Part shown: piece after piece, positions 1 through 64,000 of the stretch
Layout of the letters: each line of letters begins with the position of its first letter
How positions within the stretch are numbered: the stretch's first letter is position 1
Assembly (NCBI GenBank): GCA_037310415.1
Contig: CP147780.1
Span: forward strand, 1,536,001 to 1,600,000
DNA length: 64,000 nt
Origin: Candidatus Atabeyarchaeum deiterrae
Lineage (GTDB): Archaea; Asgardarchaeota; Atabeyarchaeia; Atabeyarchaeales; Atabeyarchaeaceae
Reading direction: 5' to 3'
Made by a program: the position numbers and the translations under genes
Notes under the pieces: model-generated
What the model saw: the letters and a program-made list of their open reading frames with translations, nothing else
What the model was told of the DNA's origin: nothing
Databases searched by the model: none

Positions 1-225
1 TCTACCGAGTGCTTCCTTGTACTCCTGCTCTGTTACGGCAATCGAAATGTTGTGCAAAACCTGAACTGTGGACTGAATGTCACTAACAGGCTCTTCAACA
101 AAGTTCCTAATCTCTTCAATACTAACAAACTGCTCAACCATAGCCGCATCAAAAAGTAGATGAGACACCGTTAGAACAAGTCCTTTGCCTTTCATCTCCC
201 TGATTCCACCCTTGGAACCCCTCAT
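1..225 (-). CDS. Hypothetical protein, 5' part only (runs off the window start)
   Basis: Minus-strand frame is open from ATG 225 (alternative ATG 195) to position 1: MRGSKGGIREMKGKGLVLTVSHLLFDAAMVEQFVSIEEIRNFVEEPV...; not listed in the ORF track because it is truncated. Confidence 0.55.
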   Translation of the reverse strand, partial: MRGSKGGIREMKGKGLVLTVSHLLFDAAMVEQFVSIEEIRNFVEEPVSDIQSTVQVLHNISIAVTEQEYKEALGR

Positions 226-628
226 CGCATCACAAGTTTCTGAACATAAGACAGTACCGCGCCAGATGATTCAACAATGTGCCGTCAGATCCTTAGAGCA
301 TTGAAAGTAAATAAACTTGAAGGCATGTAGATCTTACCACTTGAAAAAGCAGAGGCCTCGCTTGAACTGACTACGTTCATTTAATTCAAAGCGAAGCGCG
401 AGACAGGAAAGGCGGATTACCTCTGCGTTCCTACTTGTTTCTCTTCTTGGCAGAGATTGGTTCATGAAAGTTCGGAATCAGAGACAATAAATACTGTTTC
501 TTGAGGAACTCTCTTCAGCAACTCCACCACTTCTTTTATTAAGGTCAATGCCTCCAAACGTAGTACGTGCGCATCCAGGCGCGACTCATCAACCGGTGCA
601 GAGACTGCCTCATCGGAGAAGAGACATC

Positions 629-1246
629 ATGCAGGCAACAATACTAAGAACGAAGAAGGGAAGACTCTACCTGCTATTCCTCACTATCGCTGGCGCTCTC
701 TTAGTTCTCGCTCCGTTCTTAGCTTGGCTCTATTATGATGTCGAATGCGAAAACGGAGGATTTCTGTCAAACGTTTCTGTCATCGTGACAGGATTCGGTT
801 CATTGACAACTTCGAACCCAATTATTGGAGTCACATATGTTTTCCCTCCCCTTCAAGGCTGGTGGTACGGCGATCTCACCATGATTGTCGGGGCACTAGT
901 CGTCGTCGACTCACTGCTGGTTTTGTACAGGCCAGAGACAGCGGGGTTGATAGCGTTTCTACTTAGCTTCATCAACATACCCACATCTTTGTTTTTCTTG
1001 GGCCGATTAGGAGAGATTGAGGTCATGGTCTTAAACTTCGTTTCAGCGATACAAGGCGCCGGATACGCCATAGTGGGCACCGCCTCTGGCTATGCCATTG
1101 GCTTCTATCTTGAAGTCATCGGGACTTTCCTGCTACCCATTGCGAGCGTCTTCATTACAACAAACGCCGCTAAGCTAAAACAAGCGGCGGAGAAAGAAGA
1201 AGACAAAAGGAAGAAACTTGCAGAACAGAAGACTCTTCTGGAATAG
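629..1246 (+). CDS. Hypothetical multi-pass membrane protein
   Basis: About 4-5 hydrophobic segments and a charged C-tail; likely start ATG 629 (MQATIL) after GGAGA, ORF track start 548. Confidence 0.7.
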   Translation: MQATILRTKKGRLYLLFLTIAGALLVLAPFLAWLYYDVECENGGFLSNVSVIVTGFGSLTTSNPIIGVTYVFPPLQGWWYGDLTMIVGALVVVDSLLVLYRPETAGLIAFLLSFINIPTSLFFLGRLGEIEVMVLNFVSAIQGAGYAIVGTASGYAIGFYLEVIGTFLLPIASVFITTNAAKLKQAAEKEEDKRKKLAEQKTLLE

Positions 1247-1421
1247 TTGGATACTCTGATTGTTCTTATCTCTTGTATTTATCTCCAGATAGCTGTGTCA
1301 AAGCAGTACTCTGCCGAGAACAAAACTAGGTCCAATTGGAGTGAGAGCACGCTTGCGCGCAATAGACCTGTTAAAGAACCAAAAAAAGGAAGAAGGTTGA
1401 AGTGGCTTATTCTTTCGGCTT

Positions 1422-1799
1422 CTATTTGCCCATGTATCCTAGCAGACCACCGAGAATCGACAATATGCTGCCGACCCAATAGAAGTCAGCGCCGATGAAG
1501 CCGATGAAGGTGCCGACGAGGTTGAGCAATCCGAATACTAGAATGATGATGCCAAACATCTTGTTCTTCTTAGTATACATGAAGATGCTCAAGAGTAGTA
1601 TCAAGATTCCCCAGACCAGCGCGATGTATCCACCGATTAGATATGGACCAAGTAACGCGAGAAGCGCAGGTGCGTACGCCAAGAGTATTGCCAAAGCAGG
1701 GTATGTGATTAATGCATATAGTGCGCCGGCTGCTAGTATGATGATGCCACCGATCAAACTAAGTATGAATCCTATTACTGGCTTTGCGCCTTTAGACAT
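1422..1799 (-). CDS. Small membrane protein (Gly-rich, about 4 TM helices)
   Basis: GFILSLIGGIIIL...GSILSILGGLLG; ATG 1799 preceded by GGTGAGG. Confidence 0.75.
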   Translation of the reverse strand: MSKGAKPVIGFILSLIGGIIILAAGALYALITYPALAILLAYAPALLALLGPYLIGGYIALVWGILILLLSIFMYTKKNKMFGIIILVFGLLNLVGTFIGFIGADFYWVGSILSILGGLLGYMGK

Positions 1800-2125
1800 G
1801 TCTTCCTCACCTATTGTTTTGTTTTCATTATAGTCCAAGGACTCAGCGACCCATTGTCACCTAGACCTTGGCTTAAGCAAGCTAATGGTCGTGCTGATAT
1901 TTAAGGTTGATTCTTCTCCCTTACGAACTGCGTGGACAATTATCGCCCTCCATCTAGCAAAAGGACTGAAGGTTGCGAAATCTAAGTACAATCAGAGGCA
2001 AATGTGAAAGAATTGGCAATTCTTGGAAGCTTTGACTGTAAAAATGGCTTGTAGATTTAAATACTCTCTAGAAGAAACCCACTATTAAAGAAGAATGCTC
2101 GTTGGTCAGTGCCTTGGCTCTCAGT

Positions 2126-3250
2126 CTACTCTAACTGCAGTTTGCCGTTTCCTATGATCGGTTTCCCATCGATTTCAAGCGTCGCCTTGCTTAGCTCCCC
2201 GATTATCCCGTAGGATGACTTGTTTTTTCCTCCAATGGCTTCATTATCTCCGACGCCTATTGCTACTGCTCCCTCGACGATGTTGTTCATCATGTAGCCA
2301 TACTCTGCTTTGGGGTTCAACCCTATTCCTAATAATGCTATCCTGTCTTTGTCTCCTGAAGCTTTTCCTAGCGTGTCTGAGAGTGGCTCAAGGTTCTTCT
2401 TAGCTGTCATTGAAGTTATCTTTCCTTTCTCAAAGTCCCACTCCAAACCCTCGACGTTTACTCCAAGTGTTTGGATCGGAAGGTCGAAGATCACTTTTCC
2501 ATCTCCACCTGTCTCAACCACAGTAGTCTCGATGAAACCAGCTGGCAATTGAGCGTCAAGGGACTTTCTGGCTATGTCATTTTCATCAATCATGCCATCG
2601 TCGATGTGCACAGGTCTCCCGACCAGTTCTAGAGTCAGACCTGTTCCATTTGCAGCGGTTATCTGCACTTTGTGCCCTTGCTCAAGGATCGATGAGAGTT
2701 CACGTCCCACCTTAGATATCTTCTTCAAGTCGGCCGTGATTGCGTCTTCCATGACATTCTTCCAAGTTCCAAATTTGAATCCATAAGTCTTGGCTCTCTG
2801 AGGTGTCACCAACCCTAACAGGAGATTGGCGCTTCTGATCTTCCTCTCCAAGCTTCTCGGGAAGTGTGCTTTTCTCTCTCCCTCAAACCAAGCCGTGAAC
2901 TTCGATGAAGAGATCTTCTTCAAGAACTCGGGGTTCTCAGGACCGGACAGGTTGACCTGAGCTGTGACCGTCTCTGTGAAAGCTTGACATACCTTCGAGG
3001 GTTCCCTTAGACTCTTCTCCGAGAGTTCCTCCAACAACGAATAGTAGTAGTCATCAGTCCACAAATTAAGCAGGACATCTGCGCCTTGCTTGAAGCATTC
3101 CTTGGAAATGGCGTTGGCGGCATCAATCGTGTGAGGCCAGGTCGTAATAGATACTATGTCACTTGAGTCAATCCTCAACGTGTCATTGACTACTAGCTTG
3201 GCAAGTCTTTCGAACAACGGTTCCTCATCCTCCGTGAGATAGGAAATCAA
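2126..3250 (-). CDS. Aminopeptidase, M29 (thermophilic metalloprotease/AmpS-like) family
   Basis: DDG...QLPAGFIET, IALLGIGLNP, AIGVGDNEAIGGKNKS, ATLEIDGK; several canonical metal ligands look substituted (LPAGF vs LPxGE). Confidence 0.8.
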   Translation of the reverse strand: MISYLTEDEEPLFERLAKLVVNDTLRIDSSDIVSITTWPHTIDAANAISKECFKQGADVLLNLWTDDYYYSLLEELSEKSLREPSKVCQAFTETVTAQVNLSGPENPEFLKKISSSKFTAWFEGERKAHFPRSLERKIRSANLLLGLVTPQRAKTYGFKFGTWKNVMEDAITADLKKISKVGRELSSILEQGHKVQITAANGTGLTLELVGRPVHIDDGMIDENDIARKSLDAQLPAGFIETTVVETGGDGKVIFDLPIQTLGVNVEGLEWDFEKGKITSMTAKKNLEPLSDTLGKASGDKDRIALLGIGLNPKAEYGYMMNNIVEGAVAIGVGDNEAIGGKNKSSYGIIGELSKATLEIDGKPIIGNGKLQLE

Positions 3251-3683
3251 CCACCTTACTTATAAACCTAACATTGATGGTAATAGATTACGTTCTAGGA
3301 CTATTTCAATGCTTTCAGATTCCTTGTGGCAACTTTCTACCAAGACGATCAGCCTTCAACTACCATTCGTGCCAAGACGGGAAGCGATACCACTTTTGTT
3401 CTTGCTTGCACAATGGGATTGAGGGAATCTGATGCTCTTGGATTGGTTATACAAAAGTTTGTTTCTGAGCGTTGAAGACGATTGGAAAAGACCAGCAATT
3501 CAGATCATGCGACTCGAACATGCGAATGTTAGAGAATGGATGTCGTTTTGCGAATTTCGTTGCAGACTTTAGCGAACGACTACGCAAAATTGAGTTTTCT
3601 CAGAAACTATAAATAGACGAAAAAGGCAAGGGGGGAGGGGGGACATTCGCCTTGTCCCCTTCGAACATCGCCATTCAGAAAGA

Positions 3684-4343
3684 TTGAAGTCAGATCGCGC
3701 GTTCCGTGGTGTTGACTACCAGATGTTGAGCAGAAGTGAAACCGAGAGGCCTCCCGAATTGGAGGAACTCAAGCTCGCAGTGAAGAAACTGAATGAAATC
3801 TATCAGAGAATCAACGCTATCATCCACAGAAGGCAGAAATCTTACATCCTGAGTCCCCTCTCCAAGGAAGAAAATGGGCTGGAAAACATTGAAAGGAAAG
3901 TCCAAAACTTCGGCGAAGCCCTTATGAGCTTCCTCAGGCTAAGAAAGCAAGTTAGAAAAAAAACTAGAGTTTTTACTGAAGGTCTCAGGAACCTTCAAGA
4001 AGCACGAGATGCCAATGAGATCTCCACTCTAATGGGACTAACACTCCTTTCAGACCACTTGGAGTACCGTTACGCCTCAGATAAGCTCATGATGTACTAC
4101 CAGAAAGAACTCAGCCCTTTGATGCCCGAAATAGTCAATACGATGGCGTTGGCTGGGCAAATAAACGAATTTGGCAAGTGGATGGCCGAGTTATCTGACA
4201 AGGATCCCAAGACAGGAGAAGACGACTTGACGAGAATGATACTAGCCATCAGGGATCGCGATGTCGGCAGATTCAATTCACTCTATGATAAACTGGAGCG
4301 GAAAGTTGAGGTTGAAGAAAGAAAAGCTGAGGAAACGCCTTGA
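3684..4343 (+). CDS. Hypothetical all-helical/coiled-coil protein
   Basis: 219-aa ORF with long amphipathic helices; TATA-like TATAAATA at 3608-3615. Confidence 0.7.
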   Translation: MKSDRAFRGVDYQMLSRSETERPPELEELKLAVKKLNEIYQRINAIIHRRQKSYILSPLSKEENGLENIERKVQNFGEALMSFLRLRKQVRKKTRVFTEGLRNLQEARDANEISTLMGLTLLSDHLEYRYASDKLMMYYQKELSPLMPEIVNTMALAGQINEFGKWMAELSDKDPKTGEDDLTRMILAIRDRDVGRFNSLYDKLERKVEVEERKAEETP

Positions 4344-4543
4344 TATCCCTCTTACGGTGAGTCGATCGATGTGCGTCCCCACCGTCAAAGAGGGGCGAAT
4401 CTTCGGCCCAGGTTGTTTTTGAGTTACTCCCTGAAGCTGACTGGTGAGTTGCTGTAACATGTATCCTCTATGACTAATTATATATTGGAATACACTCTTA
4501 TACAAGAAAACACATTCGTCTCTGAAAGTGTTCTTGTTGGAGA

Positions 4544-6469
4544 GTGTGGAGCTCCTTGACTCTTGTGCACCTTTTTGAACCAATAAAAATGGGTAACCTA
4601 ATCGTTAAGAATAGGATTGTCATGCCCACCATTACGACAGGCTTCTCGATCGGTCCAGTCACTGATCAACTCAGGAACTATTTTGTCGAGAGAGCCAAGG
4701 GTGGAGTGGGAATGATATTCGTGGGCATCTCAGGGATTGAGAAAGAACTGAAGTACAGCGTAGATATCTCGACAGATGATACCATCCCAGGTATGCGTGA
4801 CTTATCAAGGGCAATTAAGGCTGCAGGGGCACGTGCAGCAGTACAACTCTGGCATCCTGGGCGTTATGAGTTCACTTGGATAACTGGGAGGAAGCCCGTC
4901 TCAGCATCAGACGTACCTTCCAGTTTGGCGGGAACTGAGAAACCCAGACCTTTGACTATTCCGGAGATTGAGAAGATTGAAGATGAGTATGCTCAGGCAG
5001 CGTTGCGCGCCAAGAAAGCTGAGTTTGATGCGGCTGAATTCATAGGTTCGGCAGGTTATCTGATAAGTCAGTTTCTCTCGCCTGTCACCAATAAGAGGAC
5101 GGATGGTTATGGAGGGCGATTGGAGAACCGAGTTAGGTTTCCGCTCGAAATAGTTGATCGGGCAAGGCAACTTGTCGGAGAATCATACCCAATTACCTTC
5201 AGACTCAGCGGAGACGAACTTATACCTGGTGGCAACGGACTCGAGGAGACAAAGATCATAGCGAAGAAGCTTGAAGACGCTGGGGTGGTAGCTTTCAACA
5301 TTACTGCTGGTTGGCATGAATCACGAATTCCAATGATAACAATGGATGTACCGAGGGGAGGCTATGTTTACTTGGCTGAGGGCGTCAAGAAAGTCCTCAG
5401 TAATGCCAAGGTGATGGCTAGCAATAGGATCAATGATCCAATGCTGGCTGACAGGATAATAGGCGAGGGGAAAGCCGATATGGTCTCAATGGGGAGACCA
5501 CTACTAGCCGACCCAGAGCTTCCAAACAAGGCTCGGGAAGGACGGTTCGAGGACATAAGAATGTGCACGGCTTGTAACCAAGGTTGCTTCGATCACATAT
5601 TCCAAGCTTCACCGATAACTTGTATGGTTAATCCCTTGGTAGGCAAAGAAGGGAAGATCAAAATTGAATCTGCAAAGGAAAAGAAGAAAGTTGTCGTTGT
5701 GGGAGGAGGACCAGGTGGCCTAGAAGCTGCATTGATTGCCGCCAAGAGAGGACACAGCGTAGTCCTATTCGAGAGGAGTGATAAGCTTGGTGGGCAGCTT
5801 AACCTCGCGTCGGTCTCACCGTGCAAAGAGGAACTAGGCACCATAGCTCCCTATCTCTCAACACAAATCAGGAAACTGGGCGTCAGAGTTGAGCTTGGCA
5901 AAGAGGCGACCCTTGAAACCTTGTCCAAGGAGAAGCCAGATGCAGTAATAATAGCGACTGGGGCGCAACCATTGGCGCTCAGCATCCCTGCAGAGAAAGG
6001 ACAATTGATCATTCAGGCATGGGATGTTCTTGCAGGAACTGAATGCAAAGGAGGCAACATAGTGGTAGCCGGGGGCGGAGGAGTTGGTTGTTATACAGCC
6101 CATTACCTCGCAGAGAAGAAAGGTAAGAAAGTCTCGATAATCGAGATGACGGACAAAGTTGCCAGCGACGTGGGCGTATCATCGAAATGGATATTGAGAA
6201 AGCAACTCAAGGACTGCGGAGTGAACTTGTTAACCTCAACGAAACTCGAGCGAATCACGAAGAACGGGGTAGTGGTGAGACGAGGCGACAAAGAGGAGTC
6301 AATAAGCGCCGACTCGGTAGTATTTGCACTTGGAGCAACCCCCAATAACAAACTATACAACGACATCAAAGGCAAGTTCAGCAGAGTCATCGCAATAGGA
6401 GACTGCGTCAAGCCAAGGAAAGCACTGGAAGCGATTCACGAAGGGTTTGAAGCATCCCTCAAAATATGA
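4544..6469 (+). CDS. NADH:flavin oxidoreductase (old yellow enzyme / 2,4-dienoyl-CoA reductase FadH-like)
   Basis: KNRIVMP, QLWHPGR, GYLISQFLSP.TNKRTD.YGG, 4Fe-4S motif CTACNQGC...CMVNP, two Rossmann GxGxxG motifs; start may be TTG 4556. Confidence 0.92.
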   Translation: MWSSLTLVHLFEPIKMGNLIVKNRIVMPTITTGFSIGPVTDQLRNYFVERAKGGVGMIFVGISGIEKELKYSVDISTDDTIPGMRDLSRAIKAAGARAAVQLWHPGRYEFTWITGRKPVSASDVPSSLAGTEKPRPLTIPEIEKIEDEYAQAALRAKKAEFDAAEFIGSAGYLISQFLSPVTNKRTDGYGGRLENRVRFPLEIVDRARQLVGESYPITFRLSGDELIPGGNGLEETKIIAKKLEDAGVVAFNITAGWHESRIPMITMDVPRGGYVYLAEGVKKVLSNAKVMASNRINDPMLADRIIGEGKADMVSMGRPLLADPELPNKAREGRFEDIRMCTACNQGCFDHIFQASPITCMVNPLVGKEGKIKIESAKEKKKVVVVGGGPGGLEAALIAAKRGHSVVLFERSDKLGGQLNLASVSPCKEELGTIAPYLSTQIRKLGVRVELGKEATLETLSKEKPDAVIIATGAQPLALSIPAEKGQLIIQAWDVLAGTECKGGNIVVAGGGGVGCYTAHYLAEKKGKKVSIIEMTDKVASDVGVSSKWILRKQLKDCGVNLLTSTKLERITKNGVVVRRGDKEESISADSVVFALGATPNNKLYNDIKGKFSRVIAIGDCVKPRKALEAIHEGFEASLKI

Positions 6470-6705
6470 AAGCCCCATACTTGTTTTCCTGCGGCTTGTT
6501 TAGTCTCGTTACCCTGACGCTCAGCGGGGCCCAGCATTGCGGTTAATCCCAGAGCAGATTGAAGAGTTTGTATGCTCACTGGACTGCTTCTGATGCAGTC
6601 GAGACTCTAAGGCGCGACGTCGCTTCGAAAGAATGGCGTGCGAACCAAACAGTGAAGTCTTCTCTGGATGTCCTCTGTTCGTATGAATGTCGCTTTTTGA
6701 CGTCG

Positions 6706-7749
6706 CTACTTGGTTTTGATGATCATCCCTGTGCTTGGGCAGATGCCTTCCAATCTCCTAATCCTATTGCCAAGAATTAAGTCAAATCTTCGGAATCTGC
6801 TGGGCAAGCCCTCAGACCTTCGCAGGTCTCTCCCGTTTTGAAGCTGATAATGTATGTGTGGGGAGCCACTGTCACCCGAATTCCCTATCGCACCGATCGT
6901 TTCTCCTTCTACAACTCTGTCACCTGCTTTGGCGCGGACAGAGTCTTTCTGCATGTGAGCCACCACGCTAAACTCATCGTTGCCATGATCGATAATGACA
7001 TGGTTGCCAACATGTCTCTCCATTGCAGCATCAGGATTCCTTATGTGGGTTTCTTCATCAAACGGTGGGGGTTCATACAATGGGTTGTCGGGCACTTCAC
7101 TAGCAACGCTAGATATTCTTCCTTCTCCGGGGCATAGGACTGGCTTTCCCCAACAGAAGAAATCCTCATTTCTGCGAGGAGTATTCTTGAACATTTTGAA
7201 CTCATTATCCAGAAGTACAAAATCATAGGCGAACCTTGAATTGTTCCCAGTTATGCCAATCTGCTGGATTAGCGGGTGAGTAAGAGGAAAGTTTAGGCGA
7301 TGATGAGACAGGAAGTTGTGACCATCTGTCACCAAACACGTTCCGCTGAAAGGAAGAATCAAAGCAGCCTTCTGCTCGTAAATCATCGGCTCTACAGAGA
7401 TCTCGGATCTTACATGATCCCCCTTTTCGGTTCTGAAGCAAAAAGAATAGCGAAGTCTGTGAATAGGATAGTCGAGGGGATAGTCAGCCAATGGATTGAA
7501 GATCTCCAATATTCTGCTGGGTAGCAGCTTTCTCTCGAACACAACACTGATTGAGGGAACAATGCCCCAATTATTCAGCGGTAACCTGAATAACAACTGG
7601 TCTTGTTTGTCAAATCCATCTGCTGTTAGTTCTTCAAGCTCCATAACGTCAGTTGAGTCAGTCTGCAGTCTGAACTCAAAGTTCGCTGACTGCCCAAAGA
7701 CTCCTCGTTCCAAGAATATCCGTTCGGGAAAGTGCGTTATCTTGACCAA
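6706..7749 (-). CDS. M23 family metallopeptidase with N-terminal extension
   Basis: FAYDF, GNHVIIDHG, AHMQ..SV...GDRV..G..IG.IGNSG.S..PHIHYQL (HxH motif). Confidence 0.88.
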   Translation of the reverse strand: MVKITHFPERIFLERGVFGQSANFEFRLQTDSTDVMELEELTADGFDKQDQLLFRLPLNNWGIVPSISVVFERKLLPSRILEIFNPLADYPLDYPIHRLRYSFCFRTEKGDHVRSEISVEPMIYEQKAALILPFSGTCLVTDGHNFLSHHRLNFPLTHPLIQQIGITGNNSRFAYDFVLLDNEFKMFKNTPRRNEDFFCWGKPVLCPGEGRISSVASEVPDNPLYEPPPFDEETHIRNPDAAMERHVGNHVIIDHGNDEFSVVAHMQKDSVRAKAGDRVVEGETIGAIGNSGDSGSPHIHYQLQNGRDLRRSEGLPSRFRRFDLILGNRIRRLEGICPSTGMIIKTK

Positions 7750-7925
7750 GCTTATCGCCTAAACATATCTGCTATTTCTTTGCCTAAAAGTGTTTATGGA
7801 GGAAGGCTCTTCGGCAAAGGCGAAAAAGGTCTTTGATAACTCAATCAGGCAAAACCTGCTCCAGGGCGGCGAATATGCACACTCGCGCTTCTAGTGTTTC
7901 TGAATTCCGGGGTTGCTGCTATTAT

Positions 7926-8213
7926 TCAACTGTAGCCAGATCGCTTTATTTCAAATGATGTGAATTCCCCTTTGTATGGTAGCCACTCAACTTCGATGTT
8001 GGTGACATATGCCCCCGGTGGGCCTCTGTTGCACCACTCGACCATTCTCTCGACTTTGTCTTTCTCCCCTTCGACTACCGTCTCAACTCGACCGTCAACA
8101 ACATTTCTAACCCATCCGGTTACCTCCAATCTCCGGGCAACGTTCCAGGCGCTTGCTCTGAAGCCAACTCCTTGAACCTCTCCTTCAATCCAAGCGTGGG
8201 CTCTGGCCTTCAA
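7926..8213 (-). CDS. acyP: Acylphosphatase
   Basis: G.VQGVGFR, GWVRN..DGRVE, GPPGA.V. Confidence 0.95.
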   Translation of the reverse strand: MKARAHAWIEGEVQGVGFRASAWNVARRLEVTGWVRNVVDGRVETVVEGEKDKVERMVEWCNRGPPGAYVTNIEVEWLPYKGEFTSFEIKRSGYS

Positions 8214-8356
8214 TCGAGTCGTCCTCCGAAAGATGACGTCGAAGAGTATGATGATGACCGCCCTATATGGAATTAGGATTCAACGCGTCTTCCTATTTAG
8301 TTTTTATGCTTTGATCCAAATCCCCGACCCAAAAGAAATAGGAAGAAAGCTGGATT

Positions 8357-9040
8357 CTATTTCCTTCGCCCGTACAGCTCCATCAGAATCACAATTATCC
8401 TGATGAAGATGTTTATGAAATCAATGAAGAAGTTCAGAACTGCCATCATCCAACTATCATCGTCAAGTCTTTCTCTTGCCAAGTGTGTATCATATGCTAC
8501 GATGAACGCAAACAACAGAACTACGCCCAGATCCACGGTCACTCTGAACAGTGTTACTTGAACAAAGGCTTGCGCAATAGTCAAGACTATTGCGGCTAGG
8601 AGAAATAGAAAGATCCAGAAGCCCCAATTTGTCAAGTCTTTCTTGGTCGTCCATTCCCATACCATCGCGATGAAGAAAACACCTGCACTTAGCAGAAGCG
8701 CTTCGGGTAAAATCTTTGCGTTGATGAAGTCGGCAAGATAGAAAACTGTACTAAACAAACCAGCTCCGCAAACTAACGCAAACAAGCTTGCTACAACGAA
8801 AGAAGTTCTGTTATGCTTGGACATTGCTATGAAATACGCCGCGAGGGCAAAGACGAAGTAAAGAACTATTACACCAATAGTTGTCCATATGCTTTCGAAT
8901 ACTCCTATCGTCAATTGAGCTATGTATACGCCAAAAGCACCTTGCATGGCTATTTCGACGAGTTTCGCACCAGCGAACATGAGGAAGATCAACCAGAAGA
9001 GAGCTGGCAACACTTTTGCTCTAATTATCCTCGGTTCCAA
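8357..9040 (-). CDS. Bax inhibitor-1 / YccA (TMBIM) family membrane protein
   Basis: About 7 TM helices; C-terminal LFAFIVAYDT...AVLNFFIDFINIF di-Asp signature. Confidence 0.85.
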   Translation of the reverse strand: MEPRIIRAKVLPALFWLIFLMFAGAKLVEIAMQGAFGVYIAQLTIGVFESIWTTIGVIVLYFVFALAAYFIAMSKHNRTSFVVASLFALVCGAGLFSTVFYLADFINAKILPEALLLSAGVFFIAMVWEWTTKKDLTNWGFWIFLFLLAAIVLTIAQAFVQVTLFRVTVDLGVVLLFAFIVAYDTHLARERLDDDSWMMAVLNFFIDFINIFIRIIVILMELYGRRK

Positions 9041-9101
9041 CTCGACTCATCACTCCAGAGCGTTCCAATGCTGGCTCGTCTAGCCTTTTAGATTGAGTTA
9101 A

Positions 9102-10847
9102 ATGGGAATGCAACTATTGAAAAGTGTTGTGGTGGATTGTTGGTTGTCTGACCAAACGTCCTTCTCAGATCTCTGCAATGTGATGGAGAAACTAGAGTCT
9201 ACAAAGAAGAGAACTGAGATGATCTTGGAGGTGGCCGCTCTCCTCACTCGTCTCCATCCAGAAGAGTTGATGTCGACAACACTTTTCCTCACAGGAAAGA
9301 TATTTCCTGGGTGGGATGCGAGGACTCTAGAGGTTAGTGGAGCAACACTATGGAGAGTTATTCAGAGAGCAACATCAGCGAAGCCAGAGGAACTCGGTAA
9401 AGCTTTTGATGAAACCGGAGACCTTGGAGATGCTGTTAAGACAACTCTATTGAAGCGGCTGAACACACAGAAGCAAGACACTCTTGTCTCTGGTGCTCCG
9501 CTGACTATCTTGGAGGTTAAGCAGCAGCTTGATGAACTAGCCAAAGTCACTGGTGAGGGCTCCAGAAGAAGAAAGGAAAGAATCGTTGAAGGTCTGCTTG
9601 CAAAGGCTTCTCCTGTGGAAGCGAAGTTTATTGTCCGAATGGTTCTTGGTGAAATGAGAACAGGTTTCCAGGAGGGTCTTCTCGCCGAAGCAGTTTCAAA
9701 GGCTTTCGGTGTTTCCAGTGACTTGGTGAGAAGGGCAACGATGGTTACTGGCGACATGGGAGTCGTGACTGAAGCTGCCATGACAGGCGGCGAGCGCGCA
9801 GTAACAGGACTGAAGTTGGAACCCTTCAGAGTAGTCAAACCGATGTTAGCAGCGGTTTCTTCAGGCGTTGAGGAAGCGCTGGAAGAGCATGATGGAACTT
9901 CTGCATTCGAATACAAACTTGACGGAGCTAGACTACAAATACACTTCTTGAATGGCGAAGTGAAAATATGGAGCAGAAGATTGACCGAGGTCACAGAGAG
10001 CCTACCTGAGATCGTCAAGTTGGTTCAAACGAAGGTGAAAGCGAAGTCGGTAATACTCGAGGGAGAGGTCGTCGCAGTTGGTCAGGATGGAAAGCCTTTA
10101 CCTTTTCAGCATTTGATGAGAAGGTTCCGAAGGAGACACGAGGTCAACAGACTCATTCAAGAGGTACCTACCAGACTCTACCTTTTCGACGTCCTGTATG
10201 TCGACGGTGAGAGCCTTGTAGACAAATCCTATAGTGAAAGGCGAGAGAAACTCTCAGATGTTGCCGATGGGATACAGTTGGTGAATCGCATTATCACGAG
10301 CGATATGGAAGTTGCCAAGCAGTTCCTTGGCGAGGCGCTAAGACTTGGTCATGAAGGCCTGGTTGCGAAAAGCTTAGGTGGGAGATACACACCTGGCACA
10401 AGAGGCAAAAAGTGGCTGAAAATAAAGCAGGTCATGGAGCCCTTAGATCTCGTCATCACAGAAGCTGAGTATGGTTATGGAAGAAGACATGAGTGGTTGT
10501 CTGACTATACTCTCTCAGCCCGCGACGAGGAGACGGAGACTTTTTTCCCAATAGGCAAGACCTTCAAGGGACTCACAGACGAAGAGATAAAGGATATGAC
10601 CCGACGACTAAAATCACTGATGATAACTAAGCACGGAAGAAGAGTCATCGTCAAACCCGAAATCGTAGTTGAAACAATCTTTAACGAGATACAGGACAGT
10701 CCAAAGTACGAGAGCGGCATGGCTCTTCGCTTCGCCAGAATAACTCGGATCAGACTCGACAAATCTGCCAGAGAATCAGACACATTGGAAAGAGTAAGGG
10801 ATCTCTATAAGAAACAATTTGCCTACAAAGCTTCTCCGCAATTCTGA
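9102..10847 (+). CDS. lig: ATP-dependent DNA ligase (archaeal type)
   Basis: KPMLA, adenylation motif EYKLDGAR, EGEVV, FDVLY, EGLVAK, WLKIK, ALRFARI..IR.DK. Confidence 0.97.
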   Translation: MGMQLLKSVVVDCWLSDQTSFSDLCNVMEKLESTKKRTEMILEVAALLTRLHPEELMSTTLFLTGKIFPGWDARTLEVSGATLWRVIQRATSAKPEELGKAFDETGDLGDAVKTTLLKRLNTQKQDTLVSGAPLTILEVKQQLDELAKVTGEGSRRRKERIVEGLLAKASPVEAKFIVRMVLGEMRTGFQEGLLAEAVSKAFGVSSDLVRRATMVTGDMGVVTEAAMTGGERAVTGLKLEPFRVVKPMLAAVSSGVEEALEEHDGTSAFEYKLDGARLQIHFLNGEVKIWSRRLTEVTESLPEIVKLVQTKVKAKSVILEGEVVAVGQDGKPLPFQHLMRRFRRRHEVNRLIQEVPTRLYLFDVLYVDGESLVDKSYSERREKLSDVADGIQLVNRIITSDMEVAKQFLGEALRLGHEGLVAKSLGGRYTPGTRGKKWLKIKQVMEPLDLVITEAEYGYGRRHEWLSDYTLSARDEETETFFPIGKTFKGLTDEEIKDMTRRLKSLMITKHGRRVIVKPEIVVETIFNEIQDSPKYESGMALRFARITRIRLDKSARESDTLERVRDLYKKQFAYKASPQF

Positions 10848-10940
10848 GAAGAAAACGCAACCTTAAAGTGCGGGAATCAACAGAAAGACACCAACAAATC
10901 GTAACGGCTTCAGAATATAACAATAGCAGGAGTCTAGACA

Positions 10941-12608
10941 ATGTCAAGAAGTTTTGGCTTCTTTCTAGTTCTTGGAATTGTCATCTTTGTCTCAGGTTTC
11001 CTTCCCCTAGTTGCAGTGAACTATCAGTATCCGACGCAGACATTCACAACAAGTACGACGGATGGCGTACAGATCACATATGATGTGACAATGAATCCGA
11101 GTGGCCAAAAAACTGCTCCTTTGGCAATACTAATACATGGTTTCTCCGGAAATCGAGTAATGATGAGGATGTTGGCATTCGCTCTCGCCGACAGAGGCTT
11201 CGTGTGCGCATCGTTGGACCTCAGAGGGCATGGGTCCAGCGAAGGAATGATGGGTAATTCCTCCTACTTCAACAATGATGTTAAGGCGGTCATTCAATCT
11301 CTTCAAAGCAAAGGGATAGGCGACACTTCAAGGATAGTGTTGGTTGGACACAGCATGGGCGGTGGGGTAGCGCTAAGACTTGGATCGCAATTGCCATCGG
11401 TAGTTGCAACGGTTGGCGTAGCACCTGTTTCCTCACCAGACTGGGTTAACACAACATACCCGAAGAATCTGCTCTTAGTAATATCAACCGGGGACACGTT
11501 GATAGATGCCAATACGGTTGAGCAGACGTTCTACAAGTCGATGGGCGCGACTGGTCTTCCGAACCAACTATACACAATAGACAGCACAACAAGAGAACTG
11601 TATATTGTCCAAGGTCCCAGCCACTTTGATATACTTTACAACGCTATCGCGATAAACCAGATAGTAGGCTGGGTGACCAACGCCGTCTTCGGAGCAGGGC
11701 AGTTGTCAAGAATTAGTCCCGACGTGATCAACATTGAGGTGTACGTTTCACTATTGGGCGGCATAACGATGATCATATTTGCAGTTGCAATGATGGGCAA
11801 TAGGCTGTCCCAAGAATTTTCCCCAAAAACACATAAGAAAAGTGACCTGAAGAACTTGGCGAAAACGGGAGTCAAAGCGATCTTGGTCGCTGGATCTTTA
11901 GGATCACTTGTCACGATGGCAGTGGCAATCGTGTTGATGTTGGTCGTTCCTCTGTTCTTGGCGGATTTCGTGGCGGCAGCATTCCTTGGAAACGCAATCA
12001 TCATTGGGTACGTAGCGAGAAGAACGCTGAAACACGGCAAGAAAGACTTTTCATACTTCAGGTTTATCAAAGAATCAATTAGGTCGCCATCACTCAAAAT
12101 CGATGCAGTTTTGGGAATAGCTGAGGCCACATTATTCTTAGTCGTGATCGATCTGACAATGGGGGTTCATGCCACATCGACATTCTCAACAGCATCAATA
12201 AGACTGCTTCTGCTACCTCTGTTCACATTGATCTATGCCTTCGTTTTTGTATTCTATGAATCCTTCTTCAAAGGCGTAGCAAGACCAATGATGGGAGACG
12301 GAGCAAAACGTATGCTTTACTCAGTCATATATGAACTCGTGGTGGTCTTTTCTGCCCTGTTACTAGAGATTCTGATCACGGCAACGCTTCTGGGCCCATT
12401 CATGGGAATGGGAAGCTTGACGTCCTTCATTGGTTTGGGAATAAACCTGATACTCATACCTTTGAGCATAGCCGTAGTGTCGGGTGAATTCTTCTACGAG
12501 AGAACAGGAGGATGGATCGCTCAGATAATCATAGGTGCAACGGTCTTCGCCACTATGTCTATAGTCTTCTCTCCGGTGCTCAATTTCTTCCAAGCCTCTA
12601 TGGGATAG
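10941..12608 (+). CDS. Membrane-anchored alpha/beta hydrolase with C-terminal multi-TM domain
   Basis: N-terminal TM, HGFSG oxyanion region, DLRGHG, nucleophile GHSMGG, then about 7-8 TM helices. Confidence 0.88.
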   Translation: MSRSFGFFLVLGIVIFVSGFLPLVAVNYQYPTQTFTTSTTDGVQITYDVTMNPSGQKTAPLAILIHGFSGNRVMMRMLAFALADRGFVCASLDLRGHGSSEGMMGNSSYFNNDVKAVIQSLQSKGIGDTSRIVLVGHSMGGGVALRLGSQLPSVVATVGVAPVSSPDWVNTTYPKNLLLVISTGDTLIDANTVEQTFYKSMGATGLPNQLYTIDSTTRELYIVQGPSHFDILYNAIAINQIVGWVTNAVFGAGQLSRISPDVINIEVYVSLLGGITMIIFAVAMMGNRLSQEFSPKTHKKSDLKNLAKTGVKAILVAGSLGSLVTMAVAIVLMLVVPLFLADFVAAAFLGNAIIIGYVARRTLKHGKKDFSYFRFIKESIRSPSLKIDAVLGIAEATLFLVVIDLTMGVHATSTFSTASIRLLLLPLFTLIYAFVFVFYESFFKGVARPMMGDGAKRMLYSVIYELVVVFSALLLEILITATLLGPFMGMGSLTSFIGLGINLILIPLSIAVVSGEFFYERTGGWIAQIIIGATVFATMSIVFSPVLNFFQASMG

Positions 12609-12625
12609 GATCTGCTGTCAAATCC

Positions 12626-13885
12626 TCACTTCTTCTTTGGTCTCGATGTCAGTTGTTCCACGTCTTCCACGAATTGTACAGATAACCTTACCATGTCACA
12701 CAAGTTCTCTTTGCTCAGTCTTTCAGGGGTATCTTCTCGGTTGTGCCACACCACAGGGAAACCATCCTTAGCTAACCCGATGACTGAGGTAGCTTTGAGC
12801 CCTTTCCTTGAATAGAACGCCGAATCGGTTCCGCCCATCGAGAAAGGCTCTATCTTCACTGGATACTTGAGGTGAAGCTTCGCAGCTGAGTCTTGAAGCA
12901 TCTTGCAGATCTCGGGTGAGTGTTTGGTGGTATACATCTTCTCCTCGCTCACGATCACGAATCTGCCAACGCCAGCAGTGTCGAAGTTCACCGTATAGGT
13001 GTTCTTTTTCTCGAGTTCCCTATAGTGTCTGTCAGCAAATCTCTTTGAACCTCTCATACATTCTTCACAACCGTGCGAGATCACCCACACATCCACGTTC
13101 TTTGGTCTGTTCCTCGAGAAATACTGAGCAACTCCTAGGGTTACGGCAACTCCCGAGAGGTTGTCATTTGCTCCCAGTGTTTGAGTGCCGGATTTCAAGC
13201 CGTACCTTAAGAGAATAGTCAGAATCGCTCCCAAAGCTGGCACAATGATGAGCAAATCGAAAATCTTGTATCCTAGGAACGTCCAGTTCATGTAGAACAA
13301 GCCGAAGTATACGCCCAAGATTCTGGCAACGTATATTACAAGTATGAGTGCTACTGTCGCGATGATTATTGTCACGAACTTAGGTGACTTACTTCTCCAC
13401 TTTATCGGGATGGGGAACTCTACAGGGCTATCGTGGTGCGCGCCTATAATGACTGTTGCATTCGCCTTGCCTTTGGCCTTTATCTTCCCGTAGATGTTTG
13501 CGGATGTTCTCTTTCTGAAAAGAAGGTCAACGAATTCTCTAAGGTGACCCATCTCAAGCAAGTAGCAACCCACCGCAAGAATAGTGAGTATTAGTGAAAT
13601 CAACGGGAAAAACAGGTAGAGTACGGTAGAGGCGACCTGCAATATTGGTATAATATTGAGGATTCCGAGGAATCCACCTGGTCTGCAAGTGAAGGACTCA
13701 TCCCTTGTTTCGTCGCAGAACCTCTTGTACTCGTTTTTGACCATTTCCCCCGCTTTGCGCTCATTTTCGCTTGTCCCAGGTCTTGGACCAATCTCACTAC
13801 AAACGCGGTTTATGAAACCGCACATGTAATCAACATATGTCTTCTTATCAAGTTGCATGTGATCAACCCTTCTCAGGTGTTCCAT
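12626..13885 (-). CDS. M28 family membrane peptidase
   Basis: IGPRPGTS.NE, GAHHDS, GANDNLSG, GCEE, NFD, GGTD, WH..EDT with inserted TM helices. Confidence 0.9.
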   Translation of the reverse strand: MEHLRRVDHMQLDKKTYVDYMCGFINRVCSEIGPRPGTSENERKAGEMVKNEYKRFCDETRDESFTCRPGGFLGILNIIPILQVASTVLYLFFPLISLILTILAVGCYLLEMGHLREFVDLLFRKRTSANIYGKIKAKGKANATVIIGAHHDSPVEFPIPIKWRSKSPKFVTIIIATVALILVIYVARILGVYFGLFYMNWTFLGYKIFDLLIIVPALGAILTILLRYGLKSGTQTLGANDNLSGVAVTLGVAQYFSRNRPKNVDVWVISHGCEECMRGSKRFADRHYRELEKKNTYTVNFDTAGVGRFVIVSEEKMYTTKHSPEICKMLQDSAAKLHLKYPVKIEPFSMGGTDSAFYSRKGLKATSVIGLAKDGFPVVWHNREDTPERLSKENLCDMVRLSVQFVEDVEQLTSRPKKK

Positions 13886-14328
13886 CAGCCACTTGCGTAT
13901 TTCTGAAGCTTCTTCAAGGCATCAAGCCACACCCTGTCAAACCATTCTCTCGCTTCTTCCCAATCTGCCGCATCTCTCCACCCCGTATGCAGCAAATGCA
14001 CTTCTGTGTGATCTCCTTCAGGGAGGAAGAAGACCGCCACACTCGTAAGCGGTCTAGCTTCGTTCATGAAGTGTTTGAACTGTTTTGGTCCCTTCCACTC
14101 GAAAGAGAGTAACTTGCCAGACTGAATAGCAAGCACCTTGCATCCAATAGTACTGTCGTTTTGCTTGTCTCTTGGGTTCCAGAAGAGTTCGTATTTGCCG
14201 CCCACCCTCGGTTCTATGTCAGCCAATTCAGTTAGCCACTGCTCAAGGTGCTCTTTGAGAGTGAACATCTCGAAAGCTCTCGGTGGTTCGCATCTCAGAC
14301 TCATTGAATGATAGATGATCTTGTCCAT
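13885..14328 (-). CDS. SRPBCC / AHSA1-like ligand-binding domain protein
   Basis: IEPRVGGKYEL, LSFEW, TEVHLLHTGW, W..AL..L. Confidence 0.88.
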   Translation of the reverse strand: MDKIIYHSMSLRCEPPRAFEMFTLKEHLEQWLTELADIEPRVGGKYELFWNPRDKQNDSTIGCKVLAIQSGKLLSFEWKGPKQFKHFMNEARPLTSVAVFFLPEGDHTEVHLLHTGWRDAADWEEAREWFDRVWLDALKKLQKYASG

Positions 14329-14397
14329 ATCCGTGTCAACTCATGGGGAATTGATTTCATTTCCTTTTTCTTCCTTCTATTTTGTCCGCGACGTTCA

Positions 14398-14769
14398 TTA
14401 TGGTTTTTCTTCCAGCTTCAACGCCAGTTTCGTCGACTCGTCGACGGATTTGCATGCCTTGAGAGCCAGAATCAGCTCGAGAAGCTTTGGTAAGTTCACC
14501 CCACTCACGACGGCGACTCCACCCTTTTTTGTCAGTAAGGCATTCATTCCAGCGTTTGTCGTCATTGGGCGAAACAAGTCAGTCAATATCAAGAAACCTT
14601 TGGCTCCGCCTTTTTTCATTTGATCCATATTCTTTCTGATGTCATTGAGCAGTGTCTCCGGGCTCTCTTCTTCGACCAATACGGCGGGAGCGATTATGCT
14701 GGTCGCCGGCGTTATATCGGTGTAGCTCACTTCGACTTCAATGAACCCCATTGACAAAACCCCTAACAA
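14398..14769 (-). CDS. PTS EIIA mannose/fructose-family-like protein (degenerate)
   Basis: GFLILTDLF and AVVSGVNLPKLLE match EIIA-Man motifs (GVLILTDLFGG; VISGVNLPMLLE); N-terminal phospho-His motif absent; start may be the internal ATG (MGFIEV). Confidence 0.6.
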   Translation of the reverse strand: MLGVLSMGFIEVEVSYTDITPATSIIAPAVLVEEESPETLLNDIRKNMDQMKKGGAKGFLILTDLFRPMTTNAGMNALLTKKGGVAVVSGVNLPKLLELILALKACKSVDESTKLALKLEEKP

Positions 14770-14868
14770 CTCTCGAATTCAATGCAAAATTAAGATGGCA
14801 GAACGCATCGCCGTGAGAAGAGAGATATCCATCATAAGGGAACTCACTTACCATCCCCAACCTTCTTT

Positions 14869-15693
14869 TCAATTAGACCTTGGAAATCTTGCGAAAGCAA
14901 TTTTAAACTCTGACGCTATTTCCCGGGAAATCTCCAAACTATTAAACGTCTTACTCGCCCAATCCCTGAGTTCTTGGATTATCTCGCGATGGGCTTCATC
15001 GGGAACACTCCATGTTCCAGAATAAACCTTGTCGGCCAAGCCCCGGATTATAGAACTGATGGTCATGCGTCCGACCCAAGTGTGTTTCTCGGGTTCTTCA
15101 GGAGCATCATATTCTTTGCTTCGCAGATAGTCGAGAACCTCTTCAATGTTCTCAGCGCCCACTCTCGTGTAACTGTAACCGTGCCTGGCTCGTATCTCCT
15201 TGTATTCATTATTGATGTCGGCTGAGATACCCTTTCTTATGGACTCACCCACAGCCAGCAAACCGCAGTCCACGAGGATGCGCTGAGCTTCGCTTATGAG
15301 CGAATGCCAGCCCTGAATCAAATGCATTACCTGAAAACAGAGAGTCACATCAAAACAACTAGATTTGAACGGCGGATTCTGAGCGTCAGCAAGCACAGGT
15401 TGAACCCTGGAACGCCAATCCGGTCGAATCTTCGAGAGCAACACATGTAGCATTTCCCTGCTAATATCAACTCCGATGACTCTGCACCCTCTGATCGCAA
15501 GAGGTATGGAAAAGCGTCCTGTCCCCGCTCCCATGTCGGCGACGAGCATGCCTTCCTTGTCACCCGCTTCGGCGCATATTTCGCGTGAGATCTCAATGCA
15601 TACTTCGTCCGCCATTCTTCGAGTCGCGTCATAGACTGGAGCTATCCGTTCAAAGGATATGTACGTTTTCGGACTAGGATCAGGGTCAACCAT
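14869..15693 (-). CDS. Class I SAM-dependent methyltransferase
   Basis: F..IA..YD..R, VADMGAGTGR, VIGVDIS..ML, ADAQ.PPF...FD. Confidence 0.92.
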   Translation of the reverse strand: MVDPDPSPKTYISFERIAPVYDATRRMADEVCIEISREICAEAGDKEGMLVADMGAGTGRFSIPLAIRGCRVIGVDISREMLHVLLSKIRPDWRSRVQPVLADAQNPPFKSSCFDVTLCFQVMHLIQGWHSLISEAQRILVDCGLLAVGESIRKGISADINNEYKEIRARHGYSYTRVGAENIEEVLDYLRSKEYDAPEEPEKHTWVGRMTISSIIRGLADKVYSGTWSVPDEAHREIIQELRDWASKTFNSLEISREIASEFKIAFARFPRSN

Positions 15694-15858
15694 AAGGTCT
15701 CAACCTCTCTTACCGACAAGTTGAGTATCACTATTTCTGAGATATATTGATGATCCTATTCTAGTTGACTAATGCTTCGTCAATCAGCTAGGATTGAACT
15801 CAGAATTGAATGGCGCACCCCTTCAAGGAAATATGAAGAAACGATTCTCCCCCATCTA

Positions 15859-16698
15859 TCATAAGAGCTCTGAGGCTCTCTGCATGAGCTTGTTTATCTC
15901 TTCTTGACTCAAATTGCTCTCAATGATCCTTAGCTTTTTGTCTTCGACCGTAAATGCAGATCTCTTTTCTTGTTCTGCCTCTGAAACTGCAGGTTTAGTG
16001 ACTTGGTAGACTTTGTCTTCTCCTTTGGCGATGATCTCAACGCTCGCCTTGCCTCCAAGTAGCTCCAATAGCGCAAGCACATGCGCTGCCGCTACTTTCT
16101 CATCTTCACGGCTCTTGAATCTCACACGCATAGTCTCGCGCTCAGCAAGTATCTCAGATGCCCTTCCGAACCTGTCCTCAAGCGCTTTTGACACCTCCTC
16201 GAACTGCGCAGGCGGTCTTGTAATCGATTTGCCTAGCTCTCTCTTTGCCTCTGGGATCTTGGCACCAACTCTGGCAAGTACACCTCCTTCGGCGATCTCA
16301 GCCTTCTTCCTGAAGAGTGCCTTGAGGTCGCCAAACAGTTCTTTGGCCTTGGTATCCTTCGCCATATCAGCTTGATTGACTTCAATCAATTCCAGTCTCT
16401 TTGCTCCTACTTTCCCTATGGGGTGGGGAACATTTTCAAGTCTGTAACCTTGAGATGAGACATCAGCGGCTTTCCTACGAGCGACAGCTTTGGTGATCCC
16501 GTCAACGCTTTCGCCAATCCACAAATACAGACGCTCGTCCGGCTCGTCTATAATCAACGCAGCGCTGTGCTCATCAAGGTTACTCAACGACCATTTAGCT
16601 GGAGCAACTTCTTTTTCGGAATTCACTTTCAACATCAAGAAATAGTAGTCATCCTTTGGTCTTTGAGAAAAACTCTTGCTATTATCCCCACTACTCAA
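15859..16698 (-). CDS. Gelsolin-like domain protein with C-terminal extension
   Basis: SLSNLDEHSAALIIDEPDERLYLWIGESVDGITKAVARRKAADV resembles the gelsolin-repeat core (L...D.FILD....IY.WIG......EK..A...A); likely TTG start 16698 after GGAGG (track start 16731). Confidence 0.7.
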   Translation of the reverse strand: MSSGDNSKSFSQRPKDDYYFLMLKVNSEKEVAPAKWSLSNLDEHSAALIIDEPDERLYLWIGESVDGITKAVARRKAADVSSQGYRLENVPHPIGKVGAKRLELIEVNQADMAKDTKAKELFGDLKALFRKKAEIAEGGVLARVGAKIPEAKRELGKSITRPPAQFEEVSKALEDRFGRASEILAERETMRVRFKSREDEKVAAAHVLALLELLGGKASVEIIAKGEDKVYQVTKPAVSEAEQEKRSAFTVEDKKLRIIESNLSQEEINKLMQRASELL

Positions 16699-17356
16699 AT
16701 GCAGAACCTCCCACACAACAATGATATGCAAATCGGTTCATCGCATCACTGAGTACGCTAGTATCTGTGTTTACTCATCTTAATAACTCCTTTCATCCAG
16801 ATCTTAGGAATCGAGTTCAGCCTCAAAAACATTCAAAGTTCTGGGGTTGCTCGATCATCCATGGGTGAGACCGCTCGGGGATGCAATGGTTCACAAAATG
16901 CCCAAATGTGGAACTGAAATCGAAGTTGGGAAACCGGTTGCGGAATCAGCACTAGGGGTTTGCCAAGACTGTGTGTTACGCTTTGTTAGTATATTCCGCT
17001 GGCGGCGGTTACAAGTTCATGTGGAACTGTAGGTCCTCCAGAATCCCCTTTTTTCATTTTTCAATGGTTTCAAATGCGATGCTGGAATTGGGTCTAGGTT
17101 CCTATATAAACCGACAGAGTGATTTATTTTCTAATCGAACGTTGTTTATCACTGATAGAACTAAGACAATACTGACATTCGTGTATGACATCCTGCAGCT
17201 GCTTGGCATTGAATGTGGAGGCAGGTTCACCTGATTAGGTCTGTGCGCACTGCGAGGCTCCCCTTATTCGGAATAAATGGAACGAACTAAGTGAGATACA
17301 AACAATTGGTGGCATAATGCAAGCCTGTGCCAATATAGAGGAGGGTTAAGAAGTCA

Positions 17357-18232
17357 ACGAAGATATACATCGTGTACACTGGTGAGTTCGGGGAGCGCGT
17401 CATCGGGAACTTAGTGAATGACAGATCCTTCTGCAAGGTTTGTGGCGCATCGTGCACCGACTGCAGATGGAAACCTAATTGGAGCTACGTCAAAATGATT
17501 GCTGGCTTGGCAACTATCCCAGACAACCTGCCGGTTGTGGTAGATGACCCTGAGAAATACATTCCCGAGAATCCAGTCAAGAGTGACCTGATCATTTCTA
17601 TTGGAATCCATCCAGATGTCGCTTCAGCATTACCACTGCTTGCGAAGCGGACTGAAGCAAAGGCCGTCATAATTCCAATCGAAGATCCGAAATGGATGAG
17701 CCGAGGACTTCAAGGCGAAATTGAAAACCAGTTATCAGCGATGGGAGTTGAGAGTGCTTTCCCAAAACCTTTTTGCTCCTTGGAGAAACTTGGGACTCCA
17801 GTGATAGATTCATTCGTCTCAGAACTCAGGATTGGGAGACCTTTAATGCGAGTCGCACTGAAGGGAGCGCGAATAATGGAAGCAGAGGTGCTAAGATCTG
17901 CTCCCTGTGGAAGCACATGGTACATTGCGGAGCAAATCAAGAACCATCCCCTGAAGGGGTTGGAGGAAAGGATAGCACTGTCTCATCATTCTTATCCATG
18001 CACGGCGAGCATGGAGAACGATCCCGTGCTAAAGGAGAAAATACTCCACAAAGCAGGATACATGGCTCGGGAAGCGGTTAAGAAAGCGATTGATGAGTTC
18101 GTCGTGTCACATCCGGAATATGAATCTGAGCTGATCCAAACAATACTCCAGGCAAAGAAAGAGACCCAGATAGCGAGCCCTGCGATTACTTCACCGCAAA
18201 TCGAGAAAGAGGTGGAGGAGGGAATGCTCTGA
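17357..18232 (+). CDS. DUF166 family protein
   Basis: GEFGERVIGNL, DLIISIGIHPD, FPKPFCSL, VLRSAPCGST, HHSYPCTASM, LHKAG; first canonical start is GTG 17372 but the frame is open upstream (see finding). Confidence 0.8.
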   Translation, partial: TKIYIVYTGEFGERVIGNLVNDRSFCKVCGASCTDCRWKPNWSYVKMIAGLATIPDNLPVVVDDPEKYIPENPVKSDLIISIGIHPDVASALPLLAKRTEAKAVIIPIEDPKWMSRGLQGEIENQLSAMGVESAFPKPFCSLEKLGTPVIDSFVSELRIGRPLMRVALKGARIMEAEVLRSAPCGSTWYIAEQIKNHPLKGLEERIALSHHSYPCTASMENDPVLKEKILHKAGYMAREAVKKAIDEFVVSHPEYESELIQTILQAKKETQIASPAITSPQIEKEVEEGML

Positions 18233-18234
18233 AC

Positions 18235-18486
18235 ATGCCACCCAAAGTGATTCCTGAGAAATGTAGGGGTTGCAATGACTGCGTAATCGTGTGCCCGAAC
18301 AGGATAATCAAGATCACAAATGGAAAGGCAAGAATAGTTGAGCCTGAAGCATGCATCGAATGCGCTGACTGCATAGACAACTGCGGATGCGGTGGCATCG
18401 AAGGCTCGAGGGACAGACATGAAGGCTACTTGAAAATCATTCAACTGAACTCAAGGCGCATGTCGCTGGTGGCCAAGGAATCGTAG
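18235..18486 (+). CDS. 2x[4Fe-4S] ferredoxin
   Basis: CRGCNDCVIVCP and CIECADCIDNC; starts 2 nt after the DUF166 stop. Confidence 0.9.
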   Translation: MPPKVIPEKCRGCNDCVIVCPNRIIKITNGKARIVEPEACIECADCIDNCGCGGIEGSRDRHEGYLKIIQLNSRRMSLVAKES

Positions 18487-18540
18487 TTCTTCTCTTTCTA
18501 TCTAAACTCTGCAATGTCGTTGCTTTTCGCGAGGTCCGCT

Positions 18541-18906
18541 CTAAAACTTGATCTTCACTAAGCCATAAGTGAGAATTGTAATCTGGAGGATGTCGAACAA
18601 TAATGTGAAGTATGCGCCGGAAATGGCAAGCAAGATCCCGCCGACACTGAGTATGAGTCCTGCTATACTTACTAATAGTCCAAATTTGAAACTCCATTTT
18701 CGCAGTTTGAGCAGCCCGTAAATAACGGCTATCCAAATCGGAAAGAATGGGATGATCGCTGCTTCTATGAGAAGGTTCGGAGGAACCATCAGAATGCTCT
18801 CGTACAGTATTAGAGCGTGGATGAAGAAGTTCACCATGATTGCAGAGATTGCACCTGGTACTGTACTCATACCTTTTGAGCTCATAACCATTTCACACCT
18901 AGTCAA
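18541..18906 (-). CDS. Small 4-TM membrane protein
   Basis: Hydrophobic ORF with YGLLKLRKWS loop. Confidence 0.65.
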   Translation of the reverse strand: MTRCEMVMSSKGMSTVPGAISAIMVNFFIHALILYESILMVPPNLLIEAAIIPFFPIWIAVIYGLLKLRKWSFKFGLLVSIAGLILSVGGILLAISGAYFTLLFDILQITILTYGLVKIKF

Positions 18907-19021
18907 GAGTGTCCTGCTTTCCTTTCATATATAGTTATTCACTACTCCTGTTATGAGTGGTCGCAATGCAAAGGGCTATTAGGAGTCGGTCGGTTGCGAA
19001 TCTCCCATTGTGACCAACAAG

Positions 19022-19042
19022 GAAAAAAGCGTTTATTAGCAA
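19022..19042 (+). promoter_or_regulatory. Putative BRE-TATA promoter of the Roadblock gene
   Basis: GAAAAAAGCG-TTTATTAGCAA about 90 nt upstream of the gene; same TTTATTAGCAA occurs upstream of alba (26384-26394). Confidence 0.45.
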
Positions 19043-19123
19043 GTACTACCAATAGAGTCCATCTGCATAAGACATCATACTCGAGATTGAGAAGTAGAAT
19101 CAGTTGGAAAACACGCTTACCAG

Positions 19124-19555
19124 GTGAATAGATTGAGCAAAGAAGCAGCCTTGCTAGACTTTAGACAAATCCAAGACATATTGGCGTCCCTTCCCAACGA
19201 TTGTCCTGGGATCTCAGGTAGTGCAGCTCTGACAAGGGATGGTTTACCAATAGCATCAGCCGTGCTTCCAGATGGCGTTGATGAGACTATTATTGCCGCA
19301 ATTTCTGCCTCAATACTTACGAGTGGGAGACTGGCGGCAAACGAACTCAAGCACGAAGGCGGAGCGAAACGGGTGCTAGTAGAGACAGGAAATGGTATCA
19401 TAGTTGTTGAAGGAATTCCAGATGCTCAGGCAGTGCTGACTGTGACCGCGCATAAAGACACAAAACTCGGCTTGATTTTCTTGGCAATGGATAAAGCCAT
19501 TAGGAAACTCAGAGCAGAGCTAACGAAGTTTATGGGTGAAATGGCGAAAATCTAG
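19124..19555 (+). CDS. Roadblock/LC7 (MglB-like) protein
   Basis: GSAALTRDGLPIASA...DETIIAAISASIL..G...EL....KRVLVE...G......LGLIF; start may be TTG 19133. Confidence 0.93.
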   Translation: MNRLSKEAALLDFRQIQDILASLPNDCPGISGSAALTRDGLPIASAVLPDGVDETIIAAISASILTSGRLAANELKHEGGAKRVLVETGNGIIVVEGIPDAQAVLTVTAHKDTKLGLIFLAMDKAIRKLRAELTKFMGEMAKI

Positions 19556-19618
19556 CCGAAGATCAAGATTGGTTCTTGCTTATCGGACTGTTTGCTCTTT
19601 CGCGCTCGATAAGGTTGG

Positions 19619-20755
19619 TCATAAGTGGACCTTGCTGCGTGATGCGGCAGAAAGGGTTCTTGCATCTGTTTTGGTATTTAGCAATTGCTCAAAGCCACCT
19701 ACGACATCCTCTTTCATGTATTCGAGGTTTCCAAGTCTGATGTTGCGTATTCCCTCTATGGCATCCTTCAGATTCATTTCTCGAATTCCCTCCGTCACCT
19801 TGTAGTATTGAATAGCTTCAAGTTTTTCAGCAACCTTTTTCTCTTTGGCGCTTATGAGCTGTTTGAACATCGCGTCAACTTCATCGTTTTCCTCAAGCAA
19901 TCTGTAGAGTATCGTACTCATCATGAGGTTGTATGAGAACCTCTTGAAGTCGCTGGGGGACGGGCTCCCAACTAGGAGCAGAGGGTCAAGATTCATGAGT
20001 GCAACCCTGAAACCTATGGCCGCATCAGACAGTATCTTGATCGCCTCCTGAACCATGTTGCATCTTAATAGAGAGATCGCTTGAGCCACTCGAGTCTCTG
20101 ATGAACGGTGAAGCAGGATTGACTTGGTCTCAATCGCGATTTCGCCTAAGCCGGACTTGGGGAGAAGGTCACTCAGCTGCTCGAGTGAGGCAACGTATGC
20201 CGACGCGATCTTCCCAAAGATCTCCGAAGCTTGTGTGAACTCTTTGTCCTCAAACTTTTCCTTTGCCTCTTTCTCAAGTTCTGTTATGTCCTCTCCGGTG
20301 CTCAGAACTGATCCCTCAGTCATCAGCCGCTCGGCGTCACTCCACAGTTTTAGTCGAGCCATACAGTCAGCTGCGCCGACATAGCAAATGGCTGCAACAG
20401 TCCTGAAGCGCTTCTCACCGATTCTTCCGTATACTTCGGCAGCCTTCAAATAGCAGCTTACAGCGTCGCCCCAAAGCTGAGCCTTCTTGAGAGAGTTTGC
20501 TGTGAAAAGGTAGAGTTTGCCTGCCTCAGGCAGTGCATTCTTCAATTCGAAAGTTTCCGCAGCATCCATTGTGGAGCATTCTAACCCGGTTACTTCTCCG
20601 TACTCAGAACACGATGCAGCATAATCTAAGAAAGCATCAGCGGCTTCCCCGAAATCCCCCTGATCTAGAAGCTTCAGTGCCTTGCCTCTGATGCGCTTAG
20701 ATTCTTCTATTCTTCTGGTCCATGTCTTGAAATGATCATCCGGTTCAAGCGACAT
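19619..20755 (-). CDS. Alpha-SNAP (NSF attachment protein)-like TPR protein
   Basis: EAGKLYLFTANSLKKAQLWGDAVSCYLKAAEVY...AAICYVGAADC resembles the alpha-SNAP N-terminal helical-hairpin repeats. Confidence 0.65.
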   Translation of the reverse strand: MSLEPDDHFKTWTRRIEESKRIRGKALKLLDQGDFGEAADAFLDYAASCSEYGEVTGLECSTMDAAETFELKNALPEAGKLYLFTANSLKKAQLWGDAVSCYLKAAEVYGRIGEKRFRTVAAICYVGAADCMARLKLWSDAERLMTEGSVLSTGEDITELEKEAKEKFEDKEFTQASEIFGKIASAYVASLEQLSDLLPKSGLGEIAIETKSILLHRSSETRVAQAISLLRCNMVQEAIKILSDAAIGFRVALMNLDPLLLVGSPSPSDFKRFSYNLMMSTILYRLLEENDEVDAMFKQLISAKEKKVAEKLEAIQYYKVTEGIREMNLKDAIEGIRNIRLGNLEYMKEDVVGGFEQLLNTKTDARTLSAASRSKVHL

Positions 20756-21086
20756 AGCGCAATCAGCCTACCCTGCAATGAATATCGAGCATGCACAAGT
20801 TGTCTTTAAGACTAAGATTCACTCGTTAATAAACACAAGGGGAGACTTAGAGTATCAGCTAGATAGATAGACGGTCTGTCTTCCCCTGACATCACAATCT
20901 CAGACTTACTTCTTCTGTACGCCCACACCGGACGAGACATGAGAATATCCAGTAGGGGATCTCTCGACTGGCGATCATATGAACGACAGTAATATACTGG
21001 GAAGGAATATTAACCCCCGTCATGTTTATATACTTGGAGTTGCACTATACGATGAAAACGGCTTGCTTTGGCAAGTGCAAAGGGAG

Positions 21087-21248
21087 ATGACTCCAAAAAT
21101 GGTACGGTGTGAGACTTGCGGGCGCGTATTGACAATCAAGGATGGGACTCGACACACCAGCGAGGGCGAGACAATCCTCAGTTTCTGCAGCGATAAGTGC
21201 AAAGACATGTGGAAGACAGCAATCAGAAGTGTCTCAGTAGCGCACTAG
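21087..21248 (+). CDS. Small TRASH/YHS-like metal-binding protein
   Basis: CETCG...FCSDKC motif; likely ATG 21087 or 21099 (track start 20979). Confidence 0.7.
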   Translation: MTPKMVRCETCGRVLTIKDGTRHTSEGETILSFCSDKCKDMWKTAIRSVSVAH

Positions 21249-21449
21249 GATGTCTTTAGTCGGCCTAAGTACGTCCATCAATTACTTCTCATTACAGGCT
21301 CCGTTTTGCCAGTTGATTATCCTTGCGGGCAACTTGCCCTGTGGGAAAACCATTACGTGCTCTAGAAATAGGTCCTGCACTCAATTGAGTGTAACCCCTG
21401 GAGAAGCGGAAAAAAGTGGAGGAACTTGGAAGTAGGAAAACCCACTCAA

Positions 21450-21653
21450 CTATCGTTCCACTTCAAATGCTATTCTAACCTCAGCCCGGTACGCGGTGAC
21501 CTGATTATTGTCGACTTTCACGTCGAGCTTCGTTACTTCAGCTCTCTTTATACCCCTGACTGTCTTGGCTGTCTCTTCGACTGCATTCTTGACCGCATCG
21601 GCGAATGATTCGTCGGATATACCAACTACATCTATCAACTTCCAGATGGGCAT
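21450..21653 (-). CDS. Dodecin family flavin-binding protein
   Basis: KLIDVVGISDESFADAVKNAVEETAKTVRGI...YRAEVRIAFEVE. Confidence 0.93.
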   Translation of the reverse strand: MPIWKLIDVVGISDESFADAVKNAVEETAKTVRGIKRAEVTKLDVKVDNNQVTAYRAEVRIAFEVER

Positions 21654-21754
21654 ACCTTTCTCCTCCTGTTTACGGCTATGATACTAAGATGTAGTTAAGC
21701 GTTCCTATATGTAAGGCGTAAATGAAGCTTCTTGCGCGAACGGAGTGGCGGTTT

Positions 21755-21970
21755 CTAATCCATGCTTATTACGCTGACCGGGCACGCGTCTTTGGCGCTC
21801 TCGACACAGGAAACCAAGTGCTCTTCAACTTCGCCTTTGCCTGGGTCTCCCTTTCTGTACTTGGGCAGTATGCTGGACTTTGTGTCTTCGTCCAACTTGA
21901 ATACTTCTGGGCATTGTTCTTCGCAACTGCCGCAAGATATGCAGTTGTCCCTGTCTATAGTTATCTTCAA
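21755..21970 (-). CDS. Single-cluster ferredoxin
   Basis: ITIDRDNCISCGSCEEQCPEVF...AKDACPVSVI; likely TTG start 21970 (track start 22018). Confidence 0.92.
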   Translation of the reverse strand: MKITIDRDNCISCGSCEEQCPEVFKLDEDTKSSILPKYRKGDPGKGEVEEHLVSCVESAKDACPVSVISMD

Positions 21971-22154
21971 GAAGCAGACCTTCTCAGTATCATTCTGCAC
22001 AGAAAGTCTTGGCATCACGACTGCGATATAACGGTATCGTTGAACTGACTGACCCTCGCCTCTCTTTCGAAAACTATTTTAGCTACCCTTACGCATAACG
22101 GGAAGCTATAGTCAATATGTACACTCGGTGAGGGTGACATAAGCGTCAAAACAA

Positions 22155-23423
22155 GTGAAAGTCTACGGCTATAGATGGGCTGTTCTTCTTGCCTTTGGTC
22201 TAGTGTTCATGATGAGCCAGTTGACATGGCTTGCGTTCTCCCTAATTCGAGACGAGATCACTCCTGTCTTCGGTGCTTCAATATCAAGTTCCTCAGACAT
22301 TATTCTCTTGACAGCTTCACAACCACTAGTATTCATTATCCTATCAATTCCAATTGGAATGCTGGCTGATCGCAAAGGATTACTTCGGGTAGCGGGCATT
22401 GGGTCAATCATAGTGACGATCTTTGCGATACTTAGAGTGTTCTTGATCGATGACTTCATGTCGATTTTTCTTTGTCAAGTAGGTCTGTCAGTAGGAGCAG
22501 TCTTGGTCCAAAACTGTATCACCTACCTTAGCGCGCATTGGTTCCCGAGAACAGAAAGAACACTCGCTACAGGTGTTAGCACAGTATTCCAGCTTCTAGG
22601 GATGCTAATAGGATCAATTATGAGCTTGCTTTTGTGGAGCGTTCCCTTGTATGGACAAGCGGGCTATACTGCAGTCTTGGCACGGGGAACCATAGTGTCG
22701 GTACTTACCATTCAGGCGGTACTCTCTGTAGTCTTCACATTAGTTTTCTTCTTCGTGGCCAGAGACAGACCAAAATCCCCGCCGGACATCGAAGAAGCTG
22801 TGACAAAGAAACGCAGCATAAAGCAGATGCTGAAAGACAAGAACGTATGGATCATTTCGTACGGTTTCTTTGCTGGCTTTGCAATCATAATTGGTCTCAC
22901 AGGAATTCTTGAAACGTTGCTTCCAAGCCTCGGGATACCAAAAACACCCGGACTCACAAACCCAGTCGTGCTTACACAAATACTAATATTGTCCTTTGGA
23001 ATCATTGGTGCATTTATCATTTCAGCTATCTCCGACAAGGTCCAAAGGAGAAAACCATTCCTGCTTCTCGCCTTGGTGATGGGCGCCGTCACAACGTTGG
23101 TCTTGGGAACAAGCACGATCGCTATACTGACTTTTGTCATATCGGCGTTGCTAGGGTTCTTCCTAATCAGTGTCATGCCGGTGGCTCTGTCAACAATGGA
23201 AGAGTTGAAGTCGGTTGGTCCAGAGTTGTCTGGTGCAAGCGCTGGTATGGCATTTGAACTCGGAAACTTAGGGGGATTCTTGGGACTCATAATCTTGGAA
23301 GCCTTGGTGGTAGCTGGTTCTTACTTCTATTCGATTCTGTTCCTATTCGCTGTAACGCTGATAGCTGGTGTGCTAGTTCTGGTAATCCCGGAAACAGGAA
23401 GACGAGAGAAACGAAAGAAATAA
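22155..23423 (+). CDS. MFS transporter
   Basis: 12 TM helices, YRW at N-terminus, GMLADRKG, WFP..ER..ATG, SDK..RRKP, PETG. Confidence 0.93.
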   Translation: MKVYGYRWAVLLAFGLVFMMSQLTWLAFSLIRDEITPVFGASISSSSDIILLTASQPLVFIILSIPIGMLADRKGLLRVAGIGSIIVTIFAILRVFLIDDFMSIFLCQVGLSVGAVLVQNCITYLSAHWFPRTERTLATGVSTVFQLLGMLIGSIMSLLLWSVPLYGQAGYTAVLARGTIVSVLTIQAVLSVVFTLVFFFVARDRPKSPPDIEEAVTKKRSIKQMLKDKNVWIISYGFFAGFAIIIGLTGILETLLPSLGIPKTPGLTNPVVLTQILILSFGIIGAFIISAISDKVQRRKPFLLLALVMGAVTTLVLGTSTIAILTFVISALLGFFLISVMPVALSTMEELKSVGPELSGASAGMAFELGNLGGFLGLIILEALVVAGSYFYSILFLFAVTLIAGVLVLVIPETGRREKRKK

Positions 23424-23743
23424 GCAGCCATCTTCCCTCCTTTTTTTGTACAGGTCTGACATGCATCATTCTGATCGAGGATGACTCTCTACAAAGTCGC
23501 AGTCTGGTTTGGTGCTACTTATTACGGTTGAATGGAGCATTGAACTAGGGCCAAGCTACTGGAAGAATCGTCTTTGCTGCGCTGTATGTAAAGTCCAAGA
23601 ACAATGATGGGAAGATGCTGAGCGTCCGGCCTTGTGGGCGAGGATGACTAGTAAGATCCGTAACGAAATGCCTTCTTGCCTGACTGAGACTATTCAACTG
23701 AGCTACAGACTCATATCCGAAGTTGTCATACACGGAAGTCTGG

Positions 23744-25342
23744 TTAGAATACTTCCTCATCTTGATAATAGCTTCTGTTGATCCATGAAGCGATTTTCGC
23801 TTTCTCAATCTCGACACCGAGATAGAAAGCGTGCTCGAGCGTAGATATTACTCCCAGTCTGGTCAACGTGTCTCGTATCTCCAGTGGTCCGCTTCCTCTC
23901 ACAACAAAGTCCAATTCCTCTGCTTCTGGATTGAAATGGGAAACGACTATCTCTTTACTATCTTGATCGACATTTATCTTGAAGAAACCCCCGGGGTCAG
24001 TATTAGGTTCTTGACCGCGTCTGGCTTCGATTACCTGTATACCTTCTTTCTCTTCAGAGGATCCATCATGGGGAACATCCCGTCTTCTCTTTTCTTTCAG
24101 TCTCAGCAAGTCTATCCCTAAATCTTTTGGCGAAGAAATCCTTCTATTTGCTAGATACATCATCTTGCAGGCGGTGGCAAGCTCAGATACAGCTCCTTTG
24201 GTCTTCGGGCTTCCTTCAGTCGTCAATAGCAAGTTGGCGTTTAGCTCCTGTGCGATTCCAGCTAGTGTGGCGTTGACGCCGATGCTGTCCGCATCAATCA
24301 GTTCGGTGATATTTCCCAAACCAAACATTAAGGGTACGTCTGGGTGCCTCTTGGAGAACTCATGTGTAACTATGATTGAAGGGACTGTTCCTGGGAAGAT
24401 GAGTGGATCCAATATCGGATCAGCAATGATCTTGCTGAAACCAATCTGCGAGACACTCTCAACGTTTTCCTCAAGGCTCTCTACCCTTTTTCTCACGGAT
24501 TCTTCCAGAGAGATAGTCTTTCCGCTTTCAGGTGGGTCGGGAATTACGACGACAGCGACATCAGACAGATGTCCGGGATACCTGATTCTGTCTATGTTTT
24601 GGGAATTGAGGCTGAGAATCATATCTGCACCGAATTTTAGACCAGCCTCAAGATCCTCGGGGCATAGTGCATCAACACTTATGGGAACTCCTGGTCTTCG
24701 CTTGAGCAAGGTAACCATTCGTTTGACATCATCTGGTCGGGGCTTTCCCGCCAGCATTCCAATGTCGATTATCTTGGCGCCGCACTTAACATAATATCTT
24801 GCTTTTTTCACTAGCTCATCGTCAGAGAGTAGTGGACCGTCAAGAATCTCGGCCACGACGCGCATTGGGAAGTCTCTGCCCACAAGTAGCCGATTGCCAT
24901 CTCCCCCACCTATTATCATGTTCCATTGTTTCTCAAACACAGATTCATCAGGGTGCTCGGCTTGTTCAAGCAACCCCATGCTTCTTCGCTGTATATGTTC
25001 AGAGAGAATAGCGTCAGCGGCATCGACTTTCGATAATTCCACTTGTCCCAGCGCCTCAAATAGCACGGGAATGTCTGAAGCGTACTTAGTACCTTTGAAG
25101 ACGGGTAGTTTAATAACGTCTTCTATGATTGAGGTGCTTTCGCGAACCATTCCAGGTACAATCACGCAGTCATAACGACCCAGATCCTCGCCTCTAAGTT
25201 TCTCGGCGATGAACTGTGGAGTTAACAATGCTGCGACAGGTGAAGACAGCACTTTGATTGAGAATTGAACATGGCTTTGCTGTGAAGCAGAGTCGTAGAC
25301 CACATGCTCAGCTAACTGTCCAGTGACCAACAACACCCTCAT
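23744..25342 (-). CDS. mptH: Dihydropteroate synthase-like protein of methanopterin biosynthesis (MptH/MJ0107-type)
   Basis: VLLVTGQLAE, VAEI.D, GA.IIDIG, PISVD, IIADPILDP, G.GNITELIDADS.GVNA, TTE.S.KT, PKDLGIDLL.LKEKR, C-terminal DP.G.F...HA.YLG.E. Confidence 0.88.
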   Translation of the reverse strand: MRVLLVTGQLAEHVVYDSASQQSHVQFSIKVLSSPVAALLTPQFIAEKLRGEDLGRYDCVIVPGMVRESTSIIEDVIKLPVFKGTKYASDIPVLFEALGQVELSKVDAADAILSEHIQRRSMGLLEQAEHPDESVFEKQWNMIIGGGDGNRLLVGRDFPMRVVAEILDGPLLSDDELVKKARYYVKCGAKIIDIGMLAGKPRPDDVKRMVTLLKRRPGVPISVDALCPEDLEAGLKFGADMILSLNSQNIDRIRYPGHLSDVAVVVIPDPPESGKTISLEESVRKRVESLEENVESVSQIGFSKIIADPILDPLIFPGTVPSIIVTHEFSKRHPDVPLMFGLGNITELIDADSIGVNATLAGIAQELNANLLLTTEGSPKTKGAVSELATACKMMYLANRRISSPKDLGIDLLRLKEKRRRDVPHDGSSEEKEGIQVIEARRGQEPNTDPGGFFKINVDQDSKEIVVSHFNPEAEELDFVVRGSGPLEIRDTLTRLGVISTLEHAFYLGVEIEKAKIASWINRSYYQDEEVF

Positions 25343-25454
25343 GATGCAATCACCCTCTTTACAGCTATGATGATGAGCGAGGCAAACAAGAAGAGCGATG
25401 CCGCCTCATATGAGGTAGAAGCAGAAAGACGAGCTTATGAAATTGTTTGCAACT

Positions 25455-26198
25455 CTATTTCTTTGATTCGACACCTATTTCGAGCAAGAACTCAGATATG
25501 ATCTTGGTTGGGTCCTTCAGGACCTTGATGCCCTCTATTGTCTTCAGCTTGCTAACGTTGTCAAGATCCAATCTCCTTGACCTAACCGTGACCATTTCAC
25601 CCACGCTAACTGCTTCATAAGGGCAAACTTTTGCACATATCCCAAACCCTGAACATCTAGAAAGATCTACTCTCGCCTTGCTGTCAACTCTTACAACCGC
25701 ACGACTGGGGCATTTCTCGATTGGGGGACACACTTCGCAACTCCGACACTTAGTTCGATCAACAAAGGGGGGAAAGATTGTTTCGGTTTCGCCTTCTTGA
25801 TCCGTCGGAACAATCAGCGTGGGAACTCTACCTTTACCTGCCAGAGAGACCGCAGTGGTCACAAGGTTGTCTGCGATCCCATTAACAATCTTGGCCACCG
25901 TATTCGCTGTCGCCGGAGAAACAATGAGAACATCAAACGCTCCTTTTGAGAGTCTTGCAGCGGTTGGCGAAGCTGGGCCCTCCTCCTTTTCCCTCACCAC
26001 CTCACTGTAGTAACTCCCATCTGAGATCTTCGTCAGCTTTTCACCGAAACCATAAATCCTGATTGTCTCAACAGCGGCGCCCGAAAGAAAGGTCGTGACC
26101 TTTACGTCATACTCCTCAACCAATTTCTCCATTAACGAGAAGGACCCTGCGAGAAAATGTCCGGCCCCTGTGATCGCCCAAGCAATGAGCTTTGTCAA
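25455..26198 (-). CDS. dmrX: Dihydromethanopterin reductase (acceptor), flavoprotein with 4Fe-4S domain
   Basis: IAWAITGAGHFL, PATANTVAKIV.GIADNLVT, PTD, CRSCEVCPPIEKCP, CSGFGICAKVCP. Confidence 0.88.
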   Translation of the reverse strand: MTKLIAWAITGAGHFLAGSFSLMEKLVEEYDVKVTTFLSGAAVETIRIYGFGEKLTKISDGSYYSEVVREKEEGPASPTAARLSKGAFDVLIVSPATANTVAKIVNGIADNLVTTAVSLAGKGRVPTLIVPTDQEGETETIFPPFVDRTKCRSCEVCPPIEKCPSRAVVRVDSKARVDLSRCSGFGICAKVCPYEAVSVGEMVTVRSRRLDLDNVSKLKTIEGIKVLKDPTKIISEFLLEIGVESKK

Positions 26199-26476
26199 CT
26201 AACATTCACCTCGGATTTTCAGAATTACCACATTGTCTTGTTGCAGATAATGTAACGCATCAGACTCAAAACCTAAGGATGAATCGCCCTGCGTTCTCTG
26301 CCCGCAACGCTCCCAAATAGTATCGTGTCAAACCGGATTAATAAATCTCGCTTCTACTGGCTACATCCTGAATATTCGCTAGCTTTATTAGCAAAGCCAT
26401 CACTACCTCAAGCAGGTAAACTACAGGTGCAGTTGTGCATTTGTTACCATGACAACTGGAGAAAAATCGAAAAAGA

Positions 26477-26788
26477 ATGGAAGGTGAGAAGCAGAAAATG
26501 CCAGAAAAATCAAAATCTGAAGAGAATACTGTATTCGTCGGAGTCAAGCCTCCAATGAATTATGTCCTCGCAGTCATAACATTGTTCCACGACAACGCAA
26601 AGGCGGTCAGCATAAAAGCGCGAGGACAGGCAATAAGTCGCGCGGTGGATGTCGCTGAGATTGTACGCAATAGATTCATGTCGGACGTCAAAGTCAAGGA
26701 AATCATCACCGGAACAGAACAATTAACTGGGGAACAAGGAAACAAGTTCAGCGTTAGCACAATCGAGATATCCCTTTCAAAGGTCTAA
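26477..26788 (+). CDS. albA: DNA/RNA-binding protein Alba
   Basis: [43 protein letters not shown]. Confidence 0.97.
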
Positions 26789-26934
26789 GCCGAGAAGGGT
26801 TGCTATCTGCAAAACCCTTTACCTTCTCTTCTTCTTTTTGTTATCTAGGTACTTGTTTTTTCCATTTCGGCCAACATCCGTCCACCACATCGGACCCACG
26901 GGTACATTGGCTTTCCAAGGAATCTTAGGACATT

Positions 26935-27357
26935 TCATCTCTGTTCTGTCACTTTCTCAATATACATTAAGTCATAATCAAGGTCAGGGATGTGTCTCAT
27001 TGCTAGCACCGCTTTGGCTTTGCCATACAATGTGGTAACCTTTACCTCCATCGTGGAGCCGCTCAGCGAATCATAGTCATATGGTCCTTTGTTACTTTCT
27101 TTGATTTGCTCTTTTCTTATCTTCACATCGACTTTTTCCTTGAAAGGTTGAAGCTCTGTCGTTAGCTTGATGGCTTTCTCAACTGCTTCTATGACTTCAG
27201 GGTCTCTCGAGATAGGGATCCCTGTGAACTGGTGATAAATCGCACCCAAAGCGATTGCCCCTTCGAAGATCGCGCGCTCCCTATCCGAGACGCTCTTATC
27301 GAAGAACTTCTTCGCTTGGTCGATTCTTGTTTCTCCTTCCATAATTATTTCCACCAC
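26935..27357 (-). CDS. mptD: Archaeal dihydroneopterin aldolase
   Basis: SDRERAIFEGAIALGAIYHQFTGIP, LQPF, Y..L.G, L.Y.LMYI. Confidence 0.92.
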   Translation of the reverse strand: MVEIIMEGETRIDQAKKFFDKSVSDRERAIFEGAIALGAIYHQFTGIPISRDPEVIEAVEKAIKLTTELQPFKEKVDVKIRKEQIKESNKGPYDYDSLSGSTMEVKVTTLYGKAKAVLAMRHIPDLDYDLMYIEKVTEQR

Positions 27358-27445
27358 GATATCTCTGGATCAGTTGACGATGACCCTGGGTTATGAATCT
27401 TTCTTGGCCTTATCCATGAACTTCTCGGATGTTGAGAGGCAGGAT

Positions 27446-28276
27446 TTACCTTCTCGCTTTCGTGGAAGCGCACTTGAGGTCTTTGAAGTCTATCTTCGTG
27501 AAGCCTCTTATCGTTTCTCCTCTTGATCCAGTTACGTTGAACAATCCGCTCTTAACTCTCGACCATGTTGCAAGCCACTCAAGCAGTTCCTTGGCGAATC
27601 GGAGTTTCAACTTTTTGATTGACAGCCACGCATCCTCGCTATTGCGCGATTGAATGTCAGCGGGCAAGTTCTTTGAGTATTTGCCTATGGTTGTGCCCAG
27701 ATCCATTGCCGCGAGGATGATGCTTGTGGCTTTCATCTCTTCCGCCAAGAAAACTCCTCTATCTCCGTCTGTGAACCCTCCGAAATTGTGAACCGCTGGA
27801 GGTATGGGCTCAACTTGAGTAGATCCGAAAACGTTCGCTCTGCTTCTTTCGAGTATCTTGGGAACCCATTTCCTAAGAGTATCGATGTTGTCCCCGTGTC
27901 CATGGATAACAATTGCTGAGCCCTGGGCACCTGCCTCGACAATGTCTTCGAGACATCCATCCAAATCTGTGATTACTATGTGAGGTGAGATAGATTGCTC
28001 GAGGAAAGCGGTCGTCGCTCCATCTGCAACTACAAGAACGACCTGCTTGTCTAGGTTAGTTGAAACTAACTTCGCCATGTTGTCTTCAAGTGACGGACCT
28101 GCTCCAAAAACCATTACAGATTTACCTTTGATCAAACTTCCAAGCTTTGCGAGAGTTGGCGGAGCTTCAGATAACAGTTCGCGAAGAACTAGAGTGGCTT
28201 CCCGATCCCTCTCAATGGTGTATCCGAAAGCCGAAGCTATCTTCTCATACCATGGCCACCAAGAACTTAGCTCCAT
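27446..28276 (-). CDS. mptE: 6-hydroxymethyl-7,8-dihydropterin pyrophosphokinase
   Basis: W..WY..I...FGY...D, GAGPSL, ADGA, VITDLDG, HGHGDN, NFGGFTDGDR, KKLKL..A. Confidence 0.93.
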   Translation of the reverse strand: MELSSWWPWYEKIASAFGYTIERDREATLVLRELLSEAPPTLAKLGSLIKGKSVMVFGAGPSLEDNMAKLVSTNLDKQVVLVVADGATTAFLEQSISPHIVITDLDGCLEDIVEAGAQGSAIVIHGHGDNIDTLRKWVPKILERSRANVFGSTQVEPIPPAVHNFGGFTDGDRGVFLAEEMKATSIILAAMDLGTTIGKYSKNLPADIQSRNSEDAWLSIKKLKLRFAKELLEWLATWSRVKSGLFNVTGSRGETIRGFTKIDFKDLKCASTKARR

Positions 28277-28319
28277 GCTTTGTCAAATCACCCATCGAAC
28301 ATGATTTCTCTTCCCAGAT

Positions 28320-29273
28320 TCAAATTCTGGTGTTTCCACCGTTAACCTCATTCATCAGTTCTCCGAGCGTTGCACGTCTAACGGCGACCATGTCATGTTT
28401 GTGAATACTTTCAGCGCTTCTCATTTTCATCAAAACATGGGTTGTTGTCGGAAGGTCGTGGAAAGTTTCGAGAATTCCTTTCGCCATATATCTTATTGAA
28501 TCTTCAACAAACCTTGGGGTGCCTAGGGCCTTGATGACCATCTCAAGCTCATCTGGTCGTTTGAGTAACTCATATGTCGGTGCGCTGACAGACTCCTCAA
28601 TTATCCTTATGATATCTGTTAGATCAACATTGTAACCTTCCGGTGAATCCATGAGGATTGTTCCCACACAGCGTTGCATATGTGTTCCTGTCGGAGGGCC
28701 ATCCAACAGGCTCTCGGCTTGTTCCTTACTCAGTGACTGCGACCCATTCTTATGGATCCTATCTGCGAACAAACTGTCCATTGATTCCTTAACGCATGGG
28801 CATGCAGAAATGCCAACAGCTTTCGCCCCAATCATTCTCTTCGTTGTAACCTTGGACTCTTTGAGTCTCGAAACAACTTTGGCGAAAATGGTGTAAGGCT
28901 CAAAAGTCTCGATTGCAGTTACAGGTGTCTTACGTTCAATAATAGCTTCCGCTCTTGCCCTAACCTCTGTTCTTGTGGCTTCCTCATGCCTTTCTAGAAG
29001 CCTTTCCGAGATACCTGCACAGAGATCTTCAATTTTGTACCTTCTCTTTACAAACTCGTTAAATACCTCTGCAATAACCTCGTAGCTTCTTGAAGCATGA
29101 ATTCCCCTACGCATAGTCGGAAGATCGACAAAAACTTGGAACACTGGAAATATGATTACATTCTTGCCCTTAAGCGAAATGAAGCTCACAGGCATCCTAA
29201 TTCCAACTACGCCGACTTTCTCCAGCGGAATCGCCACTTGTGGCTTCTCACGATGAACATCACGCGGACTCAA
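28320..29273 (-). CDS. mptA: GTP cyclohydrolase MptA (FolE2 family)
   Basis: DVH, L..VGV, VDLP...RGIHASR, SACPC, THMQR, LKRPDE, PRFVED, ESIHKHD. Confidence 0.93.
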   Translation of the reverse strand: MSPRDVHREKPQVAIPLEKVGVVGIRMPVSFISLKGKNVIIFPVFQVFVDLPTMRRGIHASRSYEVIAEVFNEFVKRRYKIEDLCAGISERLLERHEEATRTEVRARAEAIIERKTPVTAIETFEPYTIFAKVVSRLKESKVTTKRMIGAKAVGISACPCVKESMDSLFADRIHKNGSQSLSKEQAESLLDGPPTGTHMQRCVGTILMDSPEGYNVDLTDIIRIIEESVSAPTYELLKRPDELEMVIKALGTPRFVEDSIRYMAKGILETFHDLPTTTHVLMKMRSAESIHKHDMVAVRRATLGELMNEVNGGNTRI

Positions 29274-29557
29274 AGCTTGGACACACCTATCAACCGATTG
29301 AGAAATCGGCTCAGATATGTAGCGTTCAACACTCCCCTAAGGATTGGGGTTTTCATATAAATACTTCAGCTACCTGGTAACAGTGCAATCCACCAGGGAC
29401 GAGAAGTAGATGAGATGCTTGCAAGGCACGTTAAGGTTCTTACGACCAGAGAGGATGAAGGGCGGTACGGGTGTCTGTGTCTCGCAGATCTACATCATCA
29501 ATTAACTCTCATCAACTCTAGCATTTCTACTTATCCCAAAACCCGTTGGCGTCTTGA

Positions 29558-31252
29558 TTACTGCTCAGCGTCTTTTGCCTTTGCTGACTCTGCTCTTAGA
29601 TCCTTCCTGAGAACCTTTCCGACCAAGCTTTCTGGAAGCTGCTTTCTAAACTCGACTATCTTCGGGACCTTGTAGGGTGCCAAAGATTTCTTGGAAAACG
29701 CTTTGATGTCGTTGGCGAGTTCATCTGCTTCCTTGTATCCGTCCTTCAGTACAACGTACGCCTTGACTATCTCGCTGCCTGGTGTCTCACGGTCTGGGAT
29801 GCCGATCACGGAGGCCATCAGAACAGCCGGATGCCCGTACAGCACGTCCTCAACTTCCCTCGGATAGACTTTGAATCCGCTTACGTCGATCATGTCTTTC
29901 TTTCTGTCTACAATGTAGAAGTAGCCATCCTTGTCCATCTTACCTATGTCGCCTGTCTTGACCCACCCATCCTTCATCTGGTTCGCAGTCTCTTCGGGCT
30001 TGTTCCAGTACCCCTTCATGACCTGTGGACCTTTGATCATTATTTCTCCTTCCCCTCCGATCGGTAGGATCTTTGTGTCATCATTTAAATCTACGATCTT
30101 GACCTCAGTATCTGGAAACGGAACACCCACTGAGCCTACTCTTCTCTTTCCTTCTCCCAAGGGGTTGCTGTGTGTCACAGGCGAGCACTCGGTCAGTCCG
30201 TACCCTTCGAGTATCTTTCCACCAGTTCTTTTCTCGAAATCCCTTATCACTTCAGGGGGCATAGGCGCAGCTCCCGTGTTGCAGATTCTGATAGACTTAA
30301 GATCCTTTGCATAGTCATCGATGTCATCGCGCTCAAGTAGGCGCATGTAAATTGTGGGTACTCCGGGCAGCATGCTAGGTCTGGTTTCTCGTATCAATTC
30401 TAGGAGTGACTTTAGGTCTCGGGGGTCGGGATTAAGAATGATTGTTGAAGCGTTGTATACCGCTGTGTTCATGCAAACGGTCATCCCGTAGATGTGAAAC
30501 ATTGGCAGGTTTGTAAGCATCGTTTCTTTCCCTTTTTGGACGCCAGGCAACCAAGTGGCTGTAGCAACTGCATTTGACACAAGGTTGTAGTGTGTCAGCA
30601 TTGCCCCTTTGGGTAAGCCAGTAGTTCCGCCCGTGTACTGGAGCGCAGCCACGTCTTCCTTAGCACTTATCTTCAGTTTGGGTGGGTTTGGCTTTGTCCT
30701 GTTGACTAAGTTGAGGAATTGCATTGCGCCAACTATTTCGGGTGGCTGTCTCTGTGCAGCCGGAGAGTAGTCGAACACATCTGATATTATGATATTCCTG
30801 AGGCGAGTCCTGTCCTTTATGTTTTTGATCTTCTCTAGTTGCCTATCCCACGCTATGATTGTTTCTGCGCCAGAATCGTTCAACTGAAATGCCAGCTCTG
30901 GCTCAGTAAGCATGGTACTGCATGCTGTAATTACTCCACCCGATTTGGAGATGCCATAGTAACTGAAAATGTACTGTGGGAAATTGGGGAACAAGACTGC
31001 TACTACATCGCCCTTCTTCACGCCCAGATTCACCAAAGCAGTCGCCAGCCTATCAGTTATGTCTTTGACTTCTTTGTAGGACATCCCCCTCTTCAGGAAG
31101 TGGATTGCCGTTCGACCGCCAAAATCCTTAGCTGCCCTATCGAGCAACTCATGTACTGGTATCTCCGGGTAGTCAATATGGGCGGGAACACCATCGTCAT
31201 AAATCTTCAACCACGGTTTGCTTGCATACGGATTCTCTTTCTTGTCGCTCAT
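29558..31252 (-). CDS. Long-chain acyl-CoA synthetase (AMP-forming)
   Basis: YTGGTTGLPKG, EGYGLTE, TGD, DRKKDMI..SGFKVYPREVE, GKVLR. Confidence 0.95.
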   Translation of the reverse strand: MSDKKENPYASKPWLKIYDDGVPAHIDYPEIPVHELLDRAAKDFGGRTAIHFLKRGMSYKEVKDITDRLATALVNLGVKKGDVVAVLFPNFPQYIFSYYGISKSGGVITACSTMLTEPELAFQLNDSGAETIIAWDRQLEKIKNIKDRTRLRNIIISDVFDYSPAAQRQPPEIVGAMQFLNLVNRTKPNPPKLKISAKEDVAALQYTGGTTGLPKGAMLTHYNLVSNAVATATWLPGVQKGKETMLTNLPMFHIYGMTVCMNTAVYNASTIILNPDPRDLKSLLELIRETRPSMLPGVPTIYMRLLERDDIDDYAKDLKSIRICNTGAAPMPPEVIRDFEKRTGGKILEGYGLTECSPVTHSNPLGEGKRRVGSVGVPFPDTEVKIVDLNDDTKILPIGGEGEIMIKGPQVMKGYWNKPEETANQMKDGWVKTGDIGKMDKDGYFYIVDRKKDMIDVSGFKVYPREVEDVLYGHPAVLMASVIGIPDRETPGSEIVKAYVVLKDGYKEADELANDIKAFSKKSLAPYKVPKIVEFRKQLPESLVGKVLRKDLRAESAKAKDAEQ

Positions 31253-31380
31253 AATTTGAGGATCACCTTTGCATTTGAGTTCTTACTAGATTGGATGCGG
31301 CTCCAATAATCATTGGAGGCTAAGGAGATTAATATGGACTTGGTGTCTCTTTTGTCTGACTTGCAGAGTCTTTGCGGTTG

Positions 31381-32727
31381 TTATGGGGCTTCCTGACCTA
31401 TTTTGTCGAGAGCTTCGGCGGCTTCCTCGCATACATAGTTACATTCGTCATGTATCATACCCTTCAATGCAGATATGACTTGGTTGTCAGCCTGTCCTAT
31501 TCTTCCGAGAGCTTCTACGGTTCGCCACCGAACATCATCTTTCTTGTCGTCTAGGGTCTCTATCAGCGTTGGGATCGCCTTTGAGGCTGCACGTCCAATC
31601 TTTCCCAGTGCTGAGGCAGTTTCGCGGCGGACCCCATGATCGGGATCAGTTAAGGTTTCCTGCAATGCACTGACAGCATCTGCCGCAGCTAACCCCATTT
31701 TGCCCAGCGCCCTAGCAGCCTCAATTCGCACCGAGGCTTTCCCAGTCTTCAATACACCAGCCAAACTAGGAATTGCCGCTTTTGCCTCGCCGCCGATTCC
31801 GCCGATAGCGCTCGCAGCCAGACATCTTACTTCTTCACCTGCATCCTTCAGCGCTTTGATTAAAGCATCAACGGCTGGCTTGCCAATAACGCGAAGTGAG
31901 TCAGCTGCTTTCCCGCGTACACCCTCATCACTGTCCTTCAGTGCGCTGGATAGACCGTCGATTATCTTGGCATCCTTCTCATCCATTTCGCCTAGCGCTT
32001 CTACCGCTCCTCTGCGTACGATCGAATTCTTATCCTTCAGAACACTCAATAGACCTGGAATCGCCTCCGCTCCGATGTTAGCAAGGGCTCCAGTAGCCCT
32101 GTAACGAACCCTCCAATCTCCGTCTCCGAGAGCCACTAGGAGGCTAGGAACGGCCTTTGCCGTTCCTTTGCCCACACCAGTCAATGATTTGGCAGCTGCG
32201 GTTCGAACGGTCCAACTCTTGTCTTTTAGAGCAATCATTAGATCTGGGATTGACTTATACGCGTCAGGTCCCATCTTCCCGAGTGCCGTAGCGGCTTCGG
32301 CTCGAACTTCTTCACTGTCATCCTTTAGGGCAGAAGTTAAGCCGGAGACTGCTTCAGGTGAAGCTACTCTTATCTCTCCGATTGCCGTCGTAGCCTGCTT
32401 ACGAACAGAGACTTCGCTGTCTTTAAGAGACTTCATCAAGCTTGGAAGAGCCCTTGCTGATTCACTACCTATCTTCCCTAGGGACTTTGCCGTCTCTCGA
32501 CGTGTACTCCAGTCCTCGTCAGCAAGAAGCTTCGTCAAGCGGGGAACAGTAGACGCTGCGTCTGGACCCAATTCGCCTATCGCTATGACGGCGTTGAAAC
32601 GAATTGATCTGATGGAATTGCTCAACTGTTTACCCAGTTCATCCAGTGCGGATGCATCTTTTCTTGCTCTTAAGACAACGACATCAATCCTACTGTCTCT
32701 CAACAAGTCTTCCAGAGATGCGGACAT
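31381..32727 (-). CDS. HEAT (PBS-lyase-type) repeat protein
   Basis: About 13 repeats of roughly 31-33 aa: AxPxLxxALKDxxxxVRxxAAxALGxIG. Confidence 0.93.
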   Translation of the reverse strand: MSASLEDLLRDSRIDVVVLRARKDASALDELGKQLSNSIRSIRFNAVIAIGELGPDAASTVPRLTKLLADEDWSTRRETAKSLGKIGSESARALPSLMKSLKDSEVSVRKQATTAIGEIRVASPEAVSGLTSALKDDSEEVRAEAATALGKMGPDAYKSIPDLMIALKDKSWTVRTAAAKSLTGVGKGTAKAVPSLLVALGDGDWRVRYRATGALANIGAEAIPGLLSVLKDKNSIVRRGAVEALGEMDEKDAKIIDGLSSALKDSDEGVRGKAADSLRVIGKPAVDALIKALKDAGEEVRCLAASAIGGIGGEAKAAIPSLAGVLKTGKASVRIEAARALGKMGLAAADAVSALQETLTDPDHGVRRETASALGKIGRAASKAIPTLIETLDDKKDDVRWRTVEALGRIGQADNQVISALKGMIHDECNYVCEEAAEALDKIGQEAP

Positions 32728-32881
32728 TGAGTTTGAGAACCTCCTTCAAATGAGGTGATAGTGAGTAAGGTGAGTGATATACCCCGTTTTCCAGCGACTA
32801 GCTTTCCATTTTTCTGCAATTTCCTGCTCACGGCTTGAGACAAGATCAAATGAGTTGATGACCCCCGTGTTCTCTCAGTGT

Positions 32882-33589
32882 CTACGTTATGCCTAGATAT
32901 ACTTCTTTTATTCTCGGTTCTTTCTTCAATTCTTTGCTGGTTCCTCTCATTTCGATTTTTCCTTCCTCAAGGACAGAGACGTTGTCTGACACATTTAGTG
33001 CCAGTACCGCGTCCTGCTCGACTAGGAGTGTCGTTGTACCAGTCTCCTTGATTTTGTTGATTGCTTCAAAGATCTTGGTTTTTATTCTGGGAGCTAGTCC
33101 CAATGAAGGTTCGTCGAGCAAAAGGAGCTTAGGGCTAGCCATTATTGCGCGAGCAATTGCGAGCATTTGCTGCTCTCCACCGCTAAGCGTGCCCGCTCGT
33201 TGCTTTTGCCTCTCCTTGAGAACAGGGAATATCTTGAATACGAGATTCAGAAGTTGTCTCCGTTTCGCTCCATCTTTTACTGTGTATGCACCCAGATCGA
33301 GGTTTTCGATTACAGTCATGTCGGGAAATAGCCTGCGCCTTTCCGGGCAAAGGGCGATCCCTCTTCTAGCTATCTCATATGGTTCCAGCTCATCAATCCT
33401 CTCACCCATGAAAGATATCGTTCCCCTGTCGATCTCTTCCAGACCCGCTATTGCCCTGAGTAGAGTCGTCTTTCCGGCTCCATTTGGTCCAATAACCGAA
33501 TCTAAGGCTTTCTTTTCAACTCTTAGACTAACATCTTCAAGGGCTTTCGCTTTGCCATAATAATGGTAAATCTTCCTTACTTCAAGCAA
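32882..33589 (-). CDS. livF: Liv-type ABC transporter ATP-binding subunit
   Basis: GPNGAGKT, PERRRLFP, LSGGEQQMLA, LDEPSLGLAP, LVEQ; likely TTG 33589 after GGAGGTG (track start 33619). Confidence 0.92.
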   Translation of the reverse strand: MLEVRKIYHYYGKAKALEDVSLRVEKKALDSVIGPNGAGKTTLLRAIAGLEEIDRGTISFMGERIDELEPYEIARRGIALCPERRRLFPDMTVIENLDLGAYTVKDGAKRRQLLNLVFKIFPVLKERQKQRAGTLSGGEQQMLAIARAIMASPKLLLLDEPSLGLAPRIKTKIFEAINKIKETGTTTLLVEQDAVLALNVSDNVSVLEEGKIEMRGTSKELKKEPRIKEVYLGIT

Positions 33590-34325
33590 ATCCTGCACCT
33601 CCACCCAAATAGGCTTCAACTACGGTCTTGTTGTTTGCAACCTCCTTTGGTGGGCCATCAGCAATCAACTTACCTTGATGCATCGCCAGAACTCTGGGAA
33701 CCAGTGTCATGATTTCACGCATAACATGCCCTGTTACAAAGATCGTAACACCCTCGTCATTCAAGCCTCTAACCAGATTAACGATGCTCATTGATTCTTC
33801 ATGGGCAAGTCCGCTAAACGGTTCATCAAGCAAAATCATTTGCGGGTTGGTCGAAAGCGTTCTTGCAATCTCGAGCTTCCTAAGATCCCCGTGAGGCAGA
33901 ACTACTGGAGGAATTCGAGCTTTATCTATGAGACCAACTGATGAAAGAATCATGCTCGAGTACTCGTCAATGCCCACATCTTTCGAGGCAGCTCTTCCCC
34001 TTGGCGACAAGCATCCGACCCCGACGTTGTCGAGCAGAGTGAGGAAGCGGAAAGGTCTGACCAACTGAAACGTTCTGGCCAGACCTTTGGCCACAACCTG
34101 AAAGGGCTTGAACCCTGTAATGTCGACTCCATCAAACCTGATTGACCCAGAACTAGGTTTCTCAAACCCGGATAGTAAATTGAATAGAGTAGTCTTTCCC
34201 GCTCCATTGGGACCTATGAGACCTACGACAGTTCCGCGTTCTATCTCGAAGCTTACATCATTCACCGCGGTCAGCCCCATGAACCTCTTCGTCACGTTCT
34301 TAGCTTCTAAGATGGTCCCCATCAT
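33582..34325 (-). CDS. livG: Liv-type ABC transporter ATP-binding subunit
   Basis: F.GL.AV..VSF, GPNGAGKT, RTFQ, LLDEP, V.EAYLG. Confidence 0.92.
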   Translation of the reverse strand: MMGTILEAKNVTKRFMGLTAVNDVSFEIERGTVVGLIGPNGAGKTTLFNLLSGFEKPSSGSIRFDGVDITGFKPFQVVAKGLARTFQLVRPFRFLTLLDNVGVGCLSPRGRAASKDVGIDEYSSMILSSVGLIDKARIPPVVLPHGDLRKLEIARTLSTNPQMILLDEPFSGLAHEESMSIVNLVRGLNDEGVTIFVTGHVMREIMTLVPRVLAMHQGKLIADGPPKEVANNKTVVEAYLGGGAGFA

Positions 34326-34358
34326 TCACGCACCACTGATTAAACTCTCCCTGTTCAC

Positions 34359-35450
34359 CTATTTCCCTCTGAGCATATCCAACCACTCTTTCATATACTT
34401 CACCAACGGCTTGGTGAACCCGCTTGATGCGAATCTGATGACAAAGATCAAGACTGCAGCGAAAATCAGCATGCTTAATGCTGCTGCGTCTCTCAGGAAT
34501 TCTCCGAGAAACACGAAGAAGTAGGCGCCGCCGATCGATCCGAATATTGTCCCTAGTCCGCCCAGCGCCACAATGACAATCGGATAGAATGACATTATCG
34601 TAGAGAATCTTTCTGGATCTGCCCCTCTGAAATGCAGGGCGAAAAGCGAACCAGCAATTCCTGCAAAGAATGCGCTTATCATTAGCGCAACTAACTTGTA
34701 CTTAGTTACGTTTATGCCCGCTGCTTCAGCAGAGGTTTCATCATCACGAATTGCTCTGAAGATCGTCCCCACTCTTGAATTGACAATGACGATCATGACT
34801 ACAACGCACCCAACCATGAAGGCTAGATTCACAAAATACTCTATTATCGGATCCGGAGACAATGGGCGAACGCCTGACACTCCCCCTGATCCTCCGAGCC
34901 AAGGCCCCAATGAACCCATTCTGAACAGAGTGTTTAAAATCAATGCTAAGGCCAGCGTTCCGAGGGCAAAGTAGGGACCGTGCAACCTCAGACTAGGAAC
35001 TCCCACGAGCAACGCGAGCACGACTGTGACCAGCGCCCCAGCGATGAGAGCGACCTGCCATGATTGATCGAAGTACTGAACAACCGCTGAGGTGACATAG
35101 CCAGACATACCCAGAAATGCGGCGTGTCCAAAACTAACCTGTCCAGCGAATCCAGCCAATAGATCCCAGCTTGCTGCGAAAATTGCGAATATATTAGCGT
35201 ATATGAAGAGCCCCAGATAGTACTCGCTACTTGTCGCTAATGGAAAGAAAATCACACCCAGCAAACACAGCAATGTCAGAACACCTGGGAATGTCTTGAC
35301 CCATAACCTGAACCGCCGTGATGTTGGAGGTATCTCCTTGAAAAAGTGCCTTGTGGCACTCGGTACCCATTTGCCAAAGTTCTTAGTTGCCGACGCGGCG
35401 TTGCTGACTGACCGACGAATCTTCTTCGGCATTCTTTGTGCTTCCCTCAC
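34359..35450 (-). CDS. livM: Liv-type ABC transporter permease
   Basis: G.AGQVSFGHAAF, LRL.GPYFAL.TL, AIRDDE..AEA.GIN, LGG.GT..G. Confidence 0.93.
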   Translation of the reverse strand: MREAQRMPKKIRRSVSNAASATKNFGKWVPSATRHFFKEIPPTSRRFRLWVKTFPGVLTLLCLLGVIFFPLATSSEYYLGLFIYANIFAIFAASWDLLAGFAGQVSFGHAAFLGMSGYVTSAVVQYFDQSWQVALIAGALVTVVLALLVGVPSLRLHGPYFALGTLALALILNTLFRMGSLGPWLGGSGGVSGVRPLSPDPIIEYFVNLAFMVGCVVVMIVIVNSRVGTIFRAIRDDETSAEAAGINVTKYKLVALMISAFFAGIAGSLFALHFRGADPERFSTIMSFYPIVIVALGGLGTIFGSIGGAYFFVFLGEFLRDAAALSMLIFAAVLIFVIRFASSGFTKPLVKYMKEWLDMLRGK

Positions 35451-35496
35451 TGAAGTGTTCTCGTATTCTGCTCAATCCGGCTTATTCGGTTGCGCC

Positions 35497-36366
35497 TTAT
35501 TGGACCTCCTTCTTTCCAAGCAAGCCTTGCGGTCTGAACACAAGTACCAAGAAGATAACAATTAGGGGAACCAGCTCTGCTAAGGCTGGGTCTATGAAGA
35601 AGGTGCAGAAGTTTCTGGCATATGCAATGACGAATGCCCCTATTATGCTCCCTGGGATGCTTCCCATACCTCCAAGGACGACGACCGAAAATGCCACGAG
35701 CAATATGCTCCAGCCCATAGGAGGGTATAGAGCTGATGCTGGCACGTAGAGGACGGCAGCTGCACCTGCAAGAAGAGATGATAACATGACCGTTAACAAG
35801 AGAATTCTATCAGCGTTTATCCCCATTAGTGTTGCGGTCTCCCGATCCTCTGCAACAGCCCGAATAGACTTTCCAACCTTTGCCTTCCACATGAATACTG
35901 TCACTAAGGACACGAGGAGCATGGACCCTACAAAAGCTACAACATCTTGCGCAAGAAATTTGACTCCTAGGAACTCCACGCTACCGTTAACCAGCATTCC
36001 TACGGTCGTAGGAGTCACAACTCCCCCCGTCCTAGCAGACTCTATTACCTTTACGAACTGCTCCATGAAAACAGCCAATGCAAAGGTCGCAATCACAACA
36101 CCAATATGGGTTTTCTGTAGAGGCTTGATGAGCAGCAAATACGAAATAGCTCCCACGAGGAGTGCGACAACCAGCGCCAAGATCATGGCTGATTGAAGGC
36201 CTACAGCAGGTACAAACCATAGTAATGCATAAGCGGCAATCAAGTAGAATGCTCCATGAGCTAGGTTCAGAACGCCTCCAACGCCGTAAACCAAGGAGAA
36301 ACCGAGAGCCAATAGTGCGAAGACTGCTCCTTGAATTGCTCCGAAGATAAGTACTTCCTCTATCAA
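35497..36366 (-). CDS. livH: Liv-type ABC transporter permease
   Basis: ALLALGFSLVYG..GVLNLAHG, G..IRAVAED...A.LMGIN, LGGMGSIPG, RPQGLLG. Confidence 0.93.
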   Translation of the reverse strand: MIEEVLIFGAIQGAVFALLALGFSLVYGVGGVLNLAHGAFYLIAAYALLWFVPAVGLQSAMILALVVALLVGAISYLLLIKPLQKTHIGVVIATFALAVFMEQFVKVIESARTGGVVTPTTVGMLVNGSVEFLGVKFLAQDVVAFVGSMLLVSLVTVFMWKAKVGKSIRAVAEDRETATLMGINADRILLLTVMLSSLLAGAAAVLYVPASALYPPMGWSILLVAFSVVVLGGMGSIPGSIIGAFVIAYARNFCTFFIDPALAELVPLIVIFLVLVFRPQGLLGKKEVQ

Positions 36367-36531
36367 GCTGAATCAGCCTCCTACAATCCCACGATAATGC
36401 AATAGTTCTGGTTTCTTTCTTCCTGATGGCTCGGATGACGAACATTCAGTTATCGTTACTTTCGTTATCGCGTTACAGTCTTATTTCAAAAAAATGGGGG
36501 AGTTGGGTTTAGCCGTTTTTACTCAGCTTCC

Positions 36532-37908
36532 TTATGCAGGGTTCAAAGCCCACGGTGGTGGTTGTATGTTGCCCGTCTTAAGGTTGTTCGGGTAGATCAG
36601 GGCATTCGACGAGATGGTAATCTTAGTCCCATTACTGAGCCATTCACAGAACAGTGTGTATCCATATGGGTATCCCGCTACTACGTCGTGAGATCTTGTG
36701 AAGGCAAGCTGTCCACTGATTCCTGTCATTGGACTGCCTTTGTTCACTGTTTCAAGTTGTGTAACAAGTTTGTCGTTCGTGAAAGACTGGGTCTTGTTGA
36801 TTGCGTCTGTCAGTAACTTGACTGCATCGTAGGTGCCGACCGCTGTGTACAGCGGGGAATGTCCGAATCTAGCCTTGAAAGCGTCCCAGAATGGTATCGT
36901 CAGCGAGGTCTTGTTGGTTCTATCTACCGCCTGCATTATGATCTCGTACCCACACTTTCCGCTAGAGCTTGCCCAATACGTGTCAAGTTGTGATTGCACA
37001 TCGATCCCAACGATGACGCATCCCGGTGTAGAGGCGTTATACTGTGTCATCATGTATATTCCACCCTGCGCCGAGATTACTGGGATCACCATCTGTGCTC
37101 CTGCAGATTGTATTGTGCTCCAATACCCCGCGAAGTCCGTGGAGGTTGCTGTAATTGGGTAGGCTATGTCTGCCACAGGTGCAGTGTCGAACCCATAGTA
37201 TCTCAGATAAGCTTTCAGGGCATTTGCCAAAGGTATCGCCCAGTCGAGGTCTTCCCTAAGAATAGCCCACTTGTGTATACTGACGTTCTTAACTGCAGAT
37301 AGATACGCTCTGAGATAGGCCAGTTCCGAGATTATCTGTCCACCGAGGCTGGTTGAGTTGATTGGCATGGTTCTGAAACAGTACTTGTATCTGCTGTATT
37401 GATCTATCACGACTTGGCAGAAGTAGTCCGTAGCTGCGCCTGTATGGATGAATAGAAGCTTCTTGTCCATCACCACTTCCAAGTATGCCTTCACCGATTC
37501 AGTTCTGAATCCGCCAATTATGTACTGAGCTTTGTCTTCCACTATTATCTTCTGGGCTGCAGTTACTCCTTTTGTTATGTCGAGTGCTGGTTCCGCTTCG
37601 TATGTGTCTTCCCTTATGATCCCGAGGTAGTATGTCGTTCCGTTGACATCTATGCCGCCTGCACTGTTAATTTCGTACGCCGCTAGCCAAGCCCCTTTCC
37701 AGGCTCCGTCTCCCTGTATCTCAGTCATCGGATCAAGAATCCCTATCTTGATAATACGGTCAAACGGGACACCTGCGGGTGCTCCTGGGGTTTCGTATGC
37801 TGGGTATCTTGGTATAGACATCCACCAGAGTCCAGCTCCGACACCCACAATGACTATTGCGAGTACGCCAACGGCTAGTGCTCTCTTTTGTCCTAAGGAC
37901 ATTGGCAT
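36532..37908 (-). CDS. Liv-type ABC transporter substrate-binding protein, membrane-anchored
   Basis: N-terminal TM, IKIGIL.P.T, LAA.EIN..GGI, DT, IIGGFRTE, Y.FR, YDAV..L..AI; likely ATG 37908 (track start 37941). Confidence 0.92.
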   Translation of the reverse strand: MPMSLGQKRALAVGVLAIVIVGVGAGLWWMSIPRYPAYETPGAPAGVPFDRIIKIGILDPMTEIQGDGAWKGAWLAAYEINSAGGIDVNGTTYYLGIIREDTYEAEPALDITKGVTAAQKIIVEDKAQYIIGGFRTESVKAYLEVVMDKKLLFIHTGAATDYFCQVVIDQYSRYKYCFRTMPINSTSLGGQIISELAYLRAYLSAVKNVSIHKWAILREDLDWAIPLANALKAYLRYYGFDTAPVADIAYPITATSTDFAGYWSTIQSAGAQMVIPVISAQGGIYMMTQYNASTPGCVIVGIDVQSQLDTYWASSSGKCGYEIIMQAVDRTNKTSLTIPFWDAFKARFGHSPLYTAVGTYDAVKLLTDAINKTQSFTNDKLVTQLETVNKGSPMTGISGQLAFTRSHDVVAGYPYGYTLFCEWLSNGTKITISSNALIYPNNLKTGNIQPPPWALNPA

Positions 37909-38486
37909 TTTGTAGTCCTCTCTCCCTTTCTTCGGTTTCAATTATTACGTTGTCCCTCATTTTATTAGTAGGTTATATAAAACCCTTTCGACTTCCACTT
38001 GATGCATATTAATGCGTATTTGATTTTCATCGTTCTTCACCCCCATTTTCAACGCGAGTTGAAATGGAATTGGCGCGCAACTTCGAAATCGGCAGAATAC
38101 GGCATTCACCGCACCATGGTTGGAGCCACAGGGACCTGACCCAGGAATTTGAATGGGGGACCTCTCAACATCGATACTGGAATCAAGTACGCTGATCCCA
38201 TGCTCAGGAGCAATTTGTAACTGCCAACAAACTGTTAAGAATTACGAATGGTACAAGTTCAATGAAAAGAATAAGGGAATCTTACCAGCGTGTCTGGGGA
38301 TGATGGGAAGATGGCAGGGACACCAATGCCCTGGAAGAAAGATGCGACCTAGATTTGTACTGTGAAAGCGTTTCAAGATAAATAGTTGTGTTGCGATAGG
38401 GAACGTATTGGGGATCGCTGTTGAATGCGTTTCCCGCTAACTTATTGAAGCATAATAGGCTTCTTCAAGAGGGAAGTTGAGTTCGT

Positions 38487-39182
38487 ATGAATCCTGGAAA
38501 ATACCCTGCTGAAGCACTTCTTCGTGACCTTGGGGTTGGTCAAGGCAAGGCTATCTATGAGACTGTTCTGTCAACTTGCACAATTGACGGCAAACCAGAC
38601 GCTGCACCCATGGGAATACAGTTCGTCGCCGACGAGAAGAAAGCGGGAAAAAGGAGGGTTCTAATCAGACCGTTCAGGTCGACTAACACGTACAAGAATC
38701 TCTCGTCACAAGGCGAAGCTGTGGTCAATGTGACTTCCAATCCAGAAGTTTTCTATAAGACAGCCTTCAAAAGAAAGTTAACTGGAGAATCCGAATTCAA
38801 GTTATCTTTCCGTGCTTCAAGAAAAGTCAAGCCCCCACGCTTGAAAGGATGCGATGCCTATCTTGAGATCGCGGTTATGGAAATAGTGGATGACAAGGAA
38901 GATGAGAAGAACAGAAGCGAGGTTCTGTGCGAGCTGAGGTTGGTCGAGGTGAAGAAGGCTTCAGCGAAGCTTTATTGGAGAGCACCATATGTGTTGATGG
39001 AAGCGATGATTCACGCGACAAGAGTTGAGGAGTTTTTTTCACTCGGCTTGACCGACAAAGCCAATGAGCTCGTGGGATTGATAGCCAACTACAAAGAGCT
39101 AATTCGAAGAATAGCCCCAGACTCGCATTACGAAACGCTAGTGAACCAATTGTTGACGTTTGTTGAAGGGAAAAGAGAGTAG
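38487..39182 (+). CDS. DUF447 family protein
   Basis: YETVLST.....AAPMGI, PF..T.TY.NL, VVN.T.NP, RA...LMEA.IHATR. Confidence 0.85.
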   Translation: MNPGKYPAEALLRDLGVGQGKAIYETVLSTCTIDGKPDAAPMGIQFVADEKKAGKRRVLIRPFRSTNTYKNLSSQGEAVVNVTSNPEVFYKTAFKRKLTGESEFKLSFRASRKVKPPRLKGCDAYLEIAVMEIVDDKEDEKNRSEVLCELRLVEVKKASAKLYWRAPYVLMEAMIHATRVEEFFSLGLTDKANELVGLIANYKELIRRIAPDSHYETLVNQLLTFVEGKRE

Positions 39183-39231
39183 AATCAGTCCAATTTGGCA
39201 TAATGAAAGACTGCAGAGGCAGGGGAAAAGC

Positions 39232-40218
39232 ATGGAGAAGGTAAGCGTCAGCGCTCCTGCAAGAATACATATGGGCATACTAAACCCTTCACGAGAAATC
39301 GGAGATAGATTGTATGCTTCCGTTGGCGTTGGTATTCTGCAGCCGAGAACCATTGTCGAAGTTCAACGCTCCGATGGACTCAAAGTGAGGGGTCCTAGGT
39401 TGGACGAGAGTAAGAAATTCGCGACAAAAGTACTCAACTACTTCAAACTCAAGGGTGCAGAGATTGACGTTCTTACTACTCCTCCACAGCATGCTGGTCT
39501 CGGATCCACAACACAACTATCACTTTCGATTGCAGCGGGGATAGTTAAAGCATACGGACTGGACGCCGAACCAGTCGAGTTAGCAGTGATTCTCAAACGC
39601 GGAGAACAGTCAGCGACAGGCACTTATGTCTTCCAGCATGGAGGATTTGTTGTAGAGGGGGGATGGGGATGTAAGACCACTTTCCCTCCACTGTTATTCC
39701 ACTACTCCGTTCCAGAGGACTGGAGATTTCTCATAGTCATCCCCAAGAACAGAAGCTTCGATGAAAAGCAAGAACTAGATGTTTTTAGAAAGTTGCCAAA
39801 ACCCAAGAAGGACTTAGTTTACGAGGCATGTTATAGAATTCTTCTGGGTATGGCTCCTGCGGTTCTTGAGAAGAACATTGAATCATTCGGTGCAAACCTA
39901 ACTAAACTGCAAGAACTCGTTGGAGCAGTGTTCTCGGAGGCTCAAGATGGTGTGTTTGAGCCTCATTCAGCGCCACTGATCAGGAAACTCAAGGAGATGG
40001 GCGCCTCAGGCGTTGGCCAGAGTTCGTGGGGTCCAGCCGTGTACGCGTTATTTCCTGGAAAACTTGGCATTAACCTTGAGGGTCTCCTCAAGAAAAAGCT
40101 CATGTGTGAGGAGATCACCAAAGACTCTGATGGTAACCTCCATGGGTCTTCTGACTTTTTGGATGTCTACTTCACTCGGACCGATAACAAAGGAGCTCTA
40201 GTATCTATCCTCAAATAA
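39232..40218 (+). CDS. mptG: Beta-ribofuranosylaminobenzene 5'-phosphate (RFAP) synthase, GHMP superfamily
   Basis: PARIHMG, P.HAGLGSTTQL, RG..S..G...F..GGFVVEGG, GQSSWGP, DN.GA; likely ATG 39232 (track start 39160). Confidence 0.92.
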   Translation: MEKVSVSAPARIHMGILNPSREIGDRLYASVGVGILQPRTIVEVQRSDGLKVRGPRLDESKKFATKVLNYFKLKGAEIDVLTTPPQHAGLGSTTQLSLSIAAGIVKAYGLDAEPVELAVILKRGEQSATGTYVFQHGGFVVEGGWGCKTTFPPLLFHYSVPEDWRFLIVIPKNRSFDEKQELDVFRKLPKPKKDLVYEACYRILLGMAPAVLEKNIESFGANLTKLQELVGAVFSEAQDGVFEPHSAPLIRKLKEMGASGVGQSSWGPAVYALFPGKLGINLEGLLKKKLMCEEITKDSDGNLHGSSDFLDVYFTRTDNKGALVSILK

Positions 40219-40255
40219 CAAGCTCTGGAATTCCAACTTTCTCGGACCCGCTACA

Positions 40256-41383
40256 CTATTGTCTGTCTTTGAGTTTCTTGACTATCTCCATAGCTCTGAA
40301 TTCAGGAAGGTAAATGTTGTCGAGAACAGTTCCCTTGCTTTCCTTTATTCTCAACCTGTCAGTCAGGGGCTTATAGCGTCCTCCTTCAATACCATTAGCA
40401 ATTATCGCTGCTCCTTGAGCAGCGTCCTTGGCTTTCTTTGTGAATCTGGTTGGAGACCGAACTTCCACATTTAGTTTCTTGCTCAGTTCAGCTTTGACCC
40501 CATCAAAAATGGTTTTGACTCGTGAGAGTCTTCCAGTCAAGATAACCTCTTTTGGTCTCTCTTTCAGATCCGTGATCCCCATTGATACAGCCTTGACTAC
40601 CCCTTCTAGCATGGATAGCCAAGCAGTTTCGTAACCTTCTTTGCGTGATTGCACGCCTTTTACGAATTCATCCAACTCAATTACCTTGGCTCCGCCTCGG
40701 AATGTCGCTATGTGACTTGCTCCCCCTTCAAATAACTTGAGTTTGGTGAATGCACCAAGGAAATATGCTAATTCTCCGTCCATTAGACTTAGAGTCAAGT
40801 AGCCTGGGCCGGGGAATATTGTGCCCCCGATTCCATCGATTATCTCGCCTTTCTCAACTATCATTGCAGCGTTGTACCCAAATCCCATCTCGAGAGAGAT
40901 CAAGTTGGTTTCATTATAGTCTATTCCATACTTCATAGCTTGATCCCATATGGCGTACGCCGCAACGCATGTTTTGTCAGCAGTTCCCATGTCTATCTTA
41001 TTCACTTTCCTGTGGAGCGGAACTGTGGGAAGCTGTACCACACCCGGGAGGGAGTAAGCATTCATTTTCCCATCTTTCATCATCCAAAGAAGTTTTCTGA
41101 GACCAGAAAGCACGGGTATCTCAACGTCACCAATTTTGTCCAGTGTGGTCAACGCAATATCAGCATTCGTAAACTTGGAAATATGCTTAAACTCCAACCC
41201 ATAGCCAGACGGACCAACGATTACATCAGGCTGAACTTCCTTGATTACTTTGAACACGGCGGCAGGATCAGATGCCACCAGTTCACTGGCGAGAGACTCG
41301 TCTAGCACTACGTGATCCATGTCATCTTCAATACAACACAAGTCGAAGGATCTCGTCCCAGGATCGACGCCTAACGCTCTCAT
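40256..41383 (-). CDS. DUF1464 family protein (ASKHA / butyrate kinase-like fold)
   Basis: GVDPGTRSFD, GPSGYG, PGVVQLPTVP.HRK.NKIDMGTADK, EMGFGYNA, DGIGGT, DGELAY, AAQGAA.IA. Confidence 0.88.
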   Translation of the reverse strand: MRALGVDPGTRSFDLCCIEDDMDHVVLDESLASELVASDPAAVFKVIKEVQPDVIVGPSGYGLEFKHISKFTNADIALTTLDKIGDVEIPVLSGLRKLLWMMKDGKMNAYSLPGVVQLPTVPLHRKVNKIDMGTADKTCVAAYAIWDQAMKYGIDYNETNLISLEMGFGYNAAMIVEKGEIIDGIGGTIFPGPGYLTLSLMDGELAYFLGAFTKLKLFEGGASHIATFRGGAKVIELDEFVKGVQSRKEGYETAWLSMLEGVVKAVSMGITDLKERPKEVILTGRLSRVKTIFDGVKAELSKKLNVEVRSPTRFTKKAKDAAQGAAIIANGIEGGRYKPLTDRLRIKESKGTVLDNIYLPEFRAMEIVKKLKDRQ

Positions 41384-41433
41384 GATGGACGAAAACGCCT
41401 CTTTTCAATCTGGATTCCGGTAAGGTTGTCACA

Positions 41434-42789
41434 TCATTCTGATTCAGTCGGCATGAAGGGGATTTTGTACATCTCTATATATCCTATTTCATGACCTTGG
41501 TCACTGACTCTTACCTTTCCAACTTCTATTTTTGCGGCATCACTCGTCTTTACTGCCATTGCTATGGTTGCCTTTCTTCTACTCAGATCTAGCTCTTTGA
41601 GTATGCCGACTGAAACAAGCTGCTCATCGTCTCCCAATATCGCTACCACTGCGTTCCTCATTTCTTCAACCGAAGCCAGTCTCAATTCCTTTCGTGCCGA
41701 TTCATCGATTTCCGCCAATTCGACTTCGACGTTCTGCTCTTCCTGTCTGTCTCCTGGTATCCGTTCGGCAGCGATGTTTTCGTATCTTGCAATGATTGCA
41801 TTCACATAGTGGCTGTTTTCATCACAGTATAGAACTCGGCTCTTTGTGATGCGCTCAACTTCTCTGATGGTCTGGAGGGATGCTTGTCCAGCACGGGCGG
41901 AGAACATTGGTGAGAAGTCGATCTCATCAAAGTGAACTACAAGATCTTTTGAGCCTTCGAAGTACTTTCTGTAAGACGTCTCTCTCAGAAACTTCCTTTC
42001 TTCCTTACTTCGAGTTCTTGCGTAAGGAGAAACTGGCAGTCTGACCAGTTTCACTTCATTGGGGATTTCCCTCAAAATGTCTTCGAGTTCACTTTCTTTT
42101 TGCAAGGCGACTACGCGGTTCACCTTGAGGGTGGAAATCACCTGTAATATGAACTTTAATGCCGCCTGTCCAGTTGTCCATCCCGGCATGTTGATTAACA
42201 GCGTCGCTTCGGGCGCGTTTTTCTGAATGTAATCATTGAGCTTATCCACTCCTCTCAAGACTCTTCCAACTACATAAGCCGGCGATGTCGAACCGACAAA
42301 GAAAATTGAGTCGGGATTCAGCTCGAGAAACTCTGTCACTTGACTATCAAGAAACGAGACCGACATTGTTGTTGGGGGACCGATCTCACCTTGCCCCATG
42401 TCGGCATCCATGACCACTACCTGGAAATTCTCTTTGACCAAAATGTTGCCCAGGTAAGTGATCAGAGTATTCTTGCCTGTATCGAGCCCACCCAGTACCA
42501 TTGTTCTCAGGTTCTCAGGTCGCTCTCTATGGGTGTCCTTTGCGAAGTCTTTCCACTCAACTGGTATTGTTGATGTCTGCAATTCATCGAGCTTAGCGTT
42601 GTGCCCAAGGACTATGTCAAACATTGATTCATCTGTGGCCTCGATAGCTTTAAGTCGTCCAGCTCGAACTACAAGTGGCTCCTCTGTCGTGAGGCTCTCA
42701 CCGAGAGTAGATGCACTACCGCGCAAGATCCTTACGGAGGCTGGACCTTGGATCAGAAATGTGTGTCCTGCTTTCAGCGTTGTCTTCAT
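41434..42789 (-). CDS. Clp1/Nol9-family polynucleotide 5'-kinase
   Basis: GPASV...G, P-loop GGLDTGKNT, DADMGQGEIGPP, FVG.TSP, INMPGW, R..EERK..RE. Confidence 0.88.
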   Translation of the reverse strand: MKTTLKAGHTFLIQGPASVRILRGSASTLGESLTTEEPLVVRAGRLKAIEATDESMFDIVLGHNAKLDELQTSTIPVEWKDFAKDTHRERPENLRTMVLGGLDTGKNTLITYLGNILVKENFQVVVMDADMGQGEIGPPTTMSVSFLDSQVTEFLELNPDSIFFVGSTSPAYVVGRVLRGVDKLNDYIQKNAPEATLLINMPGWTTGQAALKFILQVISTLKVNRVVALQKESELEDILREIPNEVKLVRLPVSPYARTRSKEERKFLRETSYRKYFEGSKDLVVHFDEIDFSPMFSARAGQASLQTIREVERITKSRVLYCDENSHYVNAIIARYENIAAERIPGDRQEEQNVEVELAEIDESARKELRLASVEEMRNAVVAILGDDEQLVSVGILKELDLSRRKATIAMAVKTSDAAKIEVGKVRVSDQGHEIGYIEMYKIPFMPTESE

Positions 42790-42952
42790 TGCATTGTGGC
42801 TCCTTCAGGCGACTTCATGAATTGCATAGTTAAAGTTGTCCTCATATCTAAGGTTTTGGCATGGTGGCTTTGACGACCGTGATTGAGACCGTGTAAACGT
42901 CATCTGCCGAAGAAGATCCGCAGATATTTCCCTTCCTGTTTCTGGAACTGGG

Positions 42953-45154
42953 CTATGTGACTTGTCTTGAGGGGTTTCCGTAGAGGATTGGTTTAACCCA
43001 ATTCTGATCTTCAATTCCCTTCTCTCTGATGAATCGCATCCTTGCTTCCCTAAGGGCTTCGCCCACAGGCTTCTTGTTTTTGAGAAGCTCGACGTAGAAA
43101 ACCTCTGTCAATGCTAGCATGGAGTCTGTGAGTGCGTCAGCCGCGACTCCAATGAAACAATCTGGACCAGCGAGTTTAGTGCTGGAAGCCAAGGTGTATA
43201 TGATGCGGTCTTGTTGCCTCCCGTCCCATTTGCGTTCCCATGGTGGAGAATGGACATACGAAACAACGAGTTGCGGATATCTGCTCTTGAAGAGCTTCCT
43301 GAGTTCATGCCCCCTGACTTCTCCATCGTAACATATCCAGGAACTTGCTGTCGGATCCCCCGAGCTCACGGCAGCCGAGCTAATCATGTGAATTATATCG
43401 TACTTCCCTGACGAAAGTAGAGCTATGATCTCCTGTTTCTTAAGCAAGCCCCTCAAGCTATCAGCCTTCACTCTCACGTTTCCAAAGGACTTCTCATCGG
43501 TAAAGAACTTCTCAAGCAGTCCACCGAAGTCACTAGAGGTCGACGACGGTTCTTTCTCAACCCTGCTATCGATAAACAGTATTGACAAAGGTTCATTGTC
43601 GCTTCGAGTTCGTGGTGTTGGTTCTTCCTTGTCTTCGTCAATGGCAGAACCAGGTTCTTCCGTAACCCACCTTGACATGGGTTTCTTCAGGCATAGAAAA
43701 TCTTGACCATCATACAACATCTCCATTGGCACATTAAGGAGATCTTTGTCAACTTCAAGGGCAATGAACTTAGGGTCATCCTCAGTTACTCTTGAAATGA
43801 TGCTCTTGTTGAACATGGTATTCAGGATTGACCCGCCCAACTTCTTCATTTCATCCAAATAACCTAGAGCCATCTTCCGCCTCATGTCTTGTGCACTAAC
43901 GGATGCAGTCCTCGTGTCCAAGTTGGCTCGGAGTCGATCGGCTTCCTTGCTCATTGTTTTGAGAGCATATTCATCAATTGGGATTACTGTCATGTAAACT
44001 GCGCTGACTTTCTCGGGGGCAAAGACAAGCTCAAACTGGTTCTTATGTCTTGTCAAACCCAAGTATCCGACATTCTTACCGATAGTGTCAGCACTACCTC
44101 CGAGAATCAACTTTGCTTCAAATCGGTCCCGCGGATTCGGCATAAATGATTCGACGCGGGCTTTCGCCGAAGAGCTAATGTGATCCGTAGCGTCGATATA
44201 GAATTGTTCCAATGTCTCCTTTACAGCCTCGAGTGAAGTAACATCTTTCTGTCCCAGTATTATGGGGGCAGAGTCTCTGAAACGCCTGAACAATGGAACG
44301 ATTTTCTTCTCAGGAGTGTCTGCGGGGATCGCCAGAGACACGAGATACGAGACTCCAAATTGATCGCGTATCGCTGTGTGGCAACTCAGTAAGTAGAAAT
44401 CGTCAGTCCTCGCCGAGACGAAGCTGGGTGCGCTCTCTCCTGGGGGATGCATGCTTGCGATAATCTTCATTTCCTTGGGTTCCATTGAGAATACTCGGGG
44501 AAACGTTCCTTCCAGGGTTGGTTCAAATCCTTCTGAAGTACCAAGTAGCGCGATCCACATACGTGTCAATTCGGATGGTGCCTGCGGTATTTCCTGCAGT
44601 GCTATTGTTCTTTGTACCAAGTCGACCATTAAACCTTGAAAAGCTTCGGGGACGCCCACACCCGTTGTCGAAACAACTTCAAAAACTCTGTGACCTTTCA
44701 CACTAGATAGCTCGCTAAATTCTGACGGCGTAATCAACTCTTCGCCGAGGTCACGTTTATTCAGCACGAAGACCGTGAGCAGGTCTCGAAAGGAATCACC
44801 CAAGGTGGATGAAAGCTCTTCCATACTGGTTACATTGCTAGTCATTTTGCCTCTCTGCGAATCAGCCACGAATACGATTGCATCAGAGCCTTGAAGAAGG
44901 ATCTTTCTCTCCCTTGAGCAACCATCTGATCCACCGACAGCGAAAAAATCATAAAAGACACCCCCACCGGTTGACAGAGAGGCATAGTCGAAGTATACGG
45001 TCTGACCATAATCGTTCTCGACTGACGTGAAGCCTCCCTTATTCAGTTGGCCAGCATTATCGTAGTACCATTTTACCATGGTTGTCTTGCCTGAGGCGAA
45101 AGGCCCCCATAGCACGATCTTGAAGTGTATGTGCCCTGATTCATCACGGTTCAT
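42953..45154 (-). CDS. Fusion protein: MglA-like small GTPase + longin/uDENN-like domain + CHAT (caspase-like) domain
   Basis: N-term KIVLWGPFASGKTT, YFDY, DAIVFVADS, NKRD; middle region GFEPTLEGTFP; C-term VPMEMLYDG.DFLCL, YDIIH, FY..LL....VGEALREAR, W...ILYGNP. Confidence 0.8.
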   Translation of the reverse strand: MNRDESGHIHFKIVLWGPFASGKTTMVKWYYDNAGQLNKGGFTSVENDYGQTVYFDYASLSTGGGVFYDFFAVGGSDGCSRERKILLQGSDAIVFVADSQRGKMTSNVTSMEELSSTLGDSFRDLLTVFVLNKRDLGEELITPSEFSELSSVKGHRVFEVVSTTGVGVPEAFQGLMVDLVQRTIALQEIPQAPSELTRMWIALLGTSEGFEPTLEGTFPRVFSMEPKEMKIIASMHPPGESAPSFVSARTDDFYLLSCHTAIRDQFGVSYLVSLAIPADTPEKKIVPLFRRFRDSAPIILGQKDVTSLEAVKETLEQFYIDATDHISSSAKARVESFMPNPRDRFEAKLILGGSADTIGKNVGYLGLTRHKNQFELVFAPEKVSAVYMTVIPIDEYALKTMSKEADRLRANLDTRTASVSAQDMRRKMALGYLDEMKKLGGSILNTMFNKSIISRVTEDDPKFIALEVDKDLLNVPMEMLYDGQDFLCLKKPMSRWVTEEPGSAIDEDKEEPTPRTRSDNEPLSILFIDSRVEKEPSSTSSDFGGLLEKFFTDEKSFGNVRVKADSLRGLLKKQEIIALLSSGKYDIIHMISSAAVSSGDPTASSWICYDGEVRGHELRKLFKSRYPQLVVSYVHSPPWERKWDGRQQDRIIYTLASSTKLAGPDCFIGVAADALTDSMLALTEVFYVELLKNKKPVGEALREARMRFIREKGIEDQNWVKPILYGNPSRQVT

Positions 45155-45486
45155 TCGCTGGTTCTCCCCTGTAGGGTTGTTCAGGCGGTCAATGAATAGA
45201 TATCGCCAAGGGAAAGATAGGTCTGCTACCTTCCCTCTTTTCTTATGGTCAAGGTTTCAGTAATTCCTAGTCGATTGCCTTGATAATTAAATTTTGCCTA
45301 GGATCAGAGTGACTTGGAACAAGTATCTGCGAGATTCGATTACTTACACACCCAAGAGTTTAACAAGTCTTAATAGCAAGTTGTGAAGATAAATCAGAAT
45401 AGAAAATGGAGCGCACTAAATGACGGCTGAAGCAGAGATAGATCTACCGCCTGATTCTAGAGGAATTGAAAGGAGAGAACACAGAG

Positions 45487-46503
45487 TTGAAAGCAGCTTT
45501 TCTAAAAGGTTCCAAGAGGATGATTGTCAAAGACACAGATGACCCAAAACCCAAGACAGGTCAAGTTATCGTTAAAGTGAAATACTGTGGAATTTGTGGC
45601 TCGGATCTTCATTCGTATGAAACAGGAGCCACATCAGGTATCATGGGTCATGAGTTTTCAGGAGAAATCGAATCTCTAGGTGAGTCCGTCCATGGTTGGA
45701 GGGTTGGAGACCGAGTAACGGCTAACCCCAACATTGGATGTGGAACCTGCTTTTACTGCAAGAGAGGAGAGACTAACCAATGTATGAGGTTTGCCTCTAT
45801 CGGGATCATCGGTGCTCCTGGGGCCTTCGCTGAACGTGTTGCGGTTCGAGCCGATTTGCTTCGCAAGCTATCTCAAGGGTTAACCTTTGAGGCCGGTGCT
45901 CTCGTTGAACCTCTAGCACCTCTAGTCAGAGCCTCTAAATACGCCGTAAGGAAGGACGATACGATAGCGATCATTGGAGCTGGAACAATAGGACTCTTTG
46001 CTCTACAATGCTCGAAGCTGGCTGGAGCGAAATCCACATACGTGACTGAGATATCAAGGACGCGTGCTGAAGTTGCAGGAAAGCTTGGTGCAGATCAAGT
46101 TTTCAACCCCAAAGAAGTCAAGGCCGAACAGAAGATAATTGAATTGACGAATGGACTTGGGGCCGATGTCGTCTTCGAATGCGTAGGCAAACCTGAGACT
46201 ATTCAAAGCGCCCAGAGAATTGTCAGAAAAGGTGGAAAAGTCATGATAATTGGCGAGTGCCTTGTCGACGTTCCAACAAATTATGCTGGCGTGTTTATTC
46301 GAGAAATCGAAATAAAGGGGATCTACGATGGTTCTATTCAGGACTTCGAAGAAGCTGCTCAATTAATCGAAAAGGAAAAAGTTAATGTGCGTCCACTAAT
46401 CACGGGCAAAATAGGACTAAGCGAGATAGTGGAGAAAGGTTTTGAAGAGCTTCTTAAACCAGAGAAGAACCACATCAAGATTTTGGTCGATCCTCAGAAG
46501 TAA
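45487..46503 (+). CDS. Zn-dependent alcohol dehydrogenase (MDR; butanediol/polyol dehydrogenase-like), paralog 1
   Basis: GICGSDLH, GHEFSG, CGTCFYC...NQC, GAGTIG; likely TTG 45487 (track start 45466). Confidence 0.94.
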   Translation: MKAAFLKGSKRMIVKDTDDPKPKTGQVIVKVKYCGICGSDLHSYETGATSGIMGHEFSGEIESLGESVHGWRVGDRVTANPNIGCGTCFYCKRGETNQCMRFASIGIIGAPGAFAERVAVRADLLRKLSQGLTFEAGALVEPLAPLVRASKYAVRKDDTIAIIGAGTIGLFALQCSKLAGAKSTYVTEISRTRAEVAGKLGADQVFNPKEVKAEQKIIELTNGLGADVVFECVGKPETIQSAQRIVRKGGKVMIIGECLVDVPTNYAGVFIREIEIKGIYDGSIQDFEEAAQLIEKEKVNVRPLITGKIGLSEIVEKGFEELLKPEKNHIKILVDPQK

Positions 46504-46628
46504 CTGGTCTGCAAAAGCATGCGTGTTGTGAACTTTCAAGGCAAACTCGTATTAAGAAGATCAGGCAGGAACGATCTGATGTGAGGCAAGTATTGTAATA
46601 CATTCACCAAGAATTAGAGGGCGAGAAT

Positions 46629-47642
46629 TTGAGAGTGGCTTTTCTCAAAGGTCCGAAAAAGATGATTCTCAAAGATGCCGCTGATCCCACGCCGAAGGCT
46701 GACGAGGTAGTAATCAAGGTCAGATATTGTGGTATATGCGGCTCTGATCTCCACGCCTATGAGACGGGCATTTACTCAGGTGTTATGGGTCATGAGATTT
46801 CAGGGGATATCGAATCCGTGGGTGAATCCGTGAGAGGTTGGAAGACCGGAGATCGCGTGATTCCATACATAGTGTTCTCATGCGGGACTTGCTATCATTG
46901 CCAAAGGGGTTTGCCCAATCTTTGTATGTCGGTTCGTCTTCTTGGATTCACTGCTCCCGGCGGATATGCCGAACACGTCACAGTTCGGGCTAGCATGCTT
47001 CACAGACTCTCCAACGGAACGCCGTATGAGGCGGGCTGCCTCGCAGATGGCGCAGCGGGAGCGCTCAGAGCAGTCAAGTGGTCTGTGAGATCAGGCGACA
47101 CCGTCCTGATCATGGGTGCTGGACCGATAGGTCTCTATGCGATGCAAATCGCTCGAAAGGCTGGAGCATCGAAGGTATATGTAACTCAGGGATCTCAGAT
47201 GAGAGCCGAAGCTGCGAGGAAACTTGGAGCGGACGAGGTTTTCAATCCTGCTAACGTTAGGATCAACCAGAAGATGTTCGAATTAACAAAGGGAATTGGA
47301 CCCGATGTTGTGATCGAATGCGCGGGCAAGCCTGAAACGATTCGAAACGCGCCTATGATCGTAAGAAAAGGTGGAAAGGTCGTTAATATTGGTGAGTGCA
47401 CCGTCGATGTACCAATAAACATCGTTGACTTCACCTTCCGCGAAGCTGAAATGAAAGGAGTCTTCGCATATACAATGGAAGACTTCGAACGGGCAGCCCA
47501 GCTTATCGAGAGAAAGGAGATCAATGTTGCCCCCATTGTGACTGACAAGATAGGTCTGAGCGAAATTGTAGAGAAGGGTTTCGAAGCACTCTTGAGACCC
47601 GACAAGAATCACATTAAGATCCTTGTGGACCCGACGAGGTAG
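46629..47642 (+). CDS. Zn-dependent alcohol dehydrogenase (MDR), paralog 2
   Basis: GICGSDLH, GHEISG, CGTCYHC...NLC, GAGPIG; near-identical C-terminus to the upstream paralog. Confidence 0.94.
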   Translation: MRVAFLKGPKKMILKDAADPTPKADEVVIKVRYCGICGSDLHAYETGIYSGVMGHEISGDIESVGESVRGWKTGDRVIPYIVFSCGTCYHCQRGLPNLCMSVRLLGFTAPGGYAEHVTVRASMLHRLSNGTPYEAGCLADGAAGALRAVKWSVRSGDTVLIMGAGPIGLYAMQIARKAGASKVYVTQGSQMRAEAARKLGADEVFNPANVRINQKMFELTKGIGPDVVIECAGKPETIRNAPMIVRKGGKVVNIGECTVDVPINIVDFTFREAEMKGVFAYTMEDFERAAQLIERKEINVAPIVTDKIGLSEIVEKGFEALLRPDKNHIKILVDPTR

Positions 47643-47816
47643 AATTGATGGCGGCAATCGCAGTAGGGATCATCCCAGCTGGAGGTCCTAATCTGTCCAT
47701 GGCCAGACGGTGAAGCAATCTTTATCATTAGCAGACGGTACATCTAGTGTAGTTGCTATTCTCTGGAAGATGCTATTTTCTGCCTGTTTCCTGATTAGTC
47801 AGCTGGTGGCTGGGGA

Positions 47817-49826
47817 ATGGAGATCAAAGAGATCGAAAAGAATCTTCAAAGCAAAGACACTCTAGTCAAACGGGGATCCGCAAGGATGATGAGTGATCTT
47901 CTTGAATCAGATCCAAGTAAACTCAGACAAAGCGATATTGAAACAATAGTCAGCGTAACCAGGGAAGAAGACGACACCCTAACTCTGGAATATCTTCTCA
48001 AGACTTTGGGCTACACGGCCGGAGTCAATCCCAGCTACCTTGTAAATGCAGGTCTGCTTAGAGTTCTCGCTGATATTCTCATAAAGAACATGAGTGGCGT
48101 CGGGATTAACGTAGGTCGCGAAGCGATGCGGCTTATTTCGACTCTCGCTCCATTTGATCCCAAAGGAGCTGAAAATCTAGGGGTAGTGAGACTGATTGTC
48201 AGAGCTCTCACAACCTCAACAGATCCCTATGTCCGTTGGTATGCTCTGATGGGACTAAGAAAGAGCGAGAAATCCCTGATAATGAGAGATGCTGAGGGGA
48301 TTATCGATTACTCAGTTGGCGCGCTTTCCAAGGACAAAGATGAGAGCACTAGGGTCAATGCTGCCGCAATTTTGCTTGTACTTGCGTCAGTTTCACCAGA
48401 GGCGCTGAAGGAAAGAAGTGTGATCAATGCTCTAATTGAGACGCTATCAGCAGATGCGAGCAACAAGGTTAAGGGTTGCGTCGCGTTGGCACTTCACTTC
48501 ATTGCAAAAGACGCCCCATCGCAGCTCAAGGACACCACCATAGGCGACGCTCTCTTGGAAGCGGTTGCCAAGGCGTCTGAAGCACTGAAGGAAAAGGACG
48601 ACAAAGAGATCCGTGAGACGCTAGTTGTAGTAGCATCGACTCTGTCGCTATTAGCTCTGAAGGATCCTGCGGTTTTGAGCAGTGGCAAATCGATTGAAGA
48701 GGTTGGCTTGGCTGATGTAGTGTCCGATCTTCTGCAGCAGAGTGGTGCCGATGCTGGGCTTAAATCGACGCTCGTGTCCACGCTTCTTTACCTTACAGAG
48801 AGCGGTCCTGCGCACCGTTTGAACAACAGAAAGATGGTTGAGGCCCTAGTCAAACTGCTTGAGAGTAGCAAGGAGGAGTACACCGTAAGCAGTTCAGCGG
48901 TATCGATCCTCAAGAGAACGGCATCATCATATCCAGTTCTATTCGCTAACTCGAGTCTGTTGGAGAAATTGGCAGAAGTCTCTCTTGGCAGAGATAGGAA
49001 AGAAGAGAATGGGTTCGAGCGTCGAGGGTTGCGCCCAACGGTTGTTCTAGATGCGCTTTTGAGTTCGGAAAAGGGCTTTCAAACTGTTGTCAAAGGCTTT
49101 GCAGAAGTCTACCAAACCAAGCCTAATTTGATCGATGATTTGTGCACAGCTAACAAGTGGCAGAATGTTCTTGAGGCAGTTAGAAAAGAGGAATTGACTC
49201 AGCATAAGCCAAAAAGCGTGGAGACCCCAGTTGCCCCACCTGCAGAGAGAAAAGTCGAAGCGGTTATTCCAAAGGAAGAACAAGTAACCACTGCAAGAAC
49301 CACAACTGTCGTACAAAAAGAGGAAGCCAAGTCGTACAAGTTGAACGAAGACCAAACGAAGACTCTTCAAGACATCTTCAAGAAACATGACAAGATAAAA
49401 ATGAAAGACCTCGCAAAGAAACTCAAGATTAGTGAGGACATTATCAGGGCCGCGTTGGAGCGTTCAATTCAGTCAGGCAAAGTAGCTTTCAGAATACAAG
49501 ATAATGTGCTCTACATTAAAGCAAAACAACCAGCTGGTCCCGCAAAGGTCGAAAAGCCAGCTCCTCTGATGCTTGAGAAAGGTAGGAAACCTGGAGTCTC
49601 TAATTGCTTCTGGTGTGGTTCAGCAATGAGTGAGAGCGAAGAAGCGTGTCCCAATTGCGGAAAGTCGCGCCCAAGGTGCTTAATCTGTAATGAGGCCATT
49701 GGCGATGTGAATAACTTGGAGAGATGCTATTTCTGCGGAGCTACTTTCCACGTCGAACACTACAAGGAATGGGCAGACTCAAAGAAGTCGTGTCCAAGAT
49801 GCAGCGTCAGTTGGTCGAAGACTTGA
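47817..49826 (+). CDS. ARM/HEAT-repeat protein with winged-helix-like region, Zn ribbon and C-terminal RING finger (putative E3 ligase)
   Basis: Repeats such as LI..LSAD....VK..VA.AL..IA; IKMKDLAKKLKISEDIIRAALE; CFWCG..CPNCG; CLIC-x13-CYFC-x4-HVEH..W......CPRC. Confidence 0.8.
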   Translation: MEIKEIEKNLQSKDTLVKRGSARMMSDLLESDPSKLRQSDIETIVSVTREEDDTLTLEYLLKTLGYTAGVNPSYLVNAGLLRVLADILIKNMSGVGINVGREAMRLISTLAPFDPKGAENLGVVRLIVRALTTSTDPYVRWYALMGLRKSEKSLIMRDAEGIIDYSVGALSKDKDESTRVNAAAILLVLASVSPEALKERSVINALIETLSADASNKVKGCVALALHFIAKDAPSQLKDTTIGDALLEAVAKASEALKEKDDKEIRETLVVVASTLSLLALKDPAVLSSGKSIEEVGLADVVSDLLQQSGADAGLKSTLVSTLLYLTESGPAHRLNNRKMVEALVKLLESSKEEYTVSSSAVSILKRTASSYPVLFANSSLLEKLAEVSLGRDRKEENGFERRGLRPTVVLDALLSSEKGFQTVVKGFAEVYQTKPNLIDDLCTANKWQNVLEAVRKEELTQHKPKSVETPVAPPAERKVEAVIPKEEQVTTARTTTVVQKEEAKSYKLNEDQTKTLQDIFKKHDKIKMKDLAKKLKISEDIIRAALERSIQSGKVAFRIQDNVLYIKAKQPAGPAKVEKPAPLMLEKGRKPGVSNCFWCGSAMSESEEACPNCGKSRPRCLICNEAIGDVNNLERCYFCGATFHVEHYKEWADSKKSCPRCSVSWSKT

Positions 49827-50163
49827 CGAGACCCATTTTAGTATTCAACAATAAGAAACTAGGTAGGAAGATGCTTCAACTGTTTGCAAGAGAAGGGCTT
49901 GCAGCGAAAGGCTCTTTTTTGGTCATGCTATATACTGCAATGACTTCCAACGATGCTATCGTGAAGAGTTGCGATCAATCTGAACATCGATAGTCTAAGG
50001 GTCTTCTTCACAGCATTCTCGCGGTGATTTCCTCAATTGGTTATGACCTGGACACAACATATAACCCGATGCATCAACCAAAAATGAGTTTTTCACCGGT
50101 TTTTCTGAGAAGGTTACTAGGAATAGCTATCCTTTTATCTATCAACTGTAATAAACACGGCTC

Positions 50164-50637
50164 ATGAGCGAGATCAGTGAAAAAGACTTAGAGATTCTGA
50201 GAATTCTGCAAGAGAACTGCAGACTGAGAGCAAAGGAGATCTCTGAAAGAGTCGGAACTCCAATATCGACAGTCTTCGCCAAGACGAAAAAGATGGAGAA
50301 AGAAGGAATAATCAAGGCATATAAGGCCGTGCTTGATGCTGCGAGACTCGGAGTGGGCGCGACGGCATTCATCTTGGTATCGTATGAGCAACAAGGCACT
50401 GGAGGCGACTCTGGTCCCTCACAGAGAGATGTCGCAAAGCAGATCGCTAGGCTCAGGGAAGTGCAAGAAGTCCACATAATAGCTGGAGATTGGGACATAC
50501 TCGTCAAGGCAAAGGCGAAGAGTGTTGACGCTATCGGGAAACTTGTTCTTGACAAAATGAGAATCATAAAAGGCGTCAAGAGAACGCTTACTTGCACAGT
50601 TTTTGAAACTGAAAAAGAGACGACAGATCTCTTGTGA
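50164..50637 (+). CDS. Lrp/AsnC family transcriptional regulator
   Basis: D..IL..LQ.NCR....EI...VG....TV..K..KME.EGIIK.Y; V.EVH.IAG.WDILVK. Confidence 0.95.
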   Translation: MSEISEKDLEILRILQENCRLRAKEISERVGTPISTVFAKTKKMEKEGIIKAYKAVLDAARLGVGATAFILVSYEQQGTGGDSGPSQRDVAKQIARLREVQEVHIIAGDWDILVKAKAKSVDAIGKLVLDKMRIIKGVKRTLTCTVFETEKETTDLL

Positions 50638-50782
50638 AATCGAAGGGCGGACAACGTCATTAGTGAAAGTTGCGGTAACCTTCTCAACCTCGGATTACAA
50701 ATCAGCTCTCTATTGTGGATCTGAACAGAACCATTCTCTGGCAGGCCAATTTGGAGTTTAGTCGCTGAAAGGAGAACGTGGA

Positions 50783-52444
50783 GTGATGACTGACACGGCC
50801 GATGGAAAGAGACCTTGGACCAAGCGCTATGACCCCCATGTTCCACCATCCGTCAATATCCCTGAAGTTTTCATTCATGAAAGTCTAGAGCATGATGCAA
50901 GAAGCTTCCCGAATAGGCTGGGCTTGGGATTCTTTGGAAACAACATAACCTTCGCTGAGTTTGATTCTCTCGCAGGCAAGTTTGCCTCGTCCCTTTTGAG
51001 ACTGGGGGTTAGGGAGGGAGATCGAGTTGTAGTGCACCTTCCCAATATTCCTCAATACCCAATCTCATTGTACGGCGTTCTGAAGATTGGTGCAGCGTCA
51101 ATAGGATGCAGTATCTTGTACAAGACCCCTGAGCTTGTCCATCTACTGAATGATTCTGGTGCAGAGACTATTGTAACATTGGACTCAAGTCTGCCGACGA
51201 TCATGGAAGTGAAGGGCAGGACGAAACTACGCAACGTGATCGCAACGGGTCTAGGAGATTTCATAGCTCTCGGAAAGAAAATGCGCGAGTCTAGATCAAA
51301 ACCGACCAAATCCGATTATCATAGTTACCTTAGGTTGATCGAGCAAGAGGAGAACCTAAGTACTCGACTCAAGGGAGACCCTAAGAACACACCTGCGCTC
51401 ATACAATATACCGGAGGCACAACAGGCGTACCCAAGGGAGTTGTTCTAACCCATTATAATCTCTTGGCTAATATGACTCAAGTCAAGATATGGGCTGCTC
51501 TTGAATATGGTGAAGATTCCACGCTCAGCGTATTCCCGTTTTTTCATCAAGCGGGGCAGATATTCCTTCTCATGTCAGTCCACTTGGCCGCGACGCAAGT
51601 ACTCTACCCGAACCCCAGGGATCTCTTCATGGCTGTACAGTTGATCGGTGAAAGGAAACCTACGATCATTGCGGCAGTTCCAACATGGTATATCTTATTG
51701 CTCCGCAGCCCGTACGCACGAAAATGTGATTTTTCGGGCGTGAAGCTGTTCATAAGTGGAGCCGCCCCATTCCCCGCTGAGCAGATAAATGAATTCAAAC
51801 GTGCCACGGGAAAGGAGCTAATAGAAGTGTACGGGTTAACTGAAGCCAGTCCCCTGATAACAGTGAATCCATTCTATGGAAGGAAAAAAGTCGGATCCGT
51901 GGGTTTGCCTCTTCCGAACACGGACGTGAAGCTTCTCGACATTGAAAATGGGAAGGAGGTTGAAGTAGGAAAACCTGGAGAGCTTGTCACAAAAGGTCCA
52001 CAAGTAATGGTAGGCTACTTAAATCAGCCTGATGAGACCGCCAAGACACTGAGAGATGGCTGGTTGTACACTGGAGACGTAGCGACAATGGATGGAGACG
52101 GATACTTCTACATAGTTGACAGAACGAAAGACATGATCAATGTCAGCGGGTACAAAGTCTTTCCTCGTGAAGTTGATGAAGTCATAACCACTCATGAAGC
52201 AGTATCAGTGGCTGCCACTGTCGGAATCCCAAACCCAGATCGTCCAGGCAGCGAGATTGTGAAAAGCTTCATTGTTCTAAGAGACGGCTATGCTCCGTCT
52301 GATGAACTCAAGGAAGAAATAGAAAAGTTCCTCAAGGACAGGCTGGCAACGTTTAAGGTTCCTAGGATAGTAGAGTTTAGAAAAGAGCTTCCACTGACAC
52401 TGATTGGAAAAGTCCTCAAGAGGGCTTTGCGCGATGGCCAGTAA
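50783..52444 (+). CDS. Long-chain acyl-CoA synthetase (second paralog)
   Basis: YTGGTTGVPKG, EVYGLTE, TGD, DRTKDMINVSGYKVFPREV, GKVLKR. Confidence 0.95.
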   Translation: MMTDTADGKRPWTKRYDPHVPPSVNIPEVFIHESLEHDARSFPNRLGLGFFGNNITFAEFDSLAGKFASSLLRLGVREGDRVVVHLPNIPQYPISLYGVLKIGAASIGCSILYKTPELVHLLNDSGAETIVTLDSSLPTIMEVKGRTKLRNVIATGLGDFIALGKKMRESRSKPTKSDYHSYLRLIEQEENLSTRLKGDPKNTPALIQYTGGTTGVPKGVVLTHYNLLANMTQVKIWAALEYGEDSTLSVFPFFHQAGQIFLLMSVHLAATQVLYPNPRDLFMAVQLIGERKPTIIAAVPTWYILLLRSPYARKCDFSGVKLFISGAAPFPAEQINEFKRATGKELIEVYGLTEASPLITVNPFYGRKKVGSVGLPLPNTDVKLLDIENGKEVEVGKPGELVTKGPQVMVGYLNQPDETAKTLRDGWLYTGDVATMDGDGYFYIVDRTKDMINVSGYKVFPREVDEVITTHEAVSVAATVGIPNPDRPGSEIVKSFIVLRDGYAPSDELKEEIEKFLKDRLATFKVPRIVEFRKELPLTLIGKVLKRALRDGQ

Positions 52445-52472
52445 GAACAAGACGTGATCGGCTTTCGTCCGT

Positions 52473-52880
52473 TTATCCTTCTCTCTCAGACATTGCCATA
52501 AATATCCTATCATTCGTCCTGTTAAGCTCCAAGAATGTCATTCCAAGACTAGCTTCTTTTCTGATGAAGACTGAAAGAATCATGTCCCTGCCGCTTCTAG
52601 TAAGCACAATGTCCCCGGTACCCCCACTAACAACAACTCTCTTCAAGTCTCCCAATCCTAGGTTTCTCAGAACGTTGTCACCTATGTTGAGGAGAGCAGC
52701 AGACATCGCGGCGGCCAATGAAGCATCCGATAGTCTAGGTGACCAAGAAGATATGATTAGCCCATCACTCTTTACGAGTGTTGCGCCATCTATTCCCTTC
52801 GTCGCCGTGCATAGATCCATCAGCGTTCTTTTTAGTCTGTCCCTCAGACTTGAATCACTTGCGGCCAAAGTGGAATTCAC
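52473..52880 (-). CDS. Roadblock/LC7 protein
   Basis: IDGATLVKSDGLIISS...AAAMSAALL..G....LG.G.L..VVV.G..G......SLGM. Confidence 0.93.
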   Translation of the reverse strand: MNSTLAASDSSLRDRLKRTLMDLCTATKGIDGATLVKSDGLIISSWSPRLSDASLAAAMSAALLNIGDNVLRNLGLGDLKRVVVSGGTGDIVLTRSGRDMILSVFIRKEASLGMTFLELNRTNDRIFMAMSEREG

Positions 52881-52921
52881 CTTCTTGCACTACGTTGACT
52901 TGACAGGCTGCTCATTCAAAA

Positions 52922-53509
52922 TCAGTTCGAGGTCATTGCCTTTTCTTTCATGAGCTTAAGAAGAGATAGTAGAGCTTCTTTGATCCCTTCTCCGGTCAGT
53001 CCTGATCCCTCAATGAACTTTACTGAATCAACTTTCATGAGGTTCTTCAAAGCGTCTGCTCTCATTGCATTGTCGAGATCCTGCTTGTTTGCCACCACAA
53101 CCATAGGGACGTCCACTCCAAGGAATCCTTTTACTTCCTCATAGATCGCTATTGCGTGTCCGACCTGACCGGGTGCCGTACTATCAACAATAAAAAGGAC
53201 GCCCTTGGCTCCCCTGCTTGTGGCTTCTCTCACGGGAGACATATGGATCTGTCCAGGGCTTCCCATCAGCATCACACGGGTAAAACTGCAACTATTCGAC
53301 TTGACCTCATTGTCATGTCGAAGCTCGTCAGCTCCATCCCACCAAATGTGCCCAAGATCAAATGCAAGCGTTGTCGTACTTCCATCTGGCAAAACCTTCT
53401 CTACGCTTGTGGCCTTAGTGTCCAAGAAGTGAACTAGGGTTGTCTTGCCTGCATGGTATGGTCCAGCGACGAAGATCTTGAAACACTTGTCCCTCTTGTC
53501 ATCAGTCAA
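52922..53509 (-). CDS. Small GTPase (MglA/CvnD-like)
   Basis: G1 GPYHAGKTT, TTLAFDLG, G3 GSPGQ, GVLFIVDS, G4 NKQD, G5 SGLTGEGI; ATGA overlap with the upstream Roadblock gene. Confidence 0.93.
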   Translation of the reverse strand: MTDDKRDKCFKIFVAGPYHAGKTTLVHFLDTKATSVEKVLPDGSTTTLAFDLGHIWWDGADELRHDNEVKSNSCSFTRVMLMGSPGQIHMSPVREATSRGAKGVLFIVDSTAPGQVGHAIAIYEEVKGFLGVDVPMVVVANKQDLDNAMRADALKNLMKVDSVKFIEGSGLTGEGIKEALLSLLKLMKEKAMTSN

Positions 53510-53898
53510 TGAATCTCATCTCCATCAAGAAGTTCAGCTATTCTACCTGATGCTTTCTGCAAGGCCAAGTGGATCAGCCCCAGACCAACCTTCGAACGAG
53601 CTGTTCCAATTATGAGCTGGCGTCTGCCAGCGCTTCTGACCACAGTGACGCCGTCATCCGCCTGTATCGTGACTTGGGAGAGTTTCCCCTGCCTCAGCTC
53701 AACAACGGTTCGCTCGCCCATTGCAAGTATTGCTGCCGCCATCGCAGAGAGCAAACTTTCTTTTTCTGGGTCACTTATCGCTGAACATATCGGCAATCCG
53801 TCGTCACTGACAATGCATGTGGCATCCAGACTACCTGACTGAACTGTATCTTGAAGCACTTGATTTAACTTCATCTGTTTGTTAAGGCCCTCAGACAT
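53506..53898 (-). CDS. Roadblock/LC7 protein
   Basis: CIVSDDGLPICSA...LSAMAAAILAMGERTVVELRQGKL.QV.I..DDG...LGLI. Confidence 0.93.
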   Translation of the reverse strand: MSEGLNKQMKLNQVLQDTVQSGSLDATCIVSDDGLPICSAISDPEKESLLSAMAAAILAMGERTVVELRQGKLSQVTIQADDGVTVVRSAGRRQLIIGTARSKVGLGLIHLALQKASGRIAELLDGDEIH

Positions 53899-54183
53899 AA
53901 ACGACCCACCAATTCCTACAGAATTACGGGAGGGGTGACTACCTCTTTTTCACATTCCCACTGATCATATTAGAACCATTTCATGCGGTTAAAAAGATAG
54001 TTAGATTCAAGCATTGTGTTTCGCACTTGCGTGCGAATATCGCAAATTACGACGCTTATGCCTCCATTCTTATTGCCGACAAGGCAGCTGCCAATGAGAG
54101 CTTATCAGTGGACAGTTGCAGGCTCAGCTTGTTTGCTTCAGACGCATGGCTCTCTCACTTACTTACCTGGCGTGAGAATCAGC

Positions 54184-54978
54184 TTACGCGATTCCTTGCA
54201 CAGGCACAACTATTATTCCTTGGTCGGCGATTACCATTTCGAATTCCTTCATACTATGCTTGACGCCTCTCATTTTTCGTATAACCAGCTTTCTCTTGAA
54301 TTCTCTGCCTCTGGACTCAAGAGCCAAGAAGATAATACCAGTAGCCAGGAATTCCTCAACACCAAACCTACTAAGTGCAGCCGATCCTTCAACGGTCTCT
54401 GTTGTCATCAGCGTAGTGCAGTCAAGGTTTCTCAGAAAAGTGTTAAGTCGCATTAACGTTGCTCGCATGGTCTCTGGATGTGTGAACAAACCAATCCCGG
54501 GGATTGAATCCACAACCAACCGTTTTGCCGAGATAGCCTGTACTGCAGCAGCCAAATCGTCTATTATTCCGATGACCTTCTCTACAGAGCTATCAAGGGT
54601 CCATTTCTCGGGATCCTGCAGATCAAGACGACCTGTAATTGCGTCAAGAAGGACAAGTTTTCCGTCCTTTTCAAGTCTTAACAGGTCCCAACCGAAACGA
54701 GCGGCGTTTCTCCTAATTTCGTACAATGGTTCCTCGAAACTGGCATAGACTCCATGTTCTCCGTATTTGAGAGCGCCATTCACCAAGTACTGCAAACAGA
54801 AGATCGTTTTTCCACTTCCTGTTCCTCCCGTGACGAGGCTTCGGGAATTCTTCGGAAGGCCCCCCTCAAGAAGCTCGTCGAATCCTTGAATGCCGGTAGG
54901 AACTCTTTCATTTCGCTTCTCTACGTTCATTTCTTCAACCCCAAGATTCTCTTCACTTCCACTTAAGTGTGCAATCAA
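54184..54978 (-). CDS. KaiC/RAD55-like single-domain ATPase
   Basis: RVPTGI.GFD.LL.GG, Walker A GGTGSGKT, SFEE, LVVDSI, VEEFLATGII.L, IRKMRG; start may be ATG 54930. Confidence 0.93.
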   Translation of the reverse strand: MIAHLSGSEENLGVEEMNVEKRNERVPTGIQGFDELLEGGLPKNSRSLVTGGTGSGKTIFCLQYLVNGALKYGEHGVYASFEEPLYEIRRNAARFGWDLLRLEKDGKLVLLDAITGRLDLQDPEKWTLDSSVEKVIGIIDDLAAAVQAISAKRLVVDSIPGIGLFTHPETMRATLMRLNTFLRNLDCTTLMTTETVEGSAALSRFGVEEFLATGIIFLALESRGREFKRKLVIRKMRGVKHSMKEFEMVIADQGIIVVPVQGIA

Positions 54979-55318
54979 CTATGCGGCGAATAAGGTTCGA
55001 AGTGACATTACACAGGTCAAAACAGACCATGCTGTCTCCCCCACTTATTGAGATGAGCTGGTGAATTGATAAATCTGTTCTGCAATCATCATTAGCAGGC
55101 TGAATGCGTTAGGAAATTCGCAATCATTTAGCAACGCTTTTATCCAAACATCCCGTCGAGTATTGTGTGATGTGCACTACGGTAGCTTGTGGATGAGAAG
55201 GGGACCCGTAACAGTTTTCATTTCGATCGTGGCAGTGCTCCGAGTGAAAGTGAACCTCGAATCAATCTGGTTGTCGGAGGGAGCGCCTTTCAACAACTGC
55301 ATTGTGTCGTGATTTAGA

Positions 55319-55909
55319 ATGATATACGACCTATACGTGATCTCGAACCAGAATGGATGCTGCATCTATCACCAAGGTTTTGGAACAACCCTCGTAAACA
55401 GCGATCTAGTGGCTGGCTTGCTGACAGCCATGTTGTCATTCATGAAAGAGGTTCGAGGCGATGAAATGAAGGTCATGATTTCAGGAAACTCAAAATTCGT
55501 CTTCAATCAGTCCCCAGGTCTGATATTCGTAGCTCTGGTTGACCTCAACCCTGACGAGCACGATGTCTCAATGTTCCTTGAGGAAGTAAAGAAGCTATTC
55601 ACTGAGAAGTATCCGGAAAAGGACCAAGTTCAGCCTCTCAGTGGAGACGATCCTATCTCACAAGAGATCGCTCAGCTGCTCTTCACCTCAGATAAACCAA
55701 CTGGTAAAGCTAAGCCGCCGCTCGTACTCGGACGAAGATTGTCCAAGCTCATTGCGCCTGAATTGGCAGTTCAGAAGGATGCACTGACCAATCTCTATGG
55801 GAGAGTTGCTAAGTCAAAGGATTGCAGGGGAAAGGATCATGACTTAGAGGAGAAGTACAGAAAGGAGATTGAGAATCTGAACAGATTGATCGAAGAAACT
55901 CAAAATTAG
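55319..55909 (+). CDS. Longin-domain protein (Asgard type) with C-terminal helical extension
   Basis: MIYDLYVIS..NG.CIY...F......DLVAGLLTAM.SF.KE....MK.M......FVF.....LIFV..VD......V..FL..V...F..KY. Confidence 0.8.
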   Translation: MIYDLYVISNQNGCCIYHQGFGTTLVNSDLVAGLLTAMLSFMKEVRGDEMKVMISGNSKFVFNQSPGLIFVALVDLNPDEHDVSMFLEEVKKLFTEKYPEKDQVQPLSGDDPISQEIAQLLFTSDKPTGKAKPPLVLGRRLSKLIAPELAVQKDALTNLYGRVAKSKDCRGKDHDLEEKYRKEIENLNRLIEETQN

Positions 55910-55946
55910 ACAAGATGTTGAAATTCGAAAAGGAGAATATGCGGCC

Positions 55947-56543
55947 ATGCTGAAATCTGTCGAGATTCTGAACCTACTGGCAGCCAGACAGTTCGACGGT
56001 TGGATGAGACCTGGAATCAAAACCAAGCTTCGCCCCAAGTTGGGAAATACTATTGACCTTTATGCATCGCAGGAACGTGTCCCTGGAATGCTAGCATTAA
56101 GTCAATCCATGGGACCAGTCCTTTTTGAGGTTGGAAAGAAAGTAGCGTCCCACATTGCTGAGAGGACCATACCTCTACTTAAGGGAATATCGGGATACCA
56201 TCGATTCGCCGAATCTAACACAATCGAAGAGGCAAGACAATCGAGTGAATTCACTATATTCCAAATGATATACCAAGGAACCCTCACTGGGCTTCTGAAA
56301 CTAGTCGCATACGCGAAAAACAAGTTAATAGTCATTCAGGTTGAGGAGTGTGCTGATTGTACAGGAATGGTCAACTTGGGAAGGAGCATTTGCTACTTCG
56401 TAGGAGGCGAAATTACTGGCGCGGTTGAGGTTGCGCTGGGGAAGAGCCTGGGATACGTTGAGACAAAGTGCACGGTCAAAGGTGACCAGTGTTGCGAATT
56501 CAGATTGACAGTTCCGCAAGAGCAGGGAGGAGTATTCAGATGA
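55947..56543 (+). CDS. V4R (4VR) domain protein, paralog 1
   Basis: R..LG..IDL, ECADC, ICYFVGG.I.G, VETKC..KGD..CEF. Confidence 0.9.
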   Translation: MLKSVEILNLLAARQFDGWMRPGIKTKLRPKLGNTIDLYASQERVPGMLALSQSMGPVLFEVGKKVASHIAERTIPLLKGISGYHRFAESNTIEEARQSSEFTIFQMIYQGTLTGLLKLVAYAKNKLIVIQVEECADCTGMVNLGRSICYFVGGEITGAVEVALGKSLGYVETKCTVKGDQCCEFRLTVPQEQGGVFR

Positions 56544-57193
56544 AAAGTTTAAGCACTCGTCATTCAGAAAGGGGTCCCACCTTGATCACTGAAAAACTTC
56601 TGGAAGCCATTGGTAGAATGCAGTATGAGAAATTCTTAGGTTCTGTTGACAAGTTCGAACCTCGCAAAAAACTTGGTGACAATGTTGACTTGTTATCTTT
56701 TCAGGAACGTGTGCTTGGTGTCTTGTCACTAAGTCAATCTATGGGACCCATCCTTTTCGAGGCAGGCAAGAAACCTGCACTATACATGGCCGAAGAGATG
56801 TGGCCTGAGGCTAGGAAGCAACCAAACTTTCACAGCATGGGCGACGCTAACGATCTGGACGAAGCAAGGCTTTCGGATGAGTTCACAGTTCTTCAGAGTT
56901 TTCTCGAAACGACCCGCCTCGGACTTCTTAGCCTAAGCGCGTTCGAGAAGAACAAGTCAATTCAATTTGAAGTTGATGAATGCGCGATATGCTATGGAGT
57001 TGGTAACTTGGGAAGAACCAAGTGTTATTTTCTTGGCGGAATCATCGCTGGTACTCTTGAAGGCACGCTCGGCAGAAGGGTGGGTTTTTCTGAATCAAAG
57101 TGTTGCGCAAATGGCGATCCCATCTGTGAATTCAGATATAGCCTATTAGGAACCAAGAACGATGAACGAAATGGTGAACAAGAAAGTGAATAA
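56540..57193 (+). CDS. V4R domain protein, paralog 2
   Basis: RKKLGDNVDL, ECAIC, KCYFLGGIIAG, ESKC...GD..CEF; ATG 56540 overlaps the paralog-1 stop (ATGA). Confidence 0.9.
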   Translation: MKSLSTRHSERGPTLITEKLLEAIGRMQYEKFLGSVDKFEPRKKLGDNVDLLSFQERVLGVLSLSQSMGPILFEAGKKPALYMAEEMWPEARKQPNFHSMGDANDLDEARLSDEFTVLQSFLETTRLGLLSLSAFEKNKSIQFEVDECAICYGVGNLGRTKCYFLGGIIAGTLEGTLGRRVGFSESKCCANGDPICEFRYSLLGTKNDERNGEQESE

Positions 57194-57207
57194 CTATTAA
57201 AGGTGTT

Positions 57208-57816
57208 ATGTTTTTGAGAGAGAAGGAGCTTTTCAAAGAACTGGCGAAAACGCAAGTCGGGCGAATATTGCACACCCCAGGATACAAGAGCAAGATACGC
57301 GGAAGACTTGGAGACTCGGTTGACTTGTTGACTTACCAGAGACCACTGCTTGGAGTTCTGATTCTGGCTGAGTCCATGAGTTCAGTGCTTTTCGAGGCTG
57401 GAAAGAGGACCGGAATTCAGCTTACTGAAGGCGGCATGCCGTTACTTCAGCAACTTCCAGATTACCGTGACTTTGCAGAAGCGAAGAATCTAGAGGAAGC
57501 AAAACTCTCAACCGGATATGCTGTTCTTAAAATGGCATTCGAATTATCTGGAACGGGTCTGATAGACCTGACCCAATTCAAGAAGGACAAACTTGCTGTT
57601 TATCAAGTCAATGAGTGCGCAGACTGTTATGGCATCAGGGACCTAGAAAAAAGCATTTGCCACTTTATTGGGGGCGTGATTGCTGGTGCACTTGAGTATG
57701 CACTAAAGAAAACGGTAGGGTTTGTTGAAACGATGTGCCAGGCTAAGGGTGACTCCTGTTGCGAATTCACATACACGATCAAACGAGTGGAGAGCAAGAA
57801 TGATCAGGTTAGCTGA
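57208..57816 (+). CDS. V4R domain protein, paralog 3
   Basis: RGRLGDSVDL, ECADC, ICHFIGGVIAG, VETMC..KGD..CEF. Confidence 0.9.
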   Translation: MFLREKELFKELAKTQVGRILHTPGYKSKIRGRLGDSVDLLTYQRPLLGVLILAESMSSVLFEAGKRTGIQLTEGGMPLLQQLPDYRDFAEAKNLEEAKLSTGYAVLKMAFELSGTGLIDLTQFKKDKLAVYQVNECADCYGIRDLEKSICHFIGGVIAGALEYALKKTVGFVETMCQAKGDSCCEFTYTIKRVESKNDQVS

Positions 57817-57884
57817 AGTACGATGAGAGATAGAAAACGTGAACAGAATAATTGAAGGAACAGAAGAAAGCATGAAACAAATAA

Positions 57885-58481
57885 GTGTCGAAAGGTTGGT
57901 GTAGCCTATTGAAGGCAGACGAAATCCTTGATGCGCTGGCCAGTAGGCAATTCAAGAGGCTGGTGAGCAACCCCAGCCCTCAAGCTAAGCTTAGGAAGAG
58001 GCTCGGTAACAACATTGACATGTGGGCATATCAGGAACGCGTAATCGGGATGCTCGCCCTAAGCAAATCCATGGGACCAGTCCTGTTTGAAGCGGGTAAA
58101 AAAGTCGGAAAGTCCCTCAGCAAGAAAGCAGTGTTAATGTTTAGGAAGTTGCCGAATTACAGGAGTTTCATCGAATGCAAGACACTGGAGGAAGCTCAGC
58201 GTTCAACTGAGTGGTCGATAGTTCAGGCGATGTATCAAATGACTGCCACTGGAATCATAAACATGGTCAAATACGAGAAAGGGAAACTCTTGGTCTTTCA
58301 AGTTGAGGAGTGTGTTTCCTGCTCAGGGCTTCCCAACCTCGGGGAAAGCGTGTGCTACTATCTCGGCGGACAGCTTTGTGGCGCAATTGAGATCATAATC
58401 GGAAAGAGTTTGGCCTTTGTTGAAACGAAGTGCCAAGCTAAGGGCGATACTTGTTGCGAGTTCAAGTACACAGTCCTATAA
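57885..58481 (+). CDS. V4R domain protein, paralog 4
   Basis: RKRLGNNIDM, ECVSCSGLPNLGESVCYYLGG, VETKC..KGD..CEF; start may be TTG 57909. Confidence 0.9.
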   Translation: MSKGWCSLLKADEILDALASRQFKRLVSNPSPQAKLRKRLGNNIDMWAYQERVIGMLALSKSMGPVLFEAGKKVGKSLSKKAVLMFRKLPNYRSFIECKTLEEAQRSTEWSIVQAMYQMTATGIINMVKYEKGKLLVFQVEECVSCSGLPNLGESVCYYLGGQLCGAIEIIIGKSLAFVETKCQAKGDTCCEFKYTVL

Positions 58482-58522
58482 GACGAATTGCATATGGATT
58501 ATAGGAGTGGAGTGAAACAGAA

Positions 58523-59320
58523 TTGGACAGACTATCCACTGGCATAGATGGGCTTGACGAACTGATACAAGGCGGATTAATAAGTGGATCATCAACGCTA
58601 CTCTACGGACCGCCTGGGAACGGGAAACACCCATTTTGCCTCCAGTTTATCGCAGAAGGATTGAAAGTTGGTGACGGTGGAATAATGTTGGTCTCAAATG
58701 AGTCCGTCCAAGATGCAATAGAAAGCTTCGGAGAAGTAGGGTGTAGCTTGGATACTACAGTATTGGATCAGAAATACGATCTGAAGTTCGTTGACTGCTA
58801 CAGTTGGCGGATTGAAGAGGTTCCTTACCCAAAGTTGTATGGAAATGTGGTCAAGTCATCAATGGATATCAATCATGTTTCTTTGGCTATAGGCACGGCT
58901 GTCGATCAGATGAAGGCTGGCAAAAGAATTCGAGTCACAGTAGACCTGTTTTCCCCGCTCCTAATGGTTGCTCCCCCACAGGCTGTCTATAGACTTGGTG
59001 AACTTCTGACAGCCGAACTGAAGAAGAAAGGCGCAACCTCGATATTTATGTTGACGGAGGGAATGCATGACCAGCAGACGATAACGTCTCTTCAACAGTT
59101 GATCGACAATGTGGTGCTCTTTAGAAACTCTGAGAAGGAAGGGGTTCTCATAAAGGAAGTCTGCGTGAGCAAAATGAAGCGAACAGTCTTCGAATCGAGA
59201 TGGCTGCCGATATTCAGGGATACAAAGACAGGGGGGCTAAGGATCGCGCAGGAAAGTCAGAAGACGGACTTGTTCAGTAGCGGTGAGAGATACTTGAAAA
59301 CAGGCAGACTTTCTACCTGA
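58523..59320 (+). CDS. KaiC/RAD55-like ATPase with degenerate motifs
   Basis: RLSTGIDGLDELI.GG, GPPGNGKH, FVDCYS, VTVD, HD......L..L.D.V, VSKMKR. Confidence 0.88.
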   Translation: MDRLSTGIDGLDELIQGGLISGSSTLLYGPPGNGKHPFCLQFIAEGLKVGDGGIMLVSNESVQDAIESFGEVGCSLDTTVLDQKYDLKFVDCYSWRIEEVPYPKLYGNVVKSSMDINHVSLAIGTAVDQMKAGKRIRVTVDLFSPLLMVAPPQAVYRLGELLTAELKKKGATSIFMLTEGMHDQQTITSLQQLIDNVVLFRNSEKEGVLIKEVCVSKMKRTVFESRWLPIFRDTKTGGLRIAQESQKTDLFSSGERYLKTGRLST

Positions 59321-59563
59321 TGAAAGTAGTCGCAAAGATGACGATCGCGCTCAAAGGAGCATTCTACGTTGATGAAGGCGACCCGAGTTTGAGACGCGAG
59401 GAAGCGGAATAAGTCATATCGTGAGGCTGGATTTCTCCGTTTTGAGATTCTTGACAGTTTTGCTCAGAACCAAATCAAACAGGGCTGACAATCGAATGAT
59501 GCTGAAGATACTCAAGGATCTTTCTTGACCTGCAGTCATCCGTGCATAATGGAGGCTTCTTGA

Positions 59564-60315
59564 GTGAAGGTCGTATATCACGAAGGATACCGGGAAGTCT
59601 ATGCTGACGATCCTGCTTCTGCTCCTGGCCGAATGGAATCCATACTTGAGGCACTAGGTGACTCGTTCCCAATCGTTGAGCCGGTGGAGGCTGGCGAGGA
59701 CGCATTATTACTTGTTCATACTGCAGGTCACTTGCGTTTCGTGAAGGGGCTAGGGATTGTAGACAGGATAGCTAAACTTGCTGTTGGTGGGGCATTAACT
59801 GCGGCTGAGCTCGCAATGAAAGGCGAGGCGGCATTCGCTCTCATTAGACCGCCAGGGCATCACGCCAGCGCCGATTCCTGTTGGGGATTCTGCTATTTCA
59901 ACAACGTGGCGATTGCCATCGAGAAACTTCTGAGAGAGGGACAAATAGAGAAAGCAGTGATACTGGACTTCGACTTACACTTTGGCGATGGAACTAGCAA
60001 TATCTTCACAGGGAAATCAGAGGTAGCGTATTACCATGCTCCGCGTACCAACACTGCAGAATCCATCCGAGGCTATCTCACAGAAGTCGGAGAGCGCGAC
60101 ATAATCGCTGTATCTGCCGGATTCGATAGGCACGTGGAGGATGGGGCGGAACGCTGAGAACAGAGGACTACAAGAGAATAGGAGAAATAGTAAGCGAATA
60201 CGCCAAGGAGAACACGGAAGGAAGACAGTTCGCAGCACTTGAAGGAGGGTATAATCACAAGGTTCTTGGCGTTAACGTCAAAACGTTTATTGAAGGGATG
60301 GAAAAAGGACAATAG
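59564..60315 (+). pseudogene. Histone deacetylase family protein interrupted by a 1-nt frameshift at about 60142
   Basis: RPPGHHA, GFCYFNN, DFDLHFGDGT, SAGFD in frame 1; WGG...LEGGY continues in the -1 frame to TAG 60315. Confidence 0.85.
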
Positions 60316-60322
60316 GGCACTA

Positions 60323-61084
60323 TCACGGAAGGCGTTCTGTTCTCAGTTGATAGAGCTCTACTTTGGCGCTTTTGCAGGATTGTCGGAGCATCCCCTTTGT
60401 CTTAAGGCATATGATTGCCTTTCGAGCTTTTTTTCTTGTTAGCTCCATATATCCTTCAGCGAGCTTGCAAACCTGTCCAACGGCTTGCTCAGTGGCAGTA
60501 ACCTCAACTTCAACAACGATAGGAGTGCCATTCTTGTCGACAAGTAATAGGTCGATTCTCCCAGTCGGAGTTGGATACTCACACCCGAGTACCCTAGCGC
60601 CTTCCTCCACCATTGAAGGCTCCATTGAGATGAGTTGGGTTAACAATTCTTCCGTTGGCATCCTCTTCTGGTGAAGTGCCGTCTCGACACCCAAACTTAG
60701 CGCATTACTCAAATGATCTTCAACACTCTCAACCTTCTCTTCCAAGGCATGCGGAAAAACGGCTACGGGCCTGTCGAGATTATCTCTGACTAGGAGGATG
60801 GGCGTATTGTTGAAGTTTAGGTTCTTAGTTCCAGAGAGTGCCAAGATCATTCCTCCTCCGCTGACCACCCGCCCCCTTACCTGTGGAGGAATGCTTCGTA
60901 TGTCAGTGGCTATCTTCTCCTGATCTACATCTGTAAGTCGCAAAGCATCCACAACTATAGTCGTCACGGTTTCCTCTTTGACCTTGAGCTTCTCCAAGAG
61001 ATCCTTGGCGGAGCCAGCAGAGGAGCCTCCAGCGCCAGAATTCTTCAAATAGAGAGAGTATTTGTAGACGTTCTTTTCAGTCAT
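60323..61084 (-). CDS. Protein with C-terminal NucS/EndoMS-like PD-(D/E)xK domain (degenerate) and unknown N-terminal domain
   Basis: E..L...I...P..VEEG..VLG.EYPTPTGRIDLLLVD..G..IVVEVE......AVGQ. Confidence 0.75.
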   Translation of the reverse strand: MTEKNVYKYSLYLKNSGAGGSSAGSAKDLLEKLKVKEETVTTIVVDALRLTDVDQEKIATDIRSIPPQVRGRVVSGGGMILALSGTKNLNFNNTPILLVRDNLDRPVAVFPHALEEKVESVEDHLSNALSLGVETALHQKRMPTEELLTQLISMEPSMVEEGARVLGCEYPTPTGRIDLLLVDKNGTPIVVEVEVTATEQAVGQVCKLAEGYMELTRKKARKAIICLKTKGMLRQSCKSAKVELYQLRTERLP

Positions 61085-62016
61085 GGCTCATTCTCACCTC
61101 CAGATAAATGGAGTGGCGACTTAATTTGCGGAAACGAATTTGAGAGATAACGCTGCTCATGAATGAATGTTTCAACCAAGTTCTCGGTTGAGTACTCCCC
61201 TTGAGTGAATTCCTTATAGGTGGTTCTCATGCCCACTCTTTCAAACTGTGATTCCTTGCCGAAGACCTCATTCACTATCTTGGCAGAAGTCAACCCTTCT
61301 TCGTTCAATTTGACTATTCTTCTCCCGAGTTCCTCGCGTAGTAGTATTGAGGTGTCGAGAACACTCGATGCATCCATTACAGGACCAGGTACAGCGCCAA
61401 ACATGATTCGAGGAGCGAATCCCCTTATTCTCTTAAGAGATGATATCGTATGCCACTGGTTCTCATCCAAACGAGAAGCAACAGGTTTGACAGAAATAAA
61501 TAGGTCCCCAACGAAAATCCACCCTTCTTTGGGCTCAATAAGGGCTATGTGATCGAATGAGTGCCCCGGCACGTGGGCCACCTTAAATTCGTGGTTCTCC
61601 GTTTCGATTGCCTCTGGAATAGGTTTGGCGTCACTCGCGTCCGGATATCCCCATGTGAGTTCTTGATATGGATAGAGTTTAGGTCTCATCTTCATTAAAG
61701 GAATCGCGAAAGGATGCGCCAGAATTGAAACTTTCCGAGTCGACTGCAAAAGATGGTTCCCTGATATGTGATCTTCGTGGTGGTGTGTGTTAACGACGGT
61801 GCTGACGATTCTCGATTTCAGTAGGTCTACTAGTTCCTGCTTGGTGTAATTACAGCCAGTGTCGACGAGAAGGTCGTCGACCAAATATCCTGAAACCCAG
61901 TACAATGGTACGCCACCGACAGCATTGCTCATCTTGATCTGAGTGACTGCATCATCGATGACCATCGTCTTGATCACGTTGCCGCTAACCTCCGAAGACA
62001 TGCAAATACTCGACAT
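61081..62016 (-). CDS. Metallo-beta-lactamase fold hydrolase
   Basis: LVDTG, THHHEDHISG, PGHS.DH, FVGD. Confidence 0.92.
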   Translation of the reverse strand: MSSICMSSEVSGNVIKTMVIDDAVTQIKMSNAVGGVPLYWVSGYLVDDLLVDTGCNYTKQELVDLLKSRIVSTVVNTHHHEDHISGNHLLQSTRKVSILAHPFAIPLMKMRPKLYPYQELTWGYPDASDAKPIPEAIETENHEFKVAHVPGHSFDHIALIEPKEGWIFVGDLFISVKPVASRLDENQWHTISSLKRIRGFAPRIMFGAVPGPVMDASSVLDTSILLREELGRRIVKLNEEGLTSAKIVNEVFGKESQFERVGMRTTYKEFTQGEYSTENLVETFIHEQRYLSNSFPQIKSPLHLSGGENEP

Positions 62017-62138
62017 GGACTATCTTGCTTAGTTATTTCCGCGATTCAGGTGCCTTGGGCTTATAGTTGTCTTGAACTCACAATGACACACCATGAGGAA
62101 ACTGGAGACCCATTCTTTGCAGTGCATCTAGATCTCCG

Positions 62139-63476
62139 TCACCTGAGATACCCCAAGTGGTCTTTTTGGAGTTGGAGAATCTCGTCTAACATTTTCTGTG
62201 CATTGTTGACACTGTCTACTACTGGATCTGCGAGTAGGGCTTCTAGGGCTTTTTGCTTTGAGCCTGTTATTGCCGCCTCAGCGGTGAGGTCCTGAACTGT
62301 CGCTTGGTTCCTCATTAAACCTGCGAGTCCTGATGGGAGTGAACCGAGTTTGTCACCGTGCACTCCATTCCTGTCCGCTGTGGCAGGGCATTCCACAACG
62401 ATGTCTTGAGGGAGGTTGTCGATGATTCCTTCATTGGGGACATTGACTGACAGTTCACGTTGTTTAGAGTCGGTTATTATCCCTTCGATAATCGGGATTG
62501 CGCGTTCGCCGGAGGGTCTAAGCCAGAACTTTGCTGGTTTCTTGCCCTCGACTATTCTCTTTAGTTCTTTAGGCGACTCGAGGGTGAATAGTTTGTAGTT
62601 ATTGTAGAAATCGCGGCAGGCTTTGAGGTCAGCGACTTCCCATGCCCAGTGAATGTACTCGCCGAAATGGGTGTCATGTGTGTAAGGTAAGTAATTGTAC
62701 ACTCTGAGTATCTCCATCGTCAAATTCAAAGACTTATCGATTCCATACCTCAGGTCATTGGATGCGCGAACTTTCTCAAAGTAAGCTTCAGCCTTTCTCC
62801 TTATGTCGGGATAGGCATCCTTCCCCGTATCCTTGTACTTCACTTCGAGGAGTACGCCAAAATGGTTAAGTCCAGCTCCCTTGAACTCCAAGTTCGAGAA
62901 AGGCGTGTTGAGCATTTCTGGCAAGTAAGTCTCTACAAAACCAATCTCGTGACAGAGTCCAATGAATTTCACCTTTTTCCCAAACTTCTTCTTCACAGCG
63001 AGACATATTCTGCTCATGGGGTTGCTGAAATTAATTACATAGGCATTGGGGCAGATCTTCTCGACGTCCCCACAAATTTCAATTATCGGAGGGATAATTC
63101 GAAGCGAGTGGAAGAGTCCGCCTGGCCCACCGTTCTCACCAAATATCTGTCGGTTCCCGTATTTCCTGGGAACCTCGTAGTCCTGCTCCCAGAGTTTGAA
63201 CCGGTCACCGATCTCAATAGAACTAATGATGAAATCGGCGTCTTTGAACGCCTCTGGACGCGAAGTCGTTGCTTCAAGTGTGAAGTTGAGCTTCATTTCA
63301 TCAATAGCCATTTGGCAAGCTTGTCGAACCATCTCCAGTGACTTTGGATTGATGTCATGAAGGACAATAGTTCCGCCTTTGAGGATCCTGCTAATGAGAA
63401 TATCTGCAACTGTTTCAACACCAAACTGAGCGCTACCTGCACCTACCAAAACAATCCGTTTTCCTGGCATGCACAT
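62139..63476 (-). CDS. Glycoside hydrolase family 4 (NAD+-dependent alpha-galactosidase/alpha-glucosidase)
   Basis: IVLVGAGS..F, GENGGPGG, NFSNPM, GLCHE, GLNHF, VNVPN.G.I.NLP...VVE.P. Confidence 0.94.
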   Translation of the reverse strand: MCMPGKRIVLVGAGSAQFGVETVADILISRILKGGTIVLHDINPKSLEMVRQACQMAIDEMKLNFTLEATTSRPEAFKDADFIISSIEIGDRFKLWEQDYEVPRKYGNRQIFGENGGPGGLFHSLRIIPPIIEICGDVEKICPNAYVINFSNPMSRICLAVKKKFGKKVKFIGLCHEIGFVETYLPEMLNTPFSNLEFKGAGLNHFGVLLEVKYKDTGKDAYPDIRRKAEAYFEKVRASNDLRYGIDKSLNLTMEILRVYNYLPYTHDTHFGEYIHWAWEVADLKACRDFYNNYKLFTLESPKELKRIVEGKKPAKFWLRPSGERAIPIIEGIITDSKQRELSVNVPNEGIIDNLPQDIVVECPATADRNGVHGDKLGSLPSGLAGLMRNQATVQDLTAEAAITGSKQKALEALLADPVVDSVNNAQKMLDEILQLQKDHLGYLR

Positions 63477-63880
63477 CTTTCACCTCTCGTAATATTCGAT
63501 CTCTTAATTCCCATAGCTCTTGGGAGCATTGTCCCCAAGAGTATGGTTGTTGAGGATACTCAGAGCTTGACGATGAAGGAGGTTCAGCATGCTATATATA
63601 GATTGTTTTCTCAGCTGAGTCTTAATCTTCTTTTTTGTCAACCGATATCGACCGAGTCACATGTTCTGTTAGATACATGATGTGAATGCTTCGAATATCC
63701 TTACAATTCGTGTGCGCGATCTCAAAATCAAATGGACGAATCGCTAACAATAACCCATTTATCAGCGAAAGTCAGAGCAGAACGGGAAAAGAAGAAAAAG
63801 ACAGGTTCAACATGTCTTTTCTGGTTATTCCCGGCTAAATAGCTGGTCTCTCTACAAGACATTGGGTCATCAAAAAACGA

Positions 63881-63922
63881 GTTTTGCCCCATCAGAACCG
63901 AACGCCCTGATGGGGTGAAAAC
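63881..63922. other. Intergenic inverted repeat / hairpin
   Basis: GTTTT-G-CCCCATCAG (11-nt loop) CTGATGGGG-TG-AAAAC. Confidence 0.5.
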
Positions 63923-64000
63923 AACAGTATAATCAGTTGCAACTGATTACGCAGTCTACTTGGCTAAGCCGATTCCAAAGTTCCTCTTTATCCACTCAGA

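Follow-up and report, generated by a model that had tools for sequence, protein, structure and literature searches.

The sequence comparison of a 64,000-nt window of the Candidatus Atabeyarchaeum deiterrae genome indicated, with a probability of roughly 0.55, that the signalling locus at positions 52473–59320 was a composite of two separately inherited modules: module 1 (52473–53898), a Roadblock–GTPase–Roadblock trio, and module 2 (54184–59320), a KaiC-centred V4R sensor that was probably coupled to a GTPase. This reading drew on which genes were present, on their motifs and folds, and on synteny and co-decay. The preliminary description had suggested that the ten signalling ORFs of this locus could encode a single system. 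All ten ORFs existed at these coordinates, and Pfam backed every domain call except that of the longin protein, which needed a structure model; the parts list was right, but the single ten-gene system largely failed.

Module 1 lay on the minus strand and contained RblB (53506–53898; 130 aa; Pfam Robl_LC7 1.3e-11), an MglA-like small GTPase (52922–53509; 195 aa; Pfam Arf/Ras/ATP_bind_1), and, as the last gene, RblA (52473–52880; 135 aa; Robl_LC7 1e-14). The 4-nt overlap at 53506–53509 was present, but its letters were TTGA instead of the ATGA first reported, because the GTPase gene had a TTG start. The trio GTPase displayed the motifs G1 GPYHAGKTT, G3 GSPGQ, and G4 NKQD and matched Thermus thermophilus MglA over the full length (E 1.4e-7); its orthologues were found in 65 of 400 Asgard genomes, with one to four Roadblock genes beside them in 20/20 sampled loci. 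RblA (62–64% identity, same position) and RblB (84–86% identity) had orthologues in Atabeyarchaeia-1 (G001; CP147779.1) and in genome G002, and one RNA-library contig (n=1, 224 nt) mapped to the GTPase gene at 52955–53178. Module 1 and MglA/MglB of Myxococcus xanthus and T. thermophilus shared an MglA-type small GTPase, here flanked by Roadblock genes, with PGQ lacking the canonical Asp in G3, but the trio GTPase had no Arg at the MglA intrinsic finger position, carried a 25–40 aa insert after switch I, and was accompanied by two different Roadblock genes rather than one homodimeric MglB. Because of this homology, module 1 would most likely be a switch of the MglA/MglB type, with the Roadblock pair controlling which nucleotide state the GTPase adopts.

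Module 2 was composed of KaiC1, divergent from a longin gene, two to four V4R genes, and a pseudo-KaiC2, and it was found only in Atabeyarchaeia-like lineages: the A. deiterrae genome (G000), Atabeyarchaeia-1, and ~13 metagenome contigs. In A. deiterrae, single-domain KaiC-like ATPase KaiC1 (54184–54930, minus strand; Pfam KaiC 3.9e-71 plus NCBIfam KaiC models) was separated by a divergent spacer (54931–55318) from six plus-strand genes: longin (55319–55909; 196 aa), V4R1 (55947–56543; Pfam V4R 2.5e-11), V4R2 (56540–57193; 3.6e-13), V4R3 (57208–57816; 5.4e-12), V4R4 (57885–58481; 4.9e-13), and KaiC2 (58523–59320; 265 aa; a conserved pseudo-ATPase of KaiC/DUF7504 type, Pfam KaiC 6.8e-27 and DUF7504 2.6e-11). 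The intergenic gaps from longin to KaiC2 were 37, −4, 14, 68, and 41 nt, constituting a tight operon. KaiC1 most likely started with the ATG at 54930, giving a 248-aa protein that matched database record P0015 (the Pfam search used the longer ORF 54184–54978), and for V4R2 the most likely start was 56540, which placed its first 4 nt within V4R1. The divergent spacer was accordingly present, but with the corrected KaiC1 start it measured ~388 nt rather than the ~340 nt (54979–55318) originally given. The core order KaiC1 (divergent)/longin/V4R/KaiC2 was observed in nine independent lineages with longin identity of 53–67%, and the right-arm gene order repeated across them was therefore far more than expected by chance.

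The linkage of the two arms, on which the single-system claim depended, was not conserved, and KaiC1 alone of the left arm was conservedly tied to the right arm. The trio adjoined module 2 only in A. deiterrae, plus a deletion scar in G002. In G001, the trio kept the same left and right flanks as in A. deiterrae, while longin, three V4Rs, and KaiC2 lay 640 kb away from it; in seven lineages (L081–L084, L107, L108/109, and G001), the gene after KaiC1 was a 248–271 aa longin/wHTH-like gene and not Roadblock. G002 kept the trio together with a scar in which a KaiC1 C-terminal scrap was fused to the N-terminus of an HDAC-like gene, and its sequence indicates that the trio of this genome once had module 2 beside it. 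The corresponding HDAC-like short gene of A. deiterrae (59564–60309, plus strand; Pfam Hist_deacetyl 8.3e-36, covering profile positions 78–170 only) adjoined KaiC2, was apparently frameshifted near 60142 (two tblastn pieces in different frames), had a counterpart in L086, and marks the right edge of a relocated block. G001 and G002 retained the trio in the absence of module 2, and G001 retained the right arm in the absence of KaiC1; therefore, these couplings were not obligatory.

KaiC1 and KaiC2 displayed different motif states. KaiC1 (orthologues 71–79% identical and always divergent from the longin gene) had Walker A GGTGSGKT, the catalytic EE, and an intact Walker B, and it is apparently an active ATPase. 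KaiC2 had a degenerate Walker A (GPPGNGKH) and lost one catalytic Glu (EE to NE); these degenerate motifs were common to all six orthologues, which despite them were conserved at 57–59% identity, and KaiC2 is predicted to be catalytically dead. KaiC1 was a pseudogene in G001, and of 67 alignment columns invariant elsewhere, the G001 longin departed from 15, compared to 0–5% in 14 other sequences. The G001 partners looked normal (V4R-A 1%; V4R-B/C 11–12%, with 9–20% in other sequences; KaiC2 8%), and KaiC1 was intact in the closest relative whose longin was conserved. This co-decay, a single event, suggests a coupling of KaiC1 with longin.

The longin protein fell below the Pfam threshold (Fuz_longin_1 2.5e-4), but its AlphaFold model (AF2, pLDDT 70) recovered the longin topology beta-beta-alpha-beta-beta-beta-alpha within approximately residues 1–125, followed by two C-terminal helices (137–195). 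The model matched longin domains with Z 11–15.6 and was closest to TRAPPC4/Trs23 (Z 15.6, 14.2, and 14.0; other longin families ≤13.4 by VIA), and the proposed Foldseek comparison with TRAPP longins gave TRAPPC1 as the top match. Orthologues (n=14) were 48–67% identical; a V4R gene lay directly 3′ of longin in nine of nine lineages and belonged to one orthogroup, that of V4R4 (orthogroup A), in six of the seven typed lineages; and the relatives had a second longin-like gene beside KaiC1.

The eukaryotic TRAPP core consists of two Bet3 copies, Trs31, Trs33, Bet5, Trs23, and Trs20 and acts as a GEF for Rab1/Ypt1. The longin similarity, the constant longin–V4R adjacency, and the second longin-like gene would all suit the original proposal that the ten genes could form one proto-TRAPP/Ragulator-like machine, with a V4R hetero-oligomer plus longin as the exchange factor, the Roadblock pair as the GAP, and KaiC as the hub; so would the full Bet3 fold of V4R4 and the recurrence of GTPases next to module 2. 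A Heimdall longin–TRAPPC3 fusion has been reported (Tran et al. 2024, PMC10933270), and a 265-aa V4R-bearing Asgard cluster in the Atlas resembled the longin model, as a lead only. Given the restricted linkage of the trio described above, together with the V4R and GTPase features below, this machine is nevertheless improbable.

The four V4Rs were assigned to orthogroups by tree: V4R2 to B, V4R3 to C (70% and 67% identity to the G001 orthologues, respectively), V4R4 to A, and V4R1, an additional and rapidly evolving orthogroup A copy, as sister to that group with a branch length of 0.6 and with all invariant Cys and Glu residues retained. The V4R4 model (AF2, pLDDT 80.6) had the full V4R/Bet3 fold, which upheld the claimed relation to Bet3, but VIA scored it higher against phenol-sensing MopR/PoxR/DmpR (Z 12.2–13.1, rmsd 2.7–3.0 Å, 140–142 residues) than against the Bet3-fold subunits TRAPPC3/5/6 (Z 9–11.3). 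Its zinc ligands C157, E180, C183, and C191 aligned exactly with MopR C155, E178, C181, and C189, and the NCBIfam match of the V4Rs was the redox regulator MsvR. Unlike MopR/PoxR/DmpR and MsvR, the V4Rs stood alone without an AAA+ or DNA-binding output domain, occurred in arrays of two to four paralogues, and added an invariant E-C-x2-C (142–146 in V4R4). We know of no ligand for any archaeal V4R protein of the module 2 type.

Sequence grouped the V4Rs with the prokaryotic sensors MopR, MsvR, and MJ1460; Pfam TRAPP had no match in the four V4Rs or anywhere in the A. deiterrae genome, and a copy number of two to four between lineages did not fit a fixed hetero-tetramer. The zinc site retained in these V4Rs is replaced by a hydrogen bond in mouse TRAPPC3 (Tran et al. 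2024, PMC10933270). Module 2 shared with the TRAPP core and Thorarchaeota TRAPPC3 (PDB 7yh3; Tran et al. 2024, PMC10933270) Bet3/V4R-fold paralogues alongside a longin predicted to be Trs23/TRAPPC4-like, but it differed in that its V4Rs were by sequence zinc-site sensors of variable copy number, that no Rab-type GTPase occurred at the locus, and that the operon also carried KaiC ATPases, absent from TRAPP. V4Rs were repeatedly associated with KaiC: 7 of 12 V4R ORFs in the A. deiterrae genome touched a KaiC gene, KaiC being a small fraction of its genes; this genome harbored one KaiC–V4R fusion, one overlapping pair, and a third adjacent pair; and further fusions were found in G037 (four in tandem) and G140.

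The GTPases beside module 2 were MglA-like or Rag/Arf-like, not Rab-like. Small GTPases did recur, as suggested, beside module 2 and beside V4R genes in Asgard archaea: a GTPase directly adjoined module 2 in five of ~eight lineages with a visible flank (G000, the G002 scar, G001, L082, and L083), and a Gtr1/RagA/Arf-type GTPase lay convergently after KaiC2 in G001, L082, and L083. The relatives therewith resembled Ragulator–Rag/GATOR, having a Gtr1/RagA-type GTPase next to module 2 and longin and Roadblock folds nearby, but the archaeal GTPase lacked the Roadblock domain that Rag proteins carry at their C-terminus, and no Ragulator-like pentamer was evident. Two neighbouring paralogues gave an NPR2 hint, a weak Atlas lead.

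Which type of GTPase adjoined module 2, and on which side, varied with the lineage, and L081 and L086 had no such neighbour. The 2.76-Mb A. deiterrae genome had 37 GTPase, 27 KaiC, and 22 longin ORFs; with 37 GTPase ORFs in 2.76 Mb, adjacency statistics were therefore weak, and the GTPase–KaiC and longin–KaiC adjacencies in this genome were not clearly above chance (2 observed vs ~0.7 and ~0.4 expected). Module 2 might thus be a self-contained KaiC/V4R sensor with transcriptional output, its adjoining GTPases being chance neighbours in GTPase-rich genomes. The output could run, for example, through the longin/wHTH-like protein after KaiC1 in relatives (weak wHTH-like matches for the 266–271 aa members) and the conserved spacer palindrome. 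In an alignment of seven orthologous spacers, the latter was an inverted repeat (55109–55123; TTGTG-N5-CACAA in relatives, degenerate in A. deiterrae) that preceded a TTTTAT box (55138–55143) by ~25 nt, and PAS-kinase or partner-switching genes flanked the island in relatives. This alternative is nevertheless rather unlikely, given the GTPase in five of ~eight flanks, the repeated longin–GTPase fusions in the A. deiterrae genome, and the V4R genes heading Roadblock–GTPase or GTPase operons in four other, unrelated Asgard families.

For the composite with a probably GTPase-coupled module 2, the following scheme is proposed: (i) the V4Rs may bind a small ligand or sense redox/metal via the conserved Cys3-Glu zinc site plus the extra CxxC; (ii) KaiC2 would be the KaiC-fold scaffold on which they act, a KaiC–V4R pairing of the kind found in natural fusion proteins; (iii) longin would work with active KaiC1 and relay the state to a small GTPase; and (iv) the output would be the Rag/Arf-like GTPase encoded beside KaiC2 in relatives, while in A. 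deiterrae it may be the MglA-like GTPase brought beside KaiC1 by rearrangement.

Archaeal KaiC-like ATPase signalling neighbourhoods were reportedly described by Makarova, Galperin and Koonin in 2017. The locus shared with such neighbourhoods the active and inactivated single-domain KaiC-like ATPases accompanied by small proteins of sensor type, among them V4R, Roadblock, and small GTPases, as well as the KaiC–V4R fusions and pairs of the present genomes, but module 2 differed by its fixed order (longin, orthogroup A V4R, more V4Rs, and pseudo-KaiC2, opposite active KaiC1) and by the TRAPPC4-like longin protein as a component. No published description of the KaiC1/longin/V4R/pseudo-KaiC2 combination was found, and the longin + V4R + dead-KaiC operon of module 2 appears undescribed. 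Module 2 offers a testable connection from archaeal ATPase signalling to trafficking folds of eukaryotic type.

All ten open reading frames (ORFs) claimed for the island in the preliminary description were found in the window, and the ten-gene island was confirmed on the closed 2,756,679-bp chromosome of Candidatus Atabeyarchaeum deiterrae; nine domain calls were above the Pfam threshold, and the longin call was sub-threshold there and backed by an AlphaFold model. The locus was composed of two modules, a lineage-specific rearrangement having set a longin–V4R–pseudo-KaiC operon beside a common Roadblock–GTPase operon: (i) module 1, the trio RblA (52473–52880), MglA-like GTPase (52922–53509), and RblB (53506–53898); and (ii) module 2, KaiC1 (54184–54930) divergent from longin (55319–55909), V4R1 to V4R4 (55947–58481), and KaiC2 (58523–59320), the right arm from longin to KaiC2 forming a tight operon. 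Two details were amended: the overlap at 53506–53509 existed but read TTGA rather than ATGA, because the start codon of the GTPase gene was TTG, and the divergent spacer was present with a shifted left edge, KaiC1 (248 aa) most likely starting at 54930. The V4R2 start was placed at 56540. The Rfam search of 52000–60500 gave no match at E≤1. PADLOC returned no defense-system family, its only hit being a sub-threshold mad8 match for KaiC1, and a defense reading was therefore dropped. From four metatranscriptome runs, a single contig (224 nt) mapped to the GTPase gene and none to the rest of the island, too thin for claims of expression or co-transcription. Elsewhere in the window, a 733-aa GTPase–longin-like fusion (42953–45154) was conserved, since a 57% identical orthologue occurred at the same relative position in Atabeyarchaeia-1 (L020, 8513–10708).

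Module 1 was a common Asgard operon. Its GTPase displayed full-length similarity to MglA (E = 1.4e-7), while Rab and Ras proteins matched its C-terminal half only. Orthologues at E≤1e-20 were found in 65 of 400 Asgard genomes, and one to four Roadblock genes flanked the GTPase gene in all 20 loci fetched from different families; these loci and the Pfam matches identified an MglA/MglB-type pairing (small Ras-superfamily GTPase encoded with Roadblock/LC7 partners). The GTPase family kept the G1, PGQ, and NKxD motifs, with an insert of 25–40 aa after switch I; unlike MglA, it had no Arg aligned with the intrinsic finger. The GTPase of the trio retained the catalytic Gln (GSPGQ), and orthologues carried His, Lys, or Arg after FDLG. 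A second chromosomal cluster (722823–724811; L114) displayed the organization Roadblock–Arf-like GTPase–Roadblock–Roadblock, and one of its Roadblock proteins also matched MAPKK1_Int (LAMTOR3/MP1-like; E = 5.5e-7).

All window ORFs were translated and then searched against relatives. In Atabeyarchaeia-1 (CP147779.1), the nearest relative, RblA, GTPase, and RblB were 62, 67, and 84% identical to their counterparts and had kept the neighbors seen in the window, an Lrp/AsnC gene at one end and a NucS-like gene at the other, with just ~700 nt between RblB and the latter; longin, three V4Rs, and KaiC2 (48, 67–76, and 57% identity) were sited 640 kb from the trio, beside scraps of a decayed KaiC1 (residues 1–25 and 177–247 only). 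Longin orthologues of 53–67% identity were present on 13 metagenome contigs. Contexts were examined for seven longin-orthologue contigs and for three reached via KaiC1 orthologues: wherever the flank was visible, KaiC1 was divergent from longin, which was followed by two to four V4R genes and then KaiC2. The gene after KaiC1 in L081, L082, L083, L084, L107, L108/109, and Atabeyarchaeia-1 was never a Roadblock gene; it encoded a protein of 248–271 aa with a weakly longin-like N terminus and a weakly wHTH-like C terminus. The identical longin protein P0003 was also encoded on a second contig, L118 (2–1025), with a same-strand 136-aa gene upstream instead of divergent KaiC1, representing either a strain-level variant or an assembly difference.

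The ancestral setting of module 2 was a larger KaiC-rich island. Besides an additional KaiC, it held genes for a small protein, a DUF7504 protein, and a PAS-kinase; downstream of KaiC2 came two paralogous uncharacterized genes and then a third KaiC. In Ca. A. deiterrae the other pieces of this island were dispersed around the chromosome, which encoded Rag/Arf-like GTPases at 2107573–2108094 and 2115517–2116110 and a longin/wHTH-like protein at 2635020–2635811. In L084 (146–2788), the island was flanked by partner-switching genes (PAS-STAS, STAS, HATPase anti-sigma-like, and SpoIIE-HATPase) where L081 and L082 had the PAS-kinase. The two paralogues (195–282 aa; L082, 15113–16510; Ca. A. deiterrae chromosome, 2066011–2067395) lay, in the ancestral island, between a Rag/Arf-like GTPase gene and the third KaiC; they matched no Pfam family, and the Atlas feature search led to an NPR2-containing cluster, a weak lead only (score 0.88).

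The third genome of the family (94% complete) had, directly upstream of RblB–GTPase–RblA, a 17-residue C-terminal scrap of KaiC1 and then the N terminus of an HDAC-like gene. This scar was collinear with the window, ~5.3 kb (54305–59565) being absent, and that genome yielded no close homologue of longin or of the V4R array; the juxtaposition of the trio and module 2 therefore predated the split from Ca. A. deiterrae, and the third genome later deleted module 2, keeping the trio. The synteny survey found the trio linked to module 2 only in Ca. A. deiterrae and in this scar, which counts against the proposal of a single ten-gene system; of the combined-system interpretation, the parts and the GTPase theme stood, and the single unit was replaced by two modules. 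No boundary repeats were found flanking the block, and a mobile-element paper on Atabeyarchaeia (PMC11529989) mentioned neither KaiC nor V4R. The closest metagenomic relative (L086) had the same KaiC2–HDAC junction; a reading of the HDAC-like fragment as the remnant of a random event was rejected, since L086 and the third genome showed it to be the regular right-hand neighbor in this sub-lineage. In Ca. A. deiterrae, the HDAC-like gene (59564–60309) was probably frameshifted, because its match to the L086 protein (249 aa) was split into two segments, which lay in different frames and met near 60142; its Pfam match spanned only positions 78–170 of the 298-position deacetylase profile.

The two KaiC proteins of module 2 differed in their motifs: KaiC1 (Pfam KaiC, 3.9e-71) had those of an active KaiC, namely Walker A GGTGSGKT, catalytic EE, and Walker B VVDS, all conserved in orthologues, while KaiC2 had the degenerate Walker A GPPGNGKH (GPPGSWKH, GPPGSLKH, or GPPGHGKR in orthologues) and NE where active KaiC has EE. 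Despite these motifs, KaiC2 was conserved at 57–59% identity, and it is predicted to be a maintained pseudo-ATPase; it also matched DUF7504, and its Atabeyarchaeia-1 orthologue matched MEDS weakly, below the Pfam threshold.

The V4R tree contained well-supported orthogroups: A was represented in Ca. A. deiterrae by V4R4 (V4R1 being a fast-evolving extra A-like copy), B by V4R2, and C by V4R3. Orthogroup A stood directly after longin in 6 of 7 lineages, and V4R copy number ranged from 2 to 4 between lineages. C143, C146, C157, E180, C183, and C191 were invariant in all 21 V4R sequences, and the last four aligned residue for residue with the MopR zinc ligands C155, E178, C181, and C189, giving the Cys-Glu-Cys-Cys zinc site of MopR/PoxR-type sensors. 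In sequence searches the proteins matched MopR, MJ1460, and MsvR, and in the Atlas they matched V4R clusters of archaea. Pfam V4R was significant for all four V4R proteins, none of which matched Pfam TRAPP (PF04051) at E≤0.1, and a search of the whole genome, run without a positive control, gave no PF04051 match at E≤0.01. The V4R4 model (pLDDT 80.6) had the full V4R fold and scored VIA Z 12.2–13.1 against MopR/PoxR/DmpR (rmsd 2.7–3.0 Å, 140–142 residues), 9–11.3 against TRAPPC3/5/6 (eukaryotic Bet3-fold subunits), and 10.0–10.7 against Thor TRAPPC3. The suspected likeness to TRAPPC3/5/6 thus extended to a Bet3-type fold, though MopR/PoxR/DmpR were nearer; membership in the Bet3 family proper was not borne out, the sequences grouping with prokaryotic sensors and being PF04051 negative. 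The related-locus search with the V4R alignment and narrow patterns retrieved only Atabeyarchaeia-1 and C-terminal V4R parts of Fibrobacterota proteins. Tandem double-V4R/Bet3 proteins were widespread across Asgard families: L034 (796–2427), L038 (1120–2715), and ~15 more loci (L061–L073) encoded 485–543-aa proteins with two tandem full V4R/Bet3-fold domains; those of L034 and L038, the only two inspected in full, had a thioredoxin-like N terminus of ~110 aa with a CxxC motif, and in L071 a small GTPase gene directly followed the double-V4R gene.

The longin model (pLDDT 70) had the topology beta-beta-alpha-beta-beta-beta-alpha, with two further long helices at its C terminus. TRAPPC4/Trs23 matched it best (Z 15.6, 14.2, and 14.0), with COPI, AP, VAMP7, Fuzzy, and Mon1/Ccz1 longins at Z≤13.4, and TRAPPC1 was the best Foldseek match; the expected relation to TRAPPC1/2/4 was borne out as a Bet5/Trs23-type longin subunit, at fold level only and for a model of this pLDDT. 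An hhalign comparison of the longin alignment with two long-N-terminus V4R proteins (L077 and L079) gave nothing, and no longer relatives in which the longin protein is fused to another domain turned up in a dedicated search (weak evidence). The Trs23-like longin and the conserved order of longin then V4R-A would suit a single proto-TRAPP assembly, which is nonetheless improbable: the V4Rs were of sensor type and varied in number, the linkage to the trio was unconserved, and the GTPases were not Rab-family substrates, being MglA-like here and Gtr1/RagA/Arf-type in relatives. It is also quite unlikely that the products of the longin/V4R(2–4)/pseudo-KaiC operon and the second longin-like protein found in relatives would form a KaiC-gated, TRAPP-like platform, in which a Trs23-like longin and Bet3-fold paralogues would act on a neighboring small GTPase (MglA-like in Ca. 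A. deiterrae and Rag/Arf-like in most lineages); if true, GTPase regulators built on longin and Bet3 folds would have had a prokaryotic forerunner, still ligand-sensing via V4R zinc sites.

V4R genes were linked to KaiC genes well beyond module 2. A KaiC–V4R fusion (chromosome 1708203–1709462), a KaiC/V4R gene pair with a 4-nt overlap (2600061–2601412), and a third adjacent pair (2067518–2068707), all Pfam-confirmed, were found in Ca. A. deiterrae; 7 of its 12 V4R ORFs, over four separate loci, touched a KaiC gene, which was well above chance because KaiC genes made up only ~1% of genes. KaiC–V4R fusions also occurred in G140, which had one, and in G037 (a closed 3.6-Mb Asgard genome), which had four in tandem (L075, 9069–14364; 423–434 aa each), corresponding in fused form to the KaiC and V4R array of module 2; a GTPase-like gene followed these four. 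In Atabeyarchaeia-1, where KaiC1 had decayed, longin deviated at 15 of 67 columns invariant in 14 other sequences (themselves deviating at 0–5%), while V4R-A, V4R-B, V4R-C, and KaiC2 deviated at 1, 12, 11, and 8%, as in other sequences; the closest relative whose longin was conserved (P0003, 76% identity) had an intact KaiC1 next to it. This co-decay, a single event, points to a putative KaiC1–longin pair and a V4R–KaiC2 group.

A Gtr1/RagA/Arf-type GTPase gene was convergent with, and immediately after, KaiC2 in Atabeyarchaeia-1, L082, and L083, and longin–GTPase fusions were encoded in Ca. A. deiterrae. V4R genes of other Asgard families overlapped a Ras-family GTPase gene (L078, 8446–9584), occurred together with longin and Arf/Rag-like GTPase genes (L077), or headed a Roadblock/MglA-like GTPase operon (L088, 9631–9993; L103, 4633–5286; L104, 8099–8749). 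These arrangements suggest that small-GTPase switches repeatedly receive input from V4R proteins in Asgard families; GTPase adjacency counts are weak because Ca. A. deiterrae has 37 GTPase ORFs. Among the V4R genes of L088, L103, L104, and L078, two carried XylR_N plus V4R.

The rival to a GTPase output, that the output is purely transcriptional or that the GTPases are chance neighbors, is rather unlikely, and it draws on a conserved element of the divergent spacer (55109–55143): a perfect palindrome TTGTG-N5-CACAA in Atabeyarchaeia-1 and L082, and TTAGG-N5-CGCAA in Ca. A. deiterrae, followed after ~25 nt by an invariant TTTTAT box and after ~176 nt by the longin ATG. The palindrome and box are, as judged from sequence, a candidate operator plus TATA box and are compatible with a DNA-binding regulator. 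A further conserved block was located in the presumed long 5′ leader.

A KaiC-centered sensor reading of module 2, with output at least partly to a small GTPase, was given a probability of roughly 0.55. Gene content, motifs, folds, synteny, and co-decay were observed; its contacts and activities are inferred as follows: a signal (ligand, redox, or metal) would be received by V4R paralogues through their zinc/CxxC sites and relayed to KaiC2 as a catalytically dead scaffold, active KaiC1 and longin would form a transducing pair, and the output would pass at least partly to a small GTPase. Relocation beside the Roadblock/MglA-like GTPase operon may have created or exploited this connection in the lineage of Ca. 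A. deiterrae and the third genome.

Asgard archaea have dozens of small GTPases along with Roadblock, longin, and V4R/TRAPPC3-like proteins, and Makarova and colleagues reportedly proposed in 2017 that KaiC-like ATPases are archaeal hubs with V4R, Roadblock, and GTPase neighbors. In a literature search to which that work was external, no paper combining KaiC, Roadblock, GTPase, and Asgard was found, nor any description of the longin–V4R–pseudo-KaiC operon; the operon is conserved and apparently undescribed, and KaiC-centered signaling is already known. Structures of Asgard Rab, Roadblock, and TRAPPC3 have been solved, and MK-D1 GTPases are generally outside operons with such regulators (Tran et al. 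2024; PMC10933270), so that genome layout cannot match regulators to GTPases there. The present locus and its relatives narrow the candidate partners to a few: a longin resembling Trs23, the V4R orthogroups A–D, one active and one dead KaiC, a Rag/Arf-like GTPase, and an MglA-like GTPase with its two Roadblocks; and the natural knock-outs in Atabeyarchaeia-1 and the third genome indicate which parts depend on one another. The ten-gene picture is a lineage-specific juxtaposition, and it should temper proto-TRAPP claims from single-genome gene order.
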